A stretch of DNA of 63,353 bases, filler included, from Octopus bimaculoides (GCF_001194135.2; 5 parts of 4 records of this genome joined end to end with filler, not necessarily neighbours in it), one strand, 5' to 3'. Positions 1 to 63,353 are shown, counted from the first letter of the whole stretch. Notes: generated by a model from the sequence alone, not told the origin. Made by a program: numbers and translations.

Positions 1-13456: not shown

Positions 13457-13929
13457 TATGTATGCATATATGTCAGTGTGTGTGTGTGTATACATGAACA
13501 AACACGCATACACACACTTCCAACAACATCACTATGTTTGGCCTGATACAGGATTTTCTGTGAGGATATTTTGACTTGATGTCAGCCATGACAGAAAATG
13601 GCGACAGATGTGAAGAATTCTAAAAACGAAAAAATGGCGATTTAATGAAACGGATATACAATGCAAAATGGAGGAAATAGGTGCTGGAGTGGGTTCGGCT
13701 GTTAATGGTGTTTGTGGTGGTAATGGTGATGACGGTGGTGGTGGTGGTGATGATGGTGCTGGTGGTTGCGGTGGTGGAGGTGTTTAAATGGTCATTTTGA
13801 TGATGAAAATACAGGGAAGGGGCCGGAAGTAGCAGAGTGCAAATGGCTTGGTGTCGCTCGGAACACGTGATGTGTTGAGCAGAGCAGGAAGTATGTTCCG
13901 GGTGCACAGAAAGTTGAGATTTCAACGGA

Positions 13930-14065
13930 TGATGATGATGATGATGATGATGATGACGACGACGACGACGACGACGACGACAATGATGATAATGATGACA
14001 ATGATGACGATGATGACGATGATAACAACGGCGATGATGATAAAGATGATGATGATGACGACGAC

Positions 14066-14121
<56 letters not shown>

Positions 14122-14171
14122 CGATGATAACAACGGCGATGATGATAAAGATGATGATGACGACGACGATT

Positions 14172-14221
<50 letters not shown>

Positions 14222-14222
14222 G
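13930..14222. repeat. (GAT/GAC)n tract with internal duplication
   Basis: Directly visible. Confidence 0.95.
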
Positions 14223-15007
14223 TTGTTCACTGTCCGTGGTGGTGGCAGTGATGGGGGTTGATGGTTTTAGTGGTACCGCTAATAGCAATCATAGTGTTGC
14301 TGATAGGATNNNNNNNNNNNNNNNNNNNNNNNNNNNNNNNNNNNNNNNNNNNNNNNNNNNNNNNNNNNNNNNNNNNNNNNNNNNNNNNNNNNNNNNNNNN
14401 NNNNNNNNNNNNNNNNNNNNNNNNNNNNNNNNNNNNNNNNNNNNNNNNNNNNNNNNNNNNNNNNNNNNNNNNNNNNNNNNNNNNNNNNNNNNNNNNNNNN
14501 NNNNNNNNNNNNNNNNNNNNNNNNNNNNNNNNNNNNNNNNNNNNNNNNNNNNNNNNNNNNNNNNNNNNNNNNNNNNNNNNNNNNNNNNNNNNNNNNNNNN
14601 NNNNNNNNNNNNNNNNNNNNNNNNNNNNNNNNNNNNNNNNNNNNNNNNNNNNNNNNNNNNNNNNNNNNNNNNNNNNNNNNNNNNNNNNNNNNNNNNNNNN
14701 NNNNNNNNNNNNNNNNNNNNNNNNNNNNNNNNNNNNNNNNNNNNNNNNNNNNNNNNNNNNNNNNNNNNNNNNNNNNNNNNNNNNNNNNNNNNNNNNNNNN
14801 NNNNNNNNNNNNNNNNNNNNNNNNNNNNNNNNNNNNGAGAGAGAGAGAGAAAGTGTAGGAGAGAGAGAGAGAAAGTGTAGGAGAGAGAAAAGCAGAGAAT
14901 GAGAGAAGAAAGAGCGAGGGTGGTGAGAAAGCTGGGGGAAGGGGTGGGGAAGGAGTTGATGACTATAAAGTAGGAAAGGGAAGCTGCCTGCTTATGTGTA
15001 TGCCCAC

Positions 15008-15041
<34 letters not shown>

Positions 15042-15810
15042 GTATGTATGTGTGTGTGTGTGTGTATGTGTGGCGTGTGTGTTTGTGTGTGTGTGTATGT
15101 GTTTGCGCGCGGGTTGAGTATGGTGTGTTTGTGTGTTTATGTTTGTGTTTGTGCGTATGATGTGTTTAGATAGAAACTTGAATACGTGTTGTGTGTGTGT
15201 GTGTGTGTGTATTGAGTTATTTATGTGAATGCGTGTAAGTAAATGCGTATGTATGTGTGTACGTGTGTTTATGTATATGGATGTGTGTGTATGCACACGT
15301 ATGTTTATATACGTTTCCCACTATATACATCCATCACTGTGTCAGTGTGTATACGATGCTGTACTGTGTATATACATGTGTGTATAACCACGTATGTATG
15401 TCTATGAATCCGTGTGTATGCTTGTGTATAAGAAGTCGTATGTGTGAGTATGAGTGTTCGTATGCATGCTTATGTATGTATGTATGTATGTATATGTATG
15501 TGTGTATGTATGTATGCATGTTTATGCATGTATGTATGTATGTATGTATGTATATGAGTGAATGTAGGAGTCGCGGAAGTGTGCCTAGGCGTGCAGTCAT
15601 GCCATTGCAGTGACATCACGTGAGTTTGTCCGAGGACAGGGGTGGCACTGGGGGTGGGGGTCGCGGGTGTCAAGAGGAGGATCAGATGTAACAGTGAGGA
15701 GGAAAGGGTCTGCGCGAAGCGGGAAGGACATTCCTGGCAGACAGGTGGCCGTTTTGGCCAAGAGAAGAATGGTACACTGCCTTGCATCTGACTCATCTCT
15801 CCTCTCACTC

Positions 15811-15877
<67 letters not shown>

Positions 15878-16175
15878 TTCTCTCCTTCTCTCTTTTTCCT
15901 TCTCAATCCTCTCTTTCTTTCTCAGTGTTAAAGACCCAATCACTCAATTTAGGGAATATTTTTGTGTGTGCGTTGGTGTGAGTGTGTATGTGTATGAATA
16001 TATATATATATATGTGTGTATGTATATATACACACACATGTCCGTGTACATATACATATCTGAATATATATGTACATACATAATGTATGTATGTATGTAT
16101 GTATGTGTCTGTATATGTATGCATCTAAGTATAAGCAATTGTACGTACAGTATTTGTATATTGGCTTAGAGAGGC

Positions 16176-16312
16176 AGAAGAAGAAGAAGAAGAAGAAGAA
16201 GAAGAAGAAGAAGAAGAAGAAGAAGAAGAAGAAGAAGAAGAAGAAGAAGAAGAAGAAGAAGAAGAAGAAGAAGAAGAAGAAGAAGAAGAAAATGAAGAAG
16301 AAGAAGAAGAAG
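16176..16312. repeat. (GAA)n microsatellite
   Basis: Directly visible. Confidence 0.98.
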
Positions 16313-16382
16313 ATAACGACAAAACCAACAACACTTTACCACGTATAGACAGGAGTCCTGAGAGAATGTAGTTGGACTCTAT

Positions 16383-16740
16383 ATAGGCGCGGGAGTGGCT
16401 GTGCGGTAAGTTGCTTGCTTACCAACCACATGGTCCCGGGTTCAGTCCCACTGTGTGGCACCTTGGGCAAGTGTCTTCTACTATAGCCTCGGGCCGACCA
16501 AAGCCTTGTGAGTGGATATGTATATGTATGTGTGTGTATGTTTGTCTCCCTAGCATCGCTTGACAACCGATGCTGGTGTGTTTGCGTCCCCGTCAATTAG
16601 TGGTTCGGCAGAAGAGACCGATAGAATAAGTACTAGGCTTTAGAAAGAATAAGCTCTGGAGTCGATTTGCTCGACTATAAAGGCGGTGCTCCAGCATGGC
16701 CGCAGTGAAATGACTGAAACAAGTAAAAGAGTAAAAGAGT
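16383..16740 (+). mobile_element. tRNA-derived SINE family A (near full length)
   Basis: A/B boxes (tggctgtgcgg; gggttcagtccc), core ccttgggcaagtgtcttctactatagcc, internal (TG)n, 3' gtcgatttgctcgactataaaggcggtgctccagcatggcc, (AAAGAGT) tail. Confidence 0.9.
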
Positions 16741-16967
16741 AAGAAAATACAGGTTGGTCATGGATAGATTCTTTTTTTTATCCCGAATCTGCTTGATCAA
16801 GATTGAAATGAATTTAAACAGGCACAACATAGAAAAAAGAACCTCTTGAAAGAAACAGCAGGAATTTTCTCGAAATAATACTACTACTTCTATAAAGTAT
16901 CTGCGAGGCACTCCGTCGTTCACGACGAAACGGTTTTCAGTTGATCCGATCAACGGAACAGTCGGCT

Positions 16968-17050
16968 CTTGACCATGACAAAGAAAGTTGAGCAGAGAAT
17001 TTGCATCAAATTTTACCAAAAGCTTGGCGATACCTGCTTAGAGGCCTTTA
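16968..17050 (+). mobile_element. Short mariner N-terminal fragment in opposite orientation
   Basis: ATG at 16975: MTKKVEQRICIKFYQKLGDTCLEA. Confidence 0.8.
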
Positions 17051-17059
17051 TCAAAAATT

Positions 17060-17654
17060 TTTCATAGTTCTCGATCTTGTGCAACTGAATCTCGAGTGTC
17101 TTCTTGGTCAGGTGAAAGCGTTTTTGGCACAGACTTAGCAGACACGCGTCTCATACCCAAATCTTCAGTGATAATGGACTGAACTGAACCGTAACTAATC
17201 TGCACATCCTCTGATAACTCACGGATGGTGATTCGACGATTTCCTCTCACTGCTCCACGCACATCTGCGATGTTTTTCTCAGTTCTGCTGGTTGCGGGTC
17301 TCCTAGAACGTTCGTCAATATCGACATTTTTTTGTCCCTCTTGGAAACGTCTGAACCACTCATACACTTGTGTGCAACTTATACACTCCTCTCCATACAC
17401 TTTCTGCAACTTTGCATTGGTCACTGAGCAGGTATCGCCATGACAACTTTCTCTGTCATGGTCAATGCGACGATCACACGGTACACACGTTCCTTCGTAG
17501 CATTGCTGTAAACAGCGGAAGTAAGCTACAACGTTAAAACTTACTGCGCATGCACAACAGAGTTCAGGTCAATCTTTGCCAAGCAGCTTCACTCTGCGTG
17601 CTTTAGCCTCGTTACTATGGCAACAGCCCGGATACTTTTTGATCAGACCTTGCA
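17060..17654 (-). mobile_element. Mariner 5' half with left TIR (defective)
   Basis: LQKVYGEEC...VYEWFRRFQEG...DERSRRP...ITIRELSEDVQISYGSVQSIITEDLGMRRVSAKSVPK; TIR-like aggtctgatcaaaaagtatccg at ~17629-17650. Confidence 0.92.
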
Positions 17655-17749
17655 CTAACAAACCTCTCTACTATACGCTGGCATTGTTAATAATGGTGGC
17701 GTTGGTGGCGCTGCTGTTTCTAAAGATTTTACAACAGTCATATAGACTG

Positions 17750-18061
17750 GGACTCCGTCGAGAGTTTTAGTTGATCCGATCAACAGAACAGCCTGCTCAG
17801 GAAATTAACGCGGAAGTGGCTGAGCACTCCACAGACACGTTTGTAACTCTTAACGTATTTGTCAGGGAGGTTCAGCGTGAAACAGAATGCAACAAGGCTG
17901 GCCCTTTTGAATTACAGGTACCATTCATATTTGCCAGGTGAGTGGAGCGGAACAACGCGAAATAAAGTGTTATGCTCAAGGACACAACGCCTCCCACCAC
18001 CTCCGGGAATCGAACTCACGACTTTACGATCGAGAGCTGAATACTCTAACCACTAAGCCAA
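17750..18061 (-). mobile_element. tRNA-derived SINE family C; partial copies at ~16895-16968(-), 61030-61190(+), 61925-62040(+)
   Basis: A box tggcttagtgg, B box gagttcgattccc, gttgtgtccttgagc core, 3' gcaggctgttctgttgatcggatcaact. Confidence 0.85.
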
Positions 18062-18299
18062 GTGCCTACACAAAAGTCGTATACACTTGCTAATCTCTTT
18101 CTTTTCTTCCCTTTCCTCTTTCTTTCGTTTTTCTTTCTTTTTGTCTCATTCTTTAAATTATTCCACGTCAGCCATTTTGTGTCTTCGGTCGTTTTTTTTT
18201 ATAGTCATTTTTTGTCCACCGATCTTCGCTTCACAACCACCACCACCACCAGCAGCAGCAGCATAACTACTACCACACAACATCAACATCAACAGCATC

Positions 18300-18683
18300 A
18301 CCATCGTCACCTATCACCATAAGCAGAAGCAGAGGCAACAACAGCATAAACAGCAACCACTACCGTCATCATCATCACAATCATCATCATCACCACCATC
18401 ACCATCACCATCAGCGTCATCGCCATCACCATCATCACCATCACCTCCAACATCATCACCATCATCATCATCATCATCATCGCCGTCATCACCATCGCCT
18501 TCATTATCAACAGCAGCAGCACAACAACCATCGCCACCACCACCACCACCACCACCACCAACCTCCTTCTCCTCCTCCTCCTCCTCCTCCTCCTCCTCAT
18601 CNNNNNNNNNNNNNNNNNNNNNNNNNNNNNNNNNNNNNNNNNNNNNNNNNNNNNNNNNNNNNNNNNNNNNNNNNNNNNNCATC

Positions 18684-18751
<68 letters not shown>

Positions 18752-18830
18752 CATCACCATCACCTTCATCATCAACAGCAGCAGCACAACGACCACCACC
18801 ATCACCCTCATCTCGACCATTATCACCCCA
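18300..18830. repeat. (CAT/CAC/CCT)n tract spanning a gap
   Basis: Directly visible. Confidence 0.92.
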
Positions 18831-19159
18831 CCCCACCCACTTCTGCCATCCACATCATTAATAAGCCTGCATCATAATTCGCGTTGTTACTGTTGTTGCT
18901 GTTATTGGTGCTGTCCTTAATTATTTCTTCTTGTTAATAGTGTTGTTGTTGTTGTTGTTGTTCTTCTTCTTCTTCTTCTTCTTCTTCTTCTTCTTCTTCT
19001 TCTCTATGTTAATATCATTGGCGGTGCAGCTTCAGCGTTGACGCTGCCGTCTCGTCTTCTTCCTCTTTGTTGATGCTGCTGCTTCTGCTGCTGTTGATGT
19101 CGCAGCCGACACCTCTACCGCTGTTCATCTTTTAAATTATCCCTGTAGTTCGGTTCTCT

Positions 19160-19304
19160 TATCTAATCATCATCATCATCACCATCATCGTCATCATCAT
19201 CATCATTATTACTATTATTATTATTAGTATTATTATTATTGTTGTTATTGTTATTATTATTATTATTGTTATTATTATTATTATTTTTATTATTATTATT
19301 ATTA

Positions 19305-19383
<79 letters not shown>

Positions 19384-19450
19384 CATCATCATTATTATTA
19401 TTATTATTATTACTTTTATTATTATTTTTATTATTATTTTTATTATTATT

Positions 19451-19484
<34 letters not shown>

Positions 19485-19516
19485 CTATTATTATTTTATT
19501 GTTATTGTTAATATTN
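19160..19516. repeat. (TTA/TCA)n tract
   Basis: Directly visible. Confidence 0.96.
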
Positions 19517-22500
19517 NNNNNNNNNNNNNNNNNNNNNNNNNNNNNNNNNNNNNNNNNNNNNNNNNNNNNNNNNNNNNNNNNNNNNNNNNNNNNNNNNNNN
19601 NNNNNNNNNNNNNNNNNNNNNNNNNNNNNNNNNNNNNNNNNNNNNNNNNNNNNNNNNNNNNNNNNNNNNNNNNNNNNNNNNNNNNNNNNNNNNNNNNNNN
19701 NNNNNNNNNNNNNNNNNNNNNNNNNNNNNNNNNNNNNNNNNNNNNNNNNNNNNNNNNNNNNNNNNNNNNNNNNNNNNNNNNNNNNNNNNNNNNNNNNNNN
19801 NNNNNNNNNNNNNNNNNNNNNNNNNNNNNNNNNNNNNNNNNNNNNNNNNNNNNNNNNNNNNNNNNNNNNNNNNNNNNNNNNNNNNNNNNNNNNNNNNNNN
19901 NNNNNNNNNNNNNNNNNNNNNNNNNNNNNNNNNNNNNNNNNNNNNNNNNNNNNNNNNNNNNNNNNNNNNNNNNNNNNNNNNNNNNNNNNNNNNNNNNNNN
20001 NNNNNNNNNNNNNNNNNNNNNNNNNNNNNNNNNNNNNNNNNNNNNNNNNNNNNNNNNNNNNNNNNNNNNNNNNNNNNNNNNNNNNNNNNNNNNNNNNNNN
20101 NNNNNNNNNNNNNNNNNNNNNNNNNNNNNNNNNNNNNCTCGGAGACGGTATTGTCTCAAAAAAGGTTTGCTACTCCAATACAGACCTTCGAATAGAATAA
20201 AGGAGTGATGGCAGAGAAATCTGGTTTTACACAGAATGTTGTCCTAACACACCAAAGATATAATAACACAACATAGGTGTGCTGAAAAAACATCAGAGGT
20301 ATTGAACGTAAAATGTCTGATAACAAAAAGGTTTGCTAAAAAATTAATGTCTGCTAAAAAAATGTTTAACGAAAATGTTCTGCTAAAACAACAATGGTCT
20401 GATAACCAAATGAAAGAACAAAAATTCTTCTAGCACTGCAAAAGTTTGCTAACATAGATGTTTTAAAGACAAGAAGATCTCACACAAAATGTCTTCTAGA
20501 AAATGGAAGGAGGGGCTAACGTTCTAGAAGTCTGCCAAAGATACAAATACTTATAAAACATCTCAGCTAACACAAAATTTTGTGCTAATACAGCGAACCT
20601 CTGCTAACTTTATAAGGGACTTCTGACGAAATGAAGAAAGGGCTAACAGAACAACATAGATTATTTAACACAAAACATTCGCTAAACACAGTAAAGGTCT
20701 GCTCAAAAAAGGAAAGAAGGTTCTAACAGAACAAAGGTCTGTGAAACTCACAAACTGACGTATAGTTTACTTATAAACATACAAACGCAATAAAAGTCTT
20801 CTAGCATAATGGGGTTCCTATCAGAGCAAATTTCTTTTACTGCAAAGACTTTTTCTAACGGAGTAAAGTTCTACTAAGTCAACAAAAGTGTGCCGAAAAA
20901 AGGGTCTTAAAAGTAAAAGGCTGACTAATGAAACACTCGTCTGCTTAGGAAACGAATGTATTTTAACACACAAAGCTTTGCTAATATAACAAATTTCTAC
21001 TAACAAAAGAAAAGAGAAACAAACACAGCAAATGTCTCACAGAGAAACATTTTAATTTCAGCTAAAGAAATGAAAGACTTTTAAAACAAAAGATCCTAAC
21101 AACACAACAAATGTTTTTTATTACGTAAACTTCAACTGACACGCCAAAGATCATTAACAAAGCAAGAGAGGTAATAACACAGCAGTCTGTCAAAACATGA
21201 AGGTCTGTTAACAATAGAAATATTTGTTAAAGCAAATGTTGTTTAACCAAGGTATTCTGCCAACGCAACAGAGTTCTGATAATAACAGAAGAGTAGTGCC
21301 CACAGAGCAAAGGAGTCTTAACGCAATAAAGGATCACTGAAAAAAAGGGAGTTCTTTTAAAAGTAAAAAAGGACGCGGAAATAGAGAAAATATCTGCTAA
21401 CGAAACAATTATTGAAGCATAAAAAGTTACTGTGTCTCGGAAAATTTGTACCCGATCAAGAAAGGTATGTAAAAAAAATAGAAAGGATTTACTAAAACCT
21501 ACGAACAAAAAGGAACACCTGGAAACAAAACAAATGTCTACTAAGAGATCCATTGACTCTTAATTTATTGTGAAACAGTAAAGGTTTTCAGACATAACAA
21601 AAGTCTGCTAAACAAACGAAATGTCTTTGAACACAAAAAGTTCTTCTGAGACAGAAAGTGACTCTTGACTTCAAAAAGGTGAGCTGACAGTATCAAACGT
21701 AGGGCTAAGAGTAAAAATTCCTTTTAATAACATGAGCATCTGCTACTTACGAATCAAATGTATTTTGACTGAAAAAAAATTGTGCTGACACAACAAATTT
21801 CTGCTGACAATGAAAAGAAAGACTAACAACGCAAAGGTCTGTCAAAACAAAATGAATTTCAGCAAAAGAAACGAAGGATTTTAAAACAAGAATTTCTACT
21901 AACATAATATGTCTTCTAAGAAAAACCTTTTGCTAACAGAGCAAAGGTCACCTAAGAGGCTAATAGAGCAGTCTTCCACAGAAGACAAGGTCTGCTAAGA
22001 AGGTTTCCTGACAAAACATGTCTTTTAGCAAAACGAATACTGCTAACGCATCTTTGGTTTCTTCAAAAAGTTCAGAGCTCTTAGACAAAGTATTATTAAT
22101 ACAAGAAATATTTGTTAACGAAGGAAGGCTCCCTGCAAAATAAAGGAAGTGAGAAGAAAGAAGTCTACTAAGCAAAATAAGAGTTTTAAATATACAGATT
22201 AATAACAGAGTAAAGTTCTGCGAACTCAACAAACGTAAGCTGAAACCACGTAAGAAGTAATAAAAGTCAAATGCCTACTAACAAAGTTATCTGCTAAAAA
22301 TAACTGTCTTCCAATTGACCAAACATCTCTTAAGGGAAAAACTTCTGCCAAATCAGGAAAGGTCTTCGGTCACAACAATCGTCCACTAAATAAATAAAAT
22401 ATTTTTTTGAATACAAAACGTTCTTATAACACAGAAAATGCCTACTAAAACAACAACGAAATTTTCTAATAACAAAAGAAAGGTGTGGTAAAAGAAAAAA

Positions 22501-23311
22501 AAGAGGTGCTAACAGGGGAAAGATATTCGAAGGACAGGATTTTATGCTTTCAAGACAACGATATGTTAAAACATTACTTACTGTAAACGCAGAAAATTAT
22601 AGCTAACACACGAAAGGTATTGAACAAAATAAATAACAGAACGAATGTATTTTAACACAAAAATTTCATCTGACACGTCAAATATCTGCTACCAAATGAA
22701 AGGAAGTTCCACAGAAACGAAGTTCTACGAAATACGCAACCATGCATTAATCAATGGTCTTTCAATGTAAAATTGTCTAAGAACAAAATATAGCTCTGCT
22801 AACACAGTATAGAAATTGAAACAGATTAATGGCGTTTTTTACAGATCAAATCACTTTTAGCGCATGTTCTTCAAACAATGCACAGTTGTGCCACGTCATC
22901 AAAGTTGTGCTAAAAGAGCGGGAGACGCTATCAATAAAAACGACGACGCATGCGAACAAATCAAACATCTGAACAAAAAAAAAAGAGTACTGTCAAACGA
23001 AATGCATTTAAGCACATTAGCTAACACAGACAAAATTCAGCTAACAAAACAAAGATGGGACAAACTGACCAAAGTCGGTCCAAAATTACAAATTGCCACT
23101 CAAGAAGCGAAAGACCTTTAACCCATCAAGCTCTACTAACAAAGCAAAATATATCTTTTAACACATAAAAATTTTCCAATAAACAAATAAATAAATGAAA
23201 TAAGGTGCAAACAGAGCAAAATTATCGAGGACATAAAGGTCTGCTAACATTAGAAATATTATTTACATTATTTACATTTGACGGACATTTGTCCTCATCT
23301 TGTTCGTTGTT

Positions 23312-23359
23312 AACACAACTTTTCGGCTGATATACCCTCCGGCCTTCCTCAGGTGTCTT
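23312..23359 (-). ncRNA. Minimal type I hammerhead ribozyme motif (probably inactivated copy)
   Basis: AAGACAC-CUGAGGA-A-GGCCG(loop)CAGCC-GAAA-A-GUU-GUGUU: core CUGANGA/GAAA, stem II with one mismatch, stem I GACAC/GUGUU; expected ACGU helix III palindrome reads AAGU. Confidence 0.6.
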
Positions 23360-23415
23360 GGGGGAAATTATGTTGTTGTTGTTATTATTATTATTATTAT
23401 TATTATCATTATTCA

Positions 23416-23488
23416 GGTCACTGCCTGGAAATGAACTCGGAATGTTGGGGTTAGTAGTCCGCGCTCTTAACCACTATGCCATATGCCC
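23416..23488 (-). ncRNA. tRNA-derived Pol III cassette inside the Penelope-like 3' region (not a functional tRNA)
   Basis: A box TGGCATAGTGG, B box GAGTTCATTTCC, arm GGACTACTAACCC resembling tRNA-Ser(GCT) GGACTGCTAATCC. Confidence 0.7.
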
Positions 23489-25049
23489 ATGAGCAATTAT
23501 GGAGTGAATTTTAGGGCTTATAAATCCAATATTTTACCATCCTTCCTTAATACCGGTTCCCATATGCTACTCATATCTGAACCAGGTCTGCTTAGGAGGT
23601 TATTATGTTCTAGCATGTGTGCTGCCTCTTCTAGTTTTCGTATTTCCCAGTGGTGTTCTGTCTATTATTTTAACTTCATCTCTCAGGGGGAGGTGGTATC
23701 CGTTTTTCTATACACGATCATATTTTCCAACACAACAAACGTCATTTTACAAACAAATCCTACTAATATGGAAAGTAGATTGATCGCAGACAAAACACAG
23801 CTAGCACAAGAAACGGTTGCTCTTCCATCAGGAAACAACAAAAGCAAACACAGAGAAAATGCTTGCAAGGGTTTAGTAAAAGGATAAAAGAGGGGTTAAC
23901 GAGGCAAAGTCTGCGAAAAACAAGATTTTATACTTTCAAGGCAATCTATGTGAAAACGGATATTTTAGTCCCGAAGTTATTTTAAACGCTGACGATTTCT
24001 AGTAAGGAAAGGTGTGCTAAAAGAATAGGAGGTGCTAACACTGAAGAGCCTTCGAGAAAAACAATCATCTCCCAGGAAAAAGGTGGCCTACTAAGAAAGA
24101 AAATGTATTTTAGTACAAGAATTCTGCTAATACAACAAATTCAATTAACAAAAGCAGACAGAGGATACTGAGCAAATTCGTCCAAAACTATAAATTACAA
24201 GTAAAGAAGAACTCGTTCAAGTCAATAAATTTTGCTAACAAAACAAATGCTTCTTAAGACAAGGAGATCTGTTAATACCGCAAAGATCACCAAGAAATAT
24301 GAGGTGCTGATGCAGCAATATCAGTGAAAATTGAAAGGTCTGCTACCAATATATATATTTACCAATACAATTCACTTTTAACAAACAACTTCTGCCAATG
24401 CAACTAAGGCCTGTTAAACTAGAAAGAATGTGCTCACAGGCAAACGACTGCTAACACCACAACTGAGTGGCAGCGAAAGAAAGAGGTGTTAGAATTTTTT
24501 GAAGTGGTGAAAAGTAATCTGGTAATGTAAACATAAAGTTTTTTCTAGCACAACAGTGTTCTATTCACTCAACAAAGGATGTATTAACAATAAAAAGGCC
24601 TAACTGACCAAACAGCTGCTAAGTAAGCAAAGGTCAACAAATAAGACAAATAATTTTAACACGAAAAGTTCTGCTGAAAAAGCAAATGTCTGCTGACAGA
24701 GCATAGGTCTACTAACCAACTTAAATCAATTTTAACACAAAATTTCTTTTGTTGTAAAGAATATCTACTAAGTAAAGAAATAAGGTGCTCACAGCAAAAG
24801 TCTGCGAAATACACAAGTGTATGCATAAATCCGCGGTCTTTTAGCACAAAATTTTCTACTACAATAATAAATCCCAGCTAACGCTATAAAAGTCTCCTAC
24901 CGGATGCTAACAGAGCAGATGTTTTTCAATACAGAAAATTCTTCTCACAACTTAAGAATGATGTGCTGAAAAAATTAAGGAGCTGCTCACAGAAAACAGG
25001 CTCACCAACAATATAATGACACGCGAACAACATAAATGTCTTCTAATGA

Positions 25050-25161
<112 letters not shown>

Positions 25162-26599
25162 GAATGTTTGCTAACACAGAAAACTTCAATTAACAAAAGA
25201 AAAGAGGAGCTAACAGCGCAAATGTCTGCCAAAGAAAGCAAAAAGAAATCTAACAGTGCGAAAATCTACTGACACAGCATTTGTATTAAATACAAAATGT
25301 TCTTCTAACAAAGCAAAGGTCTGCTAAGAAAAGATGGAAAATGCTAACAAGAAATGTTTACGAAAGACAGAAATATATTTTTCCATGGCAAATGTATTTT
25401 AACATAAAATGCTCTGTTTTCCCTGCAAATGTCAATAACAAAAGAAAACAGCGACTAACAGAGATAAATTCTACCCCTACAAAAAATGTATTTGCTAACA
25501 ATACTCATATTTGTTAATGTAACAAATTCTGCTAAGGCAATAAAATTTTGCTAAAGAAAGAGGAAGGTTTTCACAGAGCAATGAATTGTTGCCATAACAA
25601 ATGTTTCTTGTCAAAATCAAATTCTGTTAAAATGAAAATGAAGGTGAAATCAGAGAAAATATCTTCTGATAAAAAGTAAGCTCTGGAAATACGAAAAGTC
25701 CTTCTAACGTAGGAAACGTCTGTTAAAAGAACGGCAAAGGAGGAACTAAAAGAGTAAAGAACTGCAGAAGACACAAATTCATACTAACCACACAACATTA
25801 ATTTAACACAATATTTTCTGCAAGCATAGCGATGGCTTGGTAAACACTACAAAGATTTTCTTAGAAAATAAACGAAGCGCTAAAAAGACGTCTTTTACAC
25901 AAGAAGCTCTTCTGTCGCAACGTTCTGCCAACACGACTAAGCTTTTAAGCGCAAGACTTTCAACTCAGATATGTGTTAACGCAGTAAATATCTTTTAAAG
26001 GGTAATTTCGTCTAACGAAACCGTCTGCAACCAAAGGTAAACGTCTGCAAAAGACAAAGAAAAATATGCTTACAAACAACGGTCTTTTAAAAACAAAGGT
26101 CTTGTAACAGCATAAAAAAGGTGCTAACAGTGTTAAATGAAGTGCTAACATCTTTTAAAACAAAAAGTTAAAACATGGTAATGGTCTGCAAGAAGAAAAC
26201 GATGTTACAAAAGAGTGGGATAGTATTGCTGTACATTATCGATTTTGCGGTCCTGTTAACATCTTGTCGGCAATTCTCACGAAATCTGAAGTTGCATAAT
26301 CGTTGTTGGTTTATAGTATACCTCTTTGTTTCATTCAACTCTGCAGAATTATAATTTCTGTTACAACCTAAATTGTTAACAGCTAAATAACTGACCCTAA
26401 CAAAGTTCCCATTTAATATCTTACTATATTTTTGCTCTGGGAGAAAATGGCTGTCTATTTAGTTAAGTTGTATTACGATGTCAATATTGTGTTGTATCAT
26501 GTTTCTTTACGTCTTGTACTGGGCGTTCCCAGTTTTCTTACTACATAATCTTATCGTTTATGTGTCTGTCTATCAATCCATGTACCAGACTATCAATCT

Positions 26600-26738
26600 A
26601 GTTATTTCTATCTATCTATCTATCAATCAATCTATCTGTCTGTCTGTTTATCCATTTATTTATCTATCTGTCTGTTTATCTATTTATCTATCTGTCTAGT
26701 TATTCAGTCAATCAATCAATCAATCAATCAATCAGTCA

Positions 26739-26769
<31 letters not shown>

Positions 26770-26786
26770 NNNNNNNNNNNNNNNNN

Positions 26787-26829
<43 letters not shown>

Positions 26830-27350
26830 TGCTATCTTGCTATCTTGCTATCAATCCATCGTTCTTCATTCATTTATCCATCCACCTAATTATCTATGTA
26901 TCTATCTATCTACCAATATATCAATCTACGCACACATATTTACAGTATTTTATTCTATTTTATTTTTATCTTATTTCATTTATTTTATTTTATATCGTTT
27001 TTCGTTATTTTATTTATTTTAGATCATTTGATATATTTTATTTCTCTTATGCCATTTTTATTCATTTTTGTTTCAATTTGAATATTTTGGTTTATTATAT
27101 TTTATTAAATTATTTTGTTTTATTTGTCATTCATTTTATTTTATTTCATTTTATTTATCGTACGTATTTCTTTTCTTTTATTTTTTATAATTTTATTGTA
27201 TCTATTTTATTTATTCATTTATTTTATTCCATGTTATTTTATATTTTTATATTATTTTATTCAGTTCATTTTTATTTTATTTTATTATATTATCCTTTGT
27301 TTTTACCTTATTGTATCGTATTTTATATCTATTTTATTTTATATACATAT
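26600..27350. repeat. (TATC)n, (TCAA)n, (TA)n and degenerate (TATTT)n low-complexity block
   Basis: Directly visible. Confidence 0.85.
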
Positions 27351-27984
27351 ATGTCACATATTCTTAATAAAATATTGCGTTGTCAGATAAATTAGTTCGT
27401 GTTTGTCTACTTGGCACTTTATCGTCCTATGTTTAACAAGAACTAAAATTTATTCAAATTAATAAAATAAAACTATAAAAAAGAAATGAGTTTTAGAGGG
27501 AAAATAAAGTTACAGAAAACGAAAAAAAAAATAACATTACGATAAAAGCACTTTTCGTGTTTAAATAACTTTGGAAAAGATTAAAATGAATAGTGAATGG
27601 TAAAAATTGACAATGGGAACAAATATGGGTTTCCGGTTTTGGCACAAGGCCAGTAATCTCCGGAGAGAGTGTAAGTCGATTATATTTACACCAGTACTCA
27701 TCTGGTACTTATTTTAGCGACTTCGAAAGGATCAAGTGCAAAGTCACCTCGGCTGGAATTTGAACTCAGAAAGTAAAGACAGATGAAATGTTGCTAAGCA
27801 TTGTGCACAGCAGGATAATGACTCTGCCAGAAAACCGAAAACCAGAAAAAAATATTTAAAATGATTGAAGATGACCTTACTGCGAATATTATTTGTATCA
27901 ATTTGTAATAAATGTTATTTCTTTAACATCCGACATAATTTCATGGCATCAGTAACTCTTCCGTTCGTCCATTCTAAATTACTA

Positions 27985-28315
27985 AAATTTATTTGCTTTG
28001 CAACCAAATGGTTTCAAGATATGTATCACTGCGCGACACATTAGGAAAGTGTCTTCTCATATATTGGACCGATCAATGCTACCTTGTGCATGAATTTGGT
28101 AGAGGGAAACTGTGTGAAACCCTGTTGTATATATGTGTGCCTGCGGTTGCGCGTGTGTGTCTTTGAGTCTGTTTTTGTCACCTCATCACCGCTTGGCCAC
28201 CAGTTTGGCATTGTTTGCGTCACAATAGCTTAGTGGTTCGGCAAAAAGAACGATATAAATACCCAACTTTAAAAAAACTGGCATCGATTTGCTCGATTAA
28301 AACGTTTCAACGGAA
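27985..28315 (+). mobile_element. SINE family A old copy
   Basis: aagtgtcttct...ggaaactg...tagtggttcggcaaaa...cgatttgctcga. Confidence 0.65.
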
Positions 28316-30827
28316 ATGTAAAGTCTGTGGAAATCTTGCTGTACTGTGGAATTTTGTAAGGTGAGATTTATTTTCCTAGCATGGAAGCCATTGGAAAAAT
28401 AAAACGCCTTAAGTTACGGCGAGATATTCAGAAAAACATCGCTTCCTTAACATGGCTGAGCTCCTGTTTTTGTGGTTTTTATTTGTTTAGATTCCACACA
28501 TTTATTTCTGCAGACGTTGTTTTCTCATTCGTACGTTTTGAAGCTTTTCATTGACCAATGTTCACCCTCGTTCTCGCTATCAGCCATTTTCACTATATTT
28601 ACCCTTATTTTAATTGGGGATTGCGTTGTTTGTCGTGTCCTTTTAAGTACGGTATGTCCGCACATTTTATTTGTCTATTCGGCGATAGATTAGTCTCTGT
28701 TGGACTATTTCGCTCCTATATCCGGTTTAATTTAACTTTAGCGACAGCGGCATTAAATACAACCACTCAGTGGAGTTGACAATTAATGTCTCTAAATCCG
28801 TTGTCTTGTTTTCTATTTATTCTACCCATATCTCTAAATTGGTTCTTTTTTTTATATTTTGCTATTTTTTCAAGGTTCTATCTCTGGCTTCTGTTCTGGT
28901 AGTTCGAAATTGGTGTTCTATAAATTTCCACATGACCATGTGGTTATTGCTATTTCCACTACCATTAATTCATCACATATTTGCAATTAACAAAGGTTTA
29001 ACTCAAGAACTTTATTCTGGTGTTTGCTAAATGACATCTTCTCATTCCTTCTATTGAATGAGCACATTTGTCGCCTAATGGCTTTGTAATTTTCTGCAAG
29101 GCGTAAGGAAATTTCTCCAACTATTTATGGCAAGAATAGCAGTGCCTATTATTGCTCACTTTATATTTATATTCATATTTTCCATATATGGAAATACAAG
29201 TGTATGTTATGCTTGTGTCCGTATATATATGTATATCCATATGTGTGAGTCGGGGCACATAAATACAAGCATGCATGTAGGTAAGGGCGTGTGCGTACGT
29301 TGAATTGCATCTTTCAGCATTTCTTTATGTGCAGCATGTTGCGTATATGCATATATGCTGTGCTGATTGTGCAGAAGGTCGACTGGTCTAGGCATACAAT
29401 TATGTATATGCCTGTGCCTAGTGGTGTTATATCTATATTTACACGTATATCTAAAGCTCGTGCGTCTGTGCGTGATATGAAGCATGTGTATATACGAATT
29501 TTTCTGTATGTACAACACTATACGTGTGTATGCTTGTATGGTTGTACGTTTGTATGTCGTACGAACGTATACATGTAGATATGTATGTAGATGGTTATGT
29601 AGACATTGAGTGTATCCGCTTCCAACGTATTCCGTAGTATACGCAAGAGTATGTGTATATATATATATATATAAATACAGGGTGTATGCAACAACGTTTC
29701 AGATGGTGTGCGCGTGTATGCATTTTTGCATGCAAATACATATGTAAGGATGATTGCGCCTGCCAATGCAGGTGTGTTTGTGCAGATGATGATGATGATG
29801 ATGATGACGACGACGATGGTGGTGATGATGATGAAAGTATGTACGTATACCTATGGTAGTGCTGGTAGTTGCGTAAGTAAGTACGTACGTATGAATGTAT
29901 GTATGTATGTATGTACGCATGTATGTATGAGTGTATATATATGTATGTATCATTTACCTCTCTTTCCTCTTGCTCTGTCTAACCCCTTCTCTTTGTCTAT
30001 ATACACATGCATATATGTATATANNNNNNNNNNNNNNNNNNNNNNNNNNNNNNNNNNNNNNNNNNNNNNNNNNNNNNNNNNNNNNNNNNNNNNNNNNNNN
30101 NNNNNNNNNNNNNNNNNNNNNNNNNNNNNNNNNNNNNNNNNNNNNNNNNNNNNNNNNNNNNNNNNNNNNNNNNNNNNNNNNNNNNNNNNNNNNNNNNNNN
30201 NNNNNNNNNNNNNNNNNNNNNNNNNNNNNNNNNNNNNNNNNNNNNNNNNNNNNNNNNNNNNNNNNNNNNNNNNNNNNNNNNNNNNNNNNNNNNNNNNNNN
30301 NNNNNNNNNNNNNNNNNNNNNNNNNNNNNNNNNNNNNNNNNNNNNNNNNNNNNNNNNNNNNNNNNNNNNNNNNNNNNNNNNNNNNNNNNNNNNNNNNNNN
30401 NNNNNNNNNNNNNNNNNNNNNNNNNNNNNNNNNNNNNNNNNNNNNNNNNNNNNNNNNNNNNNNNNNNNNNNNNNNNNNNNNNNNNNNNNNNNNNNNNNNN
30501 NNNNNNNNNNNNNNNNNNNNNNNNNNNNNNNNNNNNNNNNNNNNNNNNNNNNNNNNNNNNNNNNNNNNNNNNNNNNNNNNNNNNNNNNNNNNNNNNNNNN
30601 NNNNNNNNNNNNNNNNNNNNNNNNNNNNNNNNNNNNNNNNNNNNNNNNNNNNNNNNNNNNNNNNNNNNNNNNNNNNNNNNNNNNNNNNNNNNNNNNNNNN
30701 NNNNNNNNNNNNNNNNNNNNNNNNNNNNNNNNNNNNNNNNNNNNNNNNNNNNNNNNNNNNNNNNNNNNNNNNNNNNNNNNNNNNNNNNNNNNNNNNNNNN
30801 NNNNNNNNNNNNNNNNNNNNNNNNNNN

Positions 30828-30903
<76 letters not shown>

Positions 30904-31067
30904 TGCTGTAATTTCAAGTCTATTAGATCTCGCAAAAGCTGACATTTTTGACCTAAATAAACGGCATGTTCACTATCGATTTTTGTCCCCTACTGTCAGA
31001 CCCTACCCACCACCACCTCCATCACCACCACCATCTCTCTCTCTCTCTGTCTTTTTCTCTCTTTTTG

Positions 31068-31110
<43 letters not shown>

Positions 31111-31246
31111 CCTTCACTCTCTCGGGTGGTGGTAGAAGAGCATGTGTTGAAGGTGGTGATGGCGGCGAAGATGGCTGTTGCTGCTCTTTGTGTTGTTGTT
31201 GCTGTTGTTGTTGTTGTTGTTGATTGTGGTGGGGAAGATATTGGTG

Positions 31247-31346
31247 NNNNNNNNNNNNNNNNNNNNNNNNNNNNNNNNNNNNNNNNNNNNTTAATTAATT
31301 AANNNNNNNNNNNNNNNNNNNNNNNNNNNNNNNNNNNNNNNNNNNN
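31247..31346. other. Synthetic scaffold-join spacer
   Basis: 44 N + TTAATTAATTAA + 44 N. Confidence 0.97.
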
Positions 31347-31382
<36 letters not shown>

Positions 31383-31384
<2 letters not shown>

Positions 31385-31530
31385 GACGGGCTTCTTTTCA
31401 GTTTTCGTCTACCAAATCCACTCACAAGACTTTGGTCGTCCCGAAGCTACAGCAGAAGACAGTTGCTCAAGGCGCAGTGCGAATGAATCCAGAACCATGT
31501 GGCTGGTAAGGAAGTTACTTACCGTAGAGT
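31383..31530 (-). mobile_element. SINE family A 5' half
   Basis: acgacgggcttcttttcagttt...ctaccaaatccactcacaagactttggtc is the reverse complement of the family A head. Confidence 0.8.
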
Positions 31531-31541
31531 CACTTCTGCGC

Positions 31542-31585
<44 letters not shown>

Positions 31586-31672
31586 ACACACACACACATA
31601 TATATATATACATATAGTGTGTGTGTGTGTATATGTGTGTGTATATGTGTGCGTGTGCATGCGTGCGTGTGC

Positions 31673-31703
<31 letters not shown>

Positions 31704-33554
31704 CGTCCGTGTGTGTGCCGTTCTATCATTACTAAATCTAATAAAGGTAATGCATCGACATATGTCCTGTAACTGTAAACACCACTTTCAGAATTCTGAG
31801 ACGGAATCTCTTGCTTGACATAGCCTGGGTGATTATTTTATTTAATGCTACTTTATGAGTAACAGAAGAATGTAAGTTAATGGTGCCGTGCACAGAATTT
31901 GAACCTAGAACCTAAGGGTCCATAACTATACACTAAATGAAAGTTCTTTTGGGGCTCTATCAAATTTACGAAATCATCGTCTTGTTGTTGAGGTCTACTC
32001 TGTGAAAACATTTCGATATGGAAAGTCTAGGTATCTGAGTTCTTAGTAAAACGTAGTTGGTTATTTCATGGCATTTGTGCGAATGAGTTCGATTGCAGCT
32101 GTGTTGGTCGGAGATATAACATTTCCCCTCTTTTCTCCTTGGTTGATTCATATGTTATGTATTAGGAAAGTACAACAATGAGGTTCATATTTCGATGTTG
32201 TCGTCTAATGAAATGATTAATAATCGAATTGATTTATTATTGATTATTAATACATGCATAATAAAATATCCGAAATATCAATAACTTGTTTACTATCTTT
32301 TGTTTATTTCAATTCTGTGTGACTCTTGTTACTGCGTTATTGCCCGAGTCCGTATTAACGACGCTTCACAGACTGCGTGATGTGGGCGTGGGAATTGCAA
32401 GATATGGCGAGAATTGAGCGCTAATTCCTGTGGCGCAATCAGCTCATTAATAGTTAAATATATCGCCATACTCAAAATCCATTTACACAATTTCCAGTTA
32501 TATATATATTTTTTTCCGCTGAGATCAAGTCTATCAGGAATTTTACAAAATAGACTTTGTTTTTCTAACACGTATTTTTCCAAATAAATATTAATCCACA
32601 ATTTTTTGCTTTTCTTTTTAAATATTTTAACTTTTTTTTGTTTTGAGCTAAACATATATTGTATTTAATGCAAATTAAAATATTATTTTGTATTTTGAAT
32701 TTGAAAACGTTACGTTCATATACACTTTTTCCACTTTATAAGCTCTATCAATTGTTAATAATTAAAAAATATCATTATGAAATAATGTTTTTAAGCAGAA
32801 GGAAATTATTGAAAAATGTTGATGGTGTATTTATTCTAAGCCCTCCCTTAGAATTATTATGGATTAGAATGTCAACACAATGAGTTTTGAATCTAACTTT
32901 TTTGAAACAAAATCTGGCAGCGGGGTCTGCTCATAACACCAGTAAGTGGCTAAAATGTAAAGAAGTTTGAATGCCTACATCTATTTAGTTATTCCAAAGA
33001 AAGAAGTTCTTAGTTTTCTAAGTTAGCATTTAGAATGAGAGCTGGAACGATACCACTATATGGAATTAGAGTTTAGTCTAGTTACAGACCTTCCATTTTA
33101 TGACAATGAAGAACTCGAGCAAGTCTCAATCTTTGTGTTGTTTTCAGTGAATACTAATTGTCTTCAGTTGACTATTGTAGCGAGTGAAAATGTATTTCTT
33201 TTTTTTTTATCTGTATACAGACTTGAAGTATATACACTGTAGAAAGCCTTCTAAACAGGTATCTTGGGAAAGCATCTTTTATAGACATATAGTGTTAAAA
33301 ACAAAGAAAAATATCAGCCGGTGAAGATCATCTAGCAGCGGTGGTGGAGTTGCTAGATCAGGAATTTTGCTTATTAGCTTCACCATTAGCAAAAATCTAC
33401 GCCACCACATGCCAAGCAAACATTGTCTGTCTGCCGATATAGTTAAGTAGTGATTGAAAGCTCACTGATGTCGCATTTAGCCGGCAGGCTGAACAAAAAT
33501 TCGTTATTAGCAATGGAAGCGTAGTTCAAAATTACCGATCTACATATATACCTA

Positions 33555-33641
<87 letters not shown>

Positions 33642-35029
33642 CGCACACACACATTGTACAAAGCCTTCTGAACTGCGGCATTAGATGTGTTTTCTATGCG
33701 CCCTGAGTTCTAGCTTTTCATGACAGTATATTGCTGCATGCAACAGATGCCACCATTGTTATGCTGCCGACAACTTCAAAGACGTGGAGATGAAGTTTAT
33801 ATGTATAATGTATAGTTTAAATGAAATGCGAACATGCCTCTAAACATACACACATACATATTTAATGAGTATAAGTATACATTATTGGATGGCCATCAGC
33901 TCATGATTTCATTCGCATTTGGATGATTATTGCTTTTTGTCCTGCAGGTTGTCCAAAATCGCCTTCCTCACTAACAAAGCTAAAAAGGTTGTTAGTTTAG
34001 TCGCCGTTGAATTGAACATGCAAAATGTTGTGCTGATTACATGTTAGCAGCATGGCTCACTTGCAGCTTGATCGTACATGTATGTGTGTGGTGGTATGGA
34101 TTCTTGTTTGCATGTGACCTTCATTGAAGCCATTCGTATGTGTAAGACAAACGTATGTATGTAGCTAATAGAGAGTTCCTGATTTATGTAAATGCATATA
34201 AAAGAATAATTCACTAAAATTTCTCACAATGAGTATCTCTCTCTATCTTTCTCCCTATCTAACTAAATCAACTCTCATCACTACCATTATCTGTCATCGA
34301 CAGCAACATAACCACTATTGAAACACCAAAAACGAATGCATACTCCGCCATAACCAGCCTCCCAACTTCTTTAATGGCCTACAATAATATGCAATAGCAG
34401 CAATAGTATGAAGAAGATAATCAATTCCATCTAAAATAAAAGACGATTACCAGTGATAATGTGGTACCCTCGTGTATTTTTAATGAAATGTCTTTGATTT
34501 TAGGTGAATGAGGATTGACTTAACCCTAAATAATACAAACATACAAATCGCAAGAACAACCCAATGACCGACACCACCGACAGAATACATCACCATCAAC
34601 ATAATCACCAGTACCAAACTCAATACAAACAACACCATTGGCATTGACCCTGATAACTTTTGAACAACCAACTAGTAACAACACTAATAACTTCAGAACG
34701 ATAGTGATGTCTGTAGCTACATATGTTGGATGCTAAAATAAGTGTGTACTTATGTGTCTGAGTGAGTAGGATGTGAAGTTTTGAGGACTTAAATCAGTGG
34801 TATAAGGGACGAAGTACCCACGAACCTGGCAACCCTTCAAAGTATCTGCAATTATAAAGAACTTTCTCCTTTTCCATTCTTTAACTCATACATATCCCTG
34901 TGTTCATTTTTAAATCCATTGAAATAATACAATATTTTGCCATCACAAAGCAGTTCTTTCTGGATTCTACTTTTTAAAGTACATTTTTGTTGCAGATAAT
35001 ACCCTCTGTTGTTGGATTTATCTACATTT

Positions 35030-36350
35030 TAAGATGTCTGGAAAGAAATCAAGTCGAACTGAAGCTATGCGAAAAGGAACCGAAAAGGGATTACACTGGA
35101 TATTGAAGTTGTGTTAAAAAGGTTTGATGCATGAGAAAAAAAAAAAAGATAAATCGCATTCCTAAAACATTAAAGCTTGCGACGTTTACTGTATTTGAAA
35201 ATAGAGAGAAAATTGAGTCTTGAGTTTATGGATCAAGGATCAGATTCGACGTAATGTGCCGTTAAGAATAATGGTAAAAAAAAAACAAAAAAAAAACAAG
35301 CTCCTCTGATGATTTACAGAAAATAGATGCTGAAAACTTCTATTGAAAAACCTTTCCTGGTAAGTAAAAGCTGGTTTAAGAAGCACTTAAATTTGCACAG
35401 CATAAAAAATGACTGTTGAAGCTGTCACTTCTGATACAGAGACGCTACTAATCATTCTGAGCAGCTGAAGGAAATGGTTACTAAAGGAAGTTGCACACCC
35501 GAATAAGTATACAATACTGATGAAAGTGCACTTTTCTGTAATAGCTTGCCTAGAACTTTCTCGATAAAAAAAAAGATACTAGGATTTAAAACTTCCAAAA
35601 ATAGTCTGATGCTTCTTCTAGGAGAAAACGCCTCTGGTGATATGAAATTAGAGTCTCTGTTAGTGTATCACTCAGAAAATCCAAGGGATTTTAAGGGTTA
35701 CTCAAAGTTTATTGTACCTCTGATTTGAGAGACTTTTCGATGAGGATTTTCAAACATTTTTGTCCAGCAATAGAGAGATAGTGTCAAACATAATATTATT
35801 ATTAAAACATTGCTCCTTTTAGAGACTAGGCTAAGCTATCCGGTAGACCATCTGAGCTATCTGACCAATGGATGAAGTGTATTAGTTAACTTCAGGCTAA
35901 TTTAATAGGTATTTGAGAAGCAACTGACAGCGAGGATAATCGTACTGGAAATTCAACACAATAGATACTCTAGATAACATAACAGAGTCAACTTTGGTAC
36001 TCAGAAAAATATACGACCAAACTGTTGAAAGTCTACATCAAGTTCAGCGATTTATCATGACACTTTCAAATGATGTTGGGTCATAAAATATGATGTGGTT
36101 GAGTTGCTAATGTCCCACAGAGAGAGTTTTATGTAACAAGTGGCTGATGCTATTAGATCAACACCAAGATCAGAATATGGAAGTTCCACCATCTTCGCTT
36201 AAATTGACTGCAAAGACTATAACCAAAGTGTTGGCACTTTTATAGGAAGGTTTCCACATTTTTGCTGATAACGACTCTAATCCAGAACGTATATAGTAAA
36301 CTACTTTTAGAGTTTACAACGAGCTGCATACCTACAATGAATTGTACAAG
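35030..36350 (+). mobile_element. Tigger/pogo (TIGD1-like, DDE_1) transposase pseudogene
   Basis: VYNTDESALFCNSLPRTFSIKKKILGFKTSKNSLMLLLGENASGDMKLESLLVYHSENPRDFKG; many stops and frameshifts; boundaries approximate. Confidence 0.88.
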
Positions 36351-36569
36351 GAGATGACGTACCATAAGCATCCTTGAAATGGCTGCTCCTGCTGATGAAC
36401 TAAGATAATGTCTTTCATTCTCCCAGTAACTTCCATTCCATCAACATGCATTACACAATAGTCATTATCTTTTGGGGTAAGAATATACTCTATTGTGATA
36501 CTACGATTCTTGTTCCCCAACGTATTTCTCCACAAATGCTTTAATGTATATATATTTTACTGTGTACGT

Positions 36570-37017
36570 TCAGAAATGATTTTCATGCATAAAAGTGGTC
36601 GTGTTGCTTTCTTCCCCCCTTTTTCTTGTTGTATTCTTTTCCGAAGAATTTTCACTATGTAACATATATAAAAAAAACCATAAGGAAGTTAATTTCGCGT
36701 TCTGGGATTTCGTCCTCCGACAAGATTTCCAGGTACACATTATTTCTATAACGAGAGCGATTCCTGTAAATATTAGAATCATAATGTCTGTATAGTAATC
36801 TTTATCGCCACTTGAATATGGTTGTTCCGTAGGAGCCAACGTTACTACCATTTAAACCCCAGGAGGACGACTCTTCCAGTTGGTTATTCGATGCAATCTG
36901 CACCCGATATATATTGCAAGCAGGGGAGTGAACCCCTACCATCTTCTAGCCACGAGACCACCAAAGCGTACGGTTTCGAGGTGTTTATGTTCATCCTCGG
37001 TGGTGGATACTCGTCAA
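36570..37017 (-). pseudogene. Decayed exon encoding an FN3 domain, stalk, transmembrane helix and basic cytoplasmic tail
   Basis: Phase-1 acceptor ctgctatttccag; DEYPPPRMNINTSKPYALVVSWLEDGRGSLPCLQY / YRVQIASNNQLEESSSWGL / MVVTLAPTEQP...IMILIFTGIALVIEIMCTWKSCRRTK in three frames. Confidence 0.45.
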
Positions 37018-37129
37018 CTGGAAATAGCAGTTGTTCGCTCCAACTCGCAATATTTTAAAAATAAGTGACACCCAGTCACTGATCTTGACGCTCAGTGAAA
37101 ACTTTAGATGAATGAATAGGAGTAGAAAT

Positions 37130-37156
37130 GACGTTTCGAGTATGGCTTTTCGTCAG
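37130..37156 (-). ncRNA. Degenerate minimal hammerhead motif (Penelope-type)
   Basis: CUGACGA-AAAGCCAUACUC-GAAACGUC; stem II eroded. Confidence 0.4.
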
Positions 37157-37395
37157 ATACAGAGAAAAGTCCAGACAGGGCTAAAAGAGGAAGGAGCTGA
37201 TAGTCTAGAGAAAAGTACGTGTGCTGTTACATGTCGTTACTGGACTTAATTGCCATTTGGTAATTCTGACACATCATCTGGAGGTGGAGATAATTTAAAG
37301 AATTTATGTTGTATGGTATTTGATATACTTCTATTTGTCTGTTGCTCATATACGTGGCATTGTGCATTTAGAGATATTTCTCTTAGCTCATAGTT

Positions 37396-37467
<72 letters not shown>

Positions 37468-37706
37468 GTATGCGTCGTCGGCAGCCCCATTATGCGTTGC
37501 CATTTCAAGCGTGTTCTTTACTATCGTTACATTTCTAGTGATTAATTTGTTCTTTACCCCATTCTCTTCAATACTCTCTTACTTTTTCTTTTTTCTTCAT
37601 CTCCTTCATTACTTGTCCCCCGTTTTACTATGCTTTAGTTTAAAATAACATAAAATAACACCCCCTTATACACACACACACATGTATGTATATCCATGTG
37701 TGTAAG

Positions 37707-37738
<32 letters not shown>

Positions 37739-38845
37739 TATGTATAGGTGTGTATTTATGTACATAAGTATGCATATACACAAACATATGTATGTATCTA
37801 TATGTGTATATATATCTTTATGACTTGTCACTTTGTCTTTTTTTCTCCCTGTCTCGTTTATATTTAAATCTGAAATGGTTTTCTGATTACCATGTTCCAT
37901 TGATTTCTCCCGAAGATATGGTTAACACGTCACTGTTAAATTAATTAGTTATATATTTTAATTATCTAATTATATAAATAATGCTGTTTTATTCCGTTGC
38001 AACAGCTGTAAAGAACAATAAATTTACAAACAATATGTGAAATTTATTCTTTTCTGTATATTATTCTAAACACGCTGATTATGTATATACATGCAAGTTC
38101 ATTCCAGCAGGATTTACTGCACTGTAATAAAGTTTTGGAGTTTGATGACATCATTCATAGCTCAGTGGTGTGTTTTTCACTCGTATTGTCTCTGAGGAGA
38201 ATTATTTCTCTGAAGCTAATTTCTGCAGTGTATGTATTTTACATCCGATTGTCCTCGAACATGTGAAATATTACTGTACACTTACACTTTCATTCAACTC
38301 TGCTTAATGCGCCTACGATTAATTAATTCCAACTTGAGAAAGCTTTGTGTCCATCAACAAATGTACCATTTACTGTTTTTATATAAGAACAAAAAGTTCC
38401 AAGTAGTGGTGAGTAATGAATCGGTACCCATAGCTGAGGACCTGCAATGACGCAGAAATGATTGCATACATACGGTCTAATGATGTAATTTAAAGTCCAA
38501 TAGTGTATTTTTCCCGCATTGTCCGTAAGGAGAATTTTGTTTTTCTCCTTCAAAAAATTTCAGCGACGTATGTCTTTTCCAATCCGAGTATACAAGAACA
38601 TGTTAAATATGACTGTACACACCTATATTTCATTATTTCATTCAACGCTACTTAGTATTTCTCTGACCAATGCATATATATATATATATATAACAATACA
38701 TGTGTGTGTAAATATACACACGTATATATATATATATATATATATATATTTAATTTGGGGTTTGGTTTGCAAGATTCTTTATATGAGTTCGTGTGTTGAA
38801 GCATATACTCTTGTGTCTGGGGAGAGTCATTCTCTTTTATGCCTT

Positions 38846-38945
38846 NNNNNNNNNNNNNNNNNNNNNNNNNNNNNNNNNNNNNNNNNNNNTTAATTAATTA
38901 ANNNNNNNNNNNNNNNNNNNNNNNNNNNNNNNNNNNNNNNNNNNN
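38846..38945. other. Synthetic scaffold-join spacer
   Basis: 44 N + TTAATTAATTAA + 44 N. Confidence 0.97.
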
Positions 38946-38998
<53 letters not shown>

Positions 38999-39021
38999 TA
39001 TAGAGTAGGAAAGATACATAC

Positions 39022-39099
39022 TTATGTGAATGGGATCTGGAGCTTTAAGATGGATGTTTGGGGACAGAACACTTTGAACAGTTATCAAAAATGTACCAC
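39022..39099 (-). CDS. Internal coding exon (phase 1-1): GTFLITVQSVLSPNIHLKAPDPIHI, last strands of Ig-like beta-sandwich
   Basis: Acceptor catttttgtgatttcag, donor GTATGT; in phase; within track ORF 38894..39109. Confidence 0.87.
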
Positions 39100-39345
39100 C
39101 TGAAATCACAAAAATGTTAACATAAGATTAGCTCATATGATTATATATTGAATGCATATTCCTATATAAGTGGTAAATTTATAGAATTTCATGTAACACT
39201 TTAAGAGCTAGTTTGAATCAGTTGGTCAGTTAGTTGGTTGATCACCTTAACTGTCTGCCTCTCACTTTTTTTTAATATAGCAAAATGAGAGAGATCAAAG
39301 CTTGTCTGCAACTAGTATAATATCCGTAACTTAAAGTTACAGATC

Positions 39346-39730
39346 ATCATCATCATCATCATCACTGTTTAACGTCCGCTTTCCATGCTAGCATGGGTTG
39401 AACGATTTGACTGAGGACTGGTGAATCAGATGGCTACACCAGGCTCCAATCTGATTTGGCAGAGTTTCTACAGCTGGATGCCCTTCCTAACACCAACCAC
39501 TCCGAGAGTGTAGTGGGTGCTTTTACATGCCACCGGCATGAAGGCCAGTCACACGGTACTGGCAAAATGGTGTATTTTACGTGCCACCTGCACAGGAGCC
39601 AGTCCAGCGGCACTGGCAACGATCTCGCTCAAATGTCTTTACACGTGCCAGGAAGGCGATGATGGGCATAGGTGCCATCTTGATTTCGCTTGCCCCAACA
39701 GGTCTTCGCAAGTCGAGTTTTGTGTCCAAT
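39346..39730 (-). mobile_element. Retroposon family D with (GAT)n tail (probably RTE-LINE 3' end derived); copies also ~41150-41365(+), 43645-43870(-), 44190-44920(+), 45600-45705(+)
   Basis: Shared gttaggaagggcatccagctgtagaaac...catgctagcatggaaagcggacgttaaac-(gat)n. Confidence 0.8.
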
Positions 39731-39907
39731 GAAAAACGACATTATTATACTAAAACTTTTCTAAAATACTGATTACATTGAAAATTAACAGAAACAAATT
39801 AGTCTATTTGTTAAAAACATAGTCATGAAAAGAGTAAATACTGTGCTTGAATATGAAAAAATTCATCTATAATTTCAAAATTATATTTTTGTTATAGAAA
39901 TACTCAC

Positions 39908-40003
39908 TGGAGAAAATTTTGATATCATCAAATATGGCAACATTCATTTTACTATCTTTACACGGGAGTAGCTGTGATCTGATACAGCCACCAATTGTGG
40001 CAC
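39908..40003 (-). CDS. Internal coding exon (phase 1-1): ATIGGCIRSQLLPCKDSKMNVAIFDDIKIFS(S)
   Basis: Acceptor ctttctttcttcattacag, donor GTGAGT; open and in phase. Confidence 0.9.
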
Positions 40004-40216
40004 CTGTAATGAAGAAAGAAAGCAGAAAAAAACTTATTACATAGTGGAGCTTTATTTAGTTCTAGAATAGCTGAATTATAATAACTGCCCACGACCTTTT
40101 ACAGGGCCTCTAAGACTAATGGGAGGGAGGGAAATATCCTCAAACCAAATAGTCTGAATGTTTTCAATAGAGTGGATTCTACTGAAGAAATTGAAGGTGC
40201 CATATCAAAGCATTAA

Positions 40217-40438
40217 TCCTTTAGTATTCAGATTACTTTATGAAATGTAATCCTTATTTATTCATATTGTTTAGAATTAATCATGCATTATCTTGTAGCT
40301 TTGATATTTTTACTTGATCTGATTGCATATGTTTTCAATGATATTATAGGATAGGTGTGAGAAACTGGAATTGGCTGGTTTAAACATGAAATAGTCAGAA
40401 TATTTTGGCTGGATATGGCTGGTTTAAATACTAAAGGG
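40217..40438. mobile_element. piggyBac-like MITE
   Basis: TTAA|(t)cctttagtatt ... aatactaaaggg|TTAA terminal inverted repeats with TTAA on both sides. Confidence 0.75.
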
Positions 40439-40714
40439 TTAAAGCAGGCAACAGATTAAGTCCATAACTTTCAGTGCTGGCTTTAACCAGTTCTCATAAC
40501 CATCTCCTGAAATATTGATTTCTAACATAGGTACATGATCAGGACAGGGACATAGTTGATTAAATCAACTCCATTACTGGAAGATGAAAAGCAAATTTGC
40601 TAATGATGAAATTTGAACTAAGAATGGAAAAAAAACCACTACTGTGGAATTTAGTTTGATGCTCTACCGATTCTGCCAGCCAACTCCTGAATCATTCACA
40701 ATAGAAAAACTTAC

Positions 40715-40831
40715 CATTAACTATGATTTCTAACATATCTGAATTACCAGCTGACTGCACAATGAAACGAGGCAAGCGAGATCCTTCTTCAGCTTCAGTG
40801 ATTGGAGGTTTCTTCCAAAGCAATGGATATT
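40715..40831 (-). CDS. Internal coding exon (phase 1-1): YPLLWKKPPITEAEEGSRLPRFIVQSAGNSDMLEIIVN(G)
   Basis: Acceptor cttttacatttataattcaacag, donor GTAAGT; open and in phase. Confidence 0.9.
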
Positions 40832-41733
40832 CTGTTGAATTATAAATGTAAAAGATATTCTATAGGATCAAAAATAGAAAGGTTGTACTTAAATATAAGG
40901 CTTCATTTGTAAGGCAGGAGATGTATAGTTTGATTTCTATTATTGGGTCCATTGTTATTTTATAAACTTAAATTGTTTATAAATATACAATGTCTGATGG
41001 TGCCCATGAAGATGTCCAAGTATCACACAAGGTATGGCTGTCCTGTACATAGTAAGGTGAACATGGAATAGTTATCTCTATTCATCATTAGAACCAGTGT
41101 ATGAATAGAATTGTAAGAGAAAACCAAAAGCTTTTAATGCCAGAGCATTGTTGACGCCAGTGTTACCTGACTAGCCCCTGTGCTAGTGGCACATTAAAAG
41201 CACCCATTACACTCTAGGAGTGGGTGGTGTTAGGAAGGGCATCCAGCTGTAGAAACCTTGCCAGATCAGATTGGAGTCTGGTGCAGTCATCTTGTTCACC
41301 AGTCCTCAGTCAAACTGTCCAACCCATGCCAACATGGAAAGCAGATGTTAAACAATTATGATGATGTATGTATGTATATCACTTTTAAGTTATAACTACA
41401 GATTTTCTATAAAATTTAGAACCAACACTAAAAGTTGTGACATTTCGTATACGAATATGCCTATGTAAATGCAAACGCATTGTTTACATAGATGTATTCA
41501 TATATGAAATCCCATAACTTTCAGTGCTGGCTTTAAATTCTATAGCAAATCTGTAGAGATAACTTAAAGTGATTATATCACACTGCTAAGTATTTCCATC
41601 ATTTCTGTCAGCTTAATGACTCACCTTTCTCCACTATTGATTATTTGTCAATTTAACTACAACTTACATTAACTGGAAAAAAAAACAGGATGTCATTTAG
41701 TAAAGTTAACAGGAAAGAAAAATGAAGATTAAC

Positions 41734-41794
41734 CTTTAATTTTCAGAGCTCCTAAATGCATCAGCATGTGTCGGACTTGATCTATATTTGGAAG
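41734..41794 (-). CDS. Internal coding exon (phase 0-1): LPNIDQVRHMLMHLGALKIK(E), C-terminal helix of SAM-like domain
   Basis: Very strong acceptor (T-run then caatttcttgtag), donor GTTAAT; if the donor is skipped the frame ends at GGT TAA (stop 41729-41731). Confidence 0.88.
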
Positions 41795-42435
41795 CTACAA
41801 GAAATTGAAAAAAAAAAAAAAAAAAAAATAGCATGTTAGAATTTACCTGTGCCTCATTTGTGGCAAAAATGCTTGGATGACAACAACAACTAACTTAGAT
41901 GTGGCTACATTTGTAACATGATTTGAAGCAATGGTGTATGAGGATGTGGCTTCAATTAAGGATCTACTTAGATATGAGCATTGTATCATTATTCAAAGCT
42001 AAATTAAACAGACTTGTGATCAAAAGCATTCCAGGCATCTTTCATCTAATGCTACATCAGTCGCTGTGACCTTAGATATTAGCCTGCTTAAAATGATAGG
42101 GTGGATTTAAAGAAAATTTGGATGATGTTTCTAATGATTGATTGACTATAAAGAGGCTCTTTTGATAGAGAATCTAGTTATGTTACTCTGTTATAGCCTA
42201 GAAAATCTAACTCATGTTCTTCAAATTCAACCAGTAAGTATGAATATGCAAGACTTTTCTAAAATTCAGCATCTAACTTTTTACTTTTGTTGTTCTAAAT
42301 CCAAATAGTGAGCTAGTTTCTATGCTAGAGTCTAATTCCAAAATTAGCCCTTTCTTTATAGGAAAGATTCAGAAAATTAAAAAGAGATATACATATATCT
42401 ATACATACAAAGGAAATAAAGAAACAAATAATTAC

Positions 42436-42680
42436 CAGAGTTTTTAAGTCCGATTCTTTCATTTCTAAAAATTTTTTATACGTATTAAAACCCTTTTGCA
42501 CAACCCTGTTAGCAAACTCTTCTGAAAAGCACATCTGTTCAAGTTCAGTGAAAATCCGTTTTTCAGCGCCATATAAATTGATGCCCTGAAAACAGATGCA
42601 GCTTCCCCCGTGGTTGTCAATGATTAGAAGCTGCCAAAAACGGGAGCTGTCGGAGAAGCCATCAAAGATCTGAGCTTTTC
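42436..42680 (-). CDS. Internal coding exon (phase 1-0), 81 codons: end of F5/8C-like domain (SRFWQLLIIDNHGGSCICFQGINLYG) and start of SAM-like domain (LEQMCFSEEFANRVVQKGFNTYKKFLEMKESDLKTL)
   Basis: Acceptor tttttcattttccattcaattcag, donor GTAATT; 245 bp stop-free; includes track ORF 42325..42534. Confidence 0.93.
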
Positions 42681-44454
42681 CTGAATTGAATGGAAAATGA
42701 AAAATATATCAAACATGTGGATGGTTTTACTTTATAATTTATTTACAAAAGTGTGTTACATTTTTCACAGATAATGCTGATTTACTAGATAACAAAGAAG
42801 TCTTGTCTCACTAAAGGATAATAATGGTCCTATAGCAGGATTATTCAACAATCACCTGATGTTGCAATTTGCTAAAATATTACCCACATAATCAACAAAA
42901 TTTGGCCATTCATGACTTCACATGAAACTGGCTCCAACAACAGTACCATCTTTTTGCACCTTCCTCTTTAAGCCTATCTAGCAGTATAAATTCAGCGCAC
43001 TACAAAATAGAGAGCATTGAGAGACAGCTTAGCATTTAACATGTGAGACAGTGAAGAGGAGAGACATCAGACTGGACATAGGAGACGGTAGAAGAGCAGC
43101 AGCTGACAACACAAGCTAATGAACAATAGGTAACTGTAACACAATAACCAGCAGTCAACCTTTTGACTGCTGCTTCAGCCACATCAACCCAAAAACTATT
43201 ATCTCCGAACTCTCATGACATTTTGTCATTCATAGTAACAACAATATTTGTTTTTGTATATGAAAAAAATAAAAAAATTTGTGTATCAAAAATTGCAACA
43301 GACTTCAGTCTTCCACATATAGTTCTTATATTGTGATATGAAGATGTTAGAAACATGAAATTGTTACGATCAAGTTAATAGCAAAGTTCCACCATTTTCT
43401 TTTATTTTCTTTTTTTACTACTTTCAGTTTTTTATTTGTGACCATCTTGGGGGAACTACCTTTGAAGTTTTTAATTGTTTATGTACAAATCCAAGTATTT
43501 TGTCAAGTATTTACTTTATCAATTCTGGAAGAAAAAAGGCAAAACTGACCTGAATGGAATTTTAACACAGAATATAAAGGGGATATGTGTGTGTGTGTAT
43601 ACGTTTACAGTCTTCCTTGATAATCCTTCTTGGTAGCATATCATCATCATTGTCATCATCATCATCATCATCATTTTAACACCCACTTTTTAATCATGCA
43701 TGGGTTGCATGGAGTTTATTGGGACAGATTTTTTACTGTTGGATGCCTTTCCTGTCACCAACCTTCACATGTTTCCAAGCAAGTTAATATTTCCTCCATG
43801 GTAAAACATGGAAGACTAGAAACTAACAACCTAGCTTCTATGAAGATAATGCTCATTTACAACCATCACATGCTATCTAAACAAGGGTACATACAAACAT
43901 ATACATATATAAGTATTACATTCCTTATCACGTTATGTATGTGTGTGTGTGAGTGTATGCATGTATGCGTATGTATATATATATGAATGTTAAACGATGA
44001 TGATGATGATGTATGCATGTATGATGAGATTCTTTCAGTTTCTGTTTCCCAAATCCCCTCATTAGGGGCCAAGCAGTGGAATTGAACTGAAGACAACAAG
44101 GTTGGAAAACAAGCTTCTTAACCACATAGTCATAACTACATCTATCTAAACTAAAATTCTGTTTAAGATCTCTCTAATCACGCTTCTTTGGCAATATCCT
44201 GCCACTTATATTATGAGCTTCAAACCTCAAGGGTATGCCCTGGCACTTGCTGCCATCTGTATATCTCTCTTCCTTTACTTGACCATCCCATTTATATTCT
44301 GATCCCTGCCCCTTGTGAGCATGCCTGGCACTTTGCCACCATCTCTATCCTGCTGTCTTTCACTTTCTCTCTCCTTCTCCTGCACTTCCCTCAGGTTGGG
44401 TAACCATATATCTCCTTTGCGGCAGCACACCGGTTTCTATCCTCATTCCTGATC

Positions 44455-44488
<34 letters not shown>

Positions 44489-45061
44489 GCTGGGTAACCT
44501 TGTACCTCCTCTACAGCAAGACACTCATTTCCGTCTCTCTGTTTCACTATAACCCTTCATCATCTGGCACAAGATTACCTCTTTCAATGACCCCTCCCCT
44601 CTCAAAAGATTTTGTTTTTGTCTTGCAAGGTACTTGGTGACCCTGTCAGTGCAGGTGCCACTTAAAAAGCATCCAGTCCATGCTGTAAAGTGATCGGCGT
44701 GTGGCAGAGAATCCAGCTGTAAAAACTTTGCCAAAACTGATCTCATCTGTGCTTGTGCCACGTATAAAGCACTGAGTCCACTCTGCTGAGTATTTGGTGT
44801 TAGGAAGGGCATCCAGCTGTAAAAATCCTGCCAAAACAGTTCCAGAAGTCTGGTGCCTGGTTCTTGTCAAACTGTCCCTACCATGCCAGCACGAAAAGCA
44901 GATGTTAAACAATAATGATATCATTAATCTAATTAATCTCGGATCAATCCTTCGTGATTAAAAATTTGATAAAACTTTTCCCAAATGATTCTAAAATTGA
45001 TTTAAGTTTTTAAAACATTATTACTCTTTTGATTATTAATATAATTTATCTTATTACTCAC

Positions 45062-45129
45062 CTGGGTCCTTAGGGTCACTACTACCTTCTGATTTACAGG
45101 CAAAATGAACTACAGTTGACCAGGGGCCT
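45062..45129 (-). CDS. Internal coding exon (phase 2-1): GPWSTVVHFACKSEGSSDPKDP(G)
   Basis: Acceptor ttatttatcttttacag, donor GTGAGT; phase-compatible on both sides. Confidence 0.88.
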
Positions 45130-45868
45130 CTGTAAAAGATAAATAATACATATCAATATATAAAAATATAGCTACATACACACACTAAAGGCTGAACCTC
45201 ATGGAAGAGGTGACAAAGACTACAACAAAAGACGAGAAACTGTGCTGAAAATATTTGTCCAGCTTATGTTATGCATGGAAAAGTAGACATAAATTGATAC
45301 TGATGATCATCACGATAATTACAATTTAATAATTGTAATTCCAAGAGTGGTGTCAGTGGATAAGTTACCATTTGTGTCATGTGCTCAGTATATTAGCAGA
45401 ACATATTAACTATATAGTCCTATCAAGAAGTGACACCAAACCTTAGAATTATCTAATCAGATTCTATCAAAGATGTTTAGTTGTTATTATCTCTTGTAGC
45501 TAAATGGAACATTATTTATTGATGCTATGAAGCTATTGCAAGAATAGTCAACCCAAGTTTTGTTTCCTCGAGTTTAGGCCATTTGGGTCTTGTATGATGT
45601 TAATAAATTGACTGTAGCTGGCTCTGGCTTTGCCAGTTCCTGTCAAGCTGTCTAACCTGCGCTAGCATGGAAACACTAAACACTAAATGTTGATGATGAT
45701 GATGATAATGATGCCATTCTCAATTTTGATCACGATGGACATTTGAATGCCGCCACATTCAGTGTCCAAGCAATTATAGGTAATAATACAAGAGAACCAA
45801 AGCTCACAAATCAAAGATCAAAACTGACATATGCCACACTACTAATATGATTATTAGTTGACATATAA

Positions 45869-46069
45869 AGGTGATGAGCTCACGGAATTGTTAGCATGCT
45901 GGAAAAAATGCTTAGTGGCATTTCATCTATCTTTACATTCTGAGTTCAAATTCTGCCAAGGTTGACTTAGCTTTTCATCAGTCAAATAAACACCAGTTAA
46001 GTACTGGGGTTGATGTAATGACTGCCTTTTCTCTTCCAAAATTTCAGATCTTGTGCCTAGTGCAGAAAA
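45869..46069 (+). mobile_element. SINE family B copy with 20-bp target-site duplication
   Basis: gattattagttgacatataa at 45849-45868 and 46070-46089; CpGs in the body are mostly mutated. Confidence 0.88.
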
Positions 46070-46100
46070 GATTATTAGTTGACATATAAGTAGAGCTGCA

Positions 46101-46408
46101 CAGTGCTTCTCAAACTATCTGATGTGGCGTACCAGCAGTTATTTTTTCCAATGTGCCAGGGACCAGTAATATTTCTTAGTAATATTAATTTATACTAGAA
46201 ACAATATATATAATGAATATAATAAAAGTTGACAATTTTTTTTATCTTATATTTATTTTATAAACAAATAATACAATATTACATAAGCATTTTATAATGT
46301 TTCTTTCTTTTCTGGAAACTTGTTGCGTACCAGCAGCTGATGGCTCATGGACTGGCACCACTCCACAGACTGGAACCGGTCCATGGACCACCACTTGGAG
46401 TAGCAGTG
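46101..46408. mobile_element. hAT/Charlie-like MITE
   Basis: Ends cagtgcttctcaa ... ttggagtagcagtg; 8-bp TSD only partly preserved. Confidence 0.5.
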
Positions 46409-46672
46409 GTGTAGCACGCTCTGGTGCAAGTATTCTGGTTTAAGGAAGAGAATTTCTTGTCTTCTTCTCACCAGTTGCAGAGACACTGACAAGAGACAAG
46501 CATTGCTCTTTCTACCTCTGCCTTAAAAAAAAAATCTAGTTCAATGCCTAAGAATAATTTTAAAATGCTACTGATCAATAATTTTATATTCAGAAATGTT
46601 CAGAGCAACAAATATTGTTATAAAAAATACCAGTCAATTCCCATTTCATTATGGTGAAACATTTCAACTTAC

Positions 46673-46726
46673 TCAATTGTATAGCCTTTCCGTAGTTCAA
46701 AATTTTTGACCATATTTGGACTGTCC
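46673..46726 (-). CDS. Internal coding exon (phase 2-2) of uncharacterised F5/8C-like/SAM-like/Ig-like gene: DSPNMVKNFELRKGYTI(E)
   Basis: Acceptor tttctaatatttttcag and donor GTAAGT; open and in phase with the next exon, giving the discoidin-like segment VKNFEL...GPW. Confidence 0.8.
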
Positions 46727-48105
46727 CTGAAAAATATTAGAAATATTCTGTACTTATTACAAAAAAGAGAGTAAACTAGAGATGTTGCATCACAAAACAA
46801 ATCAGAAAATTCATGACACACAAGATATGTTTCAGTTCAGTAAATAAAATATTGACCAAAGTTTGTTCTTTGTTCAGAACTGCAGTGACATAAAAAGAAC
46901 CACAATATCAAGAGTTTTAAAAAAATGAAACTACACTTATCTAAAACTGTTTTAATGCAATAATAGTAAATCTAACTGAGAAAGATGGATCTGGGTTCAT
47001 AAGGCGTCATGTTTGAAGCTGAAACTTATATAACTCATAAACACACTCATACAGGAATAATTTTTTATTTGTTTTTACTGCATGTATGAGAGCTGCTTTT
47101 ATCATGTAGTATTATTATACATATTTTGGTACAGAATTTATCAGGAAAGTCATGATTAAATGAACAATTTTACTTCATAGAATCACAAAACTGATCACTG
47201 TTGAGTTCAGTAAATAAAATATGGATAAAAGTTTGTTCTGCTTTGTTCGTGGCATAAAAGAGTCACAATATCAAGGGATAAAAAAAAAATGAAAATTTCA
47301 TTTGGCAAACTGTTAATAATGGTGAATCTGATGGAGAATTGGATTATGGTTGCTTAAGGTGTACTTTCAACAACAATCCTATAACTTATACACAGAAGAA
47401 ATATGTTTTAATCAGTCATCTGCTACCAATGTGCAAAAGAGATATATTTATGGAGTTGGTTAATACTCAGGTAGGTTTCTATACACAGTTGCTACACAGC
47501 ATATTTACCTGAAGTCCTATGATCTAAAAGAAAGCAATTTAATAATATACATAAAAACAGAACAAAGAAGTCTCTTATCAGAATTCTGGGATGTTAGGGA
47601 AAATGTTAGAACTTTTTACAACACAATGTAATTTAGTTGTATTTGGTTAGACTAGCAATAAATAGAATGGATTAGGCTCAATCAAAGAAGTAAATTTCTT
47701 TTAAAATATAACAATTTTGAAAATTTAGCAAGTATAGACAGATGTTAAAAAAAGTAAGTAAATAAATGCAGAACTATTTGGTTTGGAAAGGTTTCAATTA
47801 TTGGAATGAATGTAAAAAAATTAAACAATAAAATACATTTAAATTGAATAACTTTAATAAAAATCTGATATCTACCATTTCTCAATAAAATTATTTTGGT
47901 TTGGTATGAAATTAGGGTAATTATTCAATAAATTTGATTAAAAAGAAAATTCTTTCTGTTTTCTAAATTTCATCTAGGTCAAAACTTTTAAAGGTGTTTT
48001 TAGGTGCTGTATGGAATGTATATATGTATATATACAGACACACACACAAATACATATNNNNNNNNNNNNNNNNNNNNNNNNNNNNNNNNNNNNNNNNNNN
48101 NNNNN

Positions 48106-48146
<41 letters not shown>

Positions 48147-49611
48147 GACTATGTATATGTGTGTGTATATAAATGTATGTGTATGCAATTTTGAATTTGA
48201 TATATTTAACTAAGCAAGTGAGATATTTTAAATAGGTAAAATGTTACAATTAAAACATACATGGATATGACAACAATAATTGAAAGATTTTACTGTACAA
48301 TAACAATGAATCTCCATGTCAAACAGAAAACTGGGATGACAAATGACAAACTTTTGAAAAGAAATGTTGCATCATGACATAAAAAAAAAAAACAGGATGT
48401 TTGTATTCAGAGATGACAACACCAAAAATAGGCATGCACCATTTGAATAACATTATATAGACAACAAAAAACATGAATTTTATTCTCTATATGTAGATAA
48501 GCTGCCAAATCCACCTGCATATCAATAAGCTGCCTATTTCATTCACATGCTGGATTCATTTACATTGATATAAAGTGCTTGTCTCATCTACATAAAAATG
48601 GGTAGAATAATTCACCTGCAATTCACCTATATAAGAGATAAGCTACATAATCCACCCACATAAAGAGGGAGAAACAGTTCCTTAGAATTCTCCTGCAATA
48701 TTGTACTGATTAAAATAAAGAAGATTTAAAATCTTTAGTGAAGTCTAATATAATTGAAGGTGAATTAAGGTAGTCATAAGATTATTAGTAAAGAACTAAC
48801 AGATGTATGTCTATTTAAATAATTATTTCCATTTACCCTCTCTTTTAAAATGCATTACTTACACACACATGTGTAATAAAGGTGCCCCTAGGCAGTTGTT
48901 CTGTTTGCCAGAAATAGCAAACAAATCTCTCTTAAATCCAAACAGCTGTCTTAAAATGTATAATTAAAAAAAAAAGGATAGGGTGGTCATAACTGGCATG
49001 TCTTTCATCATAGGTCTACTCAGCCAAGACACATCTTTATCAACAACACACATCATCATCTTTCTACAACTTAATTATTTATTTCTCAATCTATTTCTAA
49101 TTATTCTAACACTATCAAGCTGCTGCCCAAAACTTTATTCTGAATCACACATGATGTGACATAAATAAATCATTAGAAGAACTACATCAAAGTCTGCTTG
49201 ATAAAGACATGTTTTATCATAAACAGCCCTAAATATAAGGAGAAAAAGTAGAAGTAAAAAGAATAGGTGATGCTTAGTCTCTTAACTTTTTGTGTCATTA
49301 GGGCACTACTAAAGATTTAATCTTTATGTTCTGATACAAAGAATGATGTACTGGGGTAGTATTTCATTGCTTTATCCATTTTCACAGCAGGATTTAACCC
49401 CAGTACTGCAACATAACAATAATATAGAGTTCCTTATACTTACAAGGATAAATTGTACCTACTAATGGTGCCTATCATTTACATTTAGGTAGACTGAACT
49501 AGCAAGCTTCAAGTGTTAGGTGTAGAGGAAATTGTTCACAGCTCAGTTCTGGTCACAGAATACAAACCAACAAACCAGTCAAAGTATATTTTAGGTCAAT
49601 GCTTAACTGAC

Positions 49612-49684
49612 CCAGTCAGCTGTATCTCCAAAGTACAGGTGGAATATAACATACAAATAACTATGTAGGAGGTGGACAATGCAA
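49612..49684 (-). CDS. Candidate linking exon (phase 1-2): (V)ALSTSYIVICMLYSTCTLEIQLT(G)
   Basis: Best phase 1-2 candidate found between 49798 and 46726; pyrimidine-rich acceptor region, donor GTCAGT; strand pattern fits the WIxxDL...IxL segment of discoidin-like domains. Confidence 0.42.
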
Positions 49685-49797
49685 CTATTTGGGACAGAAA
49701 ATCTTATCAAGTGTAGGAAAATGGACAACATTGAGAGATGGGTTAAGAAAGGAAGTTACTGATTATGTTGGACGTGGACTAAATATCAAACACTCAC

Positions 49798-49831
49798 CTG
49801 CTGACCAAAAACAGCTAGTGTTCTCTATCAT
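49798..49831 (-). CDS. Probable upstream exon (phase 0-1): MIENTSCFWSA
   Basis: Donor GTGAGT, acceptor ttattaacag; only one frame is open; FW-S fits the N-terminal part of discoidin-like domains. Confidence 0.6.
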
Positions 49832-50964
49832 CTGTTAATAATTATAGTAAGTACTAACATTTTATAAATCAGCACCGACAATCTCGGTCACAGGTAAAGT
49901 TGGAAATATTACACTAAGAGATTTTTCATGGGAAACATCAACAATATAGGCATTAACCAAATATTTTGAGTCTAGCAAGCCACTACTTTATTTTAATTTT
50001 CCAAATAAATTAATAAGTACAAAATAAATTTTAAAAAATGAAACAAATTGGGATTTTTAGCTTTTATGCACTTCACATCATATTTGTAGCATGCATACGT
50101 TTATTTAACACTGCTCTGCAAATGAAACATTAAGTCCAAATCTATTAAGGCCTATGGCAGGGGAAATAAAAAGGGAGATCAAATGTGTTGATACTTAAAT
50201 TGCTTTAGAGAAGAATTCATTTCAGTTATTCTATTAAACACAGACACATCAAAGGATTGGCAAGATTGGATGACCTTTTGGTAAAATGGATGCCTATATA
50301 TTCATGCAATCTATTTCTGATATAAAGCTGAAAAAAGTTGATAATCTCAAAACAAAATTTTATTTTTGTATGTCAAATCTAAAACTATCTGTAACACATC
50401 ATGGAACTTCAAATTATCACATCTGAAATATTTTTGTCAGAAAATGCAACACATATTTCAGGGAGGAGAATAAAGAAGAACTAAAACAGGTAAAAATTTC
50501 AGGTTATTTATGTTTATCTTGTGTGAAAGAACTTCTTTGTTGTTGCTCAACCCACTCAGTGTAGTAACCAATATTCTCTTAAACTCTTTATATATTTAAA
50601 AAAGGGTACTTCATGTTTTATGTAACGAGAAATATTGGTTTCAAATTTTGACACAAGGCCAGAAATTTCAAGGAAGGGGCTAAGTTGATTATATTGACCC
50701 CAGTGCTTGACTGGTACTTATTTTATCAACCCTGAAAAGATGAAAGGCAAAGTTGACCTTGGCAGAATTTGAACCCAGAACATAAAGACAGACAAACATG
50801 TTGCTCAGCATGCTAATGATTCTGCCAGCTCACTACCCTATATGTAACTAAATATTAAGACAGTATATATATTCTGCAAGGACGACAAGCAAGTTTGCCA
50901 AGGTTAAAAGTGTTGATTGAAAGCTTTGATTCATCAGTTAACATCCATATTATAAAACTATTAA

Positions 50965-51180
50965 CCCTTTAGGATTTAAACCGACCATATTCAGCCCAAA
51001 TATTCTTTTGCAATTTATGTTCAATCTGACCAGATCCGGCCTCTTACACCTACCCAGCAATGTCATTCTAAAAATAAACAGTTGTATCATGAAGATCTCA
51101 AACTTATTAGGTAGTGCATGATTAACTGAAAAGAAGGTGAAAAAGTAAGGTTTAAATTTGACAGAGTAATATGAATTGCA
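50965..51180. mobile_element. Second copy of piggyBac-like MITE (right end eroded)
   Basis: TTAA|ccctttaggatttaaacc; inverted homology to the 40217-40438 body. Confidence 0.7.
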
Positions 51181-52161
51181 GCAGAGTTGACTGAGGCTGC
51201 ATAACAACAGTAGTAACAATAGTCCCTGTCAAAGTGTCTACACAACATTGAAATAATTGTTGAAGCCTAAAATTAAGATCTTGGCTAGAGCAACTATGCA
51301 GTTACTTCTTAGAGGATGTTACAAATTACACCCATGTTTCATTAATAGATTAACCAGGAACTCGTTCAAATATCGGTACCTTTATCTTCTGAATATAAAA
51401 TGTTTGACATTTTTCATAAATCATAATAAAGATATTTTACATTGACTGTGAAGATGGCATCGATTAAACAACATTTCTTGAGTCAATATTCTTCATCTAG
51501 ATGGCCTTCTTAATGCTTTTGCACATTTAATCACTTCTGAACATTTTGTTCATTGGATCCATAAATATGTCTCTGTTGCTGAAATGGTGTCAATGTAAAG
51601 AGACATGGCAATAAACACAAACACGCATACCTGCACCTATGCACAAAAACAAACAAACACACACACACACATATATATGTATCAGCATATAATATATATA
51701 TATATACACACACACACATATATATGAGAGATATTGGTATCCAGAAGACCCAAGGTGGTAGGTAACGCTATGGAAGTGCTATGGAAGGACCGTAATTAAA
51801 CTCTCAGTTTGATAATGATATGAGTGAGGAGTCTAATGTGGGTCTTGTATGAGTGTGTATATGTTAAATAGAATGGGACAACAAAGCCAAGGGTGTGTGG
51901 AATTTTCAGGACATTTATAAAGAGCAAGTTAGAAAGTTGGGCTGGATTTGGCCTGTTTAAATGCTAATGGGTTAATAGTTTTATAACATGGATGTTAACT
52001 GATGAATTGAAGCTTTCAATCAACACTTTTAACCTTTCTCTTTATAAATGTCCTGAAAATTCCACACAGCCTTGGCTTTATTGTCTCATTCTATTCAACA
52101 CACACATACACACATACAAATATATATATATCATCATCATCATCATCATCTGATGATGATG

Positions 52162-52246
<85 letters not shown>

Positions 52247-52343
52247 CAGGGAACTAGACAGTACCAGCATTGTTAGAAATACAAACATGGTCATTACACA
52301 TATGGTGACACAAGTATCTTTAGCTCTCAGCCACAATACTCAC

Positions 52344-52397
52344 TGACGAGAACTAAGTGTTTATCACAGGGTTCGAAATCATGCAATATCAGTACAT
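52344..52397 (-). CDS. Candidate upstream exon (phase 1-1): (x)VLILHDFEPCDKHLVLV
   Basis: Acceptor tgattttgcag, donor GTGAGT, 54 bp with one open frame; connection to the gene is not proven. Confidence 0.35.
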
Positions 52398-52604
52398 CTG
52401 CAAAATCATTTGCTATTTTTACTCACTATTGGCTTTTCTGTTTACTTGTTTCCTCAAATTCACCAGTGTGTATAAGTAATAACTGTGGTTTTTGAATCAT
52501 TTTGACTCTTATGTCTAGCAATGCTGGAACTATCCAGTACCCTGATTATAAATTAATAATTTTACCTTTATGATTATTTTATGCTTGCTAGCCACATATT
52601 ATTA

Positions 52605-52646
<42 letters not shown>

Positions 52647-52648
52647 AA

Positions 52649-52696
<48 letters not shown>

Positions 52697-52707
52697 TAAT
52701 AATAATA

Positions 52708-52807
52708 NNNNNNNNNNNNNNNNNNNNNNNNNNNNNNNNNNNNNNNNNNNNTTAATTAATTAANNNNNNNNNNNNNNNNNNNNNNNNNNNNNNNNNNNNN
52801 NNNNNNN
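52708..52807. other. Synthetic scaffold-join spacer
   Basis: 44 N + TTAATTAATTAA + 44 N. Confidence 0.97.
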
Positions 52808-55800
52808 GCATGTTCTTTGTCTATCTCCTTACCTTCTTGGAGGTTTTAGGTAAAATCATACTAATGTGTCCATCTGTTTTAATTTAATTTAGTTTAATTC
52901 TATGTATTTACGCAGCTGAGGATTGCTCTGCATTTAAACTGATGTAATGGTTGCATTGTTCAATTAAATGGAGTCACTTGAAATGATCATACTGCATTAC
53001 CTCTGGATATCCTGTTGCTTATTTTGATTTTAATCAACTTATTTTGAAATTGTATGGATAATACCGTACTACATTCTGGTGCCTCAACTTAACTACCTAA
53101 TTCATCTGAATCTAAATTTTTGCTTAACTTGTCAACCACACACACACACACACATATATATTTGAAAAAATGAGTAGAAATGGCTTTACTGATAATTTTC
53201 CCATGTTAATAATTAGAGGTGTAATATATTTACAAAAAGGTGACTGATATTTGAAAGTTTGTTACTTATTGTTTAAATAGGGAGTGTTTAATTGCTAACA
53301 CACACACATACATACATCACACACCCACACACACACATATACATATACCCATACATAAACATATATAGAGGGAGATGTACACACACATATGTATGTGTCC
53401 GAATAAAAGAGCCGAAACTGAACTGCTGGGCATTGTCTGTAGAATGAAGGCGGTGAGCTGGCAGAAATGTTAGCACGCCGGGCGAAATGCTTAGCGGTAT
53501 TTCGTCTGTCTTTATGTTCTGAGTTCAAATTCCGCCGAGGAATACATATGCACACATAAACATGTACACACACAAAAATATAGGACCTTACGCATACATA
53601 AATGCAGAGAAACACAAACACACATATACATGTATTCATTCACATATATTCACATACACACACACAAACAAACAAAGAAAAAAAAGTTGGAGGGGAGAAA
53701 GAGAATTAAGTAGACCATGAATAAAGAAAAGGAATTTTTAGGTGCGATCATTTTGATATGAAATGGTTCTATAAAACCTTTCCAAAGTTTTATAGACCCA
53801 TTTCAATGTTTATAAAATGGATTCCTTCTACAAGACCAGTCAAGTAACCAAATGTTTATATCAACAATAGTACTGCAAAAGCATTCTGGGATATTATCTT
53901 GGAAGCGGAAAGTTCTAAGTGTCATATTTTTCTAAGTCTGGTGTAATATTCTTGAGTTGCTCTGTCTTCGTAAGATACATTTTCATCAATGCTTAGATNN
54001 NNNNNNNNNNNNNNNNNNNNNNNNNNNNNNNNNNNNNNNNNNNNNNNNNNNNNNNNNNNNNNNNNNNNNNNNNNNNNNNNNNNNNNNNNNNNNNNNNNNN
54101 NNNNNNNNNNNNNNNNNNNNNNNNNNNNNNNNNNNNNNNNNNNNNNNNNNNNNNNNNNNNNNNNNNNNNNNNNNNNNNNNNNNNNNNNNNNNNNNNNNNN
54201 NNNNNNNNNNNNNNNNNNNNNNNNNNNNNNNNNNNNNNNNNNNNNNNNNNNNNNNNNNNNNNNNNNNNNNNNNNNNNNNNNNNNNNNNNNNNNNNNNNNN
54301 NNNNNNNNNNNNNNNNNNNNNNNNNNNNNNNNNNNNNNNNNNNNNNNNNNNNNNNNNNNNNNNNNNNNNNNNNNNNNNNNNNNNNNNNNNNNNNNNNNNN
54401 NNNNNNNNNNNNNNNNNNNNNNNNNNNNNNNNNNNNNNNNNNNNNNNNNNNNNNNNNNNNNNNNNNNNNNNNNNNNNNNNNNNNNNNNNNNNNNNNNNNN
54501 NNNNNNNNNNNNNNNNNNNNNNNNNNNNNNNNNNNNNNNNNNNNNNNNNNNNNNNNNNNNNNNNNNNNNNNNNNNNNNNNNNNNNNNNNNNNNNNNNNNN
54601 NNNNNNNNNNNNNNNNNNNNNNNNNNNNNNNNNNNNNNNNNNNNNNNNNNNNNNNNNNNNNNNNNNNNAAAAAAAAAAAAAAAAAAAAGAGTACGGAAAC
54701 CAGGGATCAAAAATGCGGAAAAAAAATCCAAATATTGGGAAAAAATTATTTTTTGAAAATTTATGATTTTTTTTGTTTCACTCCCCGACTCCATCACCAC
54801 CCAACTCCGAACCGATTTTGCCCAATGTTTTTAGCACTACGCAGTTAAAACACATGGGTGAAATATTTTCAGAAGAAAAAGTATGTGATTTAAGGGAGAT
54901 TTGGCTGTTGTTTCTTACACATCCTAAGACCACCACATAACTTTCAGAAAAATGAATACTTTTTAACGAAATTTTCAACAAAATCTGAAGGTACACATCT
55001 GTAGGAGTGTCGATTGCTTAAGAATGTAAGAGTTTATTATGTAATGTGACCGTGTCGTCCACTACAATAACTATTGTTTATTACTTATTTCTTTACTTAT
55101 TCATCAGCAACATGAAATCTGAAATAAGTCATAGTTTAGAGCTTTAATCAATGAGTTACGCATGAAAGATGAGTGGTTCATAAGCTATGAGAGGGTCAAA
55201 TTCGTCACGCTGACTCTGTAGTCTCTTCAGCGGTGCATCAACGAACCCAAAATGTAAAGGATATTTTCTAGTATAAGACTTTCTAGGTTATACACTCATT
55301 GTCCTTTTTCCCCCGCATCAATAATTATTCTTATAATTAAAAACTCATTTAATTCATGCCCATCATCCGATACTATTTATACATAACCTACGTAAGTGAC
55401 CGAGCAACAGATATATAATGAAAGGTAGACTGCTTCGTATGTTACGAAATCTGAGTGTGACACTACTGAAATTGAACACACACACACACAGAGTCTGTGT
55501 AGATTACAAGAAAATTTAGGAACAAACCCAGCAATTTTAAGGAGGTGGGGATTATTTTGTACCACCATTCCTTCTTGATTGGAAGGTACATTATTTTATC
55601 GACTCCAGAAAAATGAAAAGCAAAGTCGACCTCGGCTTGATTTGAACTCAGATTGTGAAGACCCAGAAGAAATAGCATTTATCCTTACGTTCTAACGATT
55701 CTGCCAACTCGCAAGACATTCCCTATCGGCGATCTTTAATTCGCAGTTTTATTTACCTAAGAAGCAAAGACCGCTGACATATCTTTTTGACCTGACCCTT

Positions 55801-57065
55801 AATGTTATTATTTTAAGGGCCGGCTAAGCTGCATACCAGGCTATTTAATTCACTGACTCCGGATTGATGAAAAATAAATTCGAATTCATCGAAATATAGC
55901 AAATTAAATACTGAAACTTTTATTTACTATGGATTCAATTTCAATTGTTTAGTAAAGCGGTGAATAAGAACTTCGGTCAATTTTTACAGCCAAAAGAAAA
56001 GGGTCTTTTCTCAAGACTCTCTCGTCTTTGTCGACACGAGTTGTTGTTTAGCCCTAGATCAGCTCCAAACTAGTAGACTTATAAATCGGATCAAAAAATT
56101 TCACAGATGACCAGCCTATATGTGACCATCTTATTTGCTTTTTTCTTCAGGCCTAGTGTATATAACACAATGTTTTTCTCTTTTTTTTAAAACGGCAGGG
56201 TGTGACATGGAAGAAAATTGGCTATTTTTAGCAGTCAGGCGACCATATAGAGGTTTCCTCGAAATGAAATGACAAGCCTTAAGAATGAATATTTTAGAGT
56301 AGTCCCGCAAATCTCGGAACGAACATGATTTCCCGAGCTAAACCCAGTAACTTTACCGCTAAATATAACTTTGATACCAATGCTTTTAAATCAATGCAGA
56401 TCATAAGGCGATGCACGAGATTGACCTGCACGGCAGGGTCCGAGTCACATTTATATAGCAGCCGATAGAGAGAGGATGAGGAAGAATAAATGGCTACGAG
56501 TAAAATACAGGATACGCTAATGAGCGATTGTTAATTCCCATCCTCATAAATAAACCTGGAGGTACGTTAGAATAAATATTTAAAAAGCAGTTATGAACGT
56601 AGCGCGATGGGGGAGGGTAAATAAAGTTGGAATTACAATAAAACTGACCAGAGGAGCCAAGCAATTAAAAGAGCACCGACTCACTAAAGTGCGATGATGG
56701 GGTGATTTTAATTGCTAAGTACTACATGTAGTTACGTGGTCTAATTCCACAGTCAAAAGTGATAAGAAATAATAAAATAAAAAAAAAGGACCAAAAGTAT
56801 TTTTGAAAATGAATAACATCAATTTTAATTTAGGAGTAAGAAAACAAATTTTTACAGGCATTTCTAAAGTGCTGTGATGATATGAACAGTTTATCATTTA
56901 ATTAGAAACAATCGACACGGAATCTTATATAAATAAAGCAGCTTCCAGCTAATTATCATAATGGTAGAAACCAAAATAGAAATTTAGACGTCTCCGGCAG
57001 ACAGTCACTATATACATATTTCAACCGATGTCACCTGTTAAGTTTAATCGTTCCTAAATACTCAC

Positions 57066-57098
57066 CAAATAAACATCATCAAATTGTAAATTAACCAT
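57066..57098 (-). CDS. Candidate first coding exon: MVNLQFDDVYL
   Basis: aacATGG start context, donor GTGAGT at 57065; second GTGAGT donor at 57198; CpG cluster upstream; separated from core exons by a scaffold join. Confidence 0.3.
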
Positions 57099-57440
57099 GT
57101 TGAATAATATCTTTAGGTCGGTTTATTTCACACAAAAATTCCAATAACAGTGCAACGCAAAAGTATATGAAGAACCGTATATTAAAAGACAAACTCACCG
57201 TAAGGTAAAAGATTTCTTTATTAGCCACGCAGGTAAAGATAACCTTCTAATGTATAAGCAATCCACATTTATTTTCCTCACAAATAAAATCCATTGGTAT
57301 GGAGATGTACTTTCACGGCAAGTGTTTTAATCTGAGATCGTGTGTTGAAACTAAAACGATCACAACGTGCAAGACACATGTTAGCCTTCCAAAATCCGTT
57401 AATTTCACTTAAACATCTATTATTAGTAATATGGTACCAA

Positions 57441-57490
57441 AATTTCCGTCGCGCGAAATTGCGACCTGGTCATTGAAAACGCTGTTGCGC
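57441..57490 (-). promoter_or_regulatory. CpG cluster with E2F-like site, candidate promoter of the minus-strand gene
   Basis: 7 CpG in 50 bp; TTTCGCGC on the minus strand at 57451-57458. Confidence 0.35.
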
Positions 57491-57964
57491 TGCATCTAAA
57501 TTGTGATATACACACATATATACATATAAATTGTAAGATTTGTTTTTGTTTTTGTTTTTGTTTTTGCATAGGTCAGTCGTTCTGGTTGGGTGCTCAGCTT
57601 GTCAGTTACCATTGATTTTTTTTTTTTGTATTTAGCTGCCTTTCATGTACTCCGCTTATTTTTTCTCGTGTCTTTTCGCATCCCGTTTAGAAAAACTACG
57701 ACGTGAGAAGGAAGATTAAATGTTTCAAGTTGCGGCTTTCTGAGCAGGGCAAGTTTTAATAGTAGTAGTAATAGTTAATACTAGTAGCAGCAGTAGCAGC
57801 TGTTGTAGTAATCGTGGTGGTGATAACAGTAGTCGTAGTGGTGGTAGTTGCTATTGCAGTAGCCGTGCCAGTGACGGCAGCAGCAATAGTCTACACACAC
57901 ACACACGCACACGCACGCTGATACGTACGTACGTATGTATGTATATGTGCGTGTGTGAATGTAT

Positions 57965-59965
57965 TGATAATAATAATAATAAGGATAATAATATTAATGA
58001 TAATAATCCTTTCTTTATTAGCCACAAGGGCCGACAAAAATAAGACTGGACATTACAAAAACATGAAGGACAAAGTGGGGTTACGTAAAGTGTCGCGTAA
58101 AAAGTCGATAACAATGAAAAATATAACAAAGAAAATGTCTACAAGAGGCAAGCAACTCAGGGCGACTCATGGAGACCCCCACGAAAAATACACAAGCGCC
58201 CTGACCACTAGGACAAGAGCCCTCTCCCCATCTTTCCCTCTCTCTCATCTTTGGAAACTCAAAAGCGCATGCTCAAAGTAGGCCCGCTGACATGGACCAC
58301 CTTCGCCACATTCACCCACCTTTTAACAAATTTACTGGAAGTCAGCACTTCTCTCTCAACCCTCACTTTCGTTTTCAGATGATATCTGAAAAAGTTGATG
58401 AGGGGTAGGCCAAAGAGGAAAGTATCTGTCTTCAGCCTTTTCAGTCTAGACCACCACACAACCTCTTTCGCCACAGCCACGAGACAGATGTAAATTGCCT
58501 CCCCTTGCTGGCCAAAGGAAGGCGGCAGAGCAATTTTCATGATGGAATCAGCTGACAAGCGGGCACATCCTATACATGATAGCAGGTATTCAACATAAAC
58601 CCATATATCAGATATGCTCGGGCTCTGGACAAGTGCGTGCAGAACGGTTTCATCGCTCAGTGCACGTCTCGGGCAGGTCTGACTGAGGGCACTTCCATGC
58701 CTGTAGAGTTTATCTTGAACAGGCAAAGCCCCCCCCCCCAGTAGCACTGCCAGGCCAGGGATTTCTGGAAGTTATCCATATGCCCCTGCCCGAAAGTCCT
58801 CCGGAACAGACTGGCGAGTTGAAATTCATTGATGCCTAGAGTCTCCCCAAGAATGTCGTCGTTTCCTTTCACCACTAACCCTTTATACAATGCCATATAA
58901 AACTTCTGTGAACCGCATTACCCAACTGGCTGAAGAGTGTGAGTGCCTGGCGACACTCAAGGTGTCAGACTCCCAGCCTCAGTCTACACTTGATCCCAGA
59001 TTGCAGCTCAGTCAAAGAGACGAGCTGTGGGAAAGCGAGTCTGACAACCGGCGACCACACCTCCTCACCGTTGTCAAGGAAATGCTGGATGTGCCGCAGC
59101 CTCAGTACAGGTCTGCCCATCAATAGCCACGGCATACCCAGCCCACCGTTTATAGAGTGTTGACAGCAAATGGAGCACCTGACCAGGTATGAACTGGGGC
59201 AAGGCACGACGGTGAGGTAATAGTAAATGACCGAGGCATTGTATGTGTTCACCACATCTGCTCGGCCTCTCAAGGATAGCTTTCTCTCGGCCCATTTCTG
59301 GGTGAGACTGGCTACCCGGCTCATCACCTCACTCCACTTCTCCAGTTGGAGGTCTGGTCCAGACCAGACCCTGAGCAATTTTACGGGCCCGACCGTCCAA
59401 CGTCCTACAACGCTATCGGTCGGCATAGATCTGTCTCTCCAGGTGCCGAGCTGTAGGTCCACCGCCTTTTCCGGATTAATCTTTGCTATCGTTACTTTCT
59501 CGTATTCTTTCACAGTAATGCTGACCAGGTCTATGTGCTTGTTGTCCTCTGACTGATCTAAATTGATCAGAGTTCCACCCATGCTAGGTTTCTTGACTAC
59601 CCTATCCACGATGTAACGCATGAGGTGGAGATTGTTGTGGATGGACCTGTTTGGGACAGCGCATGTTTGTGCGTCTCCAACTAGTTTCTCGACGACTAGC
59701 GCCAACCGCTTTGCTAACGCCCTGGCCAAAATTTTCATGTCTGTGTTAAGCAGAGTGATGGGCCTAAAATTATCTAATACCACCCAACTTATTTGGATCC
59801 TTTCTCAGCAGTAGCACTGCTTCTCGGTTCACAGATTTCAGAATTCTCTCATTCTGTTGCCATTTGCAGTAGATATCTGTCAAGAGGCCCTGCAAACAAG
59901 TCTGGTATGCTAGAATAATGCTCATAGGGCATACCATCTGTTGTATTTCCCTCGGGTGACTTGCA
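57965..59965 (-). mobile_element. 5'-truncated Tx1/L1-clade non-LTR retrotransposon with internally deleted RT
   Basis: DNFRPITLLNTDMKILARALAKRL...QTCAVPNRSIHNNLHLMR...LINLDQ; zf-RVT-like CPRRALSDETVLHAL; AATAAA at 58014-58019 followed by (ATT)n tail. Confidence 0.92.
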
Positions 59966-60189
59966 GAGATAACACAACGAGTTATACAAATTTAATTATT
60001 ACATTTATTATTCAATTACATACAAAGAACGCACTCACCCAATGTTCGTTATGAATAAATAAAAGTCATGTCCGCCATATTTATCTCAATGACATTTTAC
60101 TACGACAGTCCCACAAGACAACAACAATGAAACAATGAACTCAGACGAACCACAATGACACACGGAACGTCAGACGAATTACATATCTA

Positions 60190-60289
60190 NNNNNNNNNNN
60201 NNNNNNNNNNNNNNNNNNNNNNNNNNNNNNNNNTTAATTAATTAANNNNNNNNNNNNNNNNNNNNNNNNNNNNNNNNNNNNNNNNNNNN
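60190..60289. other. Synthetic scaffold-join spacer
   Basis: 44 N + TTAATTAATTAA + 44 N. Confidence 0.97.
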
Positions 60290-60332
<43 letters not shown>

Positions 60333-60339
60333 TGTCACG

Positions 60340-60470
60340 AACGAAAAACAAAACTCCTTTTCTGCAGCTCTGTTGCCATTCAATTCAGCAAACTTTACAA
60401 CTTGGAGCTTGCAAGCAGCATTGTAAGAACTTTTTCTCTTAACACTAACAATAGCAATTATGGACAAAGT
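60340..60470 (-). mobile_element. pogo-like transposase N-terminal Brinker-type DNA-binding domain fragment
   Basis: KRKSSYNAACKLQVVKFAELNGNRAAEKEF. Confidence 0.7.
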
Positions 60471-60749
60471 TATCGCCCAAAGAAAATGTTCGCTATTATA
60501 GAACTGATTGTTGAAGTGAACGAGTTATCACTGCTAATTACTGAAATAGTCGGCATGATTCAGAGACCAATTTTGTCGATAATCATTTTCATTCATTGAT
60601 GCATCCAGTAATTTATTCAAAATGACGACACCCGAAGCGCTTCATTCATCGTACCTCTTCTATCTCTGGCAAAATCATTTTTCTCGATATTATTCAGTAA
60701 CATTTAAGATGAATGATGTGATTTGTGTTATCAATAGTATATAGATATA

Positions 60750-60965
60750 GGACGGAGAGCTGGCAGGACCGCTAGCATGCTCAGCAAAATACTTAACGGC
60801 ATTTCGTCCGTCTGTACGTTCTGAGTTCAAATTCCCTGCTGAAGTCAACTTTTCCTTACATCCTTTTCGGGGTCGATGATATAAGTATCAGTTGAACACT
60901 GGGGTCAATGTAATCGACTTATCCCCTGCCAGGAACTCGTTGGCCTTGTGCCAAAATTTGAAAGC
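60750..60965 (+). mobile_element. tRNA-derived SINE family B (Deu/Nin-like core); further copies at ~4510-4675(-), 27628-27830(-), 40490-40690(-), 43480-43580(-), 50638-50835(-), 53449-53540(+), 55555-55712(-), 62665-62870(-)
   Basis: gagctggcag...gttctgagttcaaattcc...catccttttcggggtcgat...aagtatcag...ctggggtc.atgtaatcgactt; core resembles the Deu/Nin domain. Confidence 0.85.
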
Positions 60966-62011
60966 AATAATATCAAGCTATTAGTTTAATGAAATTTGCG
61001 AGGTATATAGAAAACTCTTAGTATTTCCCTGTCACACTCTGTGTCACACTGAATCTCCTTGGTACGGGTACGCGAGTCTGCGGAGTGCTCAACCTCTTGC
61101 ACGTTAAATTCACGAGCAGGAGCAGGCTGTTCCGTTGATTGGATCTACTGGAACACTCGTCGTCATAACCGACGGAGAACCAGGATATATTTATGTGTAT
61201 GGTGAATCATTGTGCTAAAGATGGCGTAGGTAGTTAGTTTATTTACAATTTTATCGCTGTCTTCCATAACAATTTTTCGTTGGTTTCATATGGTTATTTT
61301 TTTTTACTTTTGTGGTCTTTTTGTGAGTCTTCGTTTTGATTTATGAGTGTTTGGTCGTCGTCATCATCATCGTCGTCGTAGTTGTTATTTTCTATCAGTT
61401 GGCAACACATAATTTAGAATAAACAGTCGTTTTGTCTGATAACTTTCCTTCAGGCTATAAAACTTGTTATCCAAACTATTTAACAGCGAAGTATTTTAAA
61501 ATCCTTTCTTTACCGCATTCCCTATCAAAATACACCGCCTATGTTTGTCTAAATTAATTTTATTTAAAAAAAAAAAAAAACATAATGAAGACTTTGGAGG
61601 GATTTGATAAAATAATTAATTTTTCATCATTAAGCTGTGTTTGAAACATAATTTAACCAAATCTTCTTATATAAAATTATAACAGAAGGTTTTAATTTAA
61701 ATATGAGCGCTTTAAAACGAGAAGTTTTGTATTATAGAATCAGAAGCGGCCTCTTAGGAGTTAGCATCGAAAAGATTAAGTTTGCGTAATTCCTTAAACG
61801 TTTCACGCAATCGATAGAAGAATTTTCGAAGATTTTCTTTCGCGACAGCGGGTTAGATCTTGATTTAGATGGGAAGTTTTAAATGTCACAATATACCAAA
61901 CTGCAAAGGCTCTACAATTAGTGAGGATGCGTGGCCGAGTGGTTAGGATGTTAAACTCAGGAACGCAAGGTCGTGGTTTCAATTCCCAGACCGGGCGGTG
62001 TGCTTTATATT

Positions 62012-62660
62012 CTAGAACAAAGCACTCCATTTCATATTGCTCTTCTTTTTTTTTTTTTGGCATGGGTCATATTTTTCCGTGGCATTTTTTATACGCAGGT
62101 TCGTATCCCAGTATTTTTTCTTTTGACTTGGTTCTCCTCCTTGCATAAACTTCTGTAATTTGGTACTGGCAAACTTTTCCTCACATTTAATCACACCAAT
62201 AAGTTTCCAAATATTTGGATGACTAATATTCGCTGTGTTTTTCAGCGCGCTGTGGTAGGCTTCTAAACTATTTGTAGTACGAGCAATCCCAAACATTCCA
62301 TATTGGTGATGGAAATGGAGGTTCAAGACGTTGCCTCCTCTGTCCTCTTCCTCTGGGTGATCCAATATAATTATTTTCAAAATAGGATTCAGGTGACTGT
62401 GGAATATCATCATCATCTGCAAGTTGTTCAAATCCATCTACAACATCATCAAGGCAAAGGCAACATAACACCGCATCGTCATCTTCGTGATATCTGCATT
62501 TTAGTCCTTCTTGCACAACATGCTTGTACACATTTTGTTTTGCTCATCTTAATTTTGGTGAGTCTGTTTAAATTGTTGGTTTTACATTCAAAGCTGAGTT
62601 GTCTGTTAAACCTTTTTCGGTGTAGAAGAATGACAACGCTAAATTTCGTAACAGTTTTAG
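62012..62660 (-). mobile_element. Mutator-like (MULE) transposase remnant
   Basis: YFENNYIG...R...EPPFPSPIWNV; RTTNSLEAYHSALKNTANISHPNIWKLI (frameshifted). Confidence 0.85.
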
Positions 62661-63042
62661 ATGCTTGGTTTCAAGTTTTGGCACAAAGCCAAGCATTTCA
62701 GGGGAGGAAGTGAGGGCGTCGATTAGATTGATTCTAGTACTCAACTGGTACTTAACATATCGACCCCGAAAAAAATGAAAGGCAAATTCGACCTCAGCGG
62801 AATTTAAAATCAGAACATAAAGACAGACGAAATGTCGGTAAGCATTTTGCCGGGTGCTCTAACGACTCTCCAAGATGTATTTCAAAACGTGTAGAAGAGC
62901 CAACTTCTGTATTGAAAATGAAGGACGACACTTTCAAAACCTCTTATATAGTTTTTTAAAGTCTTGTAAAGTCTAATATATCCTTTTGTAGTCTAATACC
63001 ATCTCATAAATATTTATTTTGCAATATAATACTTACTGCGGA

Positions 63043-63064
63043 GAGACTTTTTGAACACCCTGTA
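63043..63064 (-). mobile_element. Tc1-type terminal inverted repeat
   Basis: TA+CAGGGTGTTCAAAAAGTCTC on the minus strand. Confidence 0.5.
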
Positions 63065-63180
63065 TTATATTACATTATATAATGTTATATTACGTTATAT
63101 TACGTTATATTACGTTATATTATGTTATATTACGTTATATTATGTTATATTATGTTATATCATGTTACAGTATATTATAT
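63065..63180. repeat. 10-bp tandem repeat (gttatattac/gttatattat)n
   Basis: Directly visible. Confidence 0.9.
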
Positions 63181-63295
63181 TATAAACTTATAAAGCACAT
63201 CGTTTGTGTTATTTCGATTGCAATATTTCTGACTTGAATTCTGACTCGACCTAAGATTTACATTAAAGAACATTTTATTTATTTCATTGAGTAAG

Positions 63296-63353
<58 letters not shown>

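What the first reader, a model, noticed from the sequence alone, without database searches (positions are those of the whole stretch)
39022..49831. Hidden multi-exon gene with an unusual discoidin-like + SAM-like + Ig-like architecture
Seen: seven consecutive minus-strand GT-AG exons (54, 68, 245, 61, 117, 96, 78 bp) splice in phase to 239 stop-free codons, nearly all missed by the ORF track. Two more exons probably extend it upstream. Knowledge: the motifs FW-S...VKNFEL...GPW...RFWQLLIIDNHGG...ICFQGINLYG fit galactose-binding/F5-8 type C (discoidin, APC10/IFT25-like) folds; LEQMCFSEEFANRVVQKGFNTYKKFLEMKESDLKTLLPNIDQVRHMLMHL has SAM helical spacing; the last ~95 aa alternate like an Ig-like beta-sandwich. 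Inference: I cannot assign it to a named gene. With no signal peptide seen, it could be an uncharacterised cytosolic adaptor joining a ligand-sensing domain to a polymerising SAM domain.
Basis: partly seen in the sequence, partly recalled or inferred. Interest (0 to 1): 0.78.

Follow-up and report, generated by a model that had tools for sequence, protein, structure and literature searches.

The report
Annotated octopus ankyrin-discoidin-SAM scaffold gene
The seven exons are real, but they are the back part of an already annotated, functionally unstudied octopus gene for a 662-residue cytosolic protein (ankyrin repeats, discoidin-like domain, SAM domain, beta-sandwich), a family found from single-celled relatives of animals to molluscs.

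Summary
The seven minus-strand GT-AG exons exist exactly as listed. They splice to 239 stop-free codons that are a perfect substring (aa 390-628) of RefSeq XP_029657190.1 (Octopus sinensis LOC115231265, 'uncharacterized protein', 662 aa). The same holds for the O. bimaculoides and O. vulgaris orthologues. Against the O. vulgaris locus the exons differ at 3 of 719 bases, all synonymous, versus 5.9% outside them, and all 14 splice sites are kept.

The gene is therefore not hidden. The piece holds seven consecutive coding exons of at least 18. The ankyrin-repeat half and the first 70 residues of the discoidin domain lie upstream of the piece. The last exon lies downstream.

The real preceding exon lies about 1.4 kb beyond the piece, and the candidates have the wrong phase and no family similarity. 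The assembly gap is an intronic microsatellite.

The domain guesses hold. Discoidin/IFT25/APC10-like fold and SAM are shown by family profiles and a pLDDT 94 model. The Ig-like call is plausible but unproven.

The family is uncharacterised and was found in ichthyosporeans, choanoflagellates, sponges, placozoans and spiralians. The most likely role is a non-enzymatic cytosolic scaffold. Interest is modest.

The parts
46673..46726 (-). Coding exon, 54 bp (protein aa 390-407, DSPNMVKNFELRKGYTIE). It encodes middle strands of the discoidin-like domain. Its first base completes the Trp codon begun in the upstream exon that lies outside the piece.
   Evidence: AG/GT bounded. 100% identical to P0001. 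0 differences from O. vulgaris, splice sites conserved.
45062..45129 (-). Coding exon, 68 bp (aa 407-430). It holds the nearly invariant GPW motif of the family.
   Evidence: GPW is nearly invariant in alignment A1.
42436..42680 (-). Coding exon, 245 bp (aa 430-511). The first half (to about 42562) is the end of the discoidin-like domain with the conserved NHGG motif. The second half (about 42561-42436) encodes SAM helices 1-4.
   Evidence: 2 synonymous differences from O. vulgaris. It lies in the longest open stretch of the piece. Domain limits come from the model and the profile hits.
41734..41794 (-). Coding exon, 61 bp (aa 512-532): last SAM helix.
40715..40831 (-). Coding exon, 117 bp (aa 532-571): first strands of the C-terminal beta-sandwich.
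39908..40003 (-). Coding exon, 96 bp (aa 571-603): middle strands of the beta-sandwich, including the invariant Phe of AIFDDI.
   Evidence: 1 synonymous difference from O. vulgaris.
39022..39099 (-). Coding exon, 78 bp (aa 603-628): last strands of the beta-sandwich. A GT donor follows at 39021. The final coding exon (34 aa, C-terminal helix) lies beyond the piece's edge.
   Evidence: In O. vulgaris the last exon lies about 1.76 kb further on.
46727..52707 (-). 3' part of the roughly 9-kb intron that precedes the 54-bp exon.
   Evidence: Collinear alignment to the O. vulgaris intron. Candidate exons rejected.

Best explanation
The seven exons are consecutive internal coding exons (the seven before the last) of an annotated octopus gene: LOC115231265 in O. 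sinensis and LOC106877910 in O. bimaculoides.

The gene has at least 18 coding exons and spans about 112 kb. Its 662-residue protein has no signal peptide and no membrane segment. Its parts, in order, are:
- ankyrin repeats (aa ~60-290);
- a discoidin/galactose-binding-like beta-sandwich (aa ~322-469);
- one SAM domain (aa ~470-532);
- an all-beta, probably Ig-like, domain (aa ~535-629);
- a conserved C-terminal helix (aa ~635-661).

The piece encodes aa 390-628: the back half of the discoidin-like domain, the SAM domain and the beta-sandwich.

Shown here: the gene identity, the splice structure, purifying selection, the discoidin-like and SAM folds, and a family that spans Holozoa.

Inferred: the protein is a non-enzymatic cytosolic scaffold. 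In this reading the ankyrin groove and the discoidin-like domain bind partners. The SAM domain, closest to the Eph/SHIP2/ANKS1/Caskin type, mediates SAM-SAM pairing or oligomerisation. The three C-terminal domains and the terminal helix form one rigid module rather than beads on a string. I put the identity at about 0.97 and the scaffold mechanism at about 0.5.
For: - Identity: the spliced translation is an exact substring of P0001 (XP_029657190.1), P0062 (XP_014782447.1) and P0064.
- Gene size: the O. sinensis gene spans 112 kb. The exon map on the O. vulgaris locus L001 is.
- Selection: 3 synonymous differences in 719 exon bases against 5.9% elsewhere, with splice sites conserved.
- Ankyrin repeats: Pfam E = 9e-44 on P0001.
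- Discoidin-like domain: PF00754 in 21 of 28 members, best E = 2.2e-14, up to 52.6 bits. Foldseek TMt is 0.72-0.78 to CBM32 and IFT25 and 0.58-0.66 to APC10.
- SAM: the family profile matches SHIP2/EphA2, Caskin and ANKS1 SAM structures at E = 9e-14 to 1e-10. SAM_1 is found in 14 of 28 members.
- Model: the 348-residue model has mean pLDDT 94.3 and pTM 0.80, with five SAM helices, about nine strands in the last domain and a 27-residue terminal helix.
- Location: no hydrophobic segment and no signal peptide.
Against: - The octopus sequence alone gives no Pfam hit for the window-encoded part. On the full protein it gives only 18.3 bits for F5_F8_type_C, below the cut-off. The domain calls therefore rest on the family and on the model.
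- No experiment, expression data or interaction data were available.
- A scaffold role is inferred from domain content only. The discoidin-like domain could bind a sugar, a lipid or a peptide.
- The inter-domain packing rests on one AlphaFold model built from 28 sequences.
Confidence: 0.85

Rival explanations
1. One reading: a stand-alone discoidin + SAM + Ig adaptor. Its coding region would start at the ATG of exon 49831-49798 and continue through 49684-49612 into the seven exons, for example as an internal-promoter isoform that lacks the ankyrin repeats.
For: - The two candidates have AG/GT borders and join the 54-bp exon in phase.
- The first begins with ATG and contains CFW.
- The 400-bp block around them has only 4 differences from O. 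vulgaris, against a regional rate of 3.0% (P = 0.007).
Against: - The candidates are absent from the annotated proteins of three octopus species, which use a 103-bp exon upstream of the piece.
- The 36-residue peptide scores -0.2 bits against the family profile, versus 45.8 bits for the real exon. 38 of 2000 shuffles do as well.
- There is no DNA similarity to the real exon.
- Spliced after either real upstream exon, the first candidate gives an immediate stop.
- The hypothetical 309-residue isoform is not in the 15-billion-protein collection.
- It would lack the first strands of the domain.
- The conservation P-value does not survive correction for the roughly 30 windows scanned.
Confidence: 0.04
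2. It is the octopus orthologue of ANKS1A/ANKS1B (Odin/AIDA-1), as the O. vulgaris, Mytilus and Trichoplax annotations name it.
For: - Third-party names are ANKS1 or ANKS1A/1B.
- The N-terminus MGKE..L.KA resembles that of ANKS1 and Caskin (recalled from memory, not tested).
- There are N-terminal ankyrin repeats.
- The SAM profile matches ANKS1A/B SAM structures at E = 1e-10 to 1e-8.
Against: - There is one SAM domain, not a tandem pair.
- No PTB/PID domain is found in any of the six full-length members scanned.
- A discoidin-like domain and a beta-sandwich are present that ANKS1 lacks.
- SHIP2, EphA2 and Caskin SAMs match as well or better.
Confidence: 0.05
3. The discoidin-like domain acts like an APC10/DOC domain. 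The protein would then be a substrate- or degron-recognition subunit tied to a ubiquitin ligase.
For: - Foldseek matches APC10 in APC/C structures and the HECTD3 DOC domain (TMt 0.58-0.66 for APC10).
- The profile gives a weak hit to HECTD3 (E = 0.66).
- The conserved NHGG loop before the last strands resembles the APC10 'NHQNGRD' stretch (recalled from memory, a lead only).
Against: - No Pfam ANAPC10 hit in any member.
- CBM32 and IFT25 match better in fold.
- No ligase domain or ligase-binding motif was identified.
Confidence: 0.1
4. It is a ciliary protein whose discoidin-like domain works like IFT25.
For: - IFT25 is among the best fold matches (TMt 0.72-0.76).
- It is also a weak profile match (E = 0.005).
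- Many holders of the family are ciliated or flagellated (choanoflagellates, sponges, Trichoplax, spiralians).
Against: - The family is present in the ichthyosporeans Sphaeroforma and Amoebidium, which to my knowledge lack flagella.
- No vertebrate member was seen among the sources looked up, although vertebrates are ciliated.
- IFT25 is a single-domain protein.
Confidence: 0.05

Closest known systems
ANKS1A/ANKS1B (Odin, AIDA-1) and Caskin-1/2: ankyrin-SAM scaffold proteins
   Same: N-terminal block of ankyrin repeats followed by SAM. The SAM domain is of the same sequence type (profile E = 1e-12 to 1e-8 to their SAM structures). Cytosolic and non-enzymatic. Automatic pipelines give the family their name.
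   Different: One SAM domain instead of a tandem pair. No PTB (ANKS1) or SH3 (Caskin) domain. It has a discoidin-like domain between the ankyrin repeats and SAM, plus a C-terminal beta-sandwich and helix.
IFT25 (HSPB11) and APC10/DOC domains: cytosolic galactose-binding-like beta-sandwiches
   Same: Same fold. TMt is 0.72-0.76 to IFT25 and 0.58-0.66 to APC10. Intracellular setting. Weak profile match to IFT25 (E = 0.005).
   Different: Here the fold is one domain inside a 662-residue multi-domain protein. No Pfam ANAPC10 hit. Partners (IFT27, the APC/C) are not implied.
F5/8 type C (discoidin) and CBM32 carbohydrate-binding modules
   Same: Best sequence-family match (PF00754 in 21 of 28 members) and best fold matches (TMt up to 0.78).
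   Different: The classical members are extracellular or secreted and bind lipid or glycan. This protein has no signal peptide. The octopus member falls below the Pfam cut-off (18.3 against 28.2 bits).
Muskelin (MKLN1)
   Same: A cytosolic protein with a discoidin domain joined to other protein-interaction domains. Its discoidin domain is among the fold matches (TMt 0.58-0.67).
   Different: Muskelin continues with LisH/CTLH and kelch repeats. It has no ankyrin repeats and no SAM.
EphA2 and SHIP2 SAM domains
   Same: Top sequence matches of the family's SAM profile (E = 9e-14). The choanoflagellate members keep the LPGHRKK motif of this SAM type (alignment; sequences).
   Different: The octopus SAM has diverged at that motif (LPNIDQVRHM) and gives no SAM hit by itself. 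Partner choice is unknown.

Membership tests
F5/8 type C (discoidin), Pfam PF00754 | Sequence match to the family HMM above the curated cut-off (28.2 bits) | tested here: inconclusive
   The octopus protein scores 18.3 bits, E = 0.0026, below the cut-off. The window-encoded part alone gives no hit. Orthologous family members pass: 52.6 and 41.8 bits, and 21 of 28 at E <= 1e-3.
F5/8 type C / galactose-binding domain-like fold | Jelly-roll beta-sandwich superposable on solved members | tested here: met
   Model pLDDT 94. Foldseek probability 1.0, TMt 0.72-0.78 to CBM32, chitobiase C-domain and IFT25.
F5/8 type C (classical discoidin domains) | Extracellular or secreted context (signal peptide) | tested here: not met
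   Hydrophilic N-terminus. The highest 19-residue hydropathy is 1.37, so there is no signal peptide or membrane segment.
APC10/DOC domain, Pfam PF03256 | Sequence match to the ANAPC10 HMM | tested here: not met
   No ANAPC10 hit at E <= 1 in six full-length members, nor at 1e-3 in 28 members. Only fold-level similarity (TMt 0.58-0.66).
IFT25 | Small single-domain protein that pairs with IFT27 | tested here: not met
   The domain sits inside a 662-residue protein. The profile match is weak (E = 0.005). Binding to IFT27 cannot be tested here.
SAM domain, Pfam PF00536/PF07647 | Sequence match to SAM profiles or solved SAM domains | tested here: met
   Family profile against PDB: E = 9e-14 to 1e-8 to SHIP2/EphA2, Caskin and ANKS1 SAMs. 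SAM_1 in 14 of 28 members, best 6e-10. The octopus sequence alone gives no hit.
SAM domain | Five-helix bundle of about 65 residues | tested here: met
   Helices at model residues 156-164, 169-177, 183-187, 191-197 and 201-218, pLDDT about 95.
Polymerising SAM domains | Head-to-tail self-association through the mid-loop and end-helix surfaces | not testable with these tools
   This needs biophysics (SEC-MALS, AUC, EM) on the purified domain.
Ig-like beta-sandwich | Seven to nine strands in two sheets, superposable on Ig-like domains | tested here: inconclusive
   About nine strands over aa 535-629 at pLDDT above 90. The profile of the domain hits only Ig domains of a receptor tyrosine kinase fragment, at E = 0.088. 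No Pfam family matches. The domain could not be searched alone by fold.
ANKS1A/B (Odin, AIDA-1) | N-terminal ankyrin repeats | tested here: met
   Pfam Ank_2 E = 9e-44 on P0001, aa ~60-290, encoded outside the piece.
ANKS1A/B (Odin, AIDA-1) | Tandem SAM domains followed by a PTB domain | tested here: not met
   One SAM domain only, and no PTB/PID hit in six full-length members.
Caskin | SH3 domain and tandem SAM after the ankyrin repeats | tested here: not met
   No SH3 hit and a single SAM domain.

The most novel reading that the evidence does not exclude
The gene represents an old, unstudied holozoan protein family. Members were found in ichthyosporeans, Corallochytrium, choanoflagellates, sponges, placozoans and spiralians. 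No vertebrate, cnidarian or credible arthropod member was seen among the sources looked up.

In this family a cytosolic discoidin/DOC-like ligand-binding domain is rigidly coupled to a SAM domain, an Ig-like domain and a terminal helix behind an ankyrin array. That would be a signalling or assembly module with no studied counterpart.

A smaller add-on: the unusually conserved intronic block at 50007-49608 may hold a poison exon. Exon 49831-49798 spliced after the real upstream exon creates TG|A, a stop codon.
Probability: 0.2. Interest if true: 0.5.

Novelty: new variant of a known kind. Interest (0 to 1): 0.3.

Why it matters
As a gene discovery it does not matter, because RefSeq already models this gene in two octopus species.

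What is worth recording is the protein family. Its domain order is ankyrin repeats, a cytosolic discoidin-like domain, SAM, a beta-sandwich and a terminal helix. I found that order in no studied protein and in no paper. The protein is nearly identical among three octopus species, with one substitution in 662 residues. The family reaches back to unicellular relatives of animals and seems to be missing from the usual model animals, which would explain why nobody has studied it.

If it is a scaffold of the ANKS1/Caskin type with an added ligand-binding domain, it could show how SAM-based signalling scaffolds were built before animals arose.

The case also has a practical lesson. Three genome annotations label family members 'ANKS1', which the domain content does not support. 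The O. vulgaris annotation also splits the gene in two.

Tried and rejected
- Pfam on the 239-residue translation gave no hit even at E <= 10.
- The word-index protein search found nothing with the 239 residues and only two bivalve-type members with the family profile. It did not return the identical RefSeq protein, so its silence is not informative.
- PDB phmmer with the single sequence gave only E = 1.9 to a RIBEYE fragment.
- Single-sequence AlphaFold failed, with pLDDT 38.
- A systematic search for an in-phase exon between 49797 and 46727 gave 48 candidates, none convincing. The best-looking pair (49831-49798 plus 49684-49612) was later rejected on several grounds: comparison with the orthologues, phase, the profile score of -0.2 bits and a DNA alignment below the null mean.
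- Rfam and tRNA scans of the piece, and a permissive Rfam scan of the conserved block, found nothing.
- Six other ORFs in the introns have no credible Pfam hit; the only match was Herpes_LMP1 at E = 0.061, 13 bits, below its cut-off.
- The profile of the C-terminal domain against PDB and Pfam gave no significant match.
- The ankyrin half against PDB gave only generic ankyrin-repeat proteins.
- Literature searches for the locus names and for the domain combination found nothing relevant.
- The O. sinensis locus DNA could not be fetched because the gene spans more than 100 kb.

Full report
**The observation.** I read the piece on the minus strand and spliced the seven listed exons. The exons are 46726-46673 (54 bp), 45129-45062 (68), 42680-42436 (245), 41794-41734 (61), 40831-40715 (117), 40003-39908 (96) and 39099-39022 (78). 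Every one is preceded by AG and followed by GT. Read from the second base, the 719 bases give 239 codons without a stop. The 6.7% stop frequency on this strand makes that about 6e-8 likely for a fixed frame. The 245-bp exon sits in the longest open stretch of the whole piece. Prokaryote-style ORF calling touches only two of the seven exons.

**The assembly gap.** The window aligns collinearly with the orthologous Octopus vulgaris locus (L001). Window 51630-48106 matches L001 25940-29491, and window 48057-46440 matches L001 29621-31250. The 48 N therefore stand for about 129 bp, which in O. vulgaris is a pure (TA)n(CA)n(TA)n microsatellite. The gap lies inside an intron, upstream of the first of the seven exons, and touches no reading frame.

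**What the gene is.** Pfam, a word-index protein search and a PDB sequence search with the 239 residues found nothing. A full HMMER scan of 1.84 billion representative proteins found 61 relatives. The best is P0001, which is RefSeq XP_029657190.1, 'uncharacterized protein LOC115231265' of Octopus sinensis, 662 aa.
- The 239-residue translation is an exact substring (aa 390-628) of this protein, of the O. bimaculoides orthologue XP_014782447.1 and of an O. vulgaris fragment.
- The O. sinensis gene spans 112 kb.
- Mapping P0001 onto the O. vulgaris locus shows at least 17 coding exons for aa 105-662, plus at least one more for aa 1-104.
- The window holds the seven exons before the last one. The final exon (34 residues and the stop) lies about 1.76 kb further on, beyond the piece's lower edge.

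Against O. vulgaris the seven exons differ at 3 of 719 positions, all synonymous. The rest of the piece differs at 668 of 11307 aligned positions (binomial P = 1.6e-15). All 14 splice dinucleotides are conserved. The exons are real, used and under strong purifying selection. The gene is not hidden: it is already modelled in public annotation, without a function.

**The two extra upstream exons.**
- Among 48 in-phase candidates between it and the 54-bp exon, only 49684-49612 looked like beta strands. Together they would add 36 residues.
- The orthologues do not use them. The true preceding exon (ATGACAAC…TTTTTGGATG, 103 bp, encoding (N)DNCSFWVIPSIQQAWTVLDLQHEHIITGIKVFG(W)) is at L001 21746-21848. 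That is about 1.4 kb upstream of where the window's piece begins to align.
- The exon before that ends in phase 1. Joined to 49831 it reads AAT GAT AGA GAA CAC TAG, a stop. Joined after the true exon, which ends in TG, the first base A makes TGA.
- The 36-residue peptide scores -0.2 bits against the family profile, against 45.8 bits for the real exon's peptide. 38 of 2000 shuffles do as well.
- The DNA shows no similarity to the real exon beyond GTTTTTGG.
- The hypothetical isoform is not in the 15-billion-protein collection.
- The 15-bp candidate 47523-47509 has a stop in the required frame.

I reject these exons as coding parts of the gene. One thing remains unexplained. The 400 bp around them (50007-49608) has only 4 differences from O. 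vulgaris, against 3.0% in the surrounding 3 kb (P = 0.007) and 5.9% overall. After allowing for about 30 windows scanned this is borderline. A conserved regulatory element or a poison exon is possible but untested. Rfam finds nothing there.

**Domains.**
- Ankyrin repeats. Pfam on full-length members shows N-terminal ankyrin repeats (E = 9e-44 on the octopus protein). They are encoded entirely outside the piece.
- C-terminal half. I aligned 28 members over this half (A1). F5_F8_type_C is found in 21 of 28 (best 2.2e-14) and SAM_1 in 14 of 28 (best 6e-10). The octopus protein itself reaches only 18.3 bits for F5_F8_type_C and gives nothing for SAM.
- SAM. The A1 profile matches solved SAM domains of SHIP2/EphA2, Caskin-1/2 and ANKS1A/B at E = 9e-14 to 1e-8. 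It also matches a CBM32 module (7.6e-4) and IFT25 (0.005) weakly.
- Model. AlphaFold2 with A1 gave a model of aa 315-662 with mean pLDDT 94.3 and pTM 0.80. It shows a beta-sandwich to model residue 155, five helices at 156-218, about nine strands at 221-315 and a 27-residue helix at 321-347.
- Fold search. Foldseek against the PDB returns CBM32 modules, chitobiase C-domains and IFT25 at TMt 0.72-0.78, with muskelin's discoidin domain, APC10 and HECTD3 lower.
- C-terminal beta domain. It has no Pfam match. Its only PDB profile hit is at E = 0.088, to the E-F strand region of Ig domains. I could not search it alone by fold, so 'Ig-like' stays plausible but unproven.
- Location. No member has a signal peptide or a membrane-like segment.

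**The family.** The sources I could look up are as follows.
- Cephalopods, bivalves and gastropods.
- The brachiopod Lingula and a rotifer.
- Trichoplax.
- The sponges Sycon and Ephydatia.
- Four choanoflagellates.
- Corallochytrium and the ichthyosporeans Amoebidium and Sphaeroforma.

Most full-length members are 620-680 residues long and share one architecture. No vertebrate or cnidarian member was among them. The only arthropod entry, a beetle protein on a 292-kb contig, may be contamination. About half of the 61 hits could not be looked up, so the absences are provisional. The three octopus proteins differ at a single residue. No paper mentions the loci or the domain combination.

**How it most likely works.** What is shown is a soluble multi-domain protein made only of interaction domains. 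The pTM of 0.80 over three domains and a helix suggests that the C-terminal half forms one compact unit. What is inferred is a scaffold or adaptor role.
- The ankyrin groove and the discoidin-like domain would each hold a partner or ligand. In the discoidin-like domain the nearly invariant GPW and NHGG motifs mark the conserved part.
- The SAM domain, of the Eph/SHIP2/ANKS1/Caskin type, would pair with another SAM or self-associate.
- The terminal helix, with its invariant F…L motif, would dock within the module or onto a partner.

I give this about even odds. A DOC-like degron or ligand receptor tied to a ubiquitin ligase (about 0.1) and an IFT25-like ciliary role (about 0.05) are the main functional rivals.

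**Comparison and membership.** The protein works most like the ankyrin-SAM scaffolds ANKS1A/B and Caskin, and three annotation pipelines name it ANKS1. It fails their defining features: it has one SAM rather than a tandem pair, no PTB and no SH3. It should not be filed there. It belongs to the galactose-binding-like fold class and to the SAM superfamily at the domain level. As a whole protein it is an undescribed architecture.

**Verdict.** The exon observation is right and the domain reading is largely right. The claim of a hidden gene, the two extra exons and the omission of the ankyrin half are wrong. The gene itself is already in the databases. The family is an unstudied variant of the ankyrin-SAM scaffold theme. 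Interest is modest (0.3).

Noticed in passing
Exon-like segment 49831-49798 has a consensus GTGAGT donor. It would create a stop codon if spliced after either real upstream exon, so a conserved poison exon or a regulatory element is possible.
   Followed up: partly
window 39354-39525, 41195-41366, 44646-44919: Copies of a SINE-like interspersed repeat lie in three introns, in both orientations (172 nt at 88% complementarity between the first two). Locally they raise G+C to about 0.42-0.44.
   Followed up: no
window 50900-50999 / 51937-52036, 51850-51937 / 52025-52112, 40397-40442 / 50961-51006: MITE-like inverted-repeat elements that share a TTAACCCTTTAG-type end, with copies in two different introns.
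   Followed up: no
L001 (O. vulgaris OX597815.1) 1-47272: The O. vulgaris annotation splits this gene into two models (104 aa and 509 aa), names both 'Ankyrin repeat and SAM domain-containing 1A', and gives the second a different C-terminal end (…LMLHKCIEKYLKSKDKNI). The canonical last exon is nevertheless present at L001 45636-45737.
   Followed up: partly
protein P0022 (XP_063933892.1, Zophobas morio): This is the only arthropod hit of the family: a 337-aa protein on a 292-kb contig. It may be contamination from a unicellular holozoan or another organism.
   Followed up: no
window 41821-42085 versus L001 36590-40426: O. vulgaris has about 3.8 kb in the intron after the 245-bp exon where the window has about 260 bp. 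This is a large species-specific insertion or deletion. Several other intron stretches (46203-46440, 39344-39743) do not align.
   Followed up: no
window 38946-39000 and 52600-52707: The piece ends in microsatellites on both sides: (CA)n at the low end and (TAA)n/(ATT)n at the high end. The 71-aa ORF 38894-39109 listed by the ORF tool runs from the last exon into the artificial linker and is not real.
   Followed up: yes
tool behaviour: The word-index protein search did not return the RefSeq protein that is 100% identical to the 239-residue query. The exhaustive HMMER search found that protein at E = 1.8e-161. A negative from the word-index tool should not be read as absence.
   Followed up: yes
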